Source: a virus. From it: a stretch of 64,000 nucleotides of DNA. The notes under the pieces were generated by a model. The model worked only from the letters and a program-made list of their open reading frames with translations, made no database searches and was not told the origin of the DNA. This document shows positions 1-64,000 of the stretch, in pieces (the stretch's first letter is position 1; every line of letters starts with the position of its first letter). The DNA lies in IMG/VR virus record IMGVR_UViG_3300021962_000060, positions 1 to 64,000 of that record; one strand, written 5' to 3'. Position numbers and translations under genes: made by a program.

Positions 1-244
1 TGAAACCGGACTGCCGGTGGAAATCACCGACCTGTTCACCGAAACCGATGCCAAGGCTCCGGCGTACCATCTCGCCCACCGGATCCTGTCCGCCGGCGTG
101 GTTCGCCCCGAATGGGCGAATGTTCAGGTGGTCACGATGCGAACCGGAACCATCACCACCGGAAAGGGTGGAACCATCACCGGCGAAACCACCACCACCG
201 GAAAGGTCGGCACCGTTCGGGTGTTCATCACGCCGGTGTCCTGA
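1..244 (+). CDS. Array family A protein, 5'-truncated by window edge
   Basis: C-terminus (YHLAHRILS..RPEWANV..ITGETTTT..RVFITP) aligns by eye with 706-1089 and 2059-2448; followed by terminator. Confidence 0.8.
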   Translation, partial: ETGLPVEITDLFTETDAKAPAYHLAHRILSAGVVRPEWANVQVVTMRTGTITTGKGGTITGETTTTGKVGTVRVFITPVS

Positions 245-260
245 CCGAACCGAACCACCG

Positions 261-300
261 AAAGGGAACCCCGACCCGAAAGGGTCGGGGTTCTCCCTTT
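261..300. terminator. Intrinsic terminator hairpin
   Basis: AAAGGGAACCCCGACCC-GAAA-GGGTCGGGGTTCTCCCTTT directly after stop at 244. Confidence 0.85.
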
Positions 301-303
301 CCC

Positions 304-367
304 GACCCACTTTCGGGTCTGGCGTACTGACCCACTTTCGGGTCGAGCGTACTGACCCACTTTCGGG
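304..367. repeat. Tandem repeat, 25-bp period, about 2.6 copies
   Basis: GACCCACTTTCGGG starts at 304, 329, 354, linked by TCnnGCGTACT. Confidence 0.9.
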
Positions 368-515
368 CAGGGATCCCTGGAACCAAACGGCTGCCAGATC
401 GAGGTCGGCTGGAGTACTGATCTAACGTTAGACCCGATTGAGTAAACAATCCCTTCCCATCGGCTGAGTCCGATCAGATAAGAAAACTCTAACGTTAGAC
501 CGCAAAATCCTAAAG

Positions 516-560
516 GCGGGTGTACAGCGGGGTCGCTACGCTGGGGAGCCGTACACCCGC
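516..560. repeat. Spacer hairpin, variant II
   Basis: GCGGGTGTAC...GTACACCCGC enclosing GGGTCGCTACGCTGGGGA; paralog at 1847-1892. Confidence 0.85.
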
Positions 561-650
561 TGGGCAGATTGTTGCGATTGCAACTAGTTGAGTGAATGTT
601 GCAATTGCAACGAACACGTTTCTGGGCGGCGCATCGACCCAATCCCAGAA

Positions 651-686
651 ACGGAGAAGCCCCGCCGTTTCCGGCGGGGCTTCCGT
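651..686 (-). terminator. Terminator for 706-1089
   Basis: GAAGCCCCGCCG-TTTC-CGGCGGGGCTTC hairpin downstream of the stop. Confidence 0.75.
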
Positions 687-705
687 TGTTGCGGTGCGGT
701 GCGGG

Positions 706-1089
706 TCAGGCCACGGGTGCGATGACCACGTGTGTCGCACGTGTCGTCGTCGTTTCGCCGGTAATCTCCGTGCGGGTCGCCGTAACGTTCCGCATTCCGA
801 CAACGGCGACATTGTGCCAGTAGGGACGAATTGCGCCGTGTGAGAGCGCACGGTGCGCCGTGTGGTACACCTTGTCCGAACCGTCCACGGGGAACAGGTC
901 AGAAACGTCCACGCTCTTGCCGGTGCGGATGACCGTCAGCACCACGGCGAGAAGAGCGGTGACCCGCGCCCAATTCGCACGGTTGGAACCGTTGCCATTG
1001 TCGCGGTACTCCGTGACCAATTTCTGCGCCTGTTGCGCGTCGGACGGCGACACTTTCGCCGTGGTGAATGTTGCCTGCTTTGTGTCCAT
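706..1089 (-). CDS. Array family A protein (MDTKQ...)
   Basis: AGGAGG SD before ATG at 1089; homologous to 1-244 and 2059-2448. Confidence 0.85.
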   Translation of the reverse strand: MDTKQATFTTAKVSPSDAQQAQKLVTEYRDNGNGSNRANWARVTALLAVVLTVIRTGKSVDVSDLFPVDGSDKVYHTAHRALSHGAIRPYWHNVAVVGMRNVTATRTEITGETTTTRATHVVIAPVA

Positions 1090-1344
1090 CGGACACCTCC
1101 TTGTGTGCCGGTGCGATGACCGGATGAGAAGAGCGTAGCAGAAACAAACGGAGAAACACAACGCTAGGGCAACAATTAGAGAATGTTCACCTAAAGTTTA
1201 CTTACACAATGCAAATAATAATCATTCACTAATTTGCATAATAATGCAGTCGAGAAGATGACGGTTCTATCGTTAGAGCCGGCGACCACACCCCTGGTTT
1301 CTAACGTTAGAAATCTGACTTTATGAGAGGCTTGCATCTGGCCG

Positions 1345-1386
1345 GCTGGTGCGCTATTACGCTCGTTCCTCACTTAGCGCACCAGC
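1345..1386. repeat. Spacer hairpin, variant III
   Basis: GCTGGTGCGCTA...TAGCGCACCAGC with GCTCGTTCCTCAC loop; paralog at 2654-2694. Confidence 0.9.
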
Positions 1387-1478
1387 GGCTCTAACGTTAT
1401 ATACATTATAACTTTATTACACATTTCTAACGATACAAATATTTCTTCTAACGTTGGGAAAAATCTAGTCTAGGGTCG

Positions 1479-1506
1479 TTGACTTTCCCTGACGAGTTAC
1501 TAAGAT
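1479..1506 (+). promoter_or_regulatory. Sigma70/SigA-type promoter for a leaderless transcript
   Basis: TTGACT-N16-TAAGAT; ATG 6 nt after the -10 box, no SD. Confidence 0.7.
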
Positions 1507-1512
1507 GAAGAC

Positions 1513-1713
1513 ATGGCAAAACAAATACACACACTCACCATTCAGTTCCCGACCCGCCAAGCATTAGCAGACTTTGTGCGAGACCATTTCGAGGCTGGTC
1601 TAGCAGTCTACGAGGCTGACGCTCTTGACCCCGAATATGTTGGCAATCCTGGTTCCAACTCATACGTCCTGCGTCGTGCCGGTCACAAGCCTGAAGAAAT
1701 GCGGGTCGCCTAA
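1513..1713 (+). CDS. Cassette hypothetical protein (66 aa)
   Basis: ORF between promoter and terminator hairpins. Confidence 0.8.
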   Translation: MAKQIHTLTIQFPTRQALADFVRDHFEAGLAVYEADALDPEYVGNPGSNSYVLRRAGHKPEEMRVA

Positions 1714-1846
1714 CGACCCTCGTTCATGGTCATGCCGATCCGAAAGAGGGTCGTCATGACCACAACCAAACGTTAGAACCCGCCCCAAAAGGCGGGTCTC
1801 TTTCGGATAACAATTCTAACGTTAGGAATACAGTTCTAACGTTAGG

Positions 1847-1892
1847 GCGGGCGTGCGGTGGGGTCGCTACGCTGGGGAACAAGCACGCCCGC
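1847..1892. repeat. Spacer hairpin, variant II
   Basis: GCGGGCGTGC...GCACGCCCGC; compensatory changes relative to 516-560. Confidence 0.85.
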
Positions 1893-2058
1893 TGGCACGA
1901 TAGTTGCAAACGCAACAAGTTGAGTGAATGTTGTAAATGCAACGAACGCAATAGTTCTAACGATAGGAACCGGACTTTATTCGACCGTCGCGGCACTTCG
2001 GTACAAACGAAAGACCCCGCCCTCTCGGGCGGGGTCTCGTTGCCGTCGCTCTCGTTTG

Positions 2059-2448
2059 TCAGTTTGGCGTGATGAAGACTCGCCCGTGCCCCTTGCTCGT
2101 TGCCGTCTTGCCCGTGATGCTCGTTGCCGTTTCGCCTTCCACGCTCACGAACATAGTCACGCTGAAAGTCTTCCCGAGCATCTTCTCAAACGTGCGAGTC
2201 CGAGACCACGCAACGTGGTACTCGTTGCTCTTGCCAATGAGAGGTCGAACCTCGTTGGTGACTTCCACGCTGTCGCCCGTGATGAGAGCGACGAGGACAG
2301 CAAGGCGAATCGCATCGCCAGCCTTGCGAGTGTCCGAGTCGGGACTTCCCGAGCGATTGCCCAACGGGGGGAGACTTGCGAGGTGAGCGACAGCCTTCGC
2401 CATTGTCGCTTTGTTCACCTTCGCCTTTCGTAGTGTCGTAGTTTCCAT
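2059..2448 (-). CDS. Array family A protein (METTTLRKAKV...)
   Basis: GAAAGG SD; upstream TTGACT-N17-TAGTTT; terminator at 2011-2040; homologous to 706-1089. Confidence 0.85.
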   Translation of the reverse strand: METTTLRKAKVNKATMAKAVAHLASLPPLGNRSGSPDSDTRKAGDAIRLAVLVALITGDSVEVTNEVRPLIGKSNEYHVAWSRTRTFEKMLGKTFSVTMFVSVEGETATSITGKTATSKGHGRVFITPN

Positions 2449-2653
2449 TGCCTTGCCTTTCGTGAATCGGCGTTATTGCCGTACCTAGGAAACTAATCGG
2501 TATTCGCAAGCGAGTCAAGGGGAAATGTTTATTCATAGTCACGCATAACGATACAAGAAACCGGCGAGTCGAATCTCTATCGTTAGAGCCGGCAAGTCGA
2601 GCCTACTTTCTAACGTTAGAGAAATGACTTTATGAAAGCCCTAACGTTAGAGC

Positions 2654-2694
2654 GCTGGTGCGCTATTTGCTCGTTCCTCACGTAGCGCACCAGC
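2654..2694. repeat. Spacer hairpin, variant III
   Basis: GCTGGTGCGCTA...TAGCGCACCAGC flanked by CTAACGTTAG at 2641 and 2699. Confidence 0.9.
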
Positions 2695-2805
2695 CGCTCT
2701 AACGTTAGAGAACAGCAGAAGTTTAGCGTATTTCTAACGATAGGAACTCGACTTTATGAAGGCTCTAACGTTTCAAAAAAACTTTGTAACGATACAAAAC
2801 AATGC

Positions 2806-2834
2806 TTGACCACCTTGTAGGTATCGCATAGGAT
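2806..2834 (+). promoter_or_regulatory. Sigma70/SigA-type promoter
   Basis: TTGACC-N17-TAGGAT. Confidence 0.7.
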
Positions 2835-2873
2835 TATCTCATCGGGAACGGAGTACCGATACGAAAGGAAGTT

Positions 2874-3089
2874 ATGGCAGTTTCACGGGCAGTCAAGGAC
2901 TTGTTCCTGACCGACGAACTCGGTTGGCAAGAAGCAGAACAAATCGAGGCTATCGTTAGCACGGTGTCTCCCGAATGGCAGAACGCTCTGCGGTTCTGTA
3001 TCGTTATCGGTCGCAAGGGCGACAGCGACGCTTTCCGCGACCTCGCCAAGCGTATCCTGCGGAACGAGCAAACGTTAGGGGGTGAGTGA
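2874..3089 (+). CDS. Cassette hypothetical protein (71 aa)
   Basis: GAAAGGAAG SD, promoter upstream. Confidence 0.8.
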   Translation: MAVSRAVKDLFLTDELGWQEAEQIEAIVSTVSPEWQNALRFCIVIGRKGDSDAFRDLAKRILRNEQTLGGE

Positions 3090-3090
3090 G

Positions 3091-3246
3091 ATGCCCAAGC
3101 GTTCACGCTGGTACTACGAAATCCGTTGGCTGGTTCGTGTAACGTTCTGGACAGCCGTATGCCTGATAGCGACGGCGACCCTCGTATCGTTAGCGGTGTT
3201 CCTGACGGACTTCGTGAACTACGTCTGGCACGGTACAGGTCGATAG
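3091..3246 (+). CDS. Small single-pass membrane protein (51 aa; not in ORF track)
   Basis: MPKRSRWYYEIRWLVRVTFWTAVCLIATATLVSLAVFLTDFVNYVWHGTGR*; purine-rich SD; followed by terminator at about 3265-3296. Confidence 0.7.
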   Translation: MPKRSRWYYEIRWLVRVTFWTAVCLIATATLVSLAVFLTDFVNYVWHGTGR

Positions 3247-3323
3247 CGTATCGTTAGACAAGTCGAAACCGGCCCTATCGTTAGGGTCGGTTTTCGCTTC
3301 CGCCATGCCCTAACGTTAGAAGC

Positions 3324-3364
3324 GCCGGTGTTCTAACGTTGATGCTCAACGTTAGAACACCGGC
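3324..3364. repeat. Spacer hairpin, variant I
   Basis: Perfect 19-bp stem GCCGGTGTTCTAACGTTGA, loop TGC. Confidence 0.95.
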
Positions 3365-3510
3365 TTGTCTAACGATAGAAAAGTTATTGTATTTAGTAGA
3401 TTTCTAACGATAGCAATCAGACTTTATCAGAGCTCTAACGTTTCAAAATATTTCTAAAGATTTCCTACAATAGTGTGGAATAGCCTTACTGGTCGCCTAG
3501 AGTTACTGAC

Positions 3511-3795
3511 ATGAACACATACACAGAACACAACAGCCCCGAAGAAGCCATCGCCTACTGCGCCGAGCACAATGACGAACTCTTCCCCGAAGCCAAAGAA
3601 CTCACCATCACCGGCACACTCTCCTGCCCGATGTGCCGTTCCAAAGCGTGGATCATCATGCCTGCCGAGTGGGTCGATGCGTTCCTGTCCGGTGCGTTCG
3701 CACAGGATGCGTTTCCGAACATGACATCCTCACAGCGAGAGCGGTTCATCACAGGGATCTGCCCATCCTGCTGGGGCAAGATGTTCGCACGCTGA
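3511..3795 (+). CDS. Cassette protein with two CxxC motifs (Zn-binding)
   Basis: CPMC...CPSC; leaderless (TAGAGT 7 nt before ATG); terminator at 3806-3836. Confidence 0.85.
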   Translation: MNTYTEHNSPEEAIAYCAEHNDELFPEAKELTITGTLSCPMCRSKAWIIMPAEWVDAFLSGAFAQDAFPNMTSSQRERFITGICPSCWGKMFAR

Positions 3796-3859
3796 ACCAA
3801 CGTTAGAAGCCCGCCCTACGGGGCGGGCTTCTTTCGGCTAGCGACACTAACGTTAGAGC

Positions 3860-3901
3860 GCCGGTGTTCCAACGTTAGCTCGCTAACGTTGGAACACCGG
3901 C
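3860..3901. repeat. Spacer hairpin, variant I
   Basis: GCCGGTGTTCCAACGTTAGC-TC-GCTAACGTTGGAACACCGGC; compensatory T-A to C-G. Confidence 0.95.
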
Positions 3902-4036
3902 TGTGCTAACGTTACAGCCGAACTGGTATTTAGTACGGTTCTAACGATACAGGCTCGACTTTACCTGAGCTCTAACGTTTCAAAATATTTCCTAAATAGT
4001 TGTGAAATGGTCTTTCGGGCTGTTACCATCTTGTCT

Positions 4037-4351
4037 ATGAGCATTCATCACATCACAGACCAAGACATTGTTGATCACCTCGTCTATTCAGGTGCGAGCC
4101 AGTACAGTTGGTATCGTATCTTGGAATGGGACGGCAAGGACGTTCACGTTGAGATGTACACAGGTGAGGGCGGCATCGTTACAAAGTCTTTCCTCATCTC
4201 TCAGTTGCGAGATGTTATCGTTAGCATCCTCAACGATGTGGAACCCTACAGCCCCCGGATTGCGCGAGCAGTCGTAGAAGATGACTTTGACTCGGACGAC
4301 GCGGATGTGGTTCTCCAGATCGCAACGTTAGGGGAGGTGGTCTTCGGCTGA
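4037..4351 (+). CDS. Cassette acidic hypothetical protein
   Basis: Start re-called at ATG 4037 (TACCAT -10 box 7 nt upstream); terminator at 4377-4406. Confidence 0.85.
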   Translation: MSIHHITDQDIVDHLVYSGASQYSWYRILEWDGKDVHVEMYTGEGGIVTKSFLISQLRDVIVSILNDVEPYSPRIARAVVEDDFDSDDADVVLQIATLGEVVFG

Positions 4352-4429
4352 CGAACCCCCAGTCGGTCGAACGTTAGAACCCGCCCTTCGGGGCGGGTTT
4401 CTTTCGACCCGGTACTCTAACGTTAGAGC

Positions 4430-4470
4430 GCCGGTGTTCTAACGTTGACGCTCAACGTTAGAACACCGGC
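4430..4470. repeat. Spacer hairpin, variant I
   Basis: Perfect 19-bp stem, loop CGC. Confidence 0.95.
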
Positions 4471-4604
4471 TGTTCTAACGTTAGAACTTTTACTGACTTT
4501 AGCACATTTCTAACGATAGATAAGTGACTTTATGTCGGCTCTAACGTTTCAAAATAATTTGTAAACATTAGTCTGGAATTGGTAGAACTTGCTAGAATCT
4601 CTCT

Positions 4605-5234
4605 ATGAACAAAACCACCTGTATCTACTGCGGAGTACCGAGAGTCCACCCTGAACGAATCTATCGTTACTGCAACAGCGAAGAGTGCGTGAAGAGGGGA
4701 CAGTCCTACGAATCACCTATCTATGACAGCACCACGGTGACTGACAGCACGGCAGAACTGACCGATACCATCGCCACGCTGGAATCAGAACTAGCAATCG
4801 CTAGCGATAGAATCGCAACCCTCACGGGGCGGGTCGCTGAATTTCAGGCACAAATTGACAAGGGGTTCGCTGATGCCCACAAGGTGTACGACAACGCTAT
4901 CAGCGTCGGTCGGTTTGATTGTCTCCGTTCTATGGTTAGGCAGCATAACGAATTCGTGATGTCTAGTGGGCTATCGACCCACCCTGATGAATACGTTAGA
5001 GACATCTACGGGCAGATGTTGTCACTACTGGAAAGAGACATGAAGAAGGTAGGAATCAGAACATACGGAACGTTAGGCGAGTGGGTCGTTCTCTCTCCTG
5101 ACACCGAATACAACCATGCCCGATACTTGGCAGAGGACAAGGGGACACGCATCTACGAAGGTGAAGTGGTGCGGGTCGGTTACGAAACCGAAACCGGAAT
5201 GGTCATAGAACCAGCCCTCGTTATCAAATACTGA
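4605..5234 (+). CDS. Cassette protein: N-terminal C4 Zn ribbon, coiled coil, GrpE-like C-terminus
   Basis: CIYC..YC..EC; heptad region; VGIRTYGTLGE...VVRVGY...VIEPALV resembles the GrpE head; leaderless TAGAAT. Confidence 0.7.
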   Translation: MNKTTCIYCGVPRVHPERIYRYCNSEECVKRGQSYESPIYDSTTVTDSTAELTDTIATLESELAIASDRIATLTGRVAEFQAQIDKGFADAHKVYDNAISVGRFDCLRSMVRQHNEFVMSSGLSTHPDEYVRDIYGQMLSLLERDMKKVGIRTYGTLGEWVVLSPDTEYNHARYLAEDKGTRIYEGEVVRVGYETETGMVIEPALVIKY

Positions 5235-5299
5235 ATCCAACGTTAGAGGCCGGCTCCGAAGCCGGCTCTCTTTCGCTGGCATCCCCTAACGTTAGAAGC

Positions 5300-5340
5300 G
5301 CCGGTGTTCTAACGTTGAGCATCAACGTTAGAACACCGGC
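5300..5340. repeat. Spacer hairpin, variant I
   Basis: Perfect 19-bp stem, loop GCA. Confidence 0.95.
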
Positions 5341-5474
5341 TGTGCTAACGTTAGAGAATCGCATAGATTGAGTGAACTTCTAACGATAGAGGCTCGACTT
5401 TATCCAAGCTCTAACGTTTCAAAATAATCTAGAAATAGTAGTGAAATGGTTAGTGGAGTCGCTAAGATGTCGCT

Positions 5475-5855
5475 ATGACCTACAACCTCAGATTCACCTA
5501 TCGACCCCTTTCCGATTCGTTGATGATTTACGTTGATAACGATAGATTCACGAACGCTGATACCGTGATTCAAGCCCAGTTGGGCGATGACCTAACATTG
5601 GAGATTGCCAACATTGACGGATTCCCGCTGTTCTCCGGTGTTCAGATTATGAACGCATCGTTCATTCCGGTGTGGACGGAACCCCTTGACAAGTTCCTAA
5701 CAATACAACTGCTGGACGCATTCGTTGATACCCTCTCCCGTCTTTCGTGGAAAGCCAACGAAACGGAACCGGAGAACATCTTTGAGCGAATCATTGGGGA
5801 ACGCTGGACGATGCTGGCAGAACGGAAAGACCTTGCTATCACGATGCCCGACTGA
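5475..5855 (+). CDS. Cassette hypothetical protein (126 aa)
   Basis: Leaderless (TAAGAT 6 nt before ATG); terminator at 5881-5910. Confidence 0.85.
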   Translation: MTYNLRFTYRPLSDSLMIYVDNDRFTNADTVIQAQLGDDLTLEIANIDGFPLFSGVQIMNASFIPVWTEPLDKFLTIQLLDAFVDTLSRLSWKANETEPENIFERIIGERWTMLAERKDLAITMPD

Positions 5856-5933
5856 ATCGACCCACTCGGCACAAACGTTAGAGGCCGCCCTTCGGGGCGG
5901 CTCTCTTTCGCCATCATCCCCTAACGTTAGAGC

Positions 5934-5974
5934 GCCGGTGTTCTAACGTTGACGCTCAACGTTAGAACACCGGC
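5934..5974. repeat. Spacer hairpin, variant I
   Basis: Identical to 4430-4470. Confidence 0.95.
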
Positions 5975-6154
5975 TGTTCTAACGTTAGAAGATCTCTAAC
6001 GTTTAGTGAGTTTCTAACGATAGGAGCTCGACTTTATGAGCTCTCTAACGTTTCAAATTTCTTTCTAACGATACAAGAAAGTCGGGAAAGAATGTCGGAA
6101 AGGGTAGGGTAGGTGCTAGTCTTTCTCTTGTCGGAAGGGCAGTCCTCCCGACAG

Positions 6155-6170
6155 TGTTCCACGTGGAACA
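6155..6170. promoter_or_regulatory. parS: parS-consensus palindrome
   Basis: TGTTCCACGTGGAACA matches the bacterial chromosomal parS consensus TGTTYCACGTGRAACA. Confidence 0.7.
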
Positions 6171-6191
6171 CTCCAAACGAAAGGTACAAGA

Positions 6192-6467
6192 ATGTCGGAC
6201 TTTGAGATTGTGGATGCGAAGAGCGTTCAGTTCGTGAAGAGGGGTCGCAAGTCGGTCGCTGATCCCAAGTTGGTGGAAGCCCTCAAGAAACTGCCTAACG
6301 GCAAGGCGATGGTCATCGCAAGCCTCAAGCAGGATCCCAAGGCGGACACTTACGCTAACGATAAGGCGCGGGTCGCTAGTCAGATCCGCACGGCTTGTAA
6401 GTCGGCAGGGCTGGACAGTTTCTCCATTCGGTGGACTGAGACCGGCGTTCCGCAGGTCGTTCGCTGA
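6192..6467 (+). CDS. Array family B small basic protein (FVKRGRKS), putative DNA-binding
   Basis: GAAAGG SD; clear similarity to 7306-7599 and 7921-8211. Confidence 0.9.
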   Translation: MSDFEIVDAKSVQFVKRGRKSVADPKLVEALKKLPNGKAMVIASLKQDPKADTYANDKARVASQIRTACKSAGLDSFSIRWTETGVPQVVR

Positions 6468-6545
6468 ATCGACCCACTCAGGGCAAACGTTAGGGGTTGG
6501 GCTTGCCGCCCGGCCCCTTTCGTTCGCTCCGGCCTCTAACGTTAG

Positions 6546-6589
6546 GGCAGGTGTTCTAACGTTAGCACGCTAACGTTAGAACACCTGCC
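6546..6589. repeat. Spacer hairpin, variant I
   Basis: GGCAGGTGTTCTAACGTTAGC-AC-GCTAACGTTAGAACACCTGCC; compensatory C-G to A-T. Confidence 0.95.
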
Positions 6590-6718
6590 GCGCTAACGTT
6601 AGCGTGATGCTCCAATTGAGTACACATCTAACGATACAAGAAATCCGCATAATAGTTCTTATTTCACCAATTCGACCGGCTAGGATAGTCTCACCATCCA
6701 ATAGAGAAAGGTCAAGTA

Positions 6719-7003
6719 ATGGAAAGAGTTAGTGGACAACTGAGCATCCCTACTGAGAACTGGGTCATCTTCTGTAAATACATGGATGTTCTGACCGACA
6801 TGATCCCAGTGATCGACGCACATGATAAGATTATTTCCGAAATCCCCTCCATTCTTCTGGGTGTTCCCCAGAAATTGGCAAACATCATCGTTCACCATTT
6901 GATCGGCTTGGACATTATGGGGAACATTGGTTACGCCAAGGAATTAGTCGAAGAAGCACTGTCCTATCATTACAAGATGCCGATGACGCTTGTGATTGAC
7001 TGA
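6719..7003 (+). CDS. Cassette hypothetical protein (94 aa)
   Basis: GAAAGG SD; terminator at 7022-7051. Confidence 0.8.
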   Translation: MERVSGQLSIPTENWVIFCKYMDVLTDMIPVIDAHDKIISEIPSILLGVPQKLANIIVHHLIGLDIMGNIGYAKELVEEALSYHYKMPMTLVID

Positions 7004-7075
7004 TAGTCGGCTGAAACGTTAGAACCCGCCCGAAAGGGCGGGTTTCTTTCGCATCGGAGTCCTAACGTTAGAAGC

Positions 7076-7116
7076 GCCGGTGTTCTAACGTTAGATGCTA
7101 ACGTTAGAACACCGGC
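7076..7116. repeat. Spacer hairpin, variant I
   Basis: Perfect 19-bp stem, loop ATG. Confidence 0.95.
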
Positions 7117-7305
7117 TGGGCTAACGTTAGAGGAGCTCTAACGTTTAGTGCGGTTCTAACGATAGACACTCGACTTTATGAGCTGTCTAACGTTTCAAAA
7201 TATTTTCTAACGATACAACAAAGTCCTAGAATAGTAGGGGAACGCCTAGTGGAACTGGTAGTGTCTTACTTGTCGGGGAACAAACGAACCGACAGAGAGG
7301 TAGAA

Positions 7306-7599
7306 ATGTCCAATCCGAAGTCCGGCGACGAGTTTGAGATTGTCTCGTCGTCATCTATCCAGTTCGTGAAGCGTGGTCGTAAGTCACTCGCAGACCCGAA
7401 ACTCATCGAACAACTCAAGATGCTCAACAAGGGACAAGCGATGGTGATTCGCAAGTACCAGCAAGACCCGAAGTCGGCAACCTACGCTAACGATAAGGCT
7501 CGCGTCGCCAGCCAGATTCGGACAGCGTGTAAGACCGCCAACCTCGTCGGATTCAGCATCGTCTGGTCGCCCGAGGGAATCCCGCAGGTCAAACTCTGA
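7306..7599 (+). CDS. Array family B protein
   Basis: GAGAGG SD before ATG 7306; FVKRGRKS...YANDKARVASQIRTAC. Confidence 0.9.
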   Translation: MSNPKSGDEFEIVSSSSIQFVKRGRKSLADPKLIEQLKMLNKGQAMVIRKYQQDPKSATYANDKARVASQIRTACKTANLVGFSIVWSPEGIPQVKL

Positions 7600-7687
7600 C
7601 CTAGCGTTAGAGAGGGAGCCGCCCCAACGTTAGGGGCGGCTTTCTTTCGACCCAGCTCTCTAACGTTAGACGCTAACGTTAGACGGA

Positions 7688-7724
7688 CGGGCGTAACGTT
7701 AGAAACGCTCTAACGTTACGCCCG
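7688..7724. repeat. Spacer hairpin (diverged)
   Basis: CGGGCGTAACGTTAGA-AACGC-TCTAACGTTACGCCCG. Confidence 0.9.
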
Positions 7725-7920
7725 CGCTAACGTTAGAACCTTATCCATAAAATTTTGTATCCAATTCCTAACACAAATACCATCAATCGACTTTATCTAA
7801 AATCTAATCCTAATGTTATAAAAACTTTATAAGGCCTAACGTTAGAACCTTATCTAAAGGAAATGCCTCGACTTTCGCCGAGGCATTCCTTAGGACTAGG
7901 CTTTGGGTTTGTGTTCGGAA

Positions 7921-8211
7921 TTACCGAACGATTTGGGGAATGCCCTCAGGTGACCAAAGGATTCGGAATTCCGTAACCTTTGCCTCACGGCAAGCGGTGC
8001 GGATTTGCGAGGCAATGCGAGCCTTTTCGTTTGCGAAATTCGCAGACTTTGGATCGACCGCAAGGCTTTTCACAGCCATTGCCTTGCCCACTCCGAGGGT
8101 TTTGAGTGCCTCAACGAGTGCGGGATTGACTTTGGATTTGCGTCCCCGCTTGACGAAGGAAATTTCGGTGGAATTGACCACCTCAAATTCCGGGTTGTTT
8201 GATGTTGCCAT
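7921..8211 (-). CDS. Array family B protein (inverted cassette)
   Basis: AAAGG SD; extended -10 TGCTATGAT at 8274-8282; terminator at 7857-7892. Confidence 0.9.
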   Translation of the reverse strand: MATSNNPEFEVVNSTEISFVKRGRKSKVNPALVEALKTLGVGKAMAVKSLAVDPKSANFANEKARIASQIRTACREAKVTEFRILWSPEGIPQIVR

Positions 8212-8432
8212 TGTGTTGCCTTTCTTTGGGATTTGATTGGAATTTGTGTGAATAGCCTTGTCCACGAATTCCATCATAGCATAGTGAAATTGTGAATAAA
8301 AATTCTGGGTATTTGTAGGTCATTGCAGATGCAATAAGTCGAGCTTTAGGTCGAGCTTTGTGCCGGCCTTGTTTGTAACGTTAGAGCTCATAGGCAAAGG
8401 CTAACGTTAGAGAAAATCTAACGTTAAGCAGG

Positions 8433-8473
8433 CGGGTGCTCTAACGTTAGATTTTCTAACGTTAGAGCACCCG
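8433..8473. repeat. Last spacer hairpin of the array
   Basis: CGGGTGCTCTAACGTTAGA-TTT-TCTAACGTTAGAGCACCCG. Confidence 0.95.
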
Positions 8474-9072
8474 TTCTAACGTTAGAGCTTTAAATAAAAA
8501 ATTTAATGCAAATCCTAATCCTTATTCTTACAATAACTTTACGGGGAACTTTTCAATTGATCTTTTCAATCAATTATGCTCAACCGCTCATAAAGCCAGG
8601 GGAATGCTCGACCTTACCCCTGTATCTATCCCTACTGATAGGGACACCTATAACCGCCGGCTAACCCGATCATATTTCTGACCGGAATTCCTGAACAATA
8701 CCGATTATTGCCGGCTACAAAGAACCAAATTTCATTGATGTAATCAACCAGAATATTTCTTCTGATAGTCTGATTTGATAATCAAGATTATTACTACATA
8801 GATTTTTTCTAATATGATCCAACCTTTATACGGAGCTCATTTTGAGTCCGATCAAACACTTTTCTATATAGGCTGCTCTAACCAAAACACTAACCGGCCG
8901 GCTAAGGAGATACCTTCCCAGTGTCAATATTACTAGAGAGAACTATAACACACCCCAGGTATATTTTTCGCTAGAAAACACACAAAAACCAAAACAAACA
9001 AACAAAAAAACCTGAGAACACCCATCAATTTAACAAAAATTGAACATTATTGAGCGTAAAACACAAGCCTGT

Positions 9073-9137
9073 AAAGGACGTATTGCCTTTAGATAGACGT
9101 ATTGCCTTATCAAGGAAGTATTGTCTTGTAAAGGATC
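9073..9137. repeat. Three short direct repeats GTATTG(C/T)CTT
   Basis: GACGTATTGCCTT twice plus GAAGTATTGTCTT, about 19-20 bp period. Confidence 0.7.
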
Positions 9138-9200
9138 TATTTGATCTTAAAGGGTCTATCGGTTCTTATAGATGTTCTCAGGTTATTGATCTATGGTTCT

Positions 9201-9398
9201 TTAGTCTTCTATTTCTTCTATGTCTGTGAGACTATATATTTCTTTCCATTTAGCCCCGCAATTTTGACATTCAACAACCTGAGGAATCTGATCATATTCA
9301 GCATAAACAATATGGATAGCCATAATGTCCTCTGAACCACAATACAAACAGTTATACGGATGCTTAACATACCGTCTTTTCGTAAAATCATCAATCAT
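9201..9398 (-). CDS. Small Zn-ribbon protein
   Basis: CLYC...CQNC. Confidence 0.75.
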   Translation of the reverse strand: MIDDFTKRRYVKHPYNCLYCGSEDIMAIHIVYAEYDQIPQVVECQNCGAKWKEIYSLTDIEEIED

Positions 9399-9781
9399 TT
9401 CTTACCCCCAAAAGTTCCAACAGTAGCCCAAAACTTGTAGTCATTTTTTATTTCGTCCCACTCGTCCTGATCAAAAAGAGGCAAAGAATCATAATTAACC
9501 TCATAATTCACAATCCTATACCATCCCATACCCTCGATAAAAGCCTGGAAAAAGTCCTGAAGATTAGGAACATAAGTGAAAACCTTATAGGCATCAAAAA
9601 GACTCAGTTCTTCCGAAACCTTAGTGATATCCTGAATATCAACCCCGATCCCAATAAAGGCCGGATAAAAAGACGCACCCTCACCGTTATCAGTAACGCA
9701 AAGATCACACCAAATAAAATCAAAATCCCCCTCAGGGAAAGTAACAGTAATAATATCCGGCATGTAAACAGTTTTACTCAT
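9395..9781 (-). CDS. Hypothetical protein
   Basis: Start re-called after GAGG; coupled to neighbours. Confidence 0.65.
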   Translation of the reverse strand: MSKTVYMPDIITVTFPEGDFDFIWCDLCVTDNGEGASFYPAFIGIGVDIQDITKVSEELSLFDAYKVFTYVPNLQDFFQAFIEGMGWYRIVNYEVNYDSLPLFDQDEWDEIKNDYKFWATVGTFGGKK

Positions 9782-10037
9782 CATCATCCTCTGACTCAGG
9801 GAAGTCTTCCCAATCAACATAAATTTCATGAGGCTTACAGTCAACCAAAGAAAAACCATAATGATCTTTGATAAAGACCTCGGCATTTGTAATAATATAA
9901 TCCTCAGCCGTAGCGTAGTCTACAATCTCCTCTAACTCAAGATAAGACCTATGACTGACAGTCATATAGTCAAACACAAACGTGACATTAGCTGTATATT
10001 CATATACCCATTCAGGCTCAGTCATTTCTAAATCCAT
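9774..10037 (-). CDS. Acidic hypothetical protein
   Basis: ORF in packed minus-strand operon. Confidence 0.65.
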   Translation of the reverse strand: MDLEMTEPEWVYEYTANVTFVFDYMTVSHRSYLELEEIVDYATAEDYIITNAEVFIKDHYGFSLVDCKPHEIYVDWEDFPESEDDDE

Positions 10038-10158
10038 TCTTAATAATTACGGCCATTGCCATAAAAACTGATAAGTACAAAACAAAACTTATAAAATTCA
10101 TAGTCATTCCTCCCGATGAATAATTATACATTAATCATTATGATAATTATACAACAAG

Positions 10159-10202
10159 ATTGGGTGTATTTCCATCATTTCTATAGACAGAAATACACCC
10201 AA
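10159..10202. terminator. Inverted repeat, probable terminator
   Basis: TTGGGTGTATTTC...GAAATACACCCAA after the stop at 10209. Confidence 0.6.
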
Positions 10203-10208
10203 AACTTG

Positions 10209-10469
10209 TTATTGATCTAAAGGAAGCCCATACAAAAAGCCTGGCACTCCCAGATCATAAGCACTAAGAAGTTCACAAGTAAACAACTCACCATTTGCTG
10301 ATTCAATCTTAAAAATTGGGATTGCTATTGTAGGATCATCTTCGTAAATGCCTAGCATAACATCATTAATTTTTGCACCTTTGAGGTGTCGATAATAATT
10401 AGCTAAAAAACCGTGGTTCTTCCTAGCATCTTCTAACTCTTTAGGGGTTATATTGTATCTATATTCCAT
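10209..10469 (-). CDS. Hypothetical protein, tandem paralog of 10469-10726
   Basis: Shared YYxxLxG...P.FK...NGE...EL.S...PGFL(Y/F)GLP. Confidence 0.8.
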   Translation of the reverse strand: MEYRYNITPKELEDARKNHGFLANYYRHLKGAKINDVMLGIYEDDPTIAIPIFKIESANGELFTCELLSAYDLGVPGFLYGLPLDQ

Positions 10470-10726
10470 CAGTGTTTCACCGGCTCAACACTCGGCAAAC
10501 CAAACAGAAATCCAGGCTCATTACCCTCTTCATCAGAAGATAATTCAATCTGAATAACCTCCCCATTCATTAACTTAACTTTGAAGCAAGGCCAGTAGTC
10601 TTTTCCTCCCCAATCATCATCTTCTTCGACGATTCCAAATCCGACTATTACACTACCTACCAATTGACCGTAATAATCTTCCCAAAACTGCTTGTAACTA
10701 CGCTTCATTTCCTTATCTCTTTCCAT
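10469..10726 (-). CDS. Hypothetical protein, tandem paralog of 10209-10469
   Basis: SSDEEGNEPGFLFGLP motif. Confidence 0.8.
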   Translation of the reverse strand: MERDKEMKRSYKQFWEDYYGQLVGSVIVGFGIVEEDDDWGGKDYWPCFKVKLMNGEVIQIELSSDEEGNEPGFLFGLPSVEPVKH

Positions 10727-10732
10727 TTGTAT

Positions 10733-10981
10733 TTAAACATCAATTTTGTTGTAATGAGGATCAAAATAGATTATTTCGTCATCACGATTCAATTCATGCC
10801 CCCAAGGGCAACCGAAATCATCAGTAACCCAGCCCTGAATAAATTGTCTAATGTCTTCTTCCGAAGGATCCGTAATACCGACATCAAGGAGGCATGCTTT
10901 TATTTCGCTCATACTGTACGTAATTTCGCGTCTGACGATAATAAAATCAAGATCCCCCAATTCACCTGTCATTGATATCAT
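10733..10981 (-). CDS. Hypothetical protein
   Basis: Start re-called after GGAG. Confidence 0.6.
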   Translation of the reverse strand: MISMTGELGDLDFIIVRREITYSMSEIKACLLDVGITDPSEEDIRQFIQGWVTDDFGCPWGHELNRDDEIIYFDPHYNKIDV

Positions 10982-11138
10982 AAAACTCCACAGCGACGAT
11001 TTTGAAGTTGTCCAAGGCCATAAATTCCTCAATGGTGCCAAAAATCTCTTCACCAATGACTTCCGCTGACTCTTCAGGAGTTCCATCCATATCAGTAGCA
11101 GTAACCTCGATGGTATATTTAATACAATGTGTAGCCAT
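10962..11138 (-). CDS. Small acidic protein
   Basis: ORF in packed operon. Confidence 0.55.
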   Translation of the reverse strand: MATHCIKYTIEVTATDMDGTPEESAEVIGEEIFGTIEEFMALDNFKIVAVEFYDINDR

Positions 11139-11174
11139 AATACTCAATCTTTCTACTATTATTCCCAACTATAC

Positions 11175-11375
11175 TTATAGCCGTTCCGCAAGGCATTTCC
11201 TTGAGCAAGCTTGGATCTTGTCTTTTTCATAGACGATCCCCTTGCTAAGAATCCTATTACAACTAGGGCAAGTGAAACGCTTATCGCCAATCCCAAAATA
11301 AAGGACAGCATTGCCAACAAGCGTATTAGCAACTTTTTCATATGACGCAACTTTCGCCGGCTTCTTTCCTACCAT
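11175..11375 (-). CDS. Small Cys-rich protein
   Basis: CPSC...CSRKC; GAGG SD. Confidence 0.65.
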   Translation of the reverse strand: MVGKKPAKVASYEKVANTLVGNAVLYFGIGDKRFTCPSCNRILSKGIVYEKDKIQACSRKCLAERL

Positions 11376-11482
11376 TTAACTTTCCTCATCTTCCTCTGGG
11401 ATATATTCACAATCATGACCATAAGAGTATTCCTCGGCAGAATACCATCTGTCACATTCTTCACAATAAAACTGTAGTGCCA

Positions 11483-12067
11483 TTATTCCCCCCAAAATTG
11501 CTTAAATTCAAAATACAATCTTGATTTTACAAAATCCATAATTACATTTCTCATATTGACAATCCCAATATCATGATTGGCAACCATACTTATATAACCA
11601 CTGAAATTCACATTATGATCTTTGTCAAAGAAAATAAAACCTCTTAAGTAATCCAAAGCTTTTTGCCAATGTTTAACTGGTAAAGTATCGTGAATATACT
11701 GACAGCAAAGTAGCATAATGGTTGTATTCTTGTTAATGTGCCAATCAGGATGTGAATCACTTAAAGAATTGTGGACATTTACTTCGTCGGCTGAATTATC
11801 TTCCAAACTAGAATCATAAAACTTATCCTTGATCAGAATACCGACAGCGCAGCTTTTGTTATTTGGAACAAATTCAAATTCCACAGCCTCTCCGGTTTCT
11901 GGATCCTGAATATATATTGTTTCTTCACCTCTATAAGCACAACTTCCAGTCGAGTATCCATCACTCATACTACGAGAATTTTGTGTCAAAAGATGTTTTT
12001 CAATAATATTAAAAGCTTGCAAATCGTTTGTAATTTGTACATCTACTAATTCACTAACTAATGTCAT
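11483..12067 (-). CDS. Phage hypothetical protein (CAYRG...CAVG motif)
   Basis: AAGGAG SD; Cys/His motif CAYR..CAVG..QYIHD. Confidence 0.8.
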   Translation of the reverse strand: MTLVSELVDVQITNDLQAFNIIEKHLLTQNSRSMSDGYSTGSCAYRGEETIYIQDPETGEAVEFEFVPNNKSCAVGILIKDKFYDSSLEDNSADEVNVHNSLSDSHPDWHINKNTTIMLLCCQYIHDTLPVKHWQKALDYLRGFIFFDKDHNVNFSGYISMVANHDIGIVNMRNVIMDFVKSRLYFEFKQFWGE

Positions 12068-12076
12068 TTTATCTCC

Positions 12077-12445
12077 TTATTTTTTCTTGATTAAAATATT
12101 TAAAATTTCAGCAGCATCAGATCTAAATGCTTCAAGCACCTGAATGGTATTAAACCTGTCTGCTGAATAAAATGGTCCAAGTTGCATTGACTTAAGCAAA
12201 GTCGCTTCGACTGTCAAATACTCAACCCATCCGCTTTGTCTAAGGACATAAAGTTTTCCATAACTCTGGAAATCATAGGAGTTAATTCTAATAAACACTT
12301 TGTAAGTGTTTCCAGGGCTGGGTTCGTATATTTGGATATAAATACCATCATTCTGGTTGTGATACCAATCTTCATAAACAACTCTATCAGACCAGCCATC
12401 ACGATCCCTGCGATTAACTGGTCCTCTATACTTATACTTTGTCAT
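12077..12445 (-). CDS. Hypothetical protein
   Basis: GAGG SD, coupled. Confidence 0.75.
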   Translation of the reverse strand: MTKYKYRGPVNRRDRDGWSDRVVYEDWYHNQNDGIYIQIYEPSPGNTYKVFIRINSYDFQSYGKLYVLRQSGWVEYLTVEATLLKSMQLGPFYSADRFNTIQVLEAFRSDAAEILNILIKKK

Positions 12446-12786
12446 AGCAACCCTCTTTCTTTAAACAAATCAACAATGGAATCACTAACATCTGTACTAT
12501 TGCCATCTCTATCTGTAGGACCAACCAAAACACAATTTCCTACAATCACATCATAAAACCCCATATAAGATGGATTCTGTTCAAAAAGAAAATTAGCAAT
12601 ATTAGTAGCTACATCATTAATATCAAAGCCAATTATTTTTCCTTCTTCATTAACAATAAATGAATGCCCGTCAGGAAAAGTAAGAGATTCAATCCAACCA
12701 TCAACAAATGTATTGAAGTCAACCAATTCCCATTTCTCGTCAATTAAATTGCACTGGCCATCAGTAGTGATTGTTATCATCCTCAT
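12442..12786 (-). CDS. DUF3846-like protein
   Basis: VDGWIE...VNEEGK...N.AT...D.IVGN.VLVG pattern. Confidence 0.7.
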   Translation of the reverse strand: MRMITITTDGQCNLIDEKWELVDFNTFVDGWIESLTFPDGHSFIVNEEGKIIGFDINDVATNIANFLFEQNPSYMGFYDVIVGNCVLVGPTDRDGNSTDVSDSIVDLFKERGLL

Positions 12787-12787
12787 A

Positions 12788-13276
12788 TTACTCATCCTCT
12801 TCTTCACTAAAATTGTTGTCAATAATTTTGTAAAAAGTCTCTTGTTGATTTTCATGTTCTTCAACAATTCTTTTCATAATATTAGTCATTTGTTCTCTAA
12901 TTTCTTTTAACCCCTCCAGTTCTTCTTCCGACAAAGTGCTTTCATCAAGTTCTTCAAAATTGTACTCAGCCTCAATGTATTCTTGACGCTCGCTATCAGA
13001 CATATTCCTCATATTTTCATATTCATGAATAGCAGCGCCATATCTATACACCATGTCTAGATCATCATTACTCAAACCAGTTTCTTGCTGAATTTTTTCT
13101 AAAGAAAGTTTTTTGATCATAATAATCTTTCTAATATCAACTTCATCATCATCCTCAATACTGCTCATGTAATCTTCACTCATTTGACATATGATTTCTT
13201 CTCTTCTATTGAATAGCCAAAGCATCATATATGGATGTACATTATTGATATTATAAAAGTCTTTTGCTGTATACAC
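12788..13276 (-). CDS. Acidic hypothetical protein
   Basis: AGGAGG SD before GTG at 13276. Confidence 0.75.
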   Translation of the reverse strand: MYTAKDFYNINNVHPYMMLWLFNRREEIICQMSEDYMSSIEDDDEVDIRKIIMIKKLSLEKIQQETGLSNDDLDMVYRYGAAIHEYENMRNMSDSERQEYIEAEYNFEELDESTLSEEELEGLKEIREQMTNIMKRIVEEHENQQETFYKIIDNNFSEEEDE

Positions 13277-13305
13277 ATTTCCTCCTGATTTGATATATAA
13301 AAAAA

Positions 13306-13425
13306 AGAATAGGCAAGAATCCTTTGCAAAGACCAATTGCTTTAATATCAACTACTGAACAACCGCGCACAGTAATCAATACAGGATTCTCTTAAGCCAA
13401 CCTAGGGGAAGCTTTAGCCTATTCT
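13306..13425 (-). ncRNA. Unknown structured RNA, copy 1 (about 120 nt)
   Basis: Closing stem AGAATAGGC/GCCTATTCT, inner stem AGAATCCT/AGGATTCT; paralog at 13814-13925; abuts tRNA-Arg 3' end. Confidence 0.7.
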
Positions 13426-13428
13426 TAG

Positions 13429-13501
13429 CACCTCAAGTAGGACTTGAACCTACAACCTACAGATTAGAAGTCTGTTGCTCTATCCATTAAGCTATTGAGG
13501 T
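13429..13501 (-). tRNA. tRNA-Arg(TCT)
   Basis: Acceptor ACCTCAA/TTGAGGT, anticodon loop CTTCTAA, GGTTCAAGTCC T-arm; no encoded CCA. Confidence 0.92.
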
Positions 13502-13510
13502 ATTTAATTA

Positions 13511-13735
13511 CTAAAAACTATATTCTTGAAGATCAATAATTGTCCCAACTCTACTGCTAACACAACTATCACAAATATAAATACGACTAAAAGTCATATC
13601 ATATTCAGAACCATAGTTACCCACAAAATCGAGGCTGGTTCCTTTGTAGATGTTATCATCACTTTTGAAAAGACACTCCAACTCTTTGAAGCACACAAAG
13701 CAAAGTACATTTCCATTATTTGTTTTATTTTCCAT
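13511..13735 (-). CDS. Small Zn-binding protein between tRNAs
   Basis: CFVC...GNYGSEYD...ICDSC. Confidence 0.7.
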   Translation of the reverse strand: MENKTNNGNVLCFVCFKELECLFKSDDNIYKGTSLDFVGNYGSEYDMTFSRIYICDSCVSSRVGTIIDLQEYSF

Positions 13736-13737
13736 AG

Positions 13738-13809
13738 TATCTCAGGTAGGATTTGAACCTACAACCAATAGATTAAAAGTCTACTGCTCTACCATTGAGC
13801 TACTGAGAT
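13738..13809 (-). tRNA. tRNA-Lys(TTT)
   Basis: Acceptor ATCTCAG/CTGAGAT, loop CTTTTAA, GGTTCAAATCC. Confidence 0.92.
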
Positions 13810-13813
13810 AAAT

Positions 13814-13925
13814 TAGAATAGGCAGAGAACCTTTGTTGCAATGGCAAACTTTGATATCTTGCCGAAGCAAAGATACAGGTTCTCCTTAATGTTTCAGAAA
13901 GGGGTAAAACACTTAGCCTATTCTA
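13814..13925 (-). ncRNA. Unknown structured RNA, copy 2 (about 112 nt)
   Basis: TAGAATAGGC/GCCTATTCTA closing stem, GAGAACCT/AGGTTCTC, TTCG-capped hairpin; 4 nt upstream of tRNA-Lys. Confidence 0.7.
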
Positions 13926-13937
13926 AACCTTTTGTGG

Positions 13938-14504
13938 TTAGCAGGCCAAAGACCAAGGCTTCCAACCACACAAACCTTTTTCTTCTCTTGAAGAGTAAAG
14001 TTTGTAAGCAAACTCCAAGTTTATTCTAGGATCAAACATATCGTCTGGATGACTATAACCCATTTGGCTCAGCCATTCAGAGTGAATTTGGTTAATCTGA
14101 GTCAAGCCGGCATCGTGACCATTCCAAGCGTCAGTTGTGCAACGACTTTCTTTCCATATAATCTGAGAAACATTAGGCCATTCTTCTTCTGTAAACCCAA
14201 CATCAATAGCTAGGTCATGCCATTCACCACACTTGCCATACTTTTCTCTGAGTTGCTCAACAGTTAAAGTTTCTTCTGCTTCAATCGCAACATTCACAGA
14301 ATCAATATCAACAGGTGGAATCGTTATGACAGGCATAGTTGTTGTAGTTGTTGTAGTGGTTTCCACCTCTGTAGAAGAAACTACATAATATCCACTATCA
14401 CCTTCAATAGGATTATTTTTCAAATCATCATTTGATGCTAATACTGATATGCCAGTCAATCCTAAACTGATACCAATAATTGTAATTATAATAATACGTT
14501 TCAT
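13938..14504 (-). CDS. Secreted or membrane-anchored lysozyme-like (SLT) transglycosylase
   Basis: N-terminal signal/TM, Thr-rich linker, IIWKESRC (catalytic E), GLTQIN, DPRINLEFA, GWKPWS. Confidence 0.8.
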   Translation of the reverse strand: MKRIIIITIIGISLGLTGISVLASNDDLKNNPIEGDSGYYVVSSTEVETTTTTTTTMPVITIPPVDIDSVNVAIEAEETLTVEQLREKYGKCGEWHDLAIDVGFTEEEWPNVSQIIWKESRCTTDAWNGHDAGLTQINQIHSEWLSQMGYSHPDDMFDPRINLEFAYKLYSSREEKGLCGWKPWSLAC

Positions 14505-14672
14505 ATTTGCTCCTTAAGTAGTGTGTCTAAACGAAAACCGTTTCGGCATCGCTAAATCAGTAGCAAAACGAAATTGTCTACAAACCAAAATCGCTTTACT
14601 AGTAAGTTATATCAATAAGCATCACCTCCATATAAGTACATCTCTCTATTATACCATTTATACAAGCACTAG

Positions 14673-14744
14673 TACCCCTGCGTGGAATCGAACCACGTTT
14701 ATCATTTTATAAGAATGACATCCTAACCAGTAGATGACAGGGGC
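14673..14744 (-). tRNA. tRNA-Ile(TAT)
   Basis: Acceptor GCCCCTG/CAGGGGT, anticodon arm TCATT-CTTATAA-AATGA, GGTTCGATTCC. Confidence 0.85.
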
Positions 14745-14755
14745 ATTTACTTGAA

Positions 14756-14968
14756 TTATTTGTTATTTATCCAAACGTATGCCTGGTTGACCAAAGAACC
14801 GTAAAGATACTTATAGTCAATAAGCCAGCATCTCAAGTTAAATTCTTTTTGATCTCTCAAATAAAACATAAACGATCTATAAGAGATAATATCAACAGAT
14901 GAGGCGTTGGCTTCTATCAATTTGAGAATAATTCTATTATAGATTTTATCATTAATAATTGTTGACAT
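14756..14968 (-). CDS. Hypothetical protein
   Basis: GGAGG SD. Confidence 0.55.
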   Translation of the reverse strand: MSTIINDKIYNRIILKLIEANASSVDIISYRSFMFYLRDQKEFNLRCWLIDYKYLYGSLVNQAYVWINNK

Positions 14969-15458
14969 TGAAATCCTCCACCAAAACAACATTTTTAGGA
15001 CTCATTTCATCCATCGTAACTTTAATACGATGCCTAAGAATATGAACATTCTTATCATTAGGATTCATAATCATAGACCAATATCTATCTTCAAGTTCAA
15101 ACTCATCGACTTCGTGATAAATATCAAGACTGTACAAATAAGGACTCATCGCAACAAAAAAGATTTCGTGTTGACCCCATTTGTCATTGTAATGAAAATT
15201 ATGGCTAACAAGATCATCTTCAACAATCGTATCGTATTCAAAACCAAGAAGATGAAAGATATCCTCAACCCTCGTCATATCCTTGTCGTAATCAGGAGGG
15301 AACCAAGAAAACCATTTTTCACGATAACCATTCTTGCTAAGAGTCCCACCTCTCTTGTATTCATCATGCTTGTTCAATTCTTTCATAGCTTCAACCATAG
15401 CCATAGCGTTCTCTTTCTTGTATGCGATATGGCCGGATATGTTAATGTAAGTACCCAT
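14952..15458 (-). CDS. Hypothetical protein
   Basis: AAGGAG SD, 168 aa. Confidence 0.8.
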   Translation of the reverse strand: MGTYINISGHIAYKKENAMAMVEAMKELNKHDEYKRGGTLSKNGYREKWFSWFPPDYDKDMTRVEDIFHLLGFEYDTIVEDDLVSHNFHYNDKWGQHEIFFVAMSPYLYSLDIYHEVDEFELEDRYWSMIMNPNDKNVHILRHRIKVTMDEMSPKNVVLVEDFNVNNY

Positions 15459-15483
15459 AGTTTCTCTCCTTAGATTTTAAGTT

Positions 15484-15894
15484 TTATGCTAATCCATAAA
15501 GGTCTAGTTCTGATTCTTCAACAATAGTTACAACAGTTGAACTACCCATAGGGGCATCGTGATGAGATAGAGAATAATGAATTTCATTTTTCAGAATTTC
15601 CCCTCTCATTGTCCATTCACTATTAACAACCATGCCTCTAAGCAATTCAGAAGCATCATATGCCTGAATAAAACCGCTATGGTCTCCATTCCATAAACGG
15701 AAATTGTTAATCTTCCACCACCCTGTCTCGTTAAGCTCAAACAAGTCCAATGTGATGTTTTTAAAATTTTCAATCATATCATCATAGCAATATCCATAAC
15801 AGTCGTCTGAGCTATAATACTCATTATTAATTTCATCATAAACTTCACAAGTACAAGAATTGGTATAACTAAATTCTACTTTGGTATCATTCAT
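15484..15894 (-). CDS. Phage hypothetical protein (SHHDAPMG motif)
   Basis: AAGGAG SD. Confidence 0.8.
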   Translation of the reverse strand: MNDTKVEFSYTNSCTCEVYDEINNEYYSSDDCYGYCYDDMIENFKNITLDLFELNETGWWKINNFRLWNGDHSGFIQAYDASELLRGMVVNSEWTMRGEILKNEIHYSLSHHDAPMGSSTVVTIVEESELDLYGLA

Positions 15895-15925
15895 ATTTGT
15901 CTCCTTTGCTGATTAATGGTAATAG

Positions 15926-15998
15926 TGAGCGTGATGGGACTCGAACCCATACTGTAAAGATTTTAAGTCTTCTGCCTCTGCCATTGGGCTACACGCCC
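15926..15998 (-). tRNA. tRNA-Leu(TAA), short variable arm
   Basis: GGGCGTG/CACGCTC acceptor, TAGCCCAATGGCAGAGGC D-arm, loop CTTAAAA. Confidence 0.9.
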
Positions 15999-16003
15999 CG
16001 TAT

Positions 16004-16270
16004 CTATTTCTTATCTACAACTTTAGCTAGAAGATAAGCAAATACATCCATCTTTTGCTGGTCATCAAGATTATTGCCATAATACAACACAGCAGAATGA
16101 ATAACTTCAGAAATAAACTCGTCATCTCTCTTGTGTTTCTTCAAAAGATTAACTAAATGATCAACCCATTGAACTGTAAACAGCAATCCTGTTTCATCTG
16201 CGGAATCAGAATCATTTCTGATACGCTTAAACTTTTTTAAAATTGAATTAACTTTAGACATTAGATACAT
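16004..16270 (-). CDS. Hypothetical protein
   Basis: Packed ORF. Confidence 0.6.
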   Translation of the reverse strand: MYLMSKVNSILKKFKRIRNDSDSADETGLLFTVQWVDHLVNLLKKHKRDDEFISEVIHSAVLYYGNNLDDQQKMDVFAYLLAKVVDKK

Positions 16271-16535
16271 TCACCTCTTCTGATTCGTACTTCCTTTTGA
16301 TTACTTCATTAACAGCTTTACCAATTGAGAATGAAGCAAGACAGAAAGCAACATCTCCCAAAACAACATCAAGATACTTGTAAGTTCTATTATTATTGTA
16401 AGTGATATAAAGATCACCTATAATTTCCATATGAGACTTATAAATATTTTTATCACAGTCATCATGAGTTATGTAACTAATTTCAACAATATTGCTACTA
16501 ATAACATTTTCAAACTTCATCTTAGCTCTCATCAT
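16254..16535 (-). CDS. KTSC-domain-like protein
   Basis: VISSNIVEISY...LYITY...YKYLDV...ASFSIGKAVNEVIK. Confidence 0.7.
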   Translation of the reverse strand: MMRAKMKFENVISSNIVEISYITHDDCDKNIYKSHMEIIGDLYITYNNNRTYKYLDVVLGDVAFCLASFSIGKAVNEVIKRKYESEEVNVSNV

Positions 16536-16884
16536 TATCTCCTTCTACTCCAATTTCTTCCATGACGTTTTCATAATTAAAACTATCTTCAGGTGTTATG
16601 CCTGCTTTTATAAGATCATTATGATAGCCAATATTCTTTTCAATCTCGCGATAAGTTGCTGAGTACGGATTGTAAAAGTATTCCTTAAAAGGGCCGGCAA
16701 CATTCTCACCAGTAGTATACTCAAAGATACGAGCATACCAATTGTCAGGCTTAAATCCATGTTGATGCTGGCAAATTCTATTAGCTTTACTCAAAGCTTC
16801 TTGAACAGAACCGGTATCATCAACACGAATAGGAATTCTAAACTCAACTACATAATATCCATCAAACTTAGGCATATCATCCAA
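16522..16884 (-). CDS. Hypothetical protein
   Basis: Packed ORF. Confidence 0.7.
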   Translation of the reverse strand: MDDMPKFDGYYVVEFRIPIRVDDTGSVQEALSKANRICQHQHGFKPDNWYARIFEYTTGENVAGPFKEYFYNPYSATYREIEKNIGYHNDLIKAGITPEDSFNYENVMEEIGVEGDNDES

Positions 16885-17012
16885 TCATTGCCAATAAAGC
16901 GACTAATCCATAAGCACCTGCTACAACAAGAAATATTGGGAAAAATGCTATAGCGCAAATTATAACAACAAGAGTACACCAGAAATAAATAAACTTTTCC
17001 ATAAACATCCAA

Positions 17013-18680
17013 TCAATTAATAGTAGTAACTTCAATTACATTTGTAAGGCCATCAATACGCATTCCAGTTCCATCACTATTGATGGAAAGCATTCCAGAT
17101 AATTCGGAATTGATAATTGACCTATGATACAACGCAGTGCTGTTGATAAGCATAATTGATGAACCAACAGAAAGAATGAGTTTGTCAAACATATTTGATT
17201 TTGTGATAATCCAGTTAAGATTATTGCCCAAAAGTGACAACTTGCTCAATGGGAATACTACCATACCGTCAACTACCGAACAGAGCGTTTGCTTGAAATT
17301 ATTCATCATTAGTTTGCCGATTCGCTTATCAGCCAAATCTCTGAACTCTCTACCAGCATTATTGCCATCAACAAAACCAGTGCTAGCATGATCGTATTCA
17401 TGAACGATTGTAGCAATAATGTTTTCAACCGAATCATTGACATGATTCAAATTCACAAGAATAACACGCTCAGACGTTGGTTTAGCCATGTTAATAGTAA
17501 GCCCAAGATTGCTATCAATATCAGAAGCAAAAATACCAATCCTATTTGATTCACAAAACTCAAGCAAGCCTGGCTCAAAAGTCGAAACTATCTGTACAGC
17601 CTTTGAAACATTCGCATACGAATCAATTTTGTAATCAATATTGAATTTGTATTCATCGGATAGAATGCTATCATACGTTTTTATACCAGCAGCTGATAGA
17701 AGTACATATAGATTGCCATCATTGATTACAACAGGATTGTATCCACGAATTTTGACTGCTGTATTTGCTCCTTGCAAAAAACCAAAGCTATCACAAATAA
17801 CAGAATTTTCTGGATAGATATCAAAGAATGCTGACTTCCACTCTTGAGAAATATTGTATGAAGTCAAATAAGATGCCATCATTCTGCTAAACTCATAAGC
17901 TGCAGAAAGCATATCTTCTGAATCAGCAAGAAGAAATGACTTAATTACACCTGTGTCAGTCAGCTTAGCGATAGCTAAAGTCATCTCGTATTCAAAGTCC
18001 CATTGACTAGCAATGGTTCTTTCTTCGTTAAGCCGGAGCGAATCAATGTTGTAATCATACATGGATATGTAATCATTATCGGAAAGCACAAGAACACCAT
18101 GATTGTAAACTCTCAACTTGTTATCAATTTTGCTATAAAACTTTGTATTATTAGAATGACAAAGAGGATAACGATTTGTCAAAAAATACTTATCAAAATC
18201 ATTATGTATTTCTATCAAGGATGGAGCAGCAGTAATGTAAACACTAAAAATTCCGGGCTTAGATTCAATAGAATTTTCATCTACAATATCAATACCCCAA
18301 GAACGACCATTAACTCCCTCATCCATTGCATTAGCAACTGCTTCACGGTAAATTTGGAAATCATCATCCCAAGAAAGAATACCTGCGTCTAAGGTAAAAG
18401 AAGAACTTTTCTTGCAGTCTCCATAGTTATAAACAATGCAAGGCACACCCTCTTCATTTTCAACAGCATATTCCATAACATATGAACCACTAGAATCCTG
18501 TCCAGCAAAAAACCACTGCCAACCATTACGCAATGCAGCAATAGGAGCAAACTTAATACCAGAGCCAAATTGACCAATAGTAGCAGGGTCATTTCTTTTA
18601 GTTGAAAGGCCCAACTTTTCCAAGGCAATTCGTGAAACGAATTCACTCTCGTTCCAGATATGAATATACTTTTTAGACAT
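17013..18680 (-). CDS. GHKL (Hsp90-like) ATPase-domain protein with HExxH motif
   Basis: LGLSTKR...IGQFGSGIK; REAVANAMDEG; TIVHEYDH. Confidence 0.7.
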   Translation of the reverse strand: MSKKYIHIWNESEFVSRIALEKLGLSTKRNDPATIGQFGSGIKFAPIAALRNGWQWFFAGQDSSGSYVMEYAVENEEGVPCIVYNYGDCKKSSSFTLDAGILSWDDDFQIYREAVANAMDEGVNGRSWGIDIVDENSIESKPGIFSVYITAAPSLIEIHNDFDKYFLTNRYPLCHSNNTKFYSKIDNKLRVYNHGVLVLSDNDYISMYDYNIDSLRLNEERTIASQWDFEYEMTLAIAKLTDTGVIKSFLLADSEDMLSAAYEFSRMMASYLTSYNISQEWKSAFFDIYPENSVICDSFGFLQGANTAVKIRGYNPVVINDGNLYVLLSAAGIKTYDSILSDEYKFNIDYKIDSYANVSKAVQIVSTFEPGLLEFCESNRIGIFASDIDSNLGLTINMAKPTSERVILVNLNHVNDSVENIIATIVHEYDHASTGFVDGNNAGREFRDLADKRIGKLMMNNFKQTLCSVVDGMVVFPLSKLSLLGNNLNWIITKSNMFDKLILSVGSSIMLINSTALYHRSIINSELSGMLSINSDGTGMRIDGLTNVIEVTTIN

Positions 18681-18681
18681 T

Positions 18682-19140
18682 TTACTTACCAAACCTTTCC
18701 TTGTATTCCATTGCATGGTATTTAATATACGTTTTAGCGTCAGCTTTGCTCATACAAGATTCAAACTTCTTGTCTCTCTTGTATCTGGTGTCAAGCCAAA
18801 GAGTATTTGATTCAAAACTGACATTTGTTGATAAACCAATATACTTGTTGATAATATCAACTGTAGCATACTGATATCCAATAGTATTATCTGATTCGTC
18901 TACATACGAATACAAATATAGATCATCGACTTTTTCCAAAAACTTCATTCTACCATAAAACTCAGAAGCGTTGGCATTGGTAATAGTACCAATGCCAACG
19001 CTCATTGTTGAAAAAACAATAGATTTAGCTTCTGGATTCAAGTCTTCGTATTCACTCCCGAACTGGGAGTATTTCACATAAAGACTATCAAAGTCAGATT
19101 GATAGTGCTTGACATTGCTGAAATTATAATTCAAAGACAT
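18682..19140 (-). CDS. Hypothetical protein
   Basis: GGAG SD, 152 aa. Confidence 0.75.
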   Translation of the reverse strand: MSLNYNFSNVKHYQSDFDSLYVKYSQFGSEYEDLNPEAKSIVFSTMSVGIGTITNANASEFYGRMKFLEKVDDLYLYSYVDESDNTIGYQYATVDIINKYIGLSTNVSFESNTLWLDTRYKRDKKFESCMSKADAKTYIKYHAMEYKERFGK

Positions 19141-19161
19141 GATTCTCCAATCAAATTATTA

Positions 19162-19725
19162 TTACTGAATACTATTCTTTTTCTCTTCATTCTGAATCTT
19201 CAAACGAATATCCACAGGGAAAAGACTAATCAATCTAGTACGACAAGGAATGAAATTATTACTTTCTTTTGTAATTACAATGTCAAGAACAACTGTCTCA
19301 ATAATACGAATTACATCATCATATGTAAAAGTTGGCTGTGAATTTTCCTGACCATTAGAGTCATTGGTAGAATTATTTATTTGTTCAGCGTTCTCTGTAA
19401 TGATCGATAAAACAATTGGAGTTAGAGCTTTATAAAAATTCGCACTATTTTCAAGAGTATAAATCATACCACGCTCAACAGCACTATTTGCTTCTCTAAT
19501 TGTTTCACATTGATCATTTCTTTCAGGACGATATCTATACAATAAATCCCCAACAGCATCTGTAATATCAATTTCAACATTCTCAGAAATCTTATGATAA
19601 TCAAGATGCTCCTCAACTTGCGAAGCAATTTCTTCATAGTCCATTTCTGTTACAAGTTCATCCAGTAAATCACTTATAGTACTGGAATCAAGTTCAATTT
19701 CAACATTGCCATTAATTGTAGTCAT
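19162..19725 (-). CDS. Acidic hypothetical protein
   Basis: AAGGAG SD. Confidence 0.75.
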   Translation of the reverse strand: MTTINGNVEIELDSSTISDLLDELVTEMDYEEIASQVEEHLDYHKISENVEIDITDAVGDLLYRYRPERNDQCETIREANSAVERGMIYTLENSANFYKALTPIVLSIITENAEQINNSTNDSNGQENSQPTFTYDDVIRIIETVVLDIVITKESNNFIPCRTRLISLFPVDIRLKIQNEEKKNSIQ

Positions 19726-19743
19726 TTCTTTTCTCCTTTATAA

Positions 19744-20127
19744 TTAATTGTTCTCTAGCATTTGGACAAGACGTTCAGCATATTCATACATTGGTGATTT
19801 TTCATCCAATACTCTGAAAGCATGGTCAAACCAATCATTGAAATGATACTCAACTTTATAGATTTCACCACTGCTGTTTTCATCATAAAGATAAATCTCT
19901 AACCAATCACCAGGGCCACCTGTAGAGATTTGGACAGTAATAACTTTTCTTGTATTGATATCTAATGGATATTCATGGAAAGCATCATAGGCATCTTCAT
20001 ACCCATCAAAAGTCATTCCGTCATCCATTGCGGCAAGCATCTCCATCATGTAGTCATTACGACTTTTAAGATGACTATCAATTCTTAGTTCACAAGAATT
20101 GTCTCGGATTTGATCTTCAATATTCAT
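19744..20127 (-). CDS. Phage hypothetical protein (STGGPGD...YHFNDWFD motif)
   Basis: AAGGAG SD, coupled. Confidence 0.8.
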   Translation of the reverse strand: MNIEDQIRDNSCELRIDSHLKSRNDYMMEMLAAMDDGMTFDGYEDAYDAFHEYPLDINTRKVITVQISTGGPGDWLEIYLYDENSSGEIYKVEYHFNDWFDHAFRVLDEKSPMYEYAERLVQMLENN

Positions 20128-21029
20128 TCTACTCCTTGTAGGTAATTTCTTGCATCAAGAGAAAGAACAACAATAGAATTCAACTTGCTAGCACGAAGTC
20201 TATAGTTGTAACTATCAATAATCATAAGGCACAAAGCAATATTGTTAGCAAAAGGTGTCGATCCTCTGCTGGAAGATTTAGCTTTTGCAATCACATTAGT
20301 AGGGTCACCAAGAGAGGCAATACACGACGCAAGACGAGTCAGATTAACCAACTTATAGTTGACAATAATCGTCGCAACAGCAGTCAAATATTCAGCCTGA
20401 AATGCTGTCGAGTTTGTGCCGTTTGCTTCTTTCAAAACTTTGATCACATTGTTCAAGTTGTTAATTCCTACTTTGGAATTGACTTTATACAAAGTATCAA
20501 TAGCTCTAATTACTCCATCACCAGGTCTATTCTCAACAGAAAGGTTATGAGAGCGAAGCATAGCATCAATAGCAACTGAATCAGGATTGCCCGAACTAAC
20601 GCCGGCCTTATGCAAGTCAGCTTTCTTAGGCTTAGTCCTGTTCTCATTTATAGTAATATACAAGTCTGCTTCATCCTGAATAGACAGATCAAGAAAAACA
20701 ATTGCATTCAAATCACTATTGCCTTTACCCATAATCTTGAGAGCCTCAACACGGTGAGAACCATCAATAATATACAGATCACCATTCTCACGGTAAGACA
20801 AAGTAATAACGCCAATGGCATTCTCATTGTAATTCTTCACAATGAGATTAACCTTGTTTTGATTTACTTCGCGCTGGTAAGACATATCAATCTTCAATTC
20901 AGAAGCTTTGACAAGAGAAGTTAACTTACTTTTCTGCTTAAACTTGACATTGAGATTACTCTCGATTTCTTGAATTGATACAGATTCCATCTGCTCTTTC
21001 ATGATCAAATCAAAATCTTCAGTTTGCAT
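20124..21029 (-). CDS. ParB/Srx N-terminal domain protein
   Basis: LKIDMSYQRE...IGVITLSYRENGDLYIIDGSHRVEAL...EADLYITIN. Confidence 0.8.
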   Translation of the reverse strand: MQTEDFDLIMKEQMESVSIQEIESNLNVKFKQKSKLTSLVKASELKIDMSYQREVNQNKVNLIVKNYNENAIGVITLSYRENGDLYIIDGSHRVEALKIMGKGNSDLNAIVFLDLSIQDEADLYITINENRTKPKKADLHKAGVSSGNPDSVAIDAMLRSHNLSVENRPGDGVIRAIDTLYKVNSKVGINNLNNVIKVLKEANGTNSTAFQAEYLTAVATIIVNYKLVNLTRLASCIASLGDPTNVIAKAKSSSRGSTPFANNIALCLMIIDSYNYRLRASKLNSIVVLSLDARNYLQGVE

Positions 21030-21173
21030 ATTCTAACTCCTTAACTTCTGATGTAATGTACAACAAATTACCAGCAAAATTGTCTTTGCATTCTCTATCC
21101 ATTAACATTTTTGCTACTTCTTGTGCTTCCCCCTCGGAATCCAAGGGGATAACAGCAGTTTTAGTTAATGTGA

Positions 21174-21473
21174 TTACAAATTTCTTTTCCATAGCACAGC
21201 CTCCTTTGCTGTATCAAAAGTGATAGAACCACCAAACATTTTCCTTCTTTCTTTTGCAGTAAAACCACCCCAAATACCAAATTCTTCATTATTGGTAACA
21301 GCATTAACTAGACATTCAATTTGAACATCACAAGTGTTACAAATAGTCACAGCTTTGCCAATAGCAATTCTAATCTTTGAATTAGAAATTGGCCCCTCAT
21401 CAACAAAGAACATATCTGCACCTTTGTCTTTGCAAGCTGCTTTTGATTTAATATTTTGAGCATCAATCTTCAT
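21174..21473 (-). CDS. whiB: WhiB-family transcription factor
   Basis: C...CxxCx5C and GIWGG followed by basic ERRK. Confidence 0.9.
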   Translation of the reverse strand: MKIDAQNIKSKAACKDKGADMFFVDEGPISNSKIRIAIGKAVTICNTCDVQIECLVNAVTNNEEFGIWGGFTAKERRKMFGGSITFDTAKEAVLWKRNL

Positions 21474-21900
21474 CAAAAAGTTCACCGCTTTCAATTATAT
21501 TTAAAATATTATTAACATCATTCTCTACATCATAAAATGGAATAATTGCAGCATTTTTATTCAAATCTGGAATAACCTCTTCACGTTGAACTTGTATATA
21601 TCTTTCTAGGAATTCTGAATCATCTGTACTATTGATCAAAGTCATTACAAAATACGACAAAGCAGTAACTGTATCCAATGACCGAGACTTACTAAATTCA
21701 TAAGGATCATCTGGGCTATAGCATTCGTTAACTGACTTCATAATAAAAGTAATATTTGATAGATATGAATCAGCTTTAATATCTGCAATATTCTCTACAA
21801 GACGAGAGAATATTTCTGCATATTGAGTGCCATCAATCAAACCATCAGGTGCTCTTGATTCATCATTAATAAGTTTTTCAGGATCGTTATCATCAAACAT
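21463..21900 (-). CDS. Hypothetical protein
   Basis: AAGGAG SD before ATG 21900. Confidence 0.7.
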   Translation of the reverse strand: MFDDNDPEKLINDESRAPDGLIDGTQYAEIFSRLVENIADIKADSYLSNITFIMKSVNECYSPDDPYEFSKSRSLDTVTALSYFVMTLINSTDDSEFLERYIQVQREEVIPDLNKNAAIIPFYDVENDVNNILNIIESGELFDED

Positions 21901-22465
21901 TTGTCTCCTTGTTGTCGTCATTTTCGGTATCAATAACAGCACTCTCCCAATAGTCATAAATAGATTCATTAATCCATTCAAACTTTTCATTCATATCACG
22001 AGTTTCAGCACCAAGCACTTTGCCATTCATACACCGGTAATAACCCTCAAAAGCCATACCTGGTTCCTCAAACTCTAAATGAAAGAAAAGATTTTCATAC
22101 ATACTAGAGATTGTCAAAATACCATCTTCGGGAGGTGCCCAAGCAGTATTGAAATACATTACAAAACTACTAATTGTATGGCCATCTTTGTGGAAATCAT
22201 CTGCTTCATCAGTAATATATGCATCATCAATATCCCATTTAGTGCCCCAATTATGAACTCTCCACCAATACCAATCAGGAGCGCCATAATCATCCATATT
22301 CTTCTGTCTCTGTTCTTCAGTTTCCGCATGACTATTCAAAAGAAATTGAGGTGTAGGAATATGACTCTCAAGCATTTTCAATTCATCCCCCATACGCTCA
22401 ACAAAGCTTTTGACTACATCAGCTCTACCGGCAACAATCATTTTATTTTCACACCAATTAGGCAT
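21893..22465 (-). CDS. DUF1281/YubB ferredoxin-like family protein
   Basis: MPNWCEN...DWYWWRVHNWGTKW...FNTAWAPP...FEEPG. Confidence 0.8.
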   Translation of the reverse strand: MPNWCENKMIVAGRADVVKSFVERMGDELKMLESHIPTPQFLLNSHAETEEQRQKNMDDYGAPDWYWWRVHNWGTKWDIDDAYITDEADDFHKDGHTISSFVMYFNTAWAPPEDGILTISSMYENLFFHLEFEEPGMAFEGYYRCMNGKVLGAETRDMNEKFEWINESIYDYWESAVIDTENDDNKETNV

Positions 22466-22474
22466 ATTTTCTCC

Positions 22475-22888
22475 TTATTTGTACCAAACGGTATAATTAT
22501 CTTCACACAAATTAACAACAGCAGACTTAATCATCGCAATATGAATATTGATATCATACTGCTCAGTACCGCCCTCATTGATTCTTTCAATAATATCTGT
22601 ATTAGTCATTCCTCCATCCATAAGTTCACACCACAAATAAGCAGTATCAATCAAATACTGATCCGAATACGGAACAAATGTGCTACCATCAATCCCATAA
22701 TAATAGTAAAAATCATCAATAAACTGAAACTCAGGACTATCATGAATACTAGAACTCAAATAAGTTGAAGTTGTAGTATCAATAAGAGGATCCAAAGTTG
22801 TAGTACTTGCCGATGAATTAGATGAACAGGCAGCAATAAATGGGAGCATAAGCAATGCTTTACTTTTTCTATTAAACATCAAAACCAA
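22475..22888 (-). CDS. Putative lipoprotein (DUF732-like)
   Basis: Lipobox IAAC, Ser/Thr linker, two C-terminal Cys. Confidence 0.65.
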   Translation of the reverse strand: MVLMFNRKSKALLMLPFIAACSSNSSASTTTLDPLIDTTTSTYLSSSIHDSPEFQFIDDFYYYYGIDGSTFVPYSDQYLIDTAYLWCELMDGGMTNTDIIERINEGGTEQYDINIHIAMIKSAVVNLCEDNYTVWYK

Positions 22889-23343
22889 CTCACAATCCCA
22901 TTACAATTTTTGGCTACAAACTCCAACCACCAAGAAATATAAAGCCAATCATCAGTAACATCTTCACCATCTTTTGATATTAGCTTATTGTTATTATGAT
23001 GAATATATTTCATGTAGTCACTCAATTCATAACACTGCTCAGAATCCAAGCCATATGATTCATCACCATTTTCATCATATGTGCCCTCACCATAGAAAGA
23101 AAACGGAGCATCATATGAATCAATCAAATATTGAGCATACTTACCACGATACCAGCAATCAGTACCGAACATACCCAATACAACTTTTGGTTTAATTCCA
23201 GAAGAATCCAACTCATTCTTCCAAGGACAACCACCTGAATTCTGAGTCAGAACACAATCAATTCGACCATCATCATCCAAAACAGCAGTGTTCTTATTCT
23301 TACACGCATAAGTTACAGGAATATTATCAAGACCCATTTTCAC
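22879..23343 (-). CDS. Hypothetical protein (MGLD... family)
   Basis: Packed ORF. Confidence 0.75.
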   Translation of the reverse strand: MKMGLDNIPVTYACKNKNTAVLDDDGRIDCVLTQNSGGCPWKNELDSSGIKPKVVLGMFGTDCWYRGKYAQYLIDSYDAPFSFYGEGTYDENGDESYGLDSEQCYELSDYMKYIHHNNNKLISKDGEDVTDDWLYISWWLEFVAKNCNGIVSWF

Positions 23344-23723
23344 TCCTCAATCTCAGGCAGAATCATAATGATTTCAACTTTAGCAATACGCCTACCCCAA
23401 TTTTCATCTTCAAGATAGGTAGCAAATACCGGATACAAGCCATCTCCATAGCCAGAAGCAAAAGCAACACCAGCACCTTGACCACCGTGTTCAAATGCCA
23501 ATTGTCCAGCCCTATCTTCAGACAAAGTAGCACCACAAGCACCGTTATAATTAAAAGGATAATAACCAGACTCATTAGAATCTGATGGATTAAACTCACC
23601 AAACCATTGGTGATCATCCTTAATATAACCAGGATCACATATCATAAGTTGACCACTATCAACGGCTACAAAGCCAATCAACTCTGTTTCAAACAAATCA
23701 TCTTCATTCATAACTATCCTCAT
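23340..23723 (-). CDS. DUF4241-like protein
   Basis: VAVDSGQLMICDP...SGYGDGLYPV. Confidence 0.75.
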   Translation of the reverse strand: MRIVMNEDDLFETELIGFVAVDSGQLMICDPGYIKDDHQWFGEFNPSDSNESGYYPFNYNGACGATLSEDRAGQLAFEHGGQGAGVAFASGYGDGLYPVFATYLEDENWGRRIAKVEIIMILPEIEE

Positions 23724-23956
23724 TTCTCACTAGTTTGGTTTCTAAACATAAGACTATCAATAAGTTTGTATGCTTTTTTTACATCTTCTTTGCTAAGGCC
23801 TAAATCATCAATAACAGAATCAATGAATTTGATATCTCCACGTTTGTTTTCAGGAAAAGAAACTTTGTCTAAAATCTTCTGTAGGAGAATAAAATCTGCA
23901 TTGGGATTTCTAATAACAAGATCGTTAAGCTTAGCCATTGTTACCATCCTCATCAA
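23720..23956 (-). CDS. Hypothetical protein
   Basis: Packed ORF. Confidence 0.6.
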   Translation of the reverse strand: MMRMVTMAKLNDLVIRNPNADFILLQKILDKVSFPENKRGDIKFIDSVIDDLGLSKEDVKKAYKLIDSLMFRNQTSEK

Positions 23957-24665
23957 ACAAACTCAATTGCCCCTCGGATTGCAAAAGTTTAATTTGAGAA
24001 ATACCAAAGTTATCTCCCCAAACAATAGGAGGCAAACCCTCTTGCTCAGTCCATTCATTCCAAAAATCTTGATAGTTAGCATCACACAAGCCTGATTCAT
24101 AACCGGCATACAGAACAACATTCTCTGTTATATAAGAACTATCAAAATCATAATCTTCAAACTGAACTATTTCAGAATAAAGAACCTCAGCAGTCACTCT
24201 CTTAGATTCAGCAACATAAATTTGTTCAGGAATCCACGCTTCAATAGTTTCAATTGTCTCTTCAACACAATATTCAGACCAAGCGTCATCATTGGCAACA
24301 GGATATTCACTCAAATCAATTAACCATTCAATTGCAGCACGAAAAGCTTCAGTAATATTATCTTCGACAACACCACTCTTTTCATTGATAAGCACTTTAC
24401 AAGTCAATCTATCAACGTGACCGACAGCCCAATGCCTGAGACCAACAATTTCAAAATCATCGGGGAAGCGAGTCATCAAATCTTTAGTGATGAAATCAAA
24501 ATTTGAAATCTCAATAGAGTCAGAAGCGTTATGCTTATCAATACCGGCCCAACCCCAAGAGACAAACATTTCCTCCTTGCCCCACCAACCAAAATCGTCA
24601 GGCTTCACCATTGACTGTGTTGCGAGTTCAACAATATCAAAATCTTGATATATTTTTTCCATCAT
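23931..24665 (-). CDS. Phage hypothetical protein (HWAVGH motif)
   Basis: 244 aa packed ORF. Confidence 0.8.
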   Translation of the reverse strand: MMEKIYQDFDIVELATQSMVKPDDFGWWGKEEMFVSWGWAGIDKHNASDSIEISNFDFITKDLMTRFPDDFEIVGLRHWAVGHVDRLTCKVLINEKSGVVEDNITEAFRAAIEWLIDLSEYPVANDDAWSEYCVEETIETIEAWIPEQIYVAESKRVTAEVLYSEIVQFEDYDFDSSYITENVVLYAGYESGLCDANYQDFWNEWTEQEGLPPIVWGDNFGISQIKLLQSEGQLSLFDEDGNNG

Positions 24666-24898
24666 TCATCAATCCCAATCTGTGTTCCATCAAACCCATT
24701 GTCAAAATACTTGTAATCACCCAACCAAAAAGCACCAGTGCCGTTTGATTTGTTCAACCACTCATCCAAGCAATCGTGCAAAAATTTGCGGTAATTGTCG
24801 GAAATGGCTTTTTGATCATCTTTTTCATGCCAACAAATATCGGAATGAACACCGCCATTCTCTCCATCATAGGCAATTTCACCACAAAATTCTTTCAC
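24662..24898 (-). CDS. Hypothetical protein
   Basis: GGAG SD. Confidence 0.65.
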   Translation of the reverse strand: MKEFCGEIAYDGENGGVHSDICWHEKDDQKAISDNYRKFLHDCLDEWLNKSNGTGAFWLGDYKYFDNGFDGTQIGIDE

Positions 24899-24913
24899 AA
24901 AAACTCCAATCTG

Positions 24914-25249
24914 TTATTGATCTACAAATTCAAAACCAGCATTAGTCAACTCAACAATAGCCTCATCATCCCAACGCATTGGCAAATGGGACTCAATAAA
25001 AAAAGCAGCTTTAGTTGACTCTTCATCTTCTGTATTATAGTAAACAACTACTTCGCCATAACTACCAAAGTCATGATTAAACCACTTCTTGCCGAAATCA
25101 ACATAATCTAAACGAGTAGCAAACTCTCGACAAAGTTGATTAATATAAGCAGTCATTTCTATATTTGAAATCTTCCTATAATCAGGAGTACCAAGTTGAG
25201 CACAATCCTCTTCACAAGGAGTTGGTCCAATCTCCATATATTCAATCAC
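24914..25249 (-). CDS. Phage hypothetical protein (GPTPCEEDCAQLG...HDFGSY)
   Basis: AAGGAG SD. Confidence 0.8.
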   Translation of the reverse strand: MIEYMEIGPTPCEEDCAQLGTPDYRKISNIEMTAYINQLCREFATRLDYVDFGKKWFNHDFGSYGEVVVYYNTEDEESTKAAFFIESHLPMRWDDEAIVELTNAGFEFVDQ

Positions 25250-25755
25250 AACATCTCCTTAATTTCTCCACGAACAATTCTATTCAACATATCAGCAACG
25301 TGTTTTGGATGAACACTTTGAGGTAAAATAAAAAACCTATGAGGATAATCAACATTACTCGCAGGTTTTGATACTAAAATATCATAATCTTCTCTGTACT
25401 TATACCACAAAGATTTTTCATTGACATAAAAAAGAAGCTCTGCTTGTTCAATTGTAAGATCAAGAATTTTTGCTGCTTCCCAACTAAAAACTTCATTAGT
25501 ATCGTAACCATCATCACCAATAAATCTGTCATAAAGATCATAGTAATCAGCAATACCATCGTTATAAATAGCGCAAGTCCAACCGGCAACACAACCAGCA
25601 GTATCACAATCATTAATATCTAATGTGATGTGATCATCATAGAAAAACTCTGACGAATCTGGATCGAAATAAGATGTCCAAGCTCCAATATAAAATCTTT
25701 CAGGAGGAAGATTCTCAAAAAAATCTGCCATTTCTTTCATTCTTGTAAAATTCAT
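25246..25755 (-). CDS. Hypothetical protein, tandem paralog (CDTAGCxAGW)
   Basis: Aligns end to end with 25761-26276. Confidence 0.85.
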   Translation of the reverse strand: MNFTRMKEMADFFENLPPERFYIGAWTSYFDPDSSEFFYDDHITLDINDCDTAGCVAGWTCAIYNDGIADYYDLYDRFIGDDGYDTNEVFSWEAAKILDLTIEQAELLFYVNEKSLWYKYREDYDILVSKPASNVDYPHRFFILPQSVHPKHVADMLNRIVRGEIKEML

Positions 25756-25760
25756 AATTT

Positions 25761-26276
25761 TCACCAATCCTTGTCATCATAGGGAATTTGAATTTCATTG
25801 TTTGCTAATCTACGAAGCATATCGGCTGCATACTTAGGATGAATATTGCTATAAAAATTCATTCCATTGTCTTTCTCAAGACCATAATCAGAAGCATATT
25901 TATCCCAAACAGACCAGCCGTCAGGAACAAAAAGCCTTTGAGCTTCCCAACTTGTAAGACCAAGCCAGTCAGCCGCTTTACGCGAAACCTCGGCAAGACG
26001 CATAGCGTTTTTGTTTTCCGTAAAATATAGATAATCAGACTCAGAATAATTGTCATCAAGAATGTAAACTTCACCACCATTCATCAAACAAACAGCCCAA
26101 CCAGCAATACAACCAGCAGTATCACAAACATTCATGCTAATAACATCGCTAGGCATATACTCAATTTCACCACCATCATAACGCTCAATAAGACTAATCC
26201 ATTCAGCAATATTGAATCTTTCGGATTCAACATTTTCCAAAAAGTTAGCAAGCTTTGTCATATTTTCAATGTTCAT
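25761..26276 (-). CDS. Hypothetical protein, tandem paralog (CDTAGCxAGW)
   Basis: AAGGAG SD; ..HPKyaADML.R.. shared. Confidence 0.85.
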   Translation of the reverse strand: MNIENMTKLANFLENVESERFNIAEWISLIERYDGGEIEYMPSDVISMNVCDTAGCIAGWAVCLMNGGEVYILDDNYSESDYLYFTENKNAMRLAEVSRKAADWLGLTSWEAQRLFVPDGWSVWDKYASDYGLEKDNGMNFYSNIHPKYAADMLRRLANNEIQIPYDDKDW

Positions 26277-26285
26277 TTTTTCTCC

Positions 26286-26594
26286 TTATCTTCCGTGTCC
26301 ACAACCAATTTGACCACAAGAACCACAAAACTCATCTTCATCAATCAATGAAAGATCTTCTTCATCAATACGATAAACTTGATCATCACCAACCATTATG
26401 CAATCGTAAATTTCATCACACTCAATTATTTCAAGCTCATCACCACTACAATACGGACAATAACTCTCATAAGTAACAGGATCGTGATCAATAGAACAAC
26501 CATCAAGTTCTACTTTAGAATTTCCAATTACATAAAGAGCAATACCTTTGAAACTCTCTGCTCTAACATAATCACCAGCTTTAAACTTATTCAT
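26286..26594 (-). CDS. Cys-rich hypothetical protein
   Basis: CPYC; MVGDD; FCGSCGQIGCGH. Confidence 0.7.
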   Translation of the reverse strand: MNKFKAGDYVRAESFKGIALYVIGNSKVELDGCSIDHDPVTYESYCPYCSGDELEIIECDEIYDCIMVGDDQVYRIDEEDLSLIDEDEFCGSCGQIGCGHGR

Positions 26595-26802
26595 CAAACA
26601 CATCCAATTCATGAATTTTAATTTCCTTTTCAGGAACCCAACCAGTCCATTGTTTGCTAAGCAAAGATTTCAGAAACACTTCCCCAGGTCTATCATTTTT
26701 AGGAAAAGCCTGGATAAACCTAGGGCCATTGTTTCTAATTCTATTCCTTGTCCTTTTGCTTGCTGTAGCACCATTTATAGTAACAAGAACAAGCTTTTCC
26801 AT
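26587..26802 (-). CDS. Small basic protein
   Basis: Packed ORF. Confidence 0.6.
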   Translation of the reverse strand: MEKLVLVTINGATASKRTRNRIRNNGPRFIQAFPKNDRPGEVFLKSLLSKQWTGWVPEKEIKIHELDVFDE

Positions 26803-27035
26803 TAGTCACCACTCAAATCTGCTCTTACATTAAGATCTTTCAGTTGATCACGCCTAGTCCAAAAGTAGTTACTTTTATGAAGTAAGGCCGGCGTATAAAT
26901 CTTAAGAAAAGCCTGTCGAGCTTCGCTAAGACCTTTGTTCTGGCAACTGTCAGCCATACAATAATTCAAACCAATCTCAGCACGCTCATCTGAATAATCA
27001 CAGTTACAATAAATGCATTTAGCCATTACTCCCAA
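26802..27035 (-). CDS. C4 Zn-finger small protein
   Basis: CIYC...ER...YC...C; resembles the N-terminus of 4605-5234. Confidence 0.7.
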   Translation of the reverse strand: MGVMAKCIYCNCDYSDERAEIGLNYCMADSCQNKGLSEARQAFLKIYTPALLHKSNYFWTRRDQLKDLNVRADLSGD

Positions 27036-27226
27036 CTCTTTCTCTCAAAGTTGCCATCAAACGATTCAATAATCAAAGCAAGCATCTTGGCCATTGACTT
27101 AAACTTTTCTTTTTCCCAAAAATCAAGAGAAGCACTTGTGCTCCAATAATGGCAAGATTCATACTCACTTTTCAATTTGTTAAGAATTTGTTCTGCGGAA
27201 GCCATCACAGCCATTCTTTCATCCAA
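27026..27226 (-). CDS. Hypothetical protein
   Basis: Packed ORF. Confidence 0.55.
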   Translation of the reverse strand: MDERMAVMASAEQILNKLKSEYESCHYWSTSASLDFWEKEKFKSMAKMLALIIESFDGNFERKSWE

Positions 27227-27426
27227 GCAATATCTTCTTCCTTAATACCACGAACAAAATCTGAAACAAAAGACATATAGAATCTAAGTTCACTCACAGT
27301 AATAGTTCCATCATGAATTTGATTCAAAAGATAATTCAACTCTTTTGTAACAAAAGCAAGCTGCATCCTTTCGACCAAATCAAAACGAGAAGCATAATCT
27401 GTGTAGTTATTCACTGGCTTCATCAA
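27205..27426 (-). CDS. Hypothetical protein
   Basis: Packed ORF. Confidence 0.55.
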   Translation of the reverse strand: MMKPVNNYTDYASRFDLVERMQLAFVTKELNYLLNQIHDGTITVSELRFYMSFVSDFVRGIKEEDIAWMKEWL

Positions 27427-27608
27427 ACCCTCGCTTTTGGCTTGTCTTCATCATTAATCCAAACAGAATTCATGGTTTTCTCAAATGCTTCACTATGAGA
27501 ATGACCATTGTAAACTCTTTCCATATAATATTCACGACAAAAAGCTTTTGACCATCCAAGATTCATTAGTAAATTAATTGCATTTTCATAGTTTTCTTTT
27601 TTGGACAT
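27423..27608 (-). CDS. Small protein, tandem paralog of 27586-27822
   Basis: GWS..F..EY......G.S...AF.K.MNS shared. Confidence 0.7.
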   Translation of the reverse strand: MSKKENYENAINLLMNLGWSKAFCREYYMERVYNGHSHSEAFEKTMNSVWINDEDKPKARV

Positions 27609-27822
27609 TAGATTTATCTCCTTTTGGTTTTTTTGAATTAGGAATATAAGGTGAATTCATTGCTTTTTTGAAAGCTCTTTCACTAGAAAGACCATCAAAA
27701 CGCTTTGCGATAAAATACTCTATTGCGAATGGATAAGACCAACCAAACTTCACAACAAGTTCTTCGATTTCTTTTCTGTACAGTGGATTAGAAAGCATAA
27801 TCAATCTCCTACATACCACCAA
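27586..27822 (-). CDS. Small protein, tandem paralog of 27423-27608
   Basis: Same GWS...AFKKAMNS motif; true start probably about 27798. Confidence 0.7.
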   Translation of the reverse strand: MVVCRRLIMLSNPLYRKEIEELVVKFGWSYPFAIEYFIAKRFDGLSSERAFKKAMNSPYIPNSKKPKGDKSNVQKRKL

Positions 27823-27995
27823 AGATCGCCAAAGTATTCGGAAAGATTATTCCAATCTTCCTTTGTAATAATACCGGCAGCAACAGCACTTTGGCAATAA
27901 CTAGCTCTACTATTATAATTAAATGTATCAGGAACATTCACTCTTGCCCATTCAGCAGCAATATTGAATACTTCTTTCATTTTAGCTCTGTCCAT
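27801..27995 (-). CDS. Hypothetical protein (MDRAKM...)
   Basis: GGAG SD. Confidence 0.65.
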   Translation of the reverse strand: MDRAKMKEVFNIAAEWARVNVPDTFNYNSRASYCQSAVAAGIITKEDWNNLSEYFGDLWWYVGD

Positions 27996-27996
27996 T

Positions 27997-28473
27997 TCAG
28001 TTCTCCGTTTCTTTGTATTCTTCTTCCAAATTACAGGCAATACACATACACAAACCATCTTCCTCAATCCACAATTCATCATTTGGATATTCTTCATCAC
28101 AGAAGTAGCAGAAGAAAGTTTGAAATTCTTCTTCTGTATCTTCTTCACAATCCTCATTGTCAATGATTACAACATCTTCAACAACATCTTCATCTTCAAC
28201 ATCAGAGACATTGGTGAAAACCGACTCAAGAGCAATCTCATAAAGCCATCTACCCTCAAGATACTTATCGTAAGGATTCTCCTTGCCAGAACCCTTATTC
28301 CTTCTCTCCCACATACGATAAAGAGTAAGATAGTGTCGAGTCTCATCTTTACCGTCACACAAACGAAAAGCACCAATAACCCACCTATCTCTAGGCTTGC
28401 GATTGCGTCGAGTTGTCTGAACAGAATCAGAATCAATAATCACAAAGTCATCATTCACATCAGTCATAATCAC
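27997..28473 (-). CDS. Hypothetical protein: family-B-like N-terminal peptide, acidic tract, C-terminal Zn ribbon
   Basis: DDFVIIDSDSVQTTRRNRK; CYFC...CIAC. Confidence 0.7.
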   Translation of the reverse strand: MIMTDVNDDFVIIDSDSVQTTRRNRKPRDRWVIGAFRLCDGKDETRHYLTLYRMWERRNKGSGKENPYDKYLEGRWLYEIALESVFTNVSDVEDEDVVEDVVIIDNEDCEEDTEEEFQTFFCYFCDEEYPNDELWIEEDGLCMCIACNLEEEYKETEN

Positions 28474-28793
28474 TTGCCTTTCTGTACGGGGAAATAAGCA
28501 ACATTCTTGATAGTAGAACCAAAGAAAGAACCACCGTTATGATTATGCTTTGCCCTACGGCCGGCTCGCAGTTTCATAACATAATCAGTACCTTGAGGAT
28601 AATGAATCTTCTTCTTGATGTAATCAAACAAGGAGTTTGCCTCAACTCGTTTGCCAGAACTAAACACAAAGACGTAATAATCTTTGCCATCTTTGCTGAC
28701 GATTTCCCAAGACATAATGCGACCGTAATCAACACCATTTACATCATAGGAAATACCAACAATAGCATTACATTTATCTTCCATCTCAGACAT
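28470..28793 (-). CDS. Hypothetical protein
   Basis: AAGGGA SD. Confidence 0.7.
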   Translation of the reverse strand: MSEMEDKCNAIVGISYDVNGVDYGRIMSWEIVSKDGKDYYVFVFSSGKRVEANSLFDYIKKKIHYPQGTDYVMKLRAGRRAKHNHNGGSFFGSTIKNVAYFPVQKGK

Positions 28794-29023
28794 AACTGTT
28801 TCCCTTTCTATGATTTATCTTGCCCAATACCTGAACACTTGCGAGATAATACGCAGAGATAATACCAAACAAACACTTACAGAAATAGTAAGCAATACTC
28901 TCGCATTTGACTCGCCCATTGCTTTCCACAAATACGAGACTATCATAGGGACAAACCCAGGGAAAACTGAACAGTAATTTTGTTTTTTGGCGAGAAAAGA
29001 TTTGCACAAACGCAAGGAAATGC

Positions 29024-29140
29024 GTCGAGACCGGCCCTCTAACGTTAGAGGGGTTCTAACGTTACAGATGCTCTAACGTTACAGAGGAAATACATCAAAG
29101 ATAGGGCCGGCTTTTAGAAAGAACAAGCTCGAGATTTTAC
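29024..29140. repeat. Isolated remnant of the array spacer module
   Basis: CTAACGTTA(G/C) at 29039, 29056, 29073 (17-bp spacing), preceded by TCGAGACCGGCCCT; GCTCGAGATTTTA downstream. Confidence 0.85.
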
Positions 29141-29227
29141 ATCGTCTTGGTATGTAAAACATAAGGTAATGAACACCACGCATTCTTTTACTCAATTCAT
29201 ACAAAAATTGAGTATGCGGCAGAGCGA

Positions 29228-30097
29228 CTATTTTTTCTTCTTAGAATTTTTGGATTTTGAAACTGAATTGACTGGATTACCATCATCATCAAGCACAGTT
29301 GCGTTATCGACAATCCAATCAATAAGCCGGCCCTTATACTCAAACCGACCTAGGTGAGTTAACTCAATAGAAGGATCCACCCAAACCTCTCCGCCAATCT
29401 TCTGCCAATACCTTCCAAATCCATAGTCCTCAGACAAGAATCTTCCATCTTCATCGACATAACTATTGAACAGAGCATAAGAATAATCTCTTTCTGGACC
29501 CTTTAATGCACCAGTATCATCAACATACTTTAACTCAGGATAGGCTTCAAACAACTTCTCAAAAGCAGAACGCTTGATCAACATAAATCCTGTGCCGGCA
29601 TCATAAATGGAAAGAGCACCATTTTCCATTCTAATCTTATTGTCGCCCTTAGTCGCAGGATTGACCACAAATCTTGTGCTCTTTTCGGCAATCTTATCTT
29701 TGTCAAAATCATTTTTAGCTAGATGGACGACTTTATCCCACAAAATTTCTTTGATCGGATAAGCACCTGTCATAATTTCTTTATCATGCCATAGCATCTT
29801 GAGAATATCTTCATAATTGTAACCAAGATCAACATCAATGAAAAGAAGATGCGTAAACATTGGATTAGCCATAAACTTAGCAACTAATTGATTTCGCGCT
29901 CTAGAGATTAGAGAATCACTAATAGTGCTAATACCAAACTTCATACCGTATTCCTTAAAAGCCATAGCTGCCTTTATGGTGGACATAAAAAAAGGCTCAG
30001 TGATTTGCCTATCATAACAAGGAAGGCAAATAAGAGGATGCCAAGATTGAATTTGATCGGCAGAAATTTCAATATTTTGTTCGGTGGTTTCAAGCAT
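29228..30097 (-). CDS. GT-A fold glycosyltransferase-like protein
   Basis: LISRARN, LLFIDVD (DxD), GTGFMLIKR, LSEDYGF, LTHLG; leaderless after TGGTATACT. Confidence 0.8.
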   Translation of the reverse strand: MLETTEQNIEISADQIQSWHPLICLPCYDRQITEPFFMSTIKAAMAFKEYGMKFGISTISDSLISRARNQLVAKFMANPMFTHLLFIDVDLGYNYEDILKMLWHDKEIMTGAYPIKEILWDKVVHLAKNDFDKDKIAEKSTRFVVNPATKGDNKIRMENGALSIYDAGTGFMLIKRSAFEKLFEAYPELKYVDDTGALKGPERDYSYALFNSYVDEDGRFLSEDYGFGRYWQKIGGEVWVDPSIELTHLGRFEYKGRLIDWIVDNATVLDDDGNPVNSVSKSKNSKKKK

Positions 30098-30112
30098 GAA
30101 ACAAGTATACCA

Positions 30113-30155
30113 AAACAAAAAACCCTACGGTGTGAAACCGTAGGGTTTTTTGTTT
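30113..30155. terminator. Bidirectional intrinsic terminator
   Basis: AAACAAAAAACCCTACGG-TGTGAAA-CCGTAGGGTTTTTTGTTT. Confidence 0.9.
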
Positions 30156-30172
30156 GATTATTTTAATGAAGA

Positions 30173-30529
30173 TTACTTGCTGGAAGCCTTAGCATTGCTA
30201 GTCTTGATCGCCTTGATATCAGAAGTCTTTACTTCGGTAGTAGTGTTACGCTCAACACTATCAGCACCCATACGAGTAGCCTTGAAGTAGAGTTTCTGCT
30301 CAGTAGCATCAAAACGAATAATAACCTTGTAATTCAACTTCTTAGCCTGTGCGCGAATACGCTGTTGCATTGAATTATAAGCCTTACCAGGCTGAACGCC
30401 AGACAAAGCAAAACGCTCTCCGTTATTAGCAGACTCAGTTAAAGCGCTAATAATTGCCTGAAGTTCTTCACTAACACGACCGGAACGAGTAAGTTCGGGG
30501 AAAGTGTCCACTTTGCTCAGATTAATCAT
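30173..30529 (-). CDS. Small basic protein, possible distant family B homolog or nucleoid-type protein
   Basis: AAGGAG SD, own promoter (TATAGT) and terminator; RSGR...ALT..NGERF...QRIRAQAK...IRF. Confidence 0.75.
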   Translation of the reverse strand: MINLSKVDTFPELTRSGRVSEELQAIISALTESANNGERFALSGVQPGKAYNSMQQRIRAQAKKLNYKVIIRFDATEQKLYFKATRMGADSVERNTTTEVKTSDIKAIKTSNAKASSK

Positions 30530-30639
30530 TTGTATTCTCCTTGATAGTGGGCGGTTGCCCTTGACGGAAAACACTATACACGCCCCATAGGGCAGGCGTT
30601 GCGAAAAGGCAAGAAATGTTATTTCTCTCGAAAAGAAAT

Positions 30640-30843
30640 TTAATTCTTGGTCTTATTCCTCGTCAAGGGCGTATCGGGAGGAGTAGAGAAATCGTCGGTA
30701 TTACCAGATGCAATCTTCTCCAATTTTGTGATATAAATCCTTGCAACAGCCAGTTCAAAATTCAAAGTAGCTATTTGATTATTAAGCACAGAAATAATCT
30801 CACTAGGCTCGATCTCTATATTGCTCATATTGATTCTATCCAT
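30640..30843 (-). CDS. Small coiled-coil protein
   Basis: Overlaps terminase stop. Confidence 0.6.
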   Translation of the reverse strand: MDRINMSNIEIEPSEIISVLNNQIATLNFELAVARIYITKLEKIASGNTDDFSTPPDTPLTRNKTKN

Positions 30844-32567
30844 TTCTCATTATTAATATAGTCAACATTGTGTTGACCATACCCTGGTGTAAACTCACCA
30901 AGATCTCTATTGTACACCTTTACAGTGCCAAAATCTTCCATTTCCTCTTCATAATCCCATACTTTGTCAGGTGTCAATATTTCAATATCAACTTCTGTAT
31001 CGTAGGCCATATTTTGAATACAATTAAATACAGCGCCGGCTAATGCATCTGCTAAGTCTTTAGAACCACTACTTGGGTGATCTATCTTGTTATTATTAAA
31101 CAACCTTAACTTCAAGAGCTCTTCTTCAACAAGAAGTTCATTCCAATATCCGCGAAGTCGAGTATCGTATATTGAAGTCATAAGAGTATCATAATCTGAC
31201 TTTTTAACAGAATGGAAGTCGGCATTAATACCTTGAGATCTTAATGATTGAATCATTTCTACAGACTGCCATCTATCAAAAGTTACTAATCCAACTTGAA
31301 ATTTACGACAAAGATCAACAACCATCTGTCTTACAGAAGCAAAGTTAATTTCCGCACCAACACTTGCTTCCCAAGAATGAACTAGATCAACATTAACCAC
31401 AGGTAGTGTTTCAACACCCATAGAAGTTTTAACTTCTTTAAAGCCGGCCCCATGAGCCATGCATAAAGCAGCCCTATCTCGTTTTAAACCCAAGTCAATA
31501 TGTATAAACCTTGTGTGACCGTCAGTACCATTAAACCACTTCTTAAAGTTGCCATCCTCTTCATCAATAGGATCCTCACCATAAGTAAAAGCTTTTCTAA
31601 CAAGATCAGCATCTCTAAAATATGCGTCTTCCATATTCGGCGGTTCACACTCAAAACGCGCTCTTGCCTCAATAGGATTTCTAATAAACTCAGACTCAAG
31701 ATCACTACGCTTAATCGTAGGATTAACTTCCCAAGTTGCAGCTTTGATAAACCAAGTTTTTGGTTCTTTATTCTTCTCAGCACCAAAATATCTTTGCTGA
31801 ATAAAGTCACCTTTGTACCGAGGGAAAGACAATAGAATTACCTTACCAACTTCTGGGAAACGTGACATTACAGATAATTTACTCATGTTATAAATAGCAG
31901 AAGCGGAGCCTTTAGATCTTGTTTCTCCACGTAATTCAGCATCAGTTTTGAAAGCAGAAATTTCGTCTAAAATCACAGACATAACCTCATAACCTTCCCA
32001 TCCTTCACTTTCAGAGTGACCAGAGAAACACCTTACAGGTCTAGAGAAGAAAAAGATTTCCGATACTCTTGGCTCAAATCCAACTTCATTGAAGAAAGGT
32101 GAAGATAGCAAAAGATTTTTTAAAGGCTCAAAGAAAACTCTCTGAGCTTGCTGAGCGTTCACTGCAAGGTTTAATAGATCTATATACACACCAGTAGCTT
32201 TGCCGTAATAAGCCAATGGATCCCTTAAGCAGTGTAACAAATATGCTGTATAAGCAATAGAGATTCTGGCACAGTGATCCTTACCGGATCCCTTTCCAAG
32301 CATGCATATAACCTCATTGTCAGTATATTTGTTATACCACTCTTCACCGGCCTGTTCACCCATAATCTTTTGTAACGTATGTTTTTTTAAAATTTGTGTG
32401 GAATGGCGCACAATTTCCAATTGGATGGGCGATAATGGTGGTAGCCCAAGGTATTTTTTGTCTTGCACAAAAACTTCAATAGGAACAGGTTCTGTGGACA
32501 ATTCATCTTGCTTTAATAATCTATCAAAATCTTTAAACTCAAGATTCATTCCAATAAAATCTGACAT
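30825..32567 (-). CDS. terL: Terminase large subunit
   Basis: Walker A GKGSGKD, Walker B VILDE, nuclease HIDLG...TFDRWQS...KDLADALAG. Confidence 0.93.
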   Translation of the reverse strand: MSDFIGMNLEFKDFDRLLKQDELSTEPVPIEVFVQDKKYLGLPPLSPIQLEIVRHSTQILKKHTLQKIMGEQAGEEWYNKYTDNEVICMLGKGSGKDHCARISIAYTAYLLHCLRDPLAYYGKATGVYIDLLNLAVNAQQAQRVFFEPLKNLLLSSPFFNEVGFEPRVSEIFFFSRPVRCFSGHSESEGWEGYEVMSVILDEISAFKTDAELRGETRSKGSASAIYNMSKLSVMSRFPEVGKVILLSFPRYKGDFIQQRYFGAEKNKEPKTWFIKAATWEVNPTIKRSDLESEFIRNPIEARARFECEPPNMEDAYFRDADLVRKAFTYGEDPIDEEDGNFKKWFNGTDGHTRFIHIDLGLKRDRAALCMAHGAGFKEVKTSMGVETLPVVNVDLVHSWEASVGAEINFASVRQMVVDLCRKFQVGLVTFDRWQSVEMIQSLRSQGINADFHSVKKSDYDTLMTSIYDTRLRGYWNELLVEEELLKLRLFNNNKIDHPSSGSKDLADALAGAVFNCIQNMAYDTEVDIEILTPDKVWDYEEEMEDFGTVKVYNRDLGEFTPGYGQHNVDYINNEKWIESI

Positions 32568-32600
32568 TATAAACCATCTCCTATACGCAACATGATTCCT

Positions 32601-32676
32601 CTGACTTTATGTGAGCTAATTTTTGAGTCCGAATGAATGACTTTATGAGAGCTCAATTTTACGTCCGAATGAATCA
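32601..32676. repeat. Tandem 36-bp repeat in terminase intergenic region
   Basis: TGACTTTATG(T/A)GAGCT..TTTT...GTCCGAATGAAT twice; shares GACTTTATGAG..CT with array spacers. Confidence 0.85.
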
Positions 32677-32683
32677 TTTTTTA

Positions 32684-33298
32684 CTATTCAACAATTTCTG
32701 CATCGTCAATGTCGGTAGTATTATAAGTATCTGGATCAGACGCTGATTCAGCGTTACCGTTCATTATTTCAAATGCGAGAGCAAGTTCTTTTCTAACTTC
32801 TTCAGCAATTTCTGGATATTTTGATATAACATCTCTCAAAATTTTTGAGAGAATTTGATTGACACTCTCTGCTTTTTGCATTCGTGCAATGTAGTCACTG
32901 TCAGTAGAATTTCCTCCACTAATCAATTTATGGAGTTGAGCCTTTTTGCCGGCAATATCTGACGCAAGTTTTAAAGCCTGGATTCTAACAGCAACCATGC
33001 CATGATCAGTAGCGATATTAACAGTCTCCCAGGCTTCTTTGCTTATTTGATCAAATTCCTGCAGCGCTTTGATAGTATTAAACTGTATTTTTTCTAGGAA
33101 GTAAGGATCTTCATCAGCCTTTTTTTGCAAGAAATTTTTATACTGTTGAACATACTCTTTTGCCTTAGTGGAAGATACAGATAAAAGAGATCCTATCTCG
33201 CTGTAAGAGTAGCCTTTAATATGCAGAATACCAGCATCCTCTATATCTTTAAGTTCAGATAAAATATCTTTACTGTTTGACTTTTCTATTTCAGTCAT
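32684..33298 (-). CDS. HTH protein, probable terminase small subunit
   Basis: N-terminal HTH (KGYSYSEIGSLLSVS), helical body, acidic tail, directly upstream of terL. Confidence 0.6.
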   Translation of the reverse strand: MTEIEKSNSKDILSELKDIEDAGILHIKGYSYSEIGSLLSVSSTKAKEYVQQYKNFLQKKADEDPYFLEKIQFNTIKALQEFDQISKEAWETVNIATDHGMVAVRIQALKLASDIAGKKAQLHKLISGGNSTDSDYIARMQKAESVNQILSKILRDVISKYPEIAEEVRKELALAFEIMNGNAESASDPDTYNTTDIDDAEIVE

Positions 33299-34347
33299 AC
33301 AAGTTCCATCAACCTCTGTTTATAAGGTAAGACAACATTATCCCAAGAATAACGGTTATGAATGTAATGCGACCCATGTTTTGTCTTTTCTAATATCATG
33401 TCATAATTATTAATGACATATAACATTTTATCACAAACATCATCAATTTTTGGGTCAGCCCAGTCACCATTTTCATAAATTCCAAACTGGTAAGCACTTG
33501 ACATATCAGCCTCCAGAGGCACGGAGAGGTACGCAAATTCGCTACAGGCTGTTCTATTTGTACAGATGGTCGGTAGCCCCGTAGCAATTGATTGAAAAGG
33601 AGCCATGCCCCACCCTTCACCTCTGGTTGGGTACACCATACAATGACACCTATTAAACAAAGCAGCAAGTTCTTCGTCTGTTAGATAGTAATCAATGATT
33701 TCAATATTAGAGATATCATAAAGACCACCTATATTTTGACCGTCAACAATGACTCTAGCATCAGGCTGACCATTGCTTTTTAAAACTAACTTATAATTAG
33801 GATTATCTTTAAAAAGTCTAAGAAATGCATTAACAACAAGTTGCGTATTTTTTCTTGTAGACGGGCTGCCTACATGAATAAAGGTAAATGGGCCAACACA
33901 GTTTGAGCGATTAAAATAAGAAAAAACATTTGTATCAACACCAAGATCAAAACCATACACAGGAACACTTACACCACTATTTAAAAATACATCAACAGCC
34001 CAAGACGATGTAGTCCACACCTCATCACACAAATTTATTCTTTCAACCCAGTCAGGCGGCAACATTGTTGTTTCCCAGTATGTAAAACCTATAGTGTAAT
34101 CTTGATCATATGAGTAATCTGTTGGAAGACAATTATTCACCACAATATCAATATTCTCTGGTTGGGGAATAAGACGTATCCCATCAATTTCTGAGATAGA
34201 AATGCTATATGTATCGCTACAAGAAATATCCTCAAGACTTAGAACATTCATAGATCTAAGCCTTGAGGATATATTCATAGACGCATAGGAATAACCGTCA
34301 GCCTTCGCTTTCGTCAGTGTTCTCCAATATACGCTCTTCATTCTCAA
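33295..34347 (-). CDS. GT-B (GT4) glycosyltransferase
   Basis: YWET, RKN, YPTRGEGWGMAPFQSIATGLP. Confidence 0.88.
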   Translation of the reverse strand: MRMKSVYWRTLTKAKADGYSYASMNISSRLRSMNVLSLEDISCSDTYSISISEIDGIRLIPQPENIDIVVNNCLPTDYSYDQDYTIGFTYWETTMLPPDWVERINLCDEVWTTSSWAVDVFLNSGVSVPVYGFDLGVDTNVFSYFNRSNCVGPFTFIHVGSPSTRKNTQLVVNAFLRLFKDNPNYKLVLKSNGQPDARVIVDGQNIGGLYDISNIEIIDYYLTDEELAALFNRCHCMVYPTRGEGWGMAPFQSIATGLPTICTNRTACSEFAYLSVPLEADMSSAYQFGIYENGDWADPKIDDVCDKMLYVINNYDMILEKTKHGSHYIHNRYSWDNVVLPYKQRLMELV

Positions 34348-34472
34348 TTACCTTATAAAGCTTCACATTGCCAAGATCCGCAATCAGAACCTCTTCCTGT
34401 TCCACTTTCTCAATTTTAACAGACATACTACCTCCTTTCTTCAATAAAATTAAAAGATATAGTAATACTTAG

Positions 34473-35381
34473 TCAGTCTTCAGTTGAATTACTAAATTCG
34501 CAAGTTGAGCATAAATCTCCAACTTGTAAATTCGCTTTATGCTTTATATTTTTCTCACTGCCCCATCCCCACTTTTTTCTTTCATCGGGTATGGAATTAT
34601 TACATTTAACTTTTTCTTCTAAAGTGTTTAAATATTCAACAAAATCTGGGAAGAAGAATTGCAATTGGTCTTTTTCTCCACGCTTAGCAAATGAACCACA
34701 CAAGCACTCACCAGACATATGAATCATATCAGAAACGGGATTCCTAGGGATATCTTTATTAATTTTTCTATACAAATTAATATCGGCTTTTGTCCAATTG
34801 ACAATCGGAGAAATCCATACAACAGATCTATTACGAACAAAAACAGGAGAGTCTTTTCTACGGGAAGACTCATCTCTTCTTTTACCACTTAAAAACACAA
34901 TTCTTTGCTTTTTTGGTATATTATTTTCTTTAACAGCTTTTCTTAAAGCCCTTTCTTTAAGTCTTTGATACATTACAAAATGTTGACTTGGGCCAGGAAA
35001 TCCATTTTCAATTATTAAATTTTCATAACTGTCTTTATCATCAGACATATATGTTTTTAAAGGAATATTGAAATTTAAACAAGTATTTTTTACATAATCA
35101 TACGTTTGAGAAATACCAATCCCTGTGTTTACATGAATTGCAAAATTTGCTATATCTTTGAATAAATAAAACAATACAGTCGAATCATTACCGCCAGAAA
35201 ATAAAATGCATGTATTTGACAATTCTTTTTTATCATCTAAGATATGACATTGAACTCCAAGATTGTATATCTCATAAGCTTCTTGAATCAATAAATTCAA
35301 TCTTAATAAAGCATCATCATCACTTAAAAGTAAGACTTCTTTATTAGTCATTTTTAAGTTTTGAAACTTGTCTAAGTCCAT
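34473..35381 (-). CDS. PAPS-reductase/PP-loop family protein
   Basis: FSGGNDS PP-loop, LKERAL, GKRRDESSRR, SPIVNW, SGECLCG. Confidence 0.85.
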   Translation of the reverse strand: MDLDKFQNLKMTNKEVLLLSDDDALLRLNLLIQEAYEIYNLGVQCHILDDKKELSNTCILFSGGNDSTVLFYLFKDIANFAIHVNTGIGISQTYDYVKNTCLNFNIPLKTYMSDDKDSYENLIIENGFPGPSQHFVMYQRLKERALRKAVKENNIPKKQRIVFLSGKRRDESSRRKDSPVFVRNRSVVWISPIVNWTKADINLYRKINKDIPRNPVSDMIHMSGECLCGSFAKRGEKDQLQFFFPDFVEYLNTLEEKVKCNNSIPDERKKWGWGSEKNIKHKANLQVGDLCSTCEFSNSTED

Positions 35382-35384
35382 AAA

Positions 35385-36137
35385 TCAACTCCATTGAAAA
35401 GCAATCGGTATACCGGATTCCGAGGATTCCTTTTCAAGTTTCTCTTTTTCATACCCATGAATTTTAGTAAACTCAACTCTATAGTTGAACCAGCCAATAA
35501 CGCCATTCCAAAACTTATCTTCTGTTGTATCGCGAAGTTTAATCAATTCCTCGTCTGTTAATAAAAAGCTTAAAACACCAAGAGGCATGTAAACTGTCAA
35601 ATCATAGTTAACATCTTTATCAGCAGAATACTTTTTTAGAAGCATCTGATAGTCTTCAACTATCCTTTTAACAGCAGGGCCGGCATAGTGATCAATTGCA
35701 TCATTTTCATTTCTTATTCTTGGACAAAAATCATCAACACTTGTTATGGTTCCAAAAGATCTACAAACAAGCGGTCTATAACCATATATACTGCATCCAC
35801 CTTTATAGAAGGCACAATGACGTTCAGTTTCTCCACCAGGCTTCCAGTCATCATCATGCATTGCATCAATTAAATCCTGAATGACACCGCCAATCCACTC
35901 ATTAGCAAAGTCTTCACCTTTGCTTTCCATGAGGCGATAGCATTCCTGCTTCAAACTAAAAGCAATATTCGCACATTCCATCATGGGAATGGTCAAACCA
36001 ATTTTACAACAATTACCAGAGCCAAGACACTTGTATTTTGTTTGATTTTGTTTGGCTTCTAAAACACGAACTTGATTGTAAATCATATCAAGATGTGCAA
36101 AAGTAGTAATATCTTTAATATCGACACTTCTTCTCAT
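35385..36137 (-). CDS. YkgJ-family Cys-cluster (Zn/Fe-S) protein
   Basis: CLGSGNCC...CAFY..GCSIYGYRPLVCR. Confidence 0.85.
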   Translation of the reverse strand: MRRSVDIKDITTFAHLDMIYNQVRVLEAKQNQTKYKCLGSGNCCKIGLTIPMMECANIAFSLKQECYRLMESKGEDFANEWIGGVIQDLIDAMHDDDWKPGGETERHCAFYKGGCSIYGYRPLVCRSFGTITSVDDFCPRIRNENDAIDHYAGPAVKRIVEDYQMLLKKYSADKDVNYDLTVYMPLGVLSFLLTDEELIKLRDTTEDKFWNGVIGWFNYRVEFTKIHGYEKEKLEKESSESGIPIAFQWS

Positions 36138-36433
36138 CTAAGTTTCTTACCCTTTTTTTTCAAAGCATTTGCTTTACGCATTTCTCGTCTTTTTCTTTCG
36201 ACCATCTCTTGCATTGGCGATTTAGGTCTCCTGAGAGTTGTACTCTTCAGATTACGACCTTTTCCTCTATACTTTAAAAGATCATACTTTTTAACCCAGT
36301 TGTACAAAGCCTGAGGTGTGACTTTAATGTTATAGGTCTTTTCAAGATGCTTACAGATATCAGTCAAATTCATACGGCGTTTAACATACATCTCGTAAAG
36401 AAACTGCTTATCTTTATATGGTTCTAAAGCCAT
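36134..36433 (-). CDS. Small basic HTH protein
   Basis: YKDKQFLYEMYV...LTDIC...TPQALYNWVKKY. Confidence 0.75.
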   Translation of the reverse strand: MALEPYKDKQFLYEMYVKRRMNLTDICKHLEKTYNIKVTPQALYNWVKKYDLLKYRGKGRNLKSTTLRRPKSPMQEMVERKRREMRKANALKKKGKKLR

Positions 36434-37004
36434 GAGTAATACCATACCACATCCCGATGCCTATTGCGTCGGTAATATCACTATCAAGCCCTTCAGAAAC
36501 AAAATTTTCTATTTTTTGATCCAAAATATCCTTGACGCGCTGTTTTCTTTCATTACTTAGTCTTTGCTGAATTCCCTTTTTACCGAATTCTTTTTCTATC
36601 GATGCAGCCTCTTTTTTAGAAACATTCTTATACCCAATTCCAGATTTCCAAGTTAAAGGATTTACATCAGTTACATTCTTACAATAATCATCAAGAATGC
36701 CCCATGTAAAACCAATAATATATGAAATAATACGACTTGATTGAAAGTTCTGAATAAATACAGATTGCTCAATCACGCAAGCATCGGGCTTGTAGTTACC
36801 ACATATTGCCGGCAATTCATTCTTTATTATTGTAAATTTACGACTCATTTCAGGAGTTGATGCAAGATGTATCTTGCCATAATCTACAACAGTGATATTG
36901 TTTTCACTTATATCAAGGACAGACCAAGCGAGCGAATGAGATGCAGGATCTATGGAAAGAACACGACAGTTTTTTACTTTAGAAACAAGAGAAGATATAC
37001 TCAT
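36414..37004 (-). CDS. ruvC: RuvC-like resolvase
   Basis: VLSIDPA, VIEQ, P.TWK, DITDAIGIG. Confidence 0.85.
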   Translation of the reverse strand: MSISSLVSKVKNCRVLSIDPASHSLAWSVLDISENNITVVDYGKIHLASTPEMSRKFTIIKNELPAICGNYKPDACVIEQSVFIQNFQSSRIISYIIGFTWGILDDYCKNVTDVNPLTWKSGIGYKNVSKKEAASIEKEFGKKGIQQRLSNERKQRVKDILDQKIENFVSEGLDSDITDAIGIGMWYGITHGFRTI

Positions 37005-37327
37005 TGATCTTCACTCCTTAGTTTGGCTTCATCCCAACCCCAAGAAACAAGTCTTTGAATAAATCTCTCTTTTTTGCACCTTTCGCAAATCTTTTCTTTA
37101 TTATATCTAGATAGTACTGTTGAACAATTCGGCGTAGAACAAACTCTTTTCTTTTTTCTATTACTTTTTGTTGTATAGTATTTTTCTAAAAGTTTTTTAT
37201 TTGTAACTATTTTTCTACACTCGGCTGAGCAATATATACCGTTATAAGTTTTTGGTATAAAGCTTACTGAACAATCAGTATTTGCACAAAACCTTTCTTT
37301 AAAAAGGTTCAAGTCCTTTTTCGTCAT
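37001..37327 (-). CDS. Cys-rich Zn-finger protein
   Basis: CANTDC..YCSAEC; CSTPNC..CERC. Confidence 0.75.
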   Translation of the reverse strand: MTKKDLNLFKERFCANTDCSVSFIPKTYNGIYCSAECRKIVTNKKLLEKYYTTKSNRKKKRVCSTPNCSTVLSRYNKEKICERCKKERFIQRLVSWGWDEAKLRSEDQ

Positions 37328-38057
37328 TTGTATCCGACCAGCATTGAGAATACAAATCGCAACCCGAACAATTCTTAGAAGTTTTCTTATAAGGCTGGTC
37401 GGGTATTGTACCCTCTGTGAAGTTTTTATAAAACTTCCTATATTTAGTAAACAATTTATCTATAAAATCATCATCTTTATCTATAAGAATCGGAAGAATC
37501 TGCTGATTGTTCTTATTTTCATAAATAACAAAAGCCTGATCAAGTTCTAGACAGCGCATATAGATTTGAGCCTGTCTATAGTGATCATCTTTAGGCTTAT
37601 TATAGATTCTACGATACTCAAAACCCTCATTAGAAATTGACTTTAGTTCAATAAGTTTATGGCCATAAAAATCAATAATACCATCAGCAGTACCTTCAAT
37701 CGGCGGATCAGAATAAGTAACAGGGATTTCTTCTGCTACGAGTATGCCCATATTTTTCAGATAACTATATATTCTTTCATGCACAGCATGACCATTATCA
37801 AAAATACGATATGTCTGAGGACTAAAAGAGGATTCAACATCAACCCCATTAAAAAGATAGTACCAGTATCTAGCACATTGATTTGTGTAACTAGGATGGA
37901 AACCACCAACCTTTTTGGTCTGGACAGCATTTCTAGACACAAAAGACTGATCAATTTTTTGGATCAACTCTAGTTCTAGGTCGGCTGAGCTTTTCTTAAT
38001 TTCATCAGTCTTAGTATTCTCAGTCTTAGGAGATTTAAGAGCCTGTAGCGACTTCAT
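37299..38057 (-). CDS. Cas4-like PD-(D/E)XK exonuclease
   Basis: CAR..G.AVH..GTADG..IELKS..QAQIYM..C-terminal CSGC..C. Confidence 0.88.
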   Translation of the reverse strand: MKSLQALKSPKTENTKTDEIKKSSADLELELIQKIDQSFVSRNAVQTKKVGGFHPSYTNQCARYWYYLFNGVDVESSFSPQTYRIFDNGHAVHERIYSYLKNMGILVAEEIPVTYSDPPIEGTADGIIDFYGHKLIELKSISNEGFEYRRIYNKPKDDHYRQAQIYMRCLELDQAFVIYENKNNQQILPILIDKDDDFIDKLFTKYRKFYKNFTEGTIPDQPYKKTSKNCSGCDLYSQCWSDTNDEKGLEPF

Positions 38058-38374
38058 CAGTTATTACCCTTTCCAATAATTTTTAACACATTAATATTTT
38101 CAACAAGAGCTTCGTACATAGTTCTCCAAACATCATTTACAAACTTATCCTGCTCAGTCATCATGCTAGACTTGCGCTTATAGGCCTGAGATTTAACAAT
38201 CATCATCGTTCTATAACCAGCAAGAACATTTGCATACTTCAGAGCCTGAGCGCCAACATAAAAATCAGGATTATCTATAATATCCTGAACAATACGCATG
38301 CATTCAAGAAACTCTTCAGCCTTATCGCCCATCTGCTCAGAAAGCCAATCAGGGTCTACAATAATATCTGCCAT
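38057..38374 (-). CDS. Hypothetical helical protein
   Basis: AAGGA SD, upstream TGGTATGAT. Confidence 0.75.
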   Translation of the reverse strand: MADIIVDPDWLSEQMGDKAEEFLECMRIVQDIIDNPDFYVGAQALKYANVLAGYRTMMIVKSQAYKRKSSMMTEQDKFVNDVWRTMYEALVENINVLKIIGKGNN

Positions 38375-38403
38375 ATTTATCCTTTATATCATACCATAGT
38401 GAA

Positions 38404-39849
38404 TTACAAATATTCTGTCATAACAGAAGCAATCCAAGAAACAACCGGAACAGCAACAGCATTTCCAATCATCTTGTATCGATTAGTGTTAGACACTTCT
38501 TTACCATCAGCACCATATCTAGTGTGATCATCATCAAAACCCATCAGACGCTCGCACTCAATAGGCGTAAGCCTTCTCAAGACCAAATCAGGTGTACAAA
38601 CACCATGCTGAGAAACGGTATCAAGAGTATAGGACGGGTCATTTGGCTCACCAAAACCCCTACCAGCAGGACCGGCAGAATCAGAACGCCCAATGATAGT
38701 ACCCTGAATCGGAATAGCAGTAGGATCGCCAATCATAGGAACATTATTACCACCAGTACCCATCCTAGCTTTCAAAGTTGGCATAATACCATCATCATAA
38801 ACACGAACATCATTGACTCTAGTACCATCCAAAATAAGAACAGTAGAACGAGATTCACTGTTATTATCAAAAGCATTCAAAGTGGGACTAACAGACTCAT
38901 TAGCCCAAACTTCAGGCGGTAAATTGCCTTCAGCATCACGGGCACCTGACCTAATCACCTTGACAAACGATTCAACATTAGAATGCAAAACAAAGTTTTC
39001 ATCAGGACGCTTATGACTAGTAGCCCTAAACGTAGAACCACCTTCCTTGTAATTACCAAAACCAGTCTTCCCATACAAGACAGGCTGGGCCACAGCGTTA
39101 CCAGTACTCTCACGCCTCATCGGTGGAAAAGCATCAAAAGAAGGTTGACAATCAATACCATTCTTGTGGTTAAAACCTATTGCTTCTCCGCCAACAAGTC
39201 CAGCGCTTTCTTCAGAGCCGGCGGAAGAGCGTTGCCTCTTCTTTCTGACCTTCTTAAGATTCCCACTGCTGTCTTCGGGGACAGGTAGTATTTGGTTTCC
39301 ACTTCTTCCAACGATTGCAGGATCGAAACAAGCAATGAGGAAGACTCTACGCCTTCTGTGTGGGATTCCAAACCATTGTGCATCCAACACGTGCCATTCA
39401 ATTGCCAATGCCCCGATGTTTGCCATTTCGTCAAGGACTGCTGCGAAGTCGTTTCCTTTATTACTTGTGAGGGCACCTGGGACGTTTTCCCAAATAGCGA
39501 CTCTTGGATATGTATTTCCTGTTGCATTTCTCATCTCCTTAATAATTCTGGTTGCTTCAAAAAACATAGACGATCTCTCGCCATCTAAACCGGCACGCTT
39601 ACCAGCAACAGACAAGTCCTGACAAGGCGAACCAAAACTAACAACATCAACAGGCTTAATATCAGCACCATTGACACCACAAACATCCAAATACTTATCA
39701 GTATCTGGCCAATGATAACTCAACACATTCTGGCAATGCTTATCCCATTCAATTTGCCAAGAACACTCCCAGCCGGCAGACTCAAAACCACGATCAAAAC
39801 CGCCGATACCAGCAAACATACTACCAAAAGTAATCTTATTCATAATCAC
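38404..39849 (-). CDS. DNA (cytosine-5)-methyltransferase with long multi-TRD variable region
   Basis: FAGIGG (I), GSPCQ (IV), ENV (VI), HRRRR (VIII), RRLTPIECERLMGF (IX), GNAV (X). Confidence 0.95.
   Translation of the reverse strand: MIMNKITFGSMFAGIGGFDRGFESAGWECSWQIEWDKHCQNVLSYHWPDTDKYLDVCGVNGADIKPVDVVSFGSPCQDLSVAGKRAGLDGERSSMFFEATRIIKEMRNATGNTYPRVAIWENVPGALTSNKGNDFAAVLDEMANIGALAIEWHVLDAQWFGIPHRRRRVFLIACFDPAIVGRSGNQILPVPEDSSGNLKKVRKKRQRSSAGSEESAGLVGGEAIGFNHKNGIDCQPSFDAFPPMRRESTGNAVAQPVLYGKTGFGNYKEGGSTFRATSHKRPDENFVLHSNVESFVKVIRSGARDAEGNLPPEVWANESVSPTLNAFDNNSESRSTVLILDGTRVNDVRVYDDGIMPTLKARMGTGGNNVPMIGDPTAIPIQGTIIGRSDSAGPAGRGFGEPNDPSYTLDTVSQHGVCTPDLVLRRLTPIECERLMGFDDDHTRYGADGKEVSNTNRYKMIGNAVAVPVVSWIASVMTEYL
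39177..39527 (-). CDS. Nested alternative-frame ORF resembling the M.EcoHK31I beta polypeptide
   Basis: Own AAGGAG SD; W.TSG....G.CWM.N.LE ... YLSP....IL.R..RRG..LP..L pattern. Confidence 0.7.
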   Translation of the reverse strand: MQQEIHIQESLFGKTSQVPSQVIKETTSQQSLTKWQTSGHWQLNGTCWMHNGLESHTEGVESSSLLVSILQSLEEVETKYYLSPKTAVGILRRSERRGNALPPALKKALDLLAEKQ

Positions 39850-40135
39850 TACCTTTAATCAAATCGTTGAAAACATCCCAATCAATAATTGCTACCTTGG
39901 TATCAGAATCCTCACCAAGAACAACAGAAATACAAGGATACTTGTAATTAGATCTCCAAGCATCCTTTCTCATCTTGATCCAAGCGTCACGACTTAAAGT
40001 AAAAGACGATCCATTATGCTTATAATCAAGTAAGAACTTATGGTAAGTAGCGTCACCTTTGTTGACACCCCGACCCGAATTTTTGACAGCCTTTGCCTTA
40101 TCACGCTTAATTTCTTCTTTCTCAGTACGCTTCAT
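39836..40135 (-). CDS. Small PD-(D/E)XK nuclease / Holliday junction resolvase-like
   Basis: NSGRG..KGD...LLDYK..SFTLS...W.K. Confidence 0.7.
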   Translation of the reverse strand: MKRTEKEEIKRDKAKAVKNSGRGVNKGDATYHKFLLDYKHNGSSFTLSRDAWIKMRKDAWRSNYKYPCISVVLGEDSDTKVAIIDWDVFNDLIKGSDYE

Positions 40136-40539
40136 TCTACCGGCCAGACATACTCAAGATCAACAGGATCATTGAAGAACTGCGAGTAATACTCAAAATT
40201 CTTACGCAACAAATTAGAACGATGAGACCTATGAAAATCATAGTTGCCAAACCAAGAAGGCATAACAACATTAGACTCATCAACAACCTCAAAAGACATG
40301 GTATTCTTATAACCACGCTTTACCCACTCTGCAATCGTCAAATTCTGATATACCTTCATGGCTTCCTCATAACCCCTCCACATACGAGTAACAGGATGAT
40401 TCCTCCAGCCTTGACTATCAGTACGACCAAGAAGTACGTTCAAAACTTGAAAAGTCTCAACACGTTGCTTCCCCAGCCGTCTATAATCCAAAACCTCAAC
40501 AGACTTCTTAAAGTCATCAAAAGGTAAAAAAGTTTGCAT
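40132..40539 (-). CDS. Pyrimidine-dimer DNA glycosylase-like (MSMEG_6728 family)
   Basis: MQTFLP..LDYRRLGKQRVE..GWRNHP..MW.G..SHRSNLLRK. Confidence 0.88.
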   Translation of the reverse strand: MQTFLPFDDFKKSVEVLDYRRLGKQRVETFQVLNVLLGRTDSQGWRNHPVTRMWRGYEEAMKVYQNLTIAEWVKRGYKNTMSFEVVDESNVVMPSWFGNYDFHRSHRSNLLRKNFEYYSQFFNDPVDLEYVWPVE

Positions 40540-40613
40540 ATATCCTCCAATCGGTTTTGCACAGTGTACCACACCAGCAACCAAAATTTCCCAATTGCAG
40601 ATTTATCACAAAA

Positions 40614-41846
40614 TTATTTATCAACAAAAGTTAGCTCTTCGTCCGACAAAGCACGAAACTGACTCTGCGACAACAAAGAAGTATATAGTTTTTCGTCCAC
40701 AGCCTGGATACGATGATCTGAATCAAATGTTATACCAGTATTTGTTGAATAACTCCCATTGCCTGAATAGTATAAATACAGAGATGAATTTTTATACCCT
40801 TCAATTTCATTGAACATCTTAATACCTACACGGCGTATTAGCGATTTTAACATAAAATCACATCTAGACTTCCAGTTGTATTCTGCATACACAGAATCCG
40901 CCTGATTATAAAAATATGAACATTCAGAAGATATATTGTTATACACTTTTTTCATTAGTTCAATCATTGAATCAAAATTAGCTAAAACAACATCTCCTTC
41001 AAAATATCCAGTATAAGTAGTAGGCCCAATTGTTGAATCTATTACATTATCACCAAGATATTTTTCATAAGAACACCATCTACCTGTCGATATTACCGGC
41101 ATACCTGTAGCAAGAGCCTGAAGAGGTATGAATCCAAAACCTTCGCCTTCCGATGGATAAACCAAAACATCATGAGAATAAAAAAGATCAATCATTTCTT
41201 CATGAGAAAGTGTTTTATAAATTTTCCGAATATTAGGAAGAAGAATTGATAAACCTTGATTGGAACTTCCTTCATGAGTGTGATACTTAAGAGTTAGTTC
41301 AACATTTGGATTATTTCCAAAAAGAATAATAAATGCTTGCTCAACCAGATCAGCACGCTTTCTTGGTGAACCGGAGTCAACATGCAAGAATCTAATCTTA
41401 TCTCCTTGACCACGAAGCTTTGGTTTCCACATATCATCAATGCCATGTTCAAAAACATAAGTAGGAGTTTTAACTCCTGAATTCAAAACAGCGTCAGCCG
41501 CAAATTGGTTGCCAACCCATATTTCATCAACACGATTCATTGGCTCAACCCAATGACTCCAAACTTTTGTAGCTTCTAAGTGAGTACCATATATTTTATA
41601 TTGATGATCATGGAACTTTTTAAAACCAGGTGCTCTTAAGTCCTGCATGTTTTTTAAGTTATACCACTCTGGTTCCATATAAAACATTTGTATTGGCGAC
41701 TGGCCACCATTCTGAACAACCTGCATTGTTTTATTTCTGTAGGTGAATTCAGAAAAATGTTTGCATATACGATTATACCCGTATGCATAACCAAAAATAT
41801 CAACAGCATCCTTAATATGCTGATCTGTATGCATTGAAAATATCAT
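40614..41846 (-). CDS. GT-B (GT4) glycosyltransferase
   Basis: FGYAY, PRKR, YPSEGEGFGFIPLQALATGMP; paralog of 33295-34347. Confidence 0.88.
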   Translation of the reverse strand: MIFSMHTDQHIKDAVDIFGYAYGYNRICKHFSEFTYRNKTMQVVQNGGQSPIQMFYMEPEWYNLKNMQDLRAPGFKKFHDHQYKIYGTHLEATKVWSHWVEPMNRVDEIWVGNQFAADAVLNSGVKTPTYVFEHGIDDMWKPKLRGQGDKIRFLHVDSGSPRKRADLVEQAFIILFGNNPNVELTLKYHTHEGSSNQGLSILLPNIRKIYKTLSHEEMIDLFYSHDVLVYPSEGEGFGFIPLQALATGMPVISTGRWCSYEKYLGDNVIDSTIGPTTYTGYFEGDVVLANFDSMIELMKKVYNNISSECSYFYNQADSVYAEYNWKSRCDFMLKSLIRRVGIKMFNEIEGYKNSSLYLYYSGNGSYSTNTGITFDSDHRIQAVDEKLYTSLLSQSQFRALSDEELTFVDK

Positions 41847-42763
41847 CAGGAATTCAAAATAATATTATAGATGTCCTGTCTATCAGACTCAGAAAGTTCT
41901 ATAGAAGACAGACCATTCCATTTCTTATCTCCATAAGCATACCAAGCGCCTCTGCGCTCAATTATATTTGACTCAACAGCCATGTCAATTAGTTCTCTAT
42001 CTTGGTCAATACGACCTTCATCAGGTAGAACATAGTAATAACCAGTAGTCCCAATAGTAGGCAACTGCTTAGTCTTCTCAATAGTCCATGTAGCACGCTG
42101 ACTTAGGATACGGCTTGACTCATCGCGCTCCATTTCTTTTTGCGACATGGAAAGAAAAAGCTTTACAATATTATGCATATTATGATGAACAGTATTACCC
42201 ATCTTAGCTTTTGTAACAGCATACATACCGCTCAAGTCAATAGTCTGATGGGCAATAAAAAGCATTATATTCTTTTCTTTATGAAGATGATTTACAAGCT
42301 TCTGCAAGAAGTAACCCTGAGAACGAGCCTGAAGTCCCATAGCTTTACCACCGTCAGGCTTATCATAAAACTCTTCTTTGATAATATTAGAAAGACTATC
42401 AAATAAGAAAATATGCTTTTCATCAGGATGATTCAAATATGGAACAAGGTTCTTTAAAATCTCTTCAACAATAGTTGACTGAATAACTACAATATCATCA
42501 ATATCGATACCGCACTTTTCCGCATAACTATCAGAGTAAGAATACTCTGAATCAATAATTACCGGCCTATACCCCATCTTTTGTGCCTCAGAAATAATCC
42601 TAAAGCACATAGTTGTCTTACCTACGGACGGAGTACCCCAGAATAAATGAGTAGCACCAGTATTCAGTCCACCACCAAGTGCTTTATTCAAACCCAAACT
42701 AGGAGTCGGAATAATATCGTGAGTGGGCATTTTATCGCCCTTACGCTTATCAACAAATAACAT
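41846..42763 (-). CDS. recA: RecA/UvsX-like recombinase
   Basis: LNKALGGG, GTPSVGKT, IDSE, FDSLS, GAWYAY. Confidence 0.92.
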   Translation of the reverse strand: MLFVDKRKGDKMPTHDIIPTPSLGLNKALGGGLNTGATHLFWGTPSVGKTTMCFRIISEAQKMGYRPVIIDSEYSYSDSYAEKCGIDIDDIVVIQSTIVEEILKNLVPYLNHPDEKHIFLFDSLSNIIKEEFYDKPDGGKAMGLQARSQGYFLQKLVNHLHKEKNIMLFIAHQTIDLSGMYAVTKAKMGNTVHHNMHNIVKLFLSMSQKEMERDESSRILSQRATWTIEKTKQLPTIGTTGYYYVLPDEGRIDQDRELIDMAVESNIIERRGAWYAYGDKKWNGLSSIELSESDRQDIYNIILNS

Positions 42764-43275
42764 TAGTTAACCTTTCTTAAAACAATCATTGTTCTTAAAT
42801 TATAAACTGGGAATCCATCAACTTCAACATTTGGAAGATTTAAAATAAACTTAGCTTCTCTTACAAAAGAAAAGCTTAAATCCATAATTAAACGATTCAA
42901 TTGATTAGCCGATGGCCCAAACTCGCTAGCACATTCTACTACTAAAACATCAACTTTGCTCAAAAAACGAACTAAATAATCCCATTCATTTTGATTATCT
43001 TCAAAATCAAAACCAAGAAGAGCCATGCCAACACTACCATGAATATATGGATTAGAATCGACCCATTCACTAAAAGTTCCATGAAAAGAATTATTTATTG
43101 TTTTCAATGGATCAATTGTATAAACAGTAGCATTATGTTTAATAGGCAGCTTTTTTCTAAAAGCACCTACGTCAATAATTGTTTCACAGTCATGCAAATA
43201 ATGACACGCAATAACTTTTCTAATTTCAAATTCAGAAGAGACCAGATACTCCCATTTCTTTGTATCCATTTTCAA
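42763..43275 (-). CDS. Hypothetical protein, possible degenerate SAM-methyltransferase fold
   Basis: IIDVGA..TIDP. Confidence 0.5.
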   Translation of the reverse strand: MKMDTKKWEYLVSSEFEIRKVIACHYLHDCETIIDVGAFRKKLPIKHNATVYTIDPLKTINNSFHGTFSEWVDSNPYIHGSVGMALLGFDFEDNQNEWDYLVRFLSKVDVLVVECASEFGPSANQLNRLIMDLSFSFVREAKFILNLPNVEVDGFPVYNLRTMIVLRKVN

Positions 43276-43858
43276 CCTCCTTTGGCATTATCAAGCCAGT
43301 ACCACAACCAATATAAAAATTAATATAATATAAATTATTAGAATCAGCATAATCCTTCATAGCATGAAAAGATCCAATTTCTGGATGATTGCCATTAGAA
43401 TTATTCCAAGTATCATGAACAGTTATAGCCCAATCGCCTGACATCTTTGCACCATAATTATTTAAATCATCTAAAACTTGATTGTAAGAATGATCAGCAT
43501 CTACATGTAGATAATTTATAGAGTCAAACATTTCAACAGCATCATTTGTAAGTTTTTTAATTACAGTGACTTCAGGATAGTTTTCAATATTATTTGTATA
43601 TTCAGGCCTACCCCAAGGGCCCACATCTGCATCGACCAAATAAACTTCTGTATTTTCTATGCAGCCTTCTTTGATAAGAGTCCGCTGTGCTTCTGCCATT
43701 AATTTAGGGACAAAGCCTGCGCCAGAACCAAGACACACACACCTTTGTGATTTCAGCATGTATGGCAATATAAAATAAAGACTTCCAGCCCCAAGATGCA
43801 ATCCATCAGCACCATGAGAATTAGCATATGGGGATGTACTAATTACATTATCAAACAT
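43232..43858 (-). CDS. Class I SAM-dependent methyltransferase (Methyltransf_24-like)
   Basis: LGSGAG, LHVDADHSY, ITVHD. Confidence 0.8.
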   Translation of the reverse strand: MFDNVISTSPYANSHGADGLHLGAGSLYFILPYMLKSQRCVCLGSGAGFVPKLMAEAQRTLIKEGCIENTEVYLVDADVGPWGRPEYTNNIENYPEVTVIKKLTNDAVEMFDSINYLHVDADHSYNQVLDDLNNYGAKMSGDWAITVHDTWNNSNGNHPEIGSFHAMKDYADSNNLYYINFYIGCGTGLIMPKEVENGYKEMGVSGLF

Positions 43859-46800
43859 AAGTATCTTTCACCAAATTTTTTCTAGCAATATAATCTTCAA
43901 TACAGATAATTGAACTGTCACTAGCAAGTTTATACGAATCCAGTCGCGTCAATGACTCTTTTTCAATAATCTTTGACATTTTTATAGCAAACCATCCAGT
44001 CTTTGAAATAATATGCTTAACTTTGCCATAAACAGCTGGGAAGATAACAATCTTTATAATCTTCACACCATCCCAAGCGTAAATATTAGCCATGCTTTTA
44101 CCTTTGGCTGTTACAAATGTTCTCATGCTAAAAACATGAACAAGACTTTTTTCGCTCTCTGATGTACCCATCTCTTCATTATAAAGCCATGAATATTCAT
44201 GATCCATTCCTTTATCCATCATTTCAATTAAAGACATCAAATCAGAAGAGTGACACTCATAAGCATCGCAAAAAGTATGCAAAGTTCTATCACCAATTAA
44301 TGCATAAATTAACTGTCTATTTGCTATCTCCGCATTCCGATCACAGAATATCGTGGTTGACCCAGATTGATCTTCTATTTCCACCCGTAGGTATTGAGGC
44401 GTTTTCTTTGTAGAACGCACCACAGCCTTCACCACGGTCAAAGGCGAGTTGATTTCATGGAAGTCCGCCAATGGCTGAACGTACTTATCTATCTCATTTT
44501 CATCTTGATTTAGATTAATAGCAAAACCCAAGATTGGCAAGTAGTATTTTTCATGATCATAGGCAGATACATGATTTAAACTTTTATAAGCTCCTACTTT
44601 ATCAAGAGTATCCCTCAATTTAGAATTGATACTTCTTTTGCTACATTTGGCATAAAACTCATCAATTGAATGAAAAGGCCTAAGAGAAAGTATTTCGGTA
44701 ATCGCAGTATTACCACAGCCCGATACATTTCTTAAACCAAATCTAATTCCTTCATCGTCAATTGTAAAAGATTCATCAGACAAGTTGATATCCGGTGGAT
44801 TTATCTTGATACCAAGACGATTTGCTTCCATTAGATATGCAGTAATTCTGTCTTGAGCATCCTCATTGTACAATAATGACCAGATGTATTCCATTGGGTA
44901 GTGTACTTTCAACCACATTGTCTGGTAAGACACCATAGAATACGCTACGGCATGAGATTTATTAAACATATATAGAGCCGCCATTTCAAACTCAGACCAC
45001 ATTTTTTCAGCAGCCTGTCTTGAAATAATTGCATTACTAATAAACTTATCACGATACTGATCAAATTCAGCAGCATCACGCTTTTTACCAATGATCTTAC
45101 GAAGTTTGTCAGCCTCAGCCCAACTAAACCCAGCAATACTCACAGCCATCTGCATTAGTTGCTCTTGAAAAATCACAGCACCGTATGTTTCAGATAAAAT
45201 CTCTTCAACAGATGGATGGGGATACTTTGCTTTTTCAATACCTTTTTTACAATTAATATACTTTTCACCTTGTGAAAGTAATGCACCAGGTCGAACAAGC
45301 GCATTACTTACAGCAAGATCACTAAAGTTATTAATACCCATTCTTTCAATAAGATTACGATATGCCGCAGCATCTACTTGGAAAATACCTACTGTATTTC
45401 CCTCATCAAAGTTTTTATAAACTAAGTCGTCATCAAGTAAAAGAGATAGACTACTAACATCAACACCATGACGCGCATTTATTTTCTCCAAACAGTCTTT
45501 TATAACAGAAACAGCCTTAAGACCCAAGATGTCAACTTTAATTAAGCCGACAGCCTCAGCGTCTTCCATATCAAATGCAGTAACAACTGATCTACCATTA
45601 TCATCATTACCACGCCTAGTTTCTACTGGGCATACTTCACTTAGCGGAACAGAAGAAACAACCATTCCGGCAGCATGAATGCCAGCAGTACGAACTCTAT
45701 TTTCAAGTTTACGTGCAATCGGAATAATATCAGGATATTTAGAGTTGAACACCTTACCCTTAGGAGATGACTCTAGTTCATCAAGAGTTTCAAAGAACGG
45801 TGTAATATTATTAATTTCTTCAAATGGAACTTGATATACTCTAGCAATATCCTTAATAACACTTTTTGCTTTAAATGTACCATAAATAGAAATAGCCGCA
45901 ACATTATTGCTACCCCATCTTTCACGAAGATACTGCTTGACCTTATCACGTTGCTTATCTTCAAAGTCTAAGTCAATATCTGGATAGTCATTTCTTTCTG
46001 GATTCAAGAATCTAGAGAAGAGAAGGCCATACTTGATTGGATCTACTTTGGATATATCAAGCAAATACGCCAATAAACTTCCACCAACAGAACCTCGACC
46101 AGGGCCACGACCAACTGAATTATTATCAGCCCATTTAATCAAATCCCAAACCATAAGGAAATAATCAGAGAAACCAAGTTTGGCAATAATCTGTAGTTCT
46201 TCATCAAGGCGATCTCGGTATTCAAGACCAAGACCACGACGATCTAATTCGTAAGTTGATATTTCTTTTAAGTATGAATCCGAATCAAGTGACTTTAAAT
46301 ACTTAGGTAATAACTTTTGTTTTACCGGTATCTGTGCTGTACACTTTTCAGCAATTTCCATTGAAGAATCAAATATGTCAGTTCTATCAATACCAACAGT
46401 TTGAAACCAAGATTGGATTTCATCAGCAGATGCTATATATGGATTAATTTGATCAAATCTCAAAAATCTATCAGGATACATAGCATTCATTTTTTCAATG
46501 ATGCTACCCTCATGCCTCATATTCTCTTTTGCTTTTCTAATGTCACCAGCATTTAAAGATGGGTACTGAGATATCATAAGCAAGACTTCTTCATGACCAT
46601 GATCTTCATGAGTAGGGAAATGACAGTCGGCAGTCGCTACAGGCTTCTTGTTAAAAGAAGATGCTAAATCAAATAAACCGCTGTTAATCTTTGACGGATT
46701 CCAAGCTTGAACTTCATAGTAAAAGTCGTCACCAAATATCTTGATAAAACGCTCAGATAGATATTCTGCTCTACTAGTGTTGCCGGCCTCTATAGCCTTG

Positions 46801-47234
46801 CATATTGCACCCCCAAGACAGCCTGAAAGGGCGACAATATCATTGTCAACCATATCTTCAAGTAATGCAAAATCAATACGAGGTTTATAGTAAAAATTAT
46901 CAGTCCATCCCGTTTGAGATGCTTTAAACAGTTTCTTTAACCCATCGTTATTTTTAGCCAAAAGAATAAGATGAAATCTCTCATGTCTCCCATCACCATC
47001 AGAATCAACCGAATCAACAAAATAAGCTTCAACACCAAAAATAGGCTTAACACTAGTTTTTTTGCAAGCATCTTGGAATTTAAGAACTCCACCCATAGTG
47101 CCATGATCAGTAATAGAAGCAGCATACTGCCCATTAACAGAAGCAATAGATGCAATATCCAATGGGGTTGACATCCCATCAAGCAATGAGTATTCGGAGT
47201 GACAATGTAGGTGTACAAAATCTTGCACTTTCAT
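43851..47234 (-). CDS. dnaE: DNA polymerase III alpha subunit
   Basis: PHP HLHCHSEYSLLDG, GRGSVGGS, PDIDLDF, KVDILGL, FNKSHA. Confidence 0.97.
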   Translation of the reverse strand: MKVQDFVHLHCHSEYSLLDGMSTPLDIASIASVNGQYAASITDHGTMGGVLKFQDACKKTSVKPIFGVEAYFVDSVDSDGDGRHERFHLILLAKNNDGLKKLFKASQTGWTDNFYYKPRIDFALLEDMVDNDIVALSGCLGGAICKAIEAGNTSRAEYLSERFIKIFGDDFYYEVQAWNPSKINSGLFDLASSFNKKPVATADCHFPTHEDHGHEEVLLMISQYPSLNAGDIRKAKENMRHEGSIIEKMNAMYPDRFLRFDQINPYIASADEIQSWFQTVGIDRTDIFDSSMEIAEKCTAQIPVKQKLLPKYLKSLDSDSYLKEISTYELDRRGLGLEYRDRLDEELQIIAKLGFSDYFLMVWDLIKWADNNSVGRGPGRGSVGGSLLAYLLDISKVDPIKYGLLFSRFLNPERNDYPDIDLDFEDKQRDKVKQYLRERWGSNNVAAISIYGTFKAKSVIKDIARVYQVPFEEINNITPFFETLDELESSPKGKVFNSKYPDIIPIARKLENRVRTAGIHAAGMVVSSVPLSEVCPVETRRGNDDNGRSVVTAFDMEDAEAVGLIKVDILGLKAVSVIKDCLEKINARHGVDVSSLSLLLDDDLVYKNFDEGNTVGIFQVDAAAYRNLIERMGINNFSDLAVSNALVRPGALLSQGEKYINCKKGIEKAKYPHPSVEEILSETYGAVIFQEQLMQMAVSIAGFSWAEADKLRKIIGKKRDAAEFDQYRDKFISNAIISRQAAEKMWSEFEMAALYMFNKSHAVAYSMVSYQTMWLKVHYPMEYIWSLLYNEDAQDRITAYLMEANRLGIKINPPDINLSDESFTIDDEGIRFGLRNVSGCGNTAITEILSLRPFHSIDEFYAKCSKRSINSKLRDTLDKVGAYKSLNHVSAYDHEKYYLPILGFAINLNQDENEIDKYVQPLADFHEINSPLTVVKAVVRSTKKTPQYLRVEIEDQSGSTTIFCDRNAEIANRQLIYALIGDRTLHTFCDAYECHSSDLMSLIEMMDKGMDHEYSWLYNEEMGTSESEKSLVHVFSMRTFVTAKGKSMANIYAWDGVKIIKIVIFPAVYGKVKHIISKTGWFAIKMSKIIEKESLTRLDSYKLASDSSIICIEDYIARKNLVKDTYV

Positions 47235-47767
47235 CCAATCTTCATGTCAGTTAAGTTTTTAACCGAATCAAATTTTTCTATTAAGTGACTATTGTACCAT
47301 GTCTCCATCACTGCGACAGTGGTATTTGTCATAGAACTTACTTTTTTTATTTCGCGAGGATTATCATCAATAAAAAATATTGGTTTAATCTTATCTATAA
47401 TTTCATATTTATGATACATGTCAGCAACAACAACATCATTATACTGAACGCACCATCCATCAAGCCAAGGATGTATCTCATTTTGTGAGATATCAGAGCG
47501 ACGAGATGTTATGAATATAATATCAAATCCATTACTAAACCAATCATTTATACAATGCCATGACTCTTTGATTGGCAAAAGATTCTTCCAAAATAAAGGA
47601 TCTTTATATATGTATTCGACTTCTTCAACACCATCGGGTGTTAATAAAGAATCACTAACTAGATTAAGGTTGTATTCAATACTAGAATTAGCTTTTATGT
47701 AATTTAAAACTTGTGATCCGATATCGGTAATAATACCATCCAGATCTAAACATATTGTTTTGTTCAT
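47231..47767 (-). CDS. HAD-family 5'(3')-deoxyribonucleotidase-like
   Basis: DLDGII, ITSR, IDDNP. Confidence 0.8.
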   Translation of the reverse strand: MNKTICLDLDGIITDIGSQVLNYIKANSSIEYNLNLVSDSLLTPDGVEEVEYIYKDPLFWKNLLPIKESWHCINDWFSNGFDIIFITSRRSDISQNEIHPWLDGWCVQYNDVVVADMYHKYEIIDKIKPIFFIDDNPREIKKVSSMTNTTVAVMETWYNSHLIEKFDSVKNLTDMKIG

Positions 47768-47775
47768 AATGAATA

Positions 47776-47806
47776 GTGCCGGCAGGCGTAAGATCCTGCC
47801 GGCACC
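47776..47806 (-). terminator. GC-rich hairpin after SSB gene
   Basis: GTGCCGGCAGG-N8-CCTGCCGGCAC. Confidence 0.7.
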
Positions 47807-47815
47807 ACTCCTTTC

Positions 47816-48454
47816 TCACCAAGAATCTTTGGCGAGTTCACCAGTCGTCAAATACTTTTCCTGATCGGCATAAGGAAGAGTCTTGTAGATATTATCAAGA
47901 TCATGCATCGGCAGAGACTTGATATTATCAGGCATAGGCGACTGATCCAAGGGGATCAAAGTATAATTTGTATCCTGAGGACCAGATCCAGTGCGTGAGC
48001 ACTTATAGTAACGATCAGTAATCGTACCAAACTCCTTAGCATACTCAATTAAAATCAAAGCCATATGGCGCTGATTGTAAGTGGTATCCATAACTCTAGG
48101 CTCCCAAGTGCCAGGCTCAACTTCAACAGCAATGTTGACAAGCAAGTGCGGCTTCGGTCTCCAACGAGTATCCTTAGCAATCTGCTCACTAGCCCAGCAT
48201 CTATAGTTGAAGTCCGGTAACTCACGTGTAGAAGCAACTCTCCACTTCCAGTTAATTGGCGAAGTAACAACGGGCACTGTTATGGCAGTACCAACTGCTT
48301 CGTCAAAATTCTTTGAGTCTTGTGCAAGTTCTTGACGAAAACGAATCTTAAAAGTATCTCCCGATTGTATTGAGAAAAACTTATTTTTGCTTACGCCTCC
48401 GCTTGACGGTATATTTTTTTCTAAGTCTTTAAGTGATTTTACTGAATTAAACAT
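47816..48454 (-). CDS. Single-stranded DNA-binding protein (phage type)
   Basis: KIRF..., RTGSGPQDTNYTLIP; located between primase and polymerase. Confidence 0.75.
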   Translation of the reverse strand: MFNSVKSLKDLEKNIPSSGGVSKNKFFSIQSGDTFKIRFRQELAQDSKNFDEAVGTAITVPVVTSPINWKWRVASTRELPDFNYRCWASEQIAKDTRWRPKPHLLVNIAVEVEPGTWEPRVMDTTYNQRHMALILIEYAKEFGTITDRYYKCSRTGSGPQDTNYTLIPLDQSPMPDNIKSLPMHDLDNIYKTLPYADQEKYLTTGELAKDSW

Positions 48455-48457
48455 TTC

Positions 48458-49441
48458 CTACCTACCTCCAATGATTGGTTCTTTATATGTGTATGATTTT
48501 TGTATTTCCTGCTCAGACATTTCACCTGGATCTTTAAGATTGTCAGGTATGACCATCTTAAACAGTTCTTTGCCTTCGCAAGAATCTATTATAGCATGAC
48601 GCATGGCATCGCCAGCATCATCTTTATCTGAAAAAATGATTATTCTGTCGAACCATTTTTTCAACATTGACACTTGATTAGCTGATACTTTTGCACCAAG
48701 TGTTGCTACACAATTTACATAACCGGCTTGAATTACTTTTGCACAGTCTAGACTTCCTTCAACAACAATACACTCATCAAATCTCTTAGCATTTTGAATA
48801 TTGAAGAGCACATCCGCACGCTTGAATCCCTTATTATATAAATAACGAGGATCTTGCCAGTCGTGAACTGCACGACCGATAAGGCCAACTATTTCATACT
48901 GTGTATTTCTAACAGGAATTACAACACGATCTTTAACTTTAGAGTATCCTATTTCAAGGAATGATAATGTTTCCTTAGTAAAGCCTCTTTCAATCAAAGA
49001 TTGCAAGTTTAACAACTCTTCACTATTATAATTAATCCTTATTGAATCAAGAGTCAACTCTTCCTCTTTTGGTGGATTTAGTGACATTTCAAGTTGATAC
49101 TGTAAATTGACAGGATCAACAATATTTTCACGACCATAAGATTTGCCAGTAATATGCTTATATAACTGCCTAAAGTTACCTTTTTTATCACAAGATGGAT
49201 TGAAGCACTGCCATAATCCTGTTTTAAGATTTATATAAAATGCAGGACTATGAGTGTTTTTGTGAAAAGGGCAGTATATCGTAGCTTCTTTTCCAGTTTC
49301 AGTTTGAATATTTATATTAAAAGAATCAAACAGGCTTCTAATATCTTGCTCTAAGTTATTTGATGAATACAATTTTAAACTCAAAAGTTTCAGTTTCTTG
49401 CTTATAATCAGTATAAAGCTTTGTTGTTGTAAAGTCACCAA
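48458..49441 (-). CDS. dnaG: DNA primase (true start probably about 25 codons downstream)
   Basis: CPFH..CFNPSC Zn finger, TOPRIM VEGSLD, DKDDAG, KDPGE. Confidence 0.92.
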   Translation of the reverse strand: MVTLQQQSFILIISKKLKLLSLKLYSSNNLEQDIRSLFDSFNINIQTETGKEATIYCPFHKNTHSPAFYINLKTGLWQCFNPSCDKKGNFRQLYKHITGKSYGRENIVDPVNLQYQLEMSLNPPKEEELTLDSIRINYNSEELLNLQSLIERGFTKETLSFLEIGYSKVKDRVVIPVRNTQYEIVGLIGRAVHDWQDPRYLYNKGFKRADVLFNIQNAKRFDECIVVEGSLDCAKVIQAGYVNCVATLGAKVSANQVSMLKKWFDRIIIFSDKDDAGDAMRHAIIDSCEGKELFKMVIPDNLKDPGEMSEQEIQKSYTYKEPIIGGR

Positions 49442-49550
49442 TTGATGATCTTATTTCATCTTCGATCCAAGGTCTTAGTCTAATGATTGTTTCAACATCA
49501 CGACTAGTCCCATGTGATACATGAATAATTGAATCATTTTTAGTACTCAT
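49356..49550 (-). CDS. Small hypothetical protein
   Basis: Coupled to helicase stop. Confidence 0.6.
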   Translation of the reverse strand: MSTKNDSIIHVSHGTSRDVETIIRLRPWIEDEIRSSIGDFTTTKLYTDYKQETETFEFKIVFIK

Positions 49551-50773
49551 CACAGATCCCATTCCTCACTCCACTTTCCTGTTTCAAGATTCCATCTAAG
49601 ATAGAATCCAAAATGTGTAGCTCTTCTAACTTTTCTAGAAACAACCTGAAATAGATCAGAGTTATATTCGCGATGGATGGCCAAAACCAAGTCAGCATCA
49701 TAAGCCAACTGCTTAGACCAAGCAACTTCTTCAAGCTCCGGTGGTCTTTCACTATGACCTTCACTCATCGTAACAGCCGCAACGTCAATAATCGGAATAT
49801 TGTTCTTTACAGCAATACGCTTGAAAGCTTTAGATAGATTCTTGGCCTTCTCAGTTTCATTCCTAGCACCACTAGAGTCATCAAAAAGACCATGATAATC
49901 AAGAATCACCATGTCGGGTTGGTACTGATCAATCTTAGCCTGCACCATGTTCTGGTCTGCTGTCTCTAGCCCCTCCGAGGTGATAAGATAAATAGGTTGC
50001 TTTCCTTCAAATGTTTTAGCAGCCCATTGTTCATATCTACCAACAATACTGGCATTAGCCTTTACTAAATCAGTATTTGTAAAGTTACCTTCGCCATTAT
50101 TTAGTAAAGTATCAAGCCTTTGACCTTCTTGAAGTTTATTCATCTCCAAAGAAATAATCATTGGTCGATAGCCTGCTCTCCAAGCATTAGCAGCAAATAA
50201 TCTTGCTATAAATGATTTACCAACACCTGTCCAGCCAAGCAAAACAATAAAGTCTCCAGCCTGCCAACCACCAAAGACCTTATCAATAACAGAAATACCG
50301 CTAGGAATGCCTACAATATCTTTGTCGGGATTGAGTGATCTTTCTTTTAATTCATTGAAACGGTCACGCCATTCACCGGCTAAGTCTGTATCTTTTAAAT
50401 TGCTAGAATACTTATATAGTTTAGAAGTATTCTCCATTAAAAAAGACAAGGCTTCTTTAGGACCAAGTTCACCAAGCATTGAATGGGCCTGAGCAACTAT
50501 TCTACGTGTTTGTAGTGCTAACGATTCACGCTTTGCTTGTTCAATATAATAACTTAAAGGCTCAGAAGAATTGATAAATTCAAAATCACCAAAATGAGAT
50601 TTAATCGTATCTTTTGATGGAACCTTGCTGTGCTTATCATAGTGACCAAGAATAAAATTCCAAATATCACGGTATTCAGAAAATACACCATCAACTCCCT
50701 CGTTAACTGCGGAAACCATGTCACCGCTTTCAACAATAGAGTTTATTAATCTCATCTCATAGTTCATCTTCAA
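49550..50773 (-). CDS. dnaB: DnaB-like replicative helicase
   Basis: GWTGVGKS, SLEM, ILDY, YDADLVL. Confidence 0.93.
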   Translation of the reverse strand: MKMNYEMRLINSIVESGDMVSAVNEGVDGVFSEYRDIWNFILGHYDKHSKVPSKDTIKSHFGDFEFINSSEPLSYYIEQAKRESLALQTRRIVAQAHSMLGELGPKEALSFLMENTSKLYKYSSNLKDTDLAGEWRDRFNELKERSLNPDKDIVGIPSGISVIDKVFGGWQAGDFIVLLGWTGVGKSFIARLFAANAWRAGYRPMIISLEMNKLQEGQRLDTLLNNGEGNFTNTDLVKANASIVGRYEQWAAKTFEGKQPIYLITSEGLETADQNMVQAKIDQYQPDMVILDYHGLFDDSSGARNETEKAKNLSKAFKRIAVKNNIPIIDVAAVTMSEGHSERPPELEEVAWSKQLAYDADLVLAIHREYNSDLFQVVSRKVRRATHFGFYLRWNLETGKWSEEWDL

Positions 50774-51065
50774 GCAACTTTCTCGTATCTGCTACAACCT
50801 GTTTAAATTTATTTATTGAACTCTGCTCTCTTTTTATCTTGTCAACCAAATTTCTTGATTCAAGAGCAAAGTTGAATACAAGAATCGGGCCATCATTAGT
50901 ATCAATGTACCATTTGATGGCCATCAACAAATCATCGCTATCATAATGCTTTGCTAAACTATCTGCAACATCATCTTGCCTAGGAGAATCTGGAAGAAAC
51001 AATTTCCCTTTTTCTTCACAAAAAACTCTAAAAGCAGATACAACATCACTCCCAATTATTGTCAT
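50757..51065 (-). CDS. Hypothetical protein
   Basis: Packed ORF upstream of helicase. Confidence 0.65.
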   Translation of the reverse strand: MTIIGSDVVSAFRVFCEEKGKLFLPDSPRQDDVADSLAKHYDSDDLLMAIKWYIDTNDGPILVFNFALESRNLVDKIKREQSSINKFKQVVADTRKLLEDEL

Positions 51066-51291
51066 TTACATCCTCAACTTTTTTCCATTTTGACATTAAA
51101 CGATCAAACTCTGTTGTGCCGGCTACAACTCCAATAACTTCTTCTAATTCAGAATTATATAATATACATTCGTTAACGACAGTACATTTTTTGCACCCAT
51201 TAACAGCATACTCAATTTTTTCTAAATTATAAGAAACCCAATGGGAGTGATGATTGTCATTGGCACAAATAGCTTGATTTCGCCAATTCAC
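51046..51291 (-). CDS. Divergent WhiB-like protein
   Basis: WRNQAIC...CKKCTVVNEC...GVVAG. Confidence 0.75.
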   Translation of the reverse strand: MNWRNQAICANDNHHSHWVSYNLEKIEYAVNGCKKCTVVNECILYNSELEEVIGVVAGTTEFDRLMSKWKKVEDVNDNNWE

Positions 51292-51482
51292 TTATCTAAC
51301 TCTTTAAGCTTTGCTTCAATCTGCTCATCAAGAGATGCCCAAAGCTTTTGCCAAGAGGATTCATCATCTAAAGACGAAGCCAAAATCTTTGCCCCTGCAT
51401 CTAAACGAAGTGACTCATAGTTTCCAAGATTTTTGGTGATTCCAATGGAAGCCCAAATTTCTGCTTTGTCATTATCAATCAT
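51288..51482 (-). CDS. Small phage protein (TKNLGNYESLRLD)
   Basis: Packed ORF. Confidence 0.75.
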   Translation of the reverse strand: MIDNDKAEIWASIGITKNLGNYESLRLDAGAKILASSLDDESSWQKLWASLDEQIEAKLKELDK

Positions 51483-51913
51483 AGGTTATCCACCTTTTGT
51501 TTAAGAGAAACAATGCTGTTTCTAATGTTGTTATTTTTTACGCTGACAGGTCTACCAGGTGACCTGCCAGAGAAGAATGCTACCACATCAAGAACCTCAG
51601 ATTCGCTGTAGAAGCGCCAATTTTTATAACAATTTTGCTCATCATCAATAACAAAAGATGGTTTTGGAAGCAAACCATTCTTTTCATACTTTCTTATTGT
51701 GTCAGAGCGTTTGTTTGTAATTTTAGATAACTCACCAATTGTATACAAACGACTAAGTAAAATTTCAGATCCAGCAAGAGGCACCACTTCTTCTACTTCT
51801 ATATTAACAAATCTAACAATAATGCTATTAGAAGATTTGTGAATTTTTTTGACTTTTACAAGTTGTGCTTTGTATAAATAAAATTTATTTTCTATAATTT
51901 TATTTGTTATCAT
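51479..51913 (-). CDS. MerR-type HTH DNA-binding protein
   Basis: YTIGELSKITNKRSDTIRKYEKNGLL...WRFYS. Confidence 0.85.
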   Translation of the reverse strand: MITNKIIENKFYLYKAQLVKVKKIHKSSNSIIVRFVNIEVEEVVPLAGSEILLSRLYTIGELSKITNKRSDTIRKYEKNGLLPKPSFVIDDEQNCYKNWRFYSESEVLDVVAFFSGRSPGRPVSVKNNNIRNSIVSLKQKVDNL

Positions 51914-52103
51914 TTTGAATCTTCTTTTGAGTTTGTTCAATAAACTTTTCAAGTTTAGCAACTTCAATATCTACAGAATGAGCACACTGAATACAGGTGA
52001 CATCAACCCATAACTCACCTAGACTATAATATTGTTCACCAATATATTTAGTACCACCGCATCTTTTACATATCCAATTTATTGGCGGAAACTTAATCAC
52101 CAT
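51900..52103 (-). CDS. Small Zn-ribbon protein
   Basis: CKRC...CIQC. Confidence 0.65.
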   Translation of the reverse strand: MVIKFPPINWICKRCGGTKYIGEQYYSLGELWVDVTCIQCAHSVDIEVAKLEKFIEQTQKKIQNDNK

Positions 52104-52299
52104 ACACCGCCTGTTCAAATGCTTCAATTTCTGGTGTAGTCATATGTTCACCGATTATCCTTATAGATAAACCATAGAGATCATTGGCAATATTACGCCA
52201 ACGGTCACGATCTGCTCGCATCTTTTCAAACATCACTCTTAGGATGTCAAAATCGTTTTCACAGTCTTCTAGTTTATATGCAAAACTCTCAGTCACCAC
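52093..52299 (-). CDS. Small hypothetical protein
   Basis: Packed ORF. Confidence 0.6.
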   Translation of the reverse strand: MVTESFAYKLEDCENDFDILRVMFEKMRADRDRWRNIANDLYGLSIRIIGEHMTTPEIEAFEQAVYGD

Positions 52300-52308
52300 G
52301 CACCGCCA

Positions 52309-53469
52309 TTACAACCAGCAGTTATACTCAGCAGTAACAATGCCCTTTTCAGGATGGACAAACATCAAAGGTTGTGAGGGCTGACCAATTGCAGCCAAAC
52401 GTTCCATAGCGTATGTGTTTGTAGACTCAGGGCTACCAGAGATTCTGAATTGAACCGTATTAAAAGTAAACTTAGTAGGGGTATGGAAATGTCCGCAATA
52501 AACATCATTAAACTCTTCAGGGACAGCACCAATCTTCCATCCATAAACTTTTTTCTGGAATGCATATAAAGTAGAAAGCGTACCAAACTGATCGCCATGA
52601 ATTAGCATTGATTTGTAATTGCCAATCTCATCTACAGCATACCAATTCCTATCACCTTTACCGTCTGGAATATTAAATGATATGCGCTTTTCATTCTCAT
52701 ACATCAACTGAACGATACGATATAGCATTCTATCGGCATTGGTTTCAGGATCATGATCTCGGCGCGATCTACCGCCAATAGCACCGTGATTACCAATAAC
52801 ACCGACAAAGACAACTTTTTCAAAGTTCTGTAGCATCTTGTCAATAAACTTACGCATAATTCTAGGCCCATCAACAGTCACTTGACGATATAAGCCTCCA
52901 TCGACCAAGAAGCTTTGACCTGGAAAAATAAGTTCACCTTCAACAATGTCTCCAAGACACCAGATATGAATCTCATTAACAGGATGATCTGCTCTTTGAA
53001 TATTTGTTAAATCAACAACTTTCTCTGCAAATCTTTCAATTCTTTCTTCACAAACAGAAGAGTTGTAGTCAGGAGTGACTTTTGCCAACTGCCAATCGGC
53101 AAGGACTGCTACAGCAACCTCTTGATTCTTGTTAGCTTTCTTAGATTTAATACCAACAAAATTTCTTTCAACAGGAGGCAGTGGATTCTGAGAAACAACA
53201 TCTTTAACGGCCATATAAACAGCATTAACAATCTCATCTTGTTTAGACTTTATCTTTTCATATTCAGAAAGTAGTTTTGCATATGCGACCTTGAGTTCGG
53301 GTCTGTCGGAATCCAAATCAACAGGAACGTTCACAAGACCGTTTTCCTTCCTAAATTTACAAAGACCCAATGAATCTATAGATTTACGGCAGCTAGGATG
53401 GGCGTACCTTTGATTAGCGGAGTTAGGCTCAAACTCTAAATCGCAATTATTTCCTTCACATTTTTTCAC
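52309..53469 (-). CDS. Calcineurin-like metallophosphoesterase
   Basis: DWQ, LGDIVEG, GNHG, HGD, GHFH. Confidence 0.9.
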   Translation of the reverse strand: MKKCEGNNCDLEFEPNSANQRYAHPSCRKSIDSLGLCKFRKENGLVNVPVDLDSDRPELKVAYAKLLSEYEKIKSKQDEIVNAVYMAVKDVVSQNPLPPVERNFVGIKSKKANKNQEVAVAVLADWQLAKVTPDYNSSVCEERIERFAEKVVDLTNIQRADHPVNEIHIWCLGDIVEGELIFPGQSFLVDGGLYRQVTVDGPRIMRKFIDKMLQNFEKVVFVGVIGNHGAIGGRSRRDHDPETNADRMLYRIVQLMYENEKRISFNIPDGKGDRNWYAVDEIGNYKSMLIHGDQFGTLSTLYAFQKKVYGWKIGAVPEEFNDVYCGHFHTPTKFTFNTVQFRISGSPESTNTYAMERLAAIGQPSQPLMFVHPEKGIVTAEYNCWL

Positions 53470-53519
53470 GGTGCCTCCTTCAGGCTTCCGTCTATCGTAT
53501 CACACCTGAGGGGAAGGAA

Positions 53520-53963
53520 TCAGTCATTAGGAATATTTTTTTGAATAATTCTTTTTCGTGAAATATCACGTTTTTTTGTATGGGGCTTAGTGCTTTTAAC
53601 AGTTTCTCTCTGTTTATCTCTTTGAGCTTGGGTGGGCTTTCTGCCTTCCATGTGTATGGCACTATGTTCTTTATGAAGACATAGAAAAAAATTTTCTATT
53701 CTATTATCTGTTTTAATTTCATTTATATGATGCACTGTCTCCCAAGGCTGTAAATATCGACCAAGATAATTTTCCATGACCAATCTATGCTCATAAACAT
53801 AACCACGAATATTACGTGGATGGTCTGGCAGGAGGACTCTCACATATCCTTTATCATCAATATACTTACCGCCAGCAAAATTAGGATTACTAGCTCCACT
53901 ATTGTTTTTTGAAGACCATTGAATATCTTTACGCTTAGACGCTAACTCTCTACGAGCAGACAA
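53520..53963 (-). CDS. HNH endonuclease
   Basis: EHRLVME..LGR.L...VHHINEIKTDNRIEN. Confidence 0.88.
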   Translation of the reverse strand: MSARRELASKRKDIQWSSKNNSGASNPNFAGGKYIDDKGYVRVLLPDHPRNIRGYVYEHRLVMENYLGRYLQPWETVHHINEIKTDNRIENFFLCLHKEHSAIHMEGRKPTQAQRDKQRETVKSTKPHTKKRDISRKRIIQKNIPND

Positions 53964-53965
53964 TT

Positions 53966-54643
53966 TTAGACACCGCCAGCGTCTTCGACATAAATCTGAA
54001 TAGGAGCACTAGCATTACCTTCAATTCTCCAGTTAGGAGCATTATTCGTATTAGCGCCAGCAGTGCGTGCAACAGTTAAAAAGAAACTCTGGTTAGTTAA
54101 AGCAGATCCAGTAGTCTTAAGCACGCTATACGTGCCTAAACCTATTTTGCTTGGATAAGTATTAGACTTTACTGCTTCATTAGCAATATTAGCAGGTAAT
54201 CCCGTAGATACGTTAAGGAGCGAATACGTATGGGGAGTTACTTCCCAGTACGCCAGTTTCTGCTTGCCAGAGTCTGCTAGGCTAGTGCCATTATACACAG
54301 TTATAACATACTTGGAATCCTCCGCGCCGGCAGAAAGCACAGAAATTGCTGGAATGTTTACAGTTATTTTATAATATCTATTTTCGGCAATAGTAACTCG
54401 TCTATCCGAGCCGCCAGTACCGCTTTCGTCTTTAAGATAAATAATTTCTGTTTCAGCAAACGTAGAATAGCCAGTCGAGTTAGGAACTTGAGATGTTAAC
54501 TCGTTCATTCTAATAACGCCAGTTGCTTTATCATCAATAACATCTTTAACTTGCTCAATATTGGTAGACATCTGAGCAAGGCGAGCTCCGGTTATAGGAG
54601 TTCCATCAGTCCAAGAAACAAAATTATAGTTTTCGTAAGCCAT
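53966..54643 (-). CDS. Virion/tail-associated protein
   Basis: W.DGTPITGARL..M N-terminus, VEDAG C-terminus. Confidence 0.6.
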   Translation of the reverse strand: MAYENYNFVSWTDGTPITGARLAQMSTNIEQVKDVIDDKATGVIRMNELTSQVPNSTGYSTFAETEIIYLKDESGTGGSDRRVTIAENRYYKITVNIPAISVLSAGAEDSKYVITVYNGTSLADSGKQKLAYWEVTPHTYSLLNVSTGLPANIANEAVKSNTYPSKIGLGTYSVLKTTGSALTNQSFFLTVARTAGANTNNAPNWRIEGNASAPIQIYVEDAGGV

Positions 54644-54669
54644 ATATCTCCATTATACTACAAAAATGA

Positions 54670-55419
54670 TTAAAAATGTATTGTGCCTCTATACTGGTAG
54701 TTTAATAGTTTACCCTCAATCCAAGACTCAAAAAGAGGAGTGATATTCGGGACTCCGGCCGGTCTGTTTTGTGCATCAGGATTTCCCTGTAAATAGAGAG
54801 CAACATGAGTATCTGGGAAAGATTCAAGAATTTCCTGCTTAACCAATTCTGGCATCTCTAATTTTTCAAGAATAATTTTACTAAGTTTTGCAGCAGGTTC
54901 CTGATTATTAAATGGCTCATCTGCAACCATACTCCATTCAATTATTAATTTAAAAAGTTCACCAAGAGTTCTTGCATGTCTTTGCGGATGAAGTTTAATA
55001 AGTTCATTTTCAACCCATTCAGAATGAATTTTTTTATCAGAGCCTGGTGCCCATCCGTTATCTATGGCATCACGCTGCCATTTTGGTAATGAGTCATATT
55101 GACGCTTTAAAATATCAGATTCTGACTCTTTCCATTCCGAATAGAGTATATAAAAGTGTGGAGAAAAGTCAATTATTGGAGTTAAAAATTGTATATTTTC
55201 AATCTTCATTCCTAGTGGTAATCTGTATGGATTACTAGGGTTCCAATCTAAACATACCGGTCCATATGTATTGTTATCGCACCTAGACTCGGATTGGTTG
55301 TATCTACTGATTTCAACCACGGATGTAAAAGAAAAAACTCCAACATTGTCATCTTGGTCTACTATTTTATCGTAGTAACCAATATTAGCTTTACTTGAAC
55401 CATAATTTTTAAGCCCCAT
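54670..55419 (-). CDS. Hypothetical protein downstream of tail fibre
   Basis: 249 aa ORF. Confidence 0.7.
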   Translation of the reverse strand: MGLKNYGSSKANIGYYDKIVDQDDNVGVFSFTSVVEISRYNQSESRCDNNTYGPVCLDWNPSNPYRLPLGMKIENIQFLTPIIDFSPHFYILYSEWKESESDILKRQYDSLPKWQRDAIDNGWAPGSDKKIHSEWVENELIKLHPQRHARTLGELFKLIIEWSMVADEPFNNQEPAAKLSKIILEKLEMPELVKQEILESFPDTHVALYLQGNPDAQNRPAGVPNITPLFESWIEGKLLNYQYRGTIHF

Positions 55420-57031
55420 TACTCATTACTCCTTCAATATTTTCAATTTTGATTATAAGCTCTTGAACAGCTTTTGTTAATATACTAACTATACCATTTA
55501 TATCATAAGATGAAGCAACAAAATTAGATGGATTGTCAAAATCAGAATCATTTACAGGTCCATTTTCGTATACATGGTCGTAGTTAATAAGCCCTCTATC
55601 TACAGATTCCACATCTTCAACAATAAAACCAGTCTTAATGTCATTATCTTTTAAATATTTTATAATATTAGAGCTATTTTCATTAACTCTAAATTTAAAA
55701 GTAACTGGATTTAATAATTTTACTTTATTTATTGCATTCTCTACAGATTGTATGTCGTATTTGTACTCTCTTCTTGAAACTGCTCTTACAAATTGACCTG
55801 AGCTATATAAAATATTTGATCCAGTTCCAGTTGGTAATTGTGCAAACATGGATACATTAGATCCACCATTGTAGATGTAAAATAGTGGACTTGCATCAAA
55901 AAAATTAGAGCCAGTATGTGTTATTGTTCTAATTCCTAGAAATGGATCAACACCGCCAGCAATAGAGCCGGCGTTAACACCAGTATATTTAAAATACACA
56001 ATTCCACCACTAATATCTGTTAAACGAGTTCCATCATCAACTTTGACACTATTTCGCAGCGTCACGCTTCCCTGTACAAAACTATTTGTACCCAATGCAA
56101 AACTTGCAAGATTACCTAAAATACTTTTTATATAGCCATTAGCATTGAATGCCGAAGCTCCAGCATTAATATTTGCGTCAGTAATTGAACCTCCACCATA
56201 AGATGCACTAGTAAACGAAGAACCAGTAGCAACAATATAGCCATTAGAGTATAAAGTAGTAGAACCACCAGAAAGCGTTGTGCTTGAAATAGACCAACCA
56301 CCAATATTCCCGCTATTGGCGGTTAAAGCACCACCATTTGTAACCCTAAAAGGCGCTGAAAGGAATGTTCCATTACCCAAAGACATACTGCCGTTTGAAT
56401 AAACTTTAAAAACATTAGGATCAGTACCAATTGTCAAACTACCACCAGTAATCGCTCCATTAGAAACAGAACCATTAGCAAAAGTACCACCAGCATTTAT
56501 AGTTCCAGTAAAGTTTCCAGAAGTAGCCTCAATCTGGCCTCTGACAATAATATTATTGTTAAATTCAGCACTGCCATTGCTTCTAATTTGCCATCCAGTA
56601 GTTCCTAAAACATAGTTATTACTGCTAATTGTGTCTCCAACTTGGACAACATTAATTGCTAGTTCAGCAGCAGTAATTGTATTAGATGCTATCTCATTAG
56701 CAGTAATTGTATTTGCAGCTATATTGTTTGCAGTAATTTCGTTAGCACCAATATGTACACCCCTAACAGAATTCTCTAGCAATTCGATGCCGGCCGGCGC
56801 TAATATCTGGGTTGATATAAAATTAGCAATATATTGATTAAATCTATTTTGATTATTTTGTCTAGTTATATCTCTTTGGGCATCCTGACCAGATGTTGTA
56901 TTATCAGTACCAAAGTCAAAAATGCTGTATTTACTAAAATCAATAAGTGACGAAGAAACTCCATCATGTTTATGGCCGCCAGATCTAAAAAATCTTATTG
57001 CTGACTCAGATGTGCTAGTGTTTGCTGGCAT
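55409..57031 (-). CDS. Tail fibre with C-terminal intramolecular chaperone (peptidase S74-like)
   Basis: ITANxIA repeats, Gly/Ser/Thr-rich shaft, SRREYKYDI..LNPVTF..GFIVEDV..KAVQEL. Confidence 0.85.
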   Translation of the reverse strand: MPANTSTSESAIRFFRSGGHKHDGVSSSLIDFSKYSIFDFGTDNTTSGQDAQRDITRQNNQNRFNQYIANFISTQILAPAGIELLENSVRGVHIGANEITANNIAANTITANEIASNTITAAELAINVVQVGDTISSNNYVLGTTGWQIRSNGSAEFNNNIIVRGQIEATSGNFTGTINAGGTFANGSVSNGAITGGSLTIGTDPNVFKVYSNGSMSLGNGTFLSAPFRVTNGGALTANSGNIGGWSISSTTLSGGSTTLYSNGYIVATGSSFTSASYGGGSITDANINAGASAFNANGYIKSILGNLASFALGTNSFVQGSVTLRNSVKVDDGTRLTDISGGIVYFKYTGVNAGSIAGGVDPFLGIRTITHTGSNFFDASPLFYIYNGGSNVSMFAQLPTGTGSNILYSSGQFVRAVSRREYKYDIQSVENAINKVKLLNPVTFKFRVNENSSNIIKYLKDNDIKTGFIVEDVESVDRGLINYDHVYENGPVNDSDFDNPSNFVASSYDINGIVSILTKAVQELIIKIENIEGVMSNGA

Positions 57032-60000
57032 TACACGACCTTCCTTAGTGTCATACTTTGAGAGTAATCAGATCCAACAGATGTAGAAATAGAAACAATC
57101 CAATAATCACCATTAATTATATCAAATTGATCAAATGAAGTTATTCTAATTCGATCACCAACCTGCAAAGTTGGAATTAAAACAGTTCTAACCTCAATAA
57201 TCGGGATAGGTTCGGATAATTTTTCTATAATAAAATCGGCAAGCGCCTGGGCTTGAAGAGTGTCTGTTATATAAGGGCTGTCAATAACAACCTCTTTAAG
57301 ACCATATTTTCTTCTATTTTCAGAATTAATAGCTTTTTGTTCAATAATTTGTGATTTGTTTTCACTAACCTCAATGGGTATTCCGGCTATGGATGTAAAA
57401 GCAACTTTTTCTGTTATTGGATTTGTACCTTCTGCAAAAACAATTGAATCGGATTCAATATTTTCTGACGCAGATATAATCAAATTCCCCTTGAATGGCG
57501 AAGCCGACCAGTGAAGTATGTTAATCTCATCTGGATCTTCAAACAAAATACCTGTAATAAAAGGATTTTTTACGTTCAAAGAAGGGGATTTATCATATTC
57601 AAAATTAAAATACCTAACCTCCCTAATCAAAGCATTTGCATTGTGAGAAGCAATAGTTGTCCCCAGCGCCCCTCTTTCAATTGAAAGAAAATTAAGTTTA
57701 TCTTTATTATTGTATTTAATAATTTCATTATCTATAATAATATATCCCGCATTGGAGAAAGGAACAAAATCAAAACCACTACACGGAATTGAAGTAACAG
57801 CATTAGAATTACTTACAGCACTAGTCAGCGTAATAACACCAAGAGTAGTATTATCAGGCGCTCTCCAGATTGGCTGAGTCTGTGTAGTATTTGAAGCAAT
57901 ACCTGATACTTTAACAATAACACTATTAACTTGAAGATTTTTATCTATTGAAGCCTCAGATATAAAGGTTGTGTCGGCAATTTCTTTTTGAACGTTTGCA
58001 TGTTGATCAATAGAGCTTTCAAAAAAAGCATAATAATGATCATACTTTATAAAATCTTTTTCATCAATAAATACTCTACCTAATTCAGCAAATGAAATAT
58101 CTTGAATTGTTTGATATATGGATTGATTTATGCCGTACAAAAAAGGAAATTTTTTAACTTCTTTAATTTGTGTTTCGCGATATCTTTTTAAAACATCAGA
58201 AGATGACATTGCCTTAGGATAAATAATAAACTCATCAATTCCAAGTTGCACCCCTTTTGAATCAACCGAGTTGGTCGGTTTCACAACCCCAGTGCCATTA
58301 ACAAAACTTACACCTCTTCCGCCAAACGCAAGATCGTTTTGACCAAATTCTGGGTAAACATTAGCGGCCAAAGTGGTATTACCATGCTTAACACCATCAA
58401 CATAATAAGTTAAAACTTTACTGTCATTATCATATGTTGTAATAAAATGATTCCAACCATTCGGATCTGGAAGAATAGTTGTACTCGTTATTGTTGCAGT
58501 ACCAACGGCATTGTTGGAAGAATTTAATGTTTTAAGCTTAACACCATGACTTGTTGAGTTAGAATGAAAAAATTCAATCCCAGCAGTAGAGCTAGCATTT
58601 GACCAACTACTAATATATTCACCGCCAACATTCGCAAAAGAAACAATATGTTCTATACTCCAGTTGCGATATGGATTAATAGAATCATCAGTTATATCCC
58701 ATGAAGAGTTATATGGAAGTCTAATAAAAGAATCAACCGTAGCGCTATTTGCAATAGGTTCAAGTTCAACACTTTTATCGGTAAGATCCCATGATATAGA
58801 TGGAAGTTGTTGAAAAACAACGCTTGGTGTCGCTATAGCATTATTTCTTTTATTAAAACTATTAATATTAGTTTTTGATCCAATATGATCTAACACAATA
58901 TTGGTAACCAACTCATTTGATTCTATAACTGTTCTTCCGGCACCAATTGTTAAATTTAAATCAAAAAGATCGTTATTACCAGAATGATAAAATTCCAATC
59001 TAATTTTGTATGGCACACCAGAAGTAAACGACGCTACACCAGAAGCATACGTTAAAACTGTATTTTCATTCCATGCATCAATAACTAAATTATCATCAAT
59101 ATAAAGCCTGGCTCCACCCTCGTCTATTTCAATACCAATTTCTTCATCAACCACAGTATAAATTGGGACATAGTAACCATCAAAAACACCCTGATAATTT
59201 TTATCATTTAAAAGTGCATCATCACTAGACAAAGTATATCCACTTAAATAAACATTAGATTTAAAACCGACAAAAGAAGGCGTAACAGAAGAAGCAAGAC
59301 CAAGAGCCTTGTCTAAATCAGACAACTCTTTCTCATTAATATCTAATTGCAAATCTTTTACAGTACTTTCAAACCCATCAGGTGGTTGATACACCCTAAA
59401 TCTAAGCCCTTCACCAACATAAATAGGACTTCCGGTATTTTTATTTTCATCATTAAATTTTAAATGCAATATAGCATCATTTAAAACAGCAGAATCTTGA
59501 AATCTATCATATTTAATAAATTTATTATTTGGAAAATTAGCAAAATATAGTAATTCTTTTAAAGCATCTCCGACAGTTGTGTTTTCTTTAAAAAATCCTT
59601 TTTCAATAACTTTGTCATTCAAGAATTTAAATCTATCACCAAGTTGAAGATTGACTGTCATATCAGCAGAAGAAGACGATATATCCTCAATAAAATATGT
59701 TCCTATTTCAACATACTCAAATGGATCAAAAGTTATAGTTGCGTTTTGAGAGTGAGAAACTGAATCGGTATTCCCAAAACCTCTTTCTGCAATTTCTAAA
59801 GAAACATTATCAATCTTCTTTTTTACAAGAATTTTTTCTTCAGAAAATTTATCTTTATCAATAGTGACTATGTAATAATTTGACTCAAGGCCTGTGTTAG
59901 ATACATCCCCACTAGGGAACTCTGTTGCATTATTAAGATATATGTAAGAAGCACCAGAAGAAGCAAGATTTGCAGTTAAAAAGGATTCTACGGTTAAGCC

Positions 60001-60879
60001 TTCAGACTCATACGATTTCCAGCCATAGCAAACATTAACTTTTAAATCTTTTTCTAAATACTTACCATACTCAGAATTTGTATTAAGAATATTAAATTTT
60101 TTATCTGTATTATCAATTACAAGATCACAGGACGACTGAGATGAGCCGGCGATGGGCAAAGAAGTTTCATGCAGATCTCTGATGCGATTATCGCTTATAG
60201 AAACAACATAATCTGATATATCTAATTCATAAACAGGAGACACGGACATTATTCTGGAATAATCAGGCGTATTTTTATTTGACACTATAGTAACAACAAC
60301 TCTTGTAATATCCGTATAAGTACTATCAAGATTAACGATTTTTTCAAAACCATTATTATCAAATGATAAAGATTTTGTTAAAACATTAACATTACCACTT
60401 CTATAAACATCTATATTAAAAGCATTAACCTTGCCCAGCTCATTAGATGTCACAATTTTAATTTTATTTGCTACTGTAGCATCAAATGATATATCTAATG
60501 TTGGATATGCAGCCCAGTTAATATTTTTATCCTTTGATCTCCAACCATATTTAAAATCACCGGACAAATCAGATGGCATAGCATAAAATTTACCATTTGC
60601 CGTAATGACTCTTCCTCTAGAATCAAGATCCCCAGCAACAGCCCAAGGGAAAGACTCATACTCGGCACCGCTAACAACTTGTGTTTTATCAAAATAATAA
60701 CCTATTGAGCCAGCAGTGTTGGTTGTATGATCATTATTTGTAGTAACAACAACATTAGATAAATGCCTACCATCTCTTAATACAATAGTAACTTTAGGTT
60801 TTACAAACTGAGAAGGTGCAATTGTTGCAGAATTAAAAGCATTACTAAGTGTTTTACCATTAAAGTCAATAGTCTGCAT
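57031..60879 (-). CDS. Large minor tail protein with PA14-like and LamG-like domains
   Basis: DEGGARLYIDDNLVIDAW..YKIRLEFY (PA14); WNHFITTYD..YYVDG..IDEFIIY (LamG); PTLQVGDRI tail C-terminus. Confidence 0.8.
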   Translation of the reverse strand: MQTIDFNGKTLSNAFNSATIAPSQFVKPKVTIVLRDGRHLSNVVVTTNNDHTTNTAGSIGYYFDKTQVVSGAEYESFPWAVAGDLDSRGRVITANGKFYAMPSDLSGDFKYGWRSKDKNINWAAYPTLDISFDATVANKIKIVTSNELGKVNAFNIDVYRSGNVNVLTKSLSFDNNGFEKIVNLDSTYTDITRVVVTIVSNKNTPDYSRIMSVSPVYELDISDYVVSISDNRIRDLHETSLPIAGSSQSSCDLVIDNTDKKFNILNTNSEYGKYLEKDLKVNVCYGWKSYESEGLTVESFLTANLASSGASYIYLNNATEFPSGDVSNTGLESNYYIVTIDKDKFSEEKILVKKKIDNVSLEIAERGFGNTDSVSHSQNATITFDPFEYVEIGTYFIEDISSSSADMTVNLQLGDRFKFLNDKVIEKGFFKENTTVGDALKELLYFANFPNNKFIKYDRFQDSAVLNDAILHLKFNDENKNTGSPIYVGEGLRFRVYQPPDGFESTVKDLQLDINEKELSDLDKALGLASSVTPSFVGFKSNVYLSGYTLSSDDALLNDKNYQGVFDGYYVPIYTVVDEEIGIEIDEGGARLYIDDNLVIDAWNENTVLTYASGVASFTSGVPYKIRLEFYHSGNNDLFDLNLTIGAGRTVIESNELVTNIVLDHIGSKTNINSFNKRNNAIATPSVVFQQLPSISWDLTDKSVELEPIANSATVDSFIRLPYNSSWDITDDSINPYRNWSIEHIVSFANVGGEYISSWSNASSTAGIEFFHSNSTSHGVKLKTLNSSNNAVGTATITSTTILPDPNGWNHFITTYDNDSKVLTYYVDGVKHGNTTLAANVYPEFGQNDLAFGGRGVSFVNGTGVVKPTNSVDSKGVQLGIDEFIIYPKAMSSSDVLKRYRETQIKEVKKFPFLYGINQSIYQTIQDISFAELGRVFIDEKDFIKYDHYYAFFESSIDQHANVQKEIADTTFISEASIDKNLQVNSVIVKVSGIASNTTQTQPIWRAPDNTTLGVITLTSAVSNSNAVTSIPCSGFDFVPFSNAGYIIIDNEIIKYNNKDKLNFLSIERGALGTTIASHNANALIREVRYFNFEYDKSPSLNVKNPFITGILFEDPDEINILHWSASPFKGNLIISASENIESDSIVFAEGTNPITEKVAFTSIAGIPIEVSENKSQIIEQKAINSENRRKYGLKEVVIDSPYITDTLQAQALADFIIEKLSEPIPIIEVRTVLIPTLQVGDRIRITSFDQFDIINGDYWIVSISTSVGSDYSQSMTLRKVV

Positions 60880-61395
60880 TTATACCTCTTGAAAACTTAT
60901 AGAACAATTCCAATAGTATTCATCATTGTTCAAATCCCTTCTAACAAGTTCTTCAGAATAATTTGTCACTAAAACAGTATAGCTTGTTTCTGTATAAGAA
61001 GTAAGACCATTGGCATCTAGATTTCTAATTTTTAAAGTATGAGATCTGGGATCTAGTGCTATTTTTTTAACATAATCCCGACCGGCCTTTAGGTCAACGG
61101 TGTTTTGCTGTTTTCCAGGCAGAAATGACCAATCAATATTTATAATTCTTTTATTATTTGCAATATTAAAATAAACACCTTTTCGACCATTAGCTCTTTC
61201 ATTTGTTACATAGTTAATATTATTAGAAAAAGATGTTTTTCTATTGTGCTCTGAAAGCGGGATGGAATCAACAGAAAACATCGGTTTAATATCCGATGTA
61301 TCCTCCAGAAAAGCAGATTTTAAAACATCTACGGAACTAACAAGAAAAGATGAAGATCCGCCAGTAGAAAAAGAAGTAATGGATACAGTAGCCAT
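60880..61395 (-). CDS. Tail protein (distal-tail position), paralog of 61395-61793
   Basis: EHNR...W.FLP....TVD...GRD shared. Confidence 0.7.
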   Translation of the reverse strand: MATVSITSFSTGGSSSFLVSSVDVLKSAFLEDTSDIKPMFSVDSIPLSEHNRKTSFSNNINYVTNERANGRKGVYFNIANNKRIINIDWSFLPGKQQNTVDLKAGRDYVKKIALDPRSHTLKIRNLDANGLTSYTETSYTVLVTNYSEELVRRDLNNDEYYWNCSISFQEV

Positions 61396-61793
61396 CAGAT
61401 TTCCTCTAGCACCATGTCTACATCAAAATACCTGCATTGACTTTGTATAACATTTTTTAACATAGTTTCATTATATGAGGATAAAAGACAGGTATAGTTG
61501 TTCCATTCATCTTTTCTATCATTTTGTATAGATAATGTAACAAGTGAGCCGGCTGTAACAAGTGAATACAAAAAGTCCCTACCAACTCTGGTATCAACAG
61601 TTTTTGCGGCTTTATCTGGTAGATATTTCCAAGAAAAAGAAAAAGAGTTTTTAGCCGGCTTATAAAATCTTTTCATAGAACCAGATGCAATACTGATATC
61701 AGTATTTTGATATATTGGTGAATCTGAAAATGCTCTATTATGCTCTGTGATTTCAGTATTATTAATTTTTATTAAAGCATTCAAAGTCATCAC
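61395..61793 (-). CDS. Tail protein (distal-tail position)
   Basis: Directly after tape measure; EHNR..WKYLP..TVD..GRD. Confidence 0.7.
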   Translation of the reverse strand: MMTLNALIKINNTEITEHNRAFSDSPIYQNTDISIASGSMKRFYKPAKNSFSFSWKYLPDKAAKTVDTRVGRDFLYSLVTAGSLVTLSIQNDRKDEWNNYTCLLSSYNETMLKNVIQSQCRYFDVDMVLEEI

Positions 61794-64000
61794 ATACCCC
61801 TAGATAGACCAGAGTAAGTTGTTACAACCCTATTCTCCATACCAGCAGACTTTTGTTTAGCCGGCAAAACATTCATATTGTATTGCTTAAGCATAGAATT
61901 AAACCACTCATCTTCACCAATAAAGTTTTCAACATAAATATTAGTTGTAGTAGTTGAGGAAGAAGTACTAGCATATTCAGGTGTTCTAGTCTGAGGCGTA
62001 GCAAATCTCATCTTATTAAGATTTTCTAATGCAGCATAGCCAATGTTTTTGACAGCATTTGAATTAATAACATACTCACCACCATGCAACATGGCCGGAA
62101 TACCCTGCGAACCAAACCCAGGAACAACATAACCACCAGCCCCAAATTTCGGAACACGACCACCATATCTTAGTGAATAGTGAATCTGGAAAAGACCAGC
62201 AACGCCGTTATCGCCAGCATCTTTTAATTTTTGAAGCTCCAATCCAGCTTTTGCATGTTTTTGTTGAGCAGTTCTACCCATCTGACTCATATCAAATTGA
62301 AAAATATAATTAGCTGCTTTTTTAATTAAAGCTTCTTTTTCTTGAGCGTTAAGTCTCCTCAATGTTTCAGAATTTTTATTCTTTTCAAAATTTGCCCTAG
62401 TTTGTCTTAATATAGCATTATAAGTTTCTGATGACGGCGCACCCCTAGTGGGCGTTGTGCTAGGTTCGTTATCACCAGCACCATCATCACCAGCAGCATC
62501 TTCTGCTTGATTCGCCAAATAATTAGCAACAGAAAGCCTAGCAAGCATCACATCAATTCTAGTAGCAAGACCATCAACCATACTACCAACAGCACCAACT
62601 GTTCCTGTAATTTCTCTAATCAAAGTTGTATTAGCAATTCTTATAGCCTCTTCAAACACAGTGAAAGGATTGTTTTCTTCTAAAATAGCAGCAATAGACT
62701 GCATCGCCGGTAAGAATATTGACTCTCCAATAGTTGAAAAACCAGCCGCTAAATCAAAAACATTATCAACAATTCCAGCAAAAGCAGCACTAATAGACTC
62801 TTGACTACCAACCATTTGACCTTCAATACCAGTCAACATCGCAACAGTTGCGCCAACAACTGAATTTTGATCAGATGCATCAGTTAAACCATATTTAGCC
62901 TGTGCAGTAGTAATCAATTGATCCAAAGAAGTTGCAAAAACACCAACAGCCTCATTGGGAAGAGCAATATTTTCAGTCATGCTGTTAAGCATTTCTTCAA
63001 ATATTTGAGAATTTTCTTGAGCAACCCCAGAAGCAGCCGTGTTCAACTGATCCAGCATTGATCTATATTCTTCAATTGTTTGCGGCGGGAATTGTGTTAT
63101 CTTTTTAGCAGCATCCTCAAAGCCCTTTATTTGCTCATCAAAAAACTTTCCCGCCTCATCTTTAGCAGCACTAATTGCATCTTTAAGAGCTTGCAAGTTC
63201 TCTTCAGCAAGATCTTTTCTTCTGCTCTCGTCAAGTTTGGCAAGATCCTTTGTGTAATCAAGACTGTTCTTCTGATCTTCAAGAGCCAAGACTCTTGCGT
63301 CATCAATACGGCCTTCATAAATAGCAAGAGCTCGTTCTCTCTGGTAGTTTTGCATTTGCAAGGCGCGTTCATCAATCATCCGCCTACGTTCAACTTGATA
63401 CTCTTTTTCTTTAGTTAGTGATTCTTCTGCTTTAGCAAGCTTATCTAATGTTTCAATCTGGGTATCATAAACAGCCAAAGCAGCATCTTTTTGACTCTGA
63501 AGGGCATCGTTTAAGCCTTCAACAACATCCTGAACTTTCTTAGAAACCTCATCAAGAACTAAGTCAACAAATCTTTGTTTTAAATCATTCAAGAACTTTG
63601 CAAGCTCACCGTCGGCTTCGTTATACACCTTATCCAAGCCAGCAGCAATCGGATCTGTAAAAGCATCAGCATATTCTTTACCATAATCATTTGCGTCCTC
63701 AACAATATTCTTTCCAGTACTATCCATTAAAGACTTAGTGCTTTCAATAATCTTATCAAGCATGCCTTGACCCCATTGACCAAGTTTTTCAATTGCTTTG
63801 ACACCAAAACCAAATCCAATGTCAATGGCTTTATTTACAACTTTGCCTAAACCATCAACACCATCAGCAGCAAGCTTCACAGCACCGGAGACACTCTTGC
63901 CGAAAACCTCAACGGTCTTTTTTAAACCATCAGCAATATTGTCTATACCCAGTAGTTTTCCAAGTCTTGATCGTCCAATAGAACCTACAGTTTTATCAAT
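61790..64000 (-). CDS. Tape measure protein, C-terminal part (open to window edge)
   Basis: Long helical Ala/Gln/Lys-rich ORF, PAMLHGGEYVINSNAV motif, frame open to 64000. Confidence 0.85.
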   Translation of the reverse strand: MDKTVGSIGRSRLGKLLGIDNIADGLKKTVEVFGKSVSGAVKLAADGVDGLGKVVNKAIDIGFGFGVKAIEKLGQWGQGMLDKIIESTKSLMDSTGKNIVEDANDYGKEYADAFTDPIAAGLDKVYNEADGELAKFLNDLKQRFVDLVLDEVSKKVQDVVEGLNDALQSQKDAALAVYDTQIETLDKLAKAEESLTKEKEYQVERRRMIDERALQMQNYQRERALAIYEGRIDDARVLALEDQKNSLDYTKDLAKLDESRRKDLAEENLQALKDAISAAKDEAGKFFDEQIKGFEDAAKKITQFPPQTIEEYRSMLDQLNTAASGVAQENSQIFEEMLNSMTENIALPNEAVGVFATSLDQLITTAQAKYGLTDASDQNSVVGATVAMLTGIEGQMVGSQESISAAFAGIVDNVFDLAAGFSTIGESIFLPAMQSIAAILEENNPFTVFEEAIRIANTTLIREITGTVGAVGSMVDGLATRIDVMLARLSVANYLANQAEDAAGDDGAGDNEPSTTPTRGAPSSETYNAILRQTRANFEKNKNSETLRRLNAQEKEALIKKAANYIFQFDMSQMGRTAQQKHAKAGLELQKLKDAGDNGVAGLFQIHYSLRYGGRVPKFGAGGYVVPGFGSQGIPAMLHGGEYVINSNAVKNIGYAALENLNKMRFATPQTRTPEYASTSSSTTTTNIYVENFIGEDEWFNSMLKQYNMNVLPAKQKSAGMENRVVTTYSGLSRGM

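What the first reader, a model, noticed from the sequence alone, without database searches (positions are those of the whole stretch)
13306..13925. Two paralogous unknown structured RNAs interleaved with the tRNAs
Seen on the minus strand: both copies fold as P1 AGAATAGGC/GCCTATTCT, TAA, P2 hairpin with CCCCT in the loop, TAAG, then P3 AGAA(T)CCT/AGG(A)TTCT enclosing P4 (GTAT...ATAT, variable length, TTCG loop in copy 2) and a short P5. Stems vary while linkers are conserved. Copy 1 starts 3 nt after tRNA-Arg and copy 2 ends 4 nt before tRNA-Lys, so tRNA processing could release them. I do not recognise the family. Inference: a phage ncRNA class (decoy, antitoxin mimic, Y-RNA-like or ribozyme).
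Basis: partly seen in the sequence, partly recalled or inferred. Interest (0 to 1): 0.75.

Follow-up and report, generated by a model that had tools for sequence, protein, structure and literature searches.

The report
New folded RNAs flanking phage tRNAs
Two related, roughly 115-base folded RNA genes sit hard against the tRNA-Lys and tRNA-Arg genes of an uncultured phage and recur, with shape-preserving mutations, in five related phages; they match no catalogued RNA family and their job is still unknown.

Summary
On the minus strand, 13306-13425 (3 nt after tRNA-Arg-UCU) and 13815-13924 (5 nt before tRNA-Lys-UUU) are diverged paralogs with one fold. P1 closes a three-way junction with hairpin P2 and helix P3. 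P3 closes a second junction with P4 and P5. Both fold far better than shuffles (z -4.8, -5.7). I found six more copies in five syntenic uncultured phage contigs. Across all eight, 99% of modelled pairs form and 15 of 31 pairs carry compensatory changes, two of them in P1. The sense strand scores about 90-117 bits, the antisense about 17-21. Rfam 15 has no match, even at E<=10. T4 rnaC/rnaD, three Streptomyces phages, 12 other phage contigs, GenBank phages (blastn) and GTDB genomes (pattern scan) also gave nothing. Every copy lies beside a tRNA, but the downstream gene differs between phages. My reading is a new family of tRNA-operon-embedded small structured RNAs. RNase P and the tRNA 3'-end nuclease would release them with both ends clamped by P1. 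This is the same kind of thing as T4 species 1/2 RNAs but not homologous to them. Function is inferred only: a partner-binding RNA using conserved junctions and a C/U-rich P2 loop, or a cis transcript-end protector. No expression data could be obtained.

The parts
13815..13924 (-). Copy 2 ('type A', 110 nt). Helices: P1 13924-13916/13823-13815; P2 13913-13905/13896-13888 with loop CCCCUUUC at 13904-13897; P3 13885-13877/13832-13824; P4 13876-13867/13862-13854 (UUCG loop); P5 13849-13844/13839-13835. It lies in the 3' UTR of the transglycosylase gene, 5 nt upstream of tRNA-Lys.
   Evidence: (113.9 bits)
13306..13425 (-). Copy 1 ('type B', 120 nt). Helices: P1 13425-13417/13314-13306; P2 13414-13410/13398-13394 (loop UCCCCUAGGUU); P3 13391-13383/13323-13315; P4 13382-13370/13357-13345 (apical UGCGCGGUUGU); P5 13340-13337/13329-13326. 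It starts 3 nt after the tRNA-Arg discriminator.
   Evidence: (109 bits)
13429..13501 (-). tRNA-Arg(UCU), with no encoded CCA. Its 3' processing site would define the 5' end of copy 1.
13738..13809 (-). tRNA-Lys(UUU), 82% identical to the tRNA-Arg. RNase P cleavage at its 5' end would define the 3' end of copy 2.
13298..13305 (-). U8 run directly after the P1 3' strand of copy 1. L026 has UUUUUCUAUUU at the same place. It may mark the end of the tRNA transcription unit.
   Evidence: not called a terminator by the consensus scan
13511..13735 (-). 74-aa CxxC...CxxC ORF between the two tRNAs. Together with tRNA-Lys it is present only in the window/L026 lineage.
   Evidence: (no Pfam)
13938..14504 (-). 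SLT-type lytic transglycosylase gene (PF01464). In 5 of 6 phages a type-A copy follows its stop codon.
14505..14671 (-). Highly conserved promoter-like/5'-UTR stretch that probably starts the unit transglycosylase - copy 2 - tRNA-Lys - orf74 - tRNA-Arg - copy 1.
   Evidence: 86% mean column identity across 3 phages; inference for the promoter role

Best explanation
These are genes for a previously uncatalogued family of small (about 110-125 nt) structured RNAs built into the tRNA transcription unit of one clade of uncultured, probably actinobacterial, tailed phages. The RNA is read from the same strand as the tRNAs. It folds into a rod of three end-to-end helices, P1-P3-P4. There are no linker nucleotides at J3/1 and J3/4, so coaxial stacking is expected. 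Two side hairpins, P2 and P5, emerge at two three-way junctions whose linkers are nearly invariant (UA, AA, YAAR, WA). Each copy abuts a tRNA. RNase P cutting at the tRNA 5' end (type A) and the tRNA 3'-end endonuclease cutting after the discriminator (type B) would leave the element with tails of only 3-6 nt. P1 clamps those tails, which should make an exonuclease-resistant stable RNA. I think it then most likely acts in trans. It would present its conserved junctions and its pyrimidine-rich P2 loop (CCYUUUCKG in type A, CCCCU or CUCCU in type B) to a partner, either a G-rich/Shine-Dalgarno-like RNA or a protein. Shown here: the fold, the covariation, the strand, the tRNA linkage and the absence from known families. 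Inferred: co-transcription, release by tRNA-processing enzymes and stability. Speculative: the partner. Odds: real structured RNA family 0.9; released as a discrete stable species 0.6; acts through the P2 loop on RNA 0.2.
For: Fold: z -4.8 and -5.7. All 8 copies give the same architecture by unconstrained MFE, and each is 5-15 kcal/mol more stable than its reverse complement. Covariation: 99.2% of 247 cells are paired, and 15 of 31 pairs have changes on both sides. No shuffle of 500 reaches the observed values, and slid controls give 33-49% paired and at most 4 such pairs. RNAalifold independently finds 16 compensatory pairs. P1 changes by two compensatory pairs in L078. Strand: invariant G.U pairs open P3 and P4. 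The model scores 84-117 bits on the sense strand against 17-21 bits on the antisense. Linkage: 7 of 8 copies lie 3-6 nt from a tRNA-Arg(UCU) or tRNA-Lys(UUU) and the eighth lies 66 nt away. The gene downstream of type B and of the L078 copy is not conserved, which argues against a gene-specific leader. Clade: all six contigs are syntenic relatives, and neighbouring proteins have diverged to 30-55% identity while junctions and inner P1 stay invariant. From the literature and my knowledge: T4 makes two stable RNAs of unknown role from its tRNA region (PMC3014915; annotation). C-rich loops are the seed of the actinobacterial 6C sRNA (PMC6486639).
Against: Only 8 copies from 6 related contigs are known, several of them close relatives, so the compensatory events are fewer than the cell counts suggest. 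In L021, L037 and L038 a plain terminator hairpin sits where window and L026 have type B, so a type-B copy is not needed at that site in every phage. In L078 a strong hairpin plus U-run separates the tRNA from the element, so release by tRNA processing is not universal. No complementary target for the P2 loops stands out at start sites in the phage genome. No RNA-binding or RNA-repair protein was detected nearby or in the record.
Confidence: 0.55

Rival explanations
1. Cis-acting end caps. The elements stay attached to the flanking messages and protect the new RNA ends made when the tRNAs are cut out. Type A would be a 3' stabiliser of the transglycosylase mRNA after RNase P cleavage. Type B would be a 5' stabiliser or terminal structure of the unit. 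No trans function is needed.
For: The spacers to the tRNA cut sites are tight: 5-6 nt upstream and 3 nt downstream. P1 pairs the extreme ends. Type A begins 13-15 nt after the stop codon of the upstream gene in 5 phages. The type-B position holds a simple hairpin in L021, L037 and L038. Type B is followed by a U-run.
Against: A protective hairpin does not need two three-way junctions with near-invariant linkers, invariant G.U pairs and conserved loop motifs. Yet these are kept between paralogs that have otherwise diverged to about 55-60% identity. The L078 copy lies behind a terminator-like hairpin rather than at a cut site.
Confidence: 0.25
2. Regulatory leader, riboswitch or terminator for the downstream gene or for the tRNA unit. 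A ligand or protein would set whether P1 forms and transcription stops at the U-run.
For: Type B and the L078 copy lie 20-45 nt upstream of a Shine-Dalgarno and start codon. P1 3' is followed by U-rich sequence. The junction-rich fold looks like an aptamer.
Against: Type A copies are followed by a tRNA, not an ORF. Downstream ORFs are unrelated between window/L026 and L078. No alternative anti-terminator pairing is evident. The consensus terminator scan does not call it. No riboswitch family matches.
Confidence: 0.07
3. A new self-cleaving ribozyme that helps cut the polycistronic tRNA transcript.
For: It sits at RNA processing boundaries and has conserved junction nucleotides. Small ribozymes are common in phage metagenomes (my knowledge).
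Against: No hit at E<=10 to hammerhead, twister, twister-sister, pistol, hatchet, HDV or any other Rfam ribozyme. Neither junction carries the hammerhead core. tRNA-processing enzymes already explain the cuts.
Confidence: 0.04
4. A DNA-level element, such as a miniature inverted-repeat mobile element, a recombination site or an origin, rather than an RNA.
For: P1 is a 9-11 bp terminal inverted repeat that is identical in both paralogs. The element occurs on either side of a tRNA gene, and tRNA genes are classic integration targets.
Against: Internal helices covary. G.U pairs, invariant at the base of P3 and P4, would be A.C mismatches on the other strand. Scores and folding energies are strongly strand-asymmetric. 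There are no target-site duplications, only 1-2 copies per genome, and no copy in GTDB genomes by pattern scan.
Confidence: 0.03

Closest known systems
Bacteriophage T4 small stable RNAs, species 1 and 2 (rnaC, rnaD)
   Same: Both are two 119-139 nt non-coding RNAs encoded on the tRNA strand. In T4 they start 1 nt after tRNA-Arg(UCU) (NC_000866 71053-71171 and 70908-71046). Both are cut from the tRNA transcript. Their role has been unknown for 50 years (PMC3014915).
   Different: There is no homology. Model R2 gives no hit at rnaC or rnaD with filters off. rnaC carries a tRNA-like T-arm and rnaD folds weakly (z -0.8). The present RNAs have two nested three-way junctions and no T-arm. In T4 the two RNAs are tandem, whereas here they bracket the tRNAs.
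tRNA-operon spacer-derived sRNAs (e.g. E. coli 3'ETS-leuZ sponge)
   Same: Both are functional small RNAs that are by-products of tRNA precursor processing. Their ends are set by the tRNA-processing nucleases and, for the trailer, by the operon terminator (my knowledge; reviews retrieved).
   Different: 3'ETS-leuZ is a short Hfq-dependent sponge with little structure beyond its terminator. Here the fold is complex and covarying, the setting is a phage, and the probable host group lacks Hfq (my knowledge).
GOLLD and ROOL large ornate RNAs
   Same: Both are phage or prophage structured RNAs of unknown function that are typically encoded next to tRNA islands (PMC12286853). GOLLD is also found in Mycobacterium tRNA arrays (PMC7549688, cited there).
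   Different: GOLLD and ROOL are 500-800+ nt, form multimeric cages and are in Rfam. The present RNAs are about 115 nt and give no Rfam match.
Actinobacterial 6C sRNA (Rfam RF01066)
   Same: Both display C-rich apical loops on stable hairpins. In 6C these loops pair with G-rich mRNA sites without a chaperone (PMC6486639).
   Different: 6C is a two-hairpin chromosomal sRNA. There is no Rfam hit here. The architecture and genomic setting differ, and only one loop per molecule is C-rich.
Bacterial/phage Y RNAs (YrlA)
   Same: Both are small structured RNAs whose 5' and 3' ends pair in a conserved stem, and Y RNAs are sometimes phage-encoded.
   Different: There is no YrlA/Y_RNA match, no tRNA-like domain and no Ro60/TROVE gene in the 90.9-kb record.

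Membership tests
Any Rfam 15 family | Covariance-model score at or above the family's gathering threshold | tested here: not met
   Only the four tRNAs reach threshold in the whole window. At E<=10 on 13200-14050, nothing overlapping the elements scores above 18 bits against thresholds of 39-55 bits. The L078 copy also gave nothing.
T4 rnaC/rnaD | Position: same strand, immediately flanking tRNA-Arg within a phage tRNA cluster | tested here: met
T4 rnaC/rnaD | Sequence/structure homology to rnaC or rnaD | tested here: not met
   R2 with filters off on the T4 tRNA region gave no hit at L020:4909-5047 or 5054-5172. The folds are different.
T4 rnaC/rnaD | Accumulates as a discrete stable RNA processed from the tRNA precursor | not testable with these tools
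tRNA-spacer-derived sRNA (5'/3' ETS type) | Encoded in the leader or trailer of a tRNA transcript, with ends coinciding with tRNA processing sites | tested here: met
   Spacers are 5-6 nt to the tRNA 5' end and 3 nt from the discriminator in 7 of 8 copies. The exception is L078 at 66 nt.
tRNA-spacer-derived sRNA (5'/3' ETS type) | Base-pairs with other RNAs as a sponge or regulator | not testable with these tools
   The host is unknown. No convincing phage targets were found.
Y RNA / YrlA | Ro60 (TROVE) partner encoded nearby, a tRNA-like module and a Ro-binding stem | tested here: not met
   No TROVE gene in the record and no Rfam hit.
Known self-cleaving ribozyme classes | Match to the class consensus core | tested here: not met
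   No hit at E<=10. By inspection, neither junction carries the hammerhead core.
Intrinsic terminator | Short GC-rich hairpin (loop 3-8 nt) followed by a U-run | tested here: not met
   The consensus scan calls nothing at 13298-13425. A U-run follows P1 only in type B and L078, and P1 closes about 100 nt rather than a small loop.
6C sRNA | Two hairpins with C-rich loops and an RF01066 match | tested here: not met
   No Rfam hit. Only the P2 loop is C-rich.

The most novel reading that the evidence does not exclude
The type-A P2 loop (CCCCUUUCUG, CCCCCUUUCUG or UUCCUUUCUG in 4 of 6 copies, CCCUUUCGG-like in the other two) contains or nearly contains CCUUUCU. This is the 3'-terminal heptamer of the 16S rRNA anti-Shine-Dalgarno tail of Gram-positive bacteria (my knowledge; a post hoc observation). 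The type-B loops carry CCCCU or CUCCU. The RNA could therefore be a nuclease-resistant mimic of the ribosome's anti-SD tail, made together with extra tRNA-Lys/Arg. It might titrate SD-containing host messages as a form of host shut-off. Or it might act as a decoy for host abortive-infection endoribonucleases (MazF/VapC-type) that cut pyrimidine-rich rRNA or tRNA loops. That would make it an RNA counter-defence packaged with replacement tRNAs.
Probability: 0.08. Interest if true: 0.85.

Novelty: new variant of a known kind. Interest (0 to 1): 0.5.

Why it matters
Phage tRNA islands repeatedly harbour structured RNAs whose roles are unknown. T4 species 1/2 RNAs have been unexplained since the 1970s, and GOLLD and ROOL are other examples. 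This adds a compact, well-defined, covarying family with an unusually clean arrangement: paralogs bracket the tRNAs at the exact processing sites. At about 115 nt it is small enough for probing, crystallography or cryo-EM, and pull-downs. If it proves to be a trans-acting or anti-defence RNA, it would show that phages ship functional RNAs as by-products of tRNA maturation. If it is a cis end-protector, it would show how phages keep messages alive when tRNAs are excised from polycistronic transcripts. Its narrow distribution (6 contigs, no cultured phage) limits its immediate reach.

Tried and rejected
- **Rfam:** gathering and permissive scans found nothing.
- **Linker-only DNA pattern in IMG/VR:** it returned only chance coding matches, L002-L006.
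- **P1-anchored patterns:** they returned L021 plus the chance hit L022 in IMG/VR. In metagenomes they returned 35 loci, of which only L026 (two copies), L037 and L038 are real.
- **One wasted IMG/VR scan:** my pattern was mis-specified by one base (diagnosed).
- **P1-free patterns:** they added L078 only.
- **GTDB genome contigs:** 13 chance loci and no model hit.
- **tRNA-Arg anchor:** two other phages carry the same tRNA core but no element.
- **Transglycosylase homologs:** 13 viral loci and their whole contigs lack the element.
- **Cultured relatives:** LilMartin, Coruscant and LukeCage gave no hit. blastn of each copy against 50,697 GenBank phage records gave nothing real.
- **Partner-protein fishing:** 20 neighbouring ORFs had no informative Pfam domain. 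The record has no TROVE, RtcB or RNA-ligase gene.
- **Pseudoknot or kissing between the P2 loop and the P4/P5 loops or J4/5/J5/3:** I inspected all 8 copies by eye and found no consistent complementarity.
- **T-box-like UGGN in the P5 loop:** UGGU occurs in only 4 of 8 copies (GGGU in a fifth), so I rejected it.
- **'TAGAAT' of P1 as a -10 promoter box** (one search lists it): rejected, because a start there would exclude the P1 5' strand, which covaries in L078.
- **Targets of the P2 loop in the phage genome:** none lie at ribosome-binding sites.
- **Tools unavailable:** I therefore could not test expression or fetch the contigs of the 84-57% identical transglycosylase homologs P0002-P0018.
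- **Prior catalogue:** the supplements of the 10,006-candidate viral RNA catalogue (PMC10690425) are not held. I cannot exclude that this motif is listed there under a number.

Full report
**Setting.** The window is the first 64 kb of a 90.9-kb IMG/VR virus record. From about 8.5 kb onward the DNA is about 35% G+C and almost all genes are on the minus strand. Four tRNA genes lie at 13.4-16.0 kb on that strand. They read AGA, AAA, AUA and UUA. The terminase is most like those of Streptomyces (Stanwilliamsviridae) and Gordonia phages, at about 41% amino-acid identity. This fits the scan's earlier guess of an actinobacterial host but does not prove it.

**The observation.** On the minus strand, the transglycosylase (PF01464) gene is followed 13 nt after its stop by a 110-nt element at 13924-13815. 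Then come AAUUU, tRNA-Lys(UUU), a 74-aa ORF, tRNA-Arg(UCU), CUA, and a 120-nt element at 13425-13306. A U8 run, a Shine-Dalgarno and a GTG ORF follow.

The two elements share AGAAUAGGC-UAA at the 5' end and U-GCCUAUUCU at the 3' end. They also share the UAAG, CUGUAU, AUAU-YAAAG and AAAGG linkers. The sequence between these blocks differs.

Unconstrained folding gives both the same architecture, with z-scores of -4.84 and -5.71 and no shuffle folding as well. The only correction is that the spacer to tRNA-Lys is 5 nt, not 4.

**Architecture.**
- P1 (9 bp, extendable to 10-11) closes a three-way junction with hairpin P2 and helix P3 (9 bp).
- P3 closes a second three-way junction with P4 (9-17 bp, variable) and P5 (4-5 bp).
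- No nucleotides lie between the 3' strands of P3 and P1, or between the 5' strands of P3 and P4. A P1-P3-P4 coaxial rod with two side arms is therefore the expected shape (inference).
- The linkers are UA (J1/2), AA (J2/3), YAAR (J4/5) and WA (J5/3).
- The first pairs of P3 and P4 are invariant G.U.

**Relatives.** DNA-pattern scans followed by covariance-model filtering found six more copies.

| Locus | Position of the element |
|---|---|
| L021 (IMG/VR contig) | between the transglycosylase gene and tRNA-Arg |
| L037 (JGI metagenome contig) | between the transglycosylase gene and tRNA-Arg |
| L038 (marine metagenome contig) | between the transglycosylase gene and tRNA-Arg |
| L026 (two copies) | same arrangement as the window |
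| L078 | 66 nt downstream of tRNA-Arg, behind a long hairpin with a U-run |

All six contigs are syntenic relatives of one phage clade. Proteins around the tRNA region have diverged to 30-55% identity and core proteins to 60-90%.

**Covariation.** On the model-based alignment of the eight copies (A5), 99.2% of pair cells are standard pairs and 15 of 31 pairs carry double changes. None of 500 shuffles reaches the observed percentage paired, the number of pairs or cells with double changes, or the covariation score. Sliding the partners by 1-3 columns drops pairing to 33-49%. RNAalifold on the same alignment finds 16 compensatory pairs.

At least five different P3 sequences all pair. P1, identical in seven copies, changes at two pairs in L078 (A-U to U-A and A-U to G-C), so it is a true helix.

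Two caveats apply. Three of my four collection scans that found real copies fixed the P1 sequence, so the near-invariance of P1 across phages is partly ascertainment. However, the identity of P1 between the two diverged paralogs within the window, and within L026, is not. Second, several copies are close relatives, so independent events are fewer than cells.

**Strand.** The sense strand scores 84-117 bits and the antisense 17-21. Each copy is 5-15 kcal/mol more stable than its reverse complement. The invariant G.U pairs would be A.C mismatches on the other strand. This points to an RNA read in the direction of the tRNAs, not a DNA palindrome.

**Known families.**
- Rfam 15 gives only the tRNAs at gathering thresholds. 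At E<=10 nothing meaningful appears over the elements or over the L078 copy. Known ribozymes, riboswitches, Y RNAs, 6C, pRNA and metagenome-derived motifs in Rfam are therefore excluded as members.
- T4's rnaD and rnaC start 1 nt after T4 tRNA-Arg, a striking positional parallel. The model does not hit them and their folds differ.
- The model finds nothing in 12 other phage contigs that carry the transglycosylase or the same tRNA-Arg core, and nothing in three cultured Streptomyces phages.
- blastn of each copy finds nothing in 50,697 GenBank phage records. A pattern scan of one genome per GTDB species returned only chance matches.
- I could not check the 2023 catalogue of 10,006 viral candidate RNAs (PMC10690425), because its supplements are not held.

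**What it is linked to.** The constant neighbour is a tRNA, either Arg-UCU or its 82%-identical paralog Lys-UUU. The spacers are 5-6 nt on the tRNA 5' side and 3 nt after the discriminator, and the tRNAs encode no CCA. The downstream gene is not constant: the ORF after type B in window and L026 has no homolog after the L078 copy. In L021, L037 and L038 a plain terminator hairpin occupies the type-B position. No RNA-related protein was found among 20 neighbouring ORFs. The record encodes no Ro60, RtcB or RNA ligase.

**Mechanism (inference).** A conserved promoter-like and 5'-UTR stretch after tRNA-Ile probably drives the unit: transglycosylase, type A, tRNA-Lys, orf74, tRNA-Arg, type B, U-run.

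RNase P cleavage at the tRNA 5' end gives type A a 5-6 nt 3' tail. Endonucleolytic 3' maturation of the CCA-less tRNA-Arg gives type B a 3-nt 5' tail. In both cases P1 clamps the ends, which should block 3' exonucleases and 5'-end-dependent decay. The product would be either a free stable RNA or, if the other end is not cut, a protected mRNA end.

A simple hairpin would be enough for protection. The conserved junction linkers, G.U pairs and loop motifs argue that the fold is itself recognised. I therefore favour a partner-binding stable RNA (0.55 for the overall reading) over a pure cis end-cap (0.25).

The best candidate interaction surface is the P2 loop. It is C/U-rich in all eight copies within an AT-rich RNA: CCYUUUCKG in type A and L078, CCCCU or CUCCU in type B. 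C-rich loops are the pairing seed of the actinobacterial 6C sRNA (PMC6486639). The type-A loop also resembles the 3' tail of 16S rRNA (my knowledge, post hoc). No matching sites stand out at start codons in the phage genome. The host is unknown, so the partner remains open.

**Verdict.** This is a real, new, narrowly distributed structured-RNA family of a known kind, namely small RNAs embedded in phage tRNA clusters. The specific functional guesses are untested or unsupported. Expression, processing and partner are the missing pieces.

Noticed in passing
window 14505-14671 (-): The intergenic stretch between tRNA-Ile and the transglycosylase gene shows 86% mean column identity across three phages, although their transglycosylase proteins are only about 71-74% identical over the conserved C-terminal part. 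It holds a TGGTATAAT-like -10 box, two GTTT(G)TAGACA boxes and a CCGAAACGG+UUUU hairpin. There is no Rfam hit and the fold is modest (z -2.2). It is probably a promoter plus an operator or leader.
   Followed up: partly
window 13429-13501 and 13738-13809 (-): tRNA-Arg(UCU) and tRNA-Lys(UUU) are 82% identical, whereas other tRNA pairs are 56-63%. They look like paralogs related by a C35-to-U anticodon shift. tRNA-Lys and orf74 exist only in the window/L026 lineage.
   Followed up: partly
L078:5440-5672 and 5748-5815 (+): In the most distant relative, tRNA-Arg is preceded by about 230 nt of non-coding sequence with two folded stretches (z -2.5, -2.6). It is followed by a long hairpin plus U-run (z -5.6) before the element. 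These may be further tRNA-flanking structured RNAs.
   Followed up: partly
window 1-8500: The first 8.5 kb is 49-53% G+C against about 35% elsewhere, and its genes lie on both strands. Other notes of this scan cover it (a cassette array with palindromic spacers). L026 shares these genes at 65-97% identity, so it is part of the phage rather than a chimera.
   Followed up: partly
window 13511-13735 (-): A 74-aa ORF with two CxxC pairs sits between the two tRNAs. It has no Pfam or PHROG match, is 78% identical in L026 and has a weak relative elsewhere in G002.
   Followed up: partly
window 20124-21029 (-): A 301-aa protein matches DUF6551, with weak similarity to the ParB-like GmrSD N-terminal and DndB domains. 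It may be a DNA-modification or anti-restriction function.
   Followed up: no
window 61790 to beyond the window end (G000 61790-68377, -): A very large ORF (about 2,195 aa) follows a 1,282-aa protein with a minor-tail-protein match and a 540-aa tail-fibre-like protein, so it is probably a giant tail or tape-measure-type protein.
   Followed up: no
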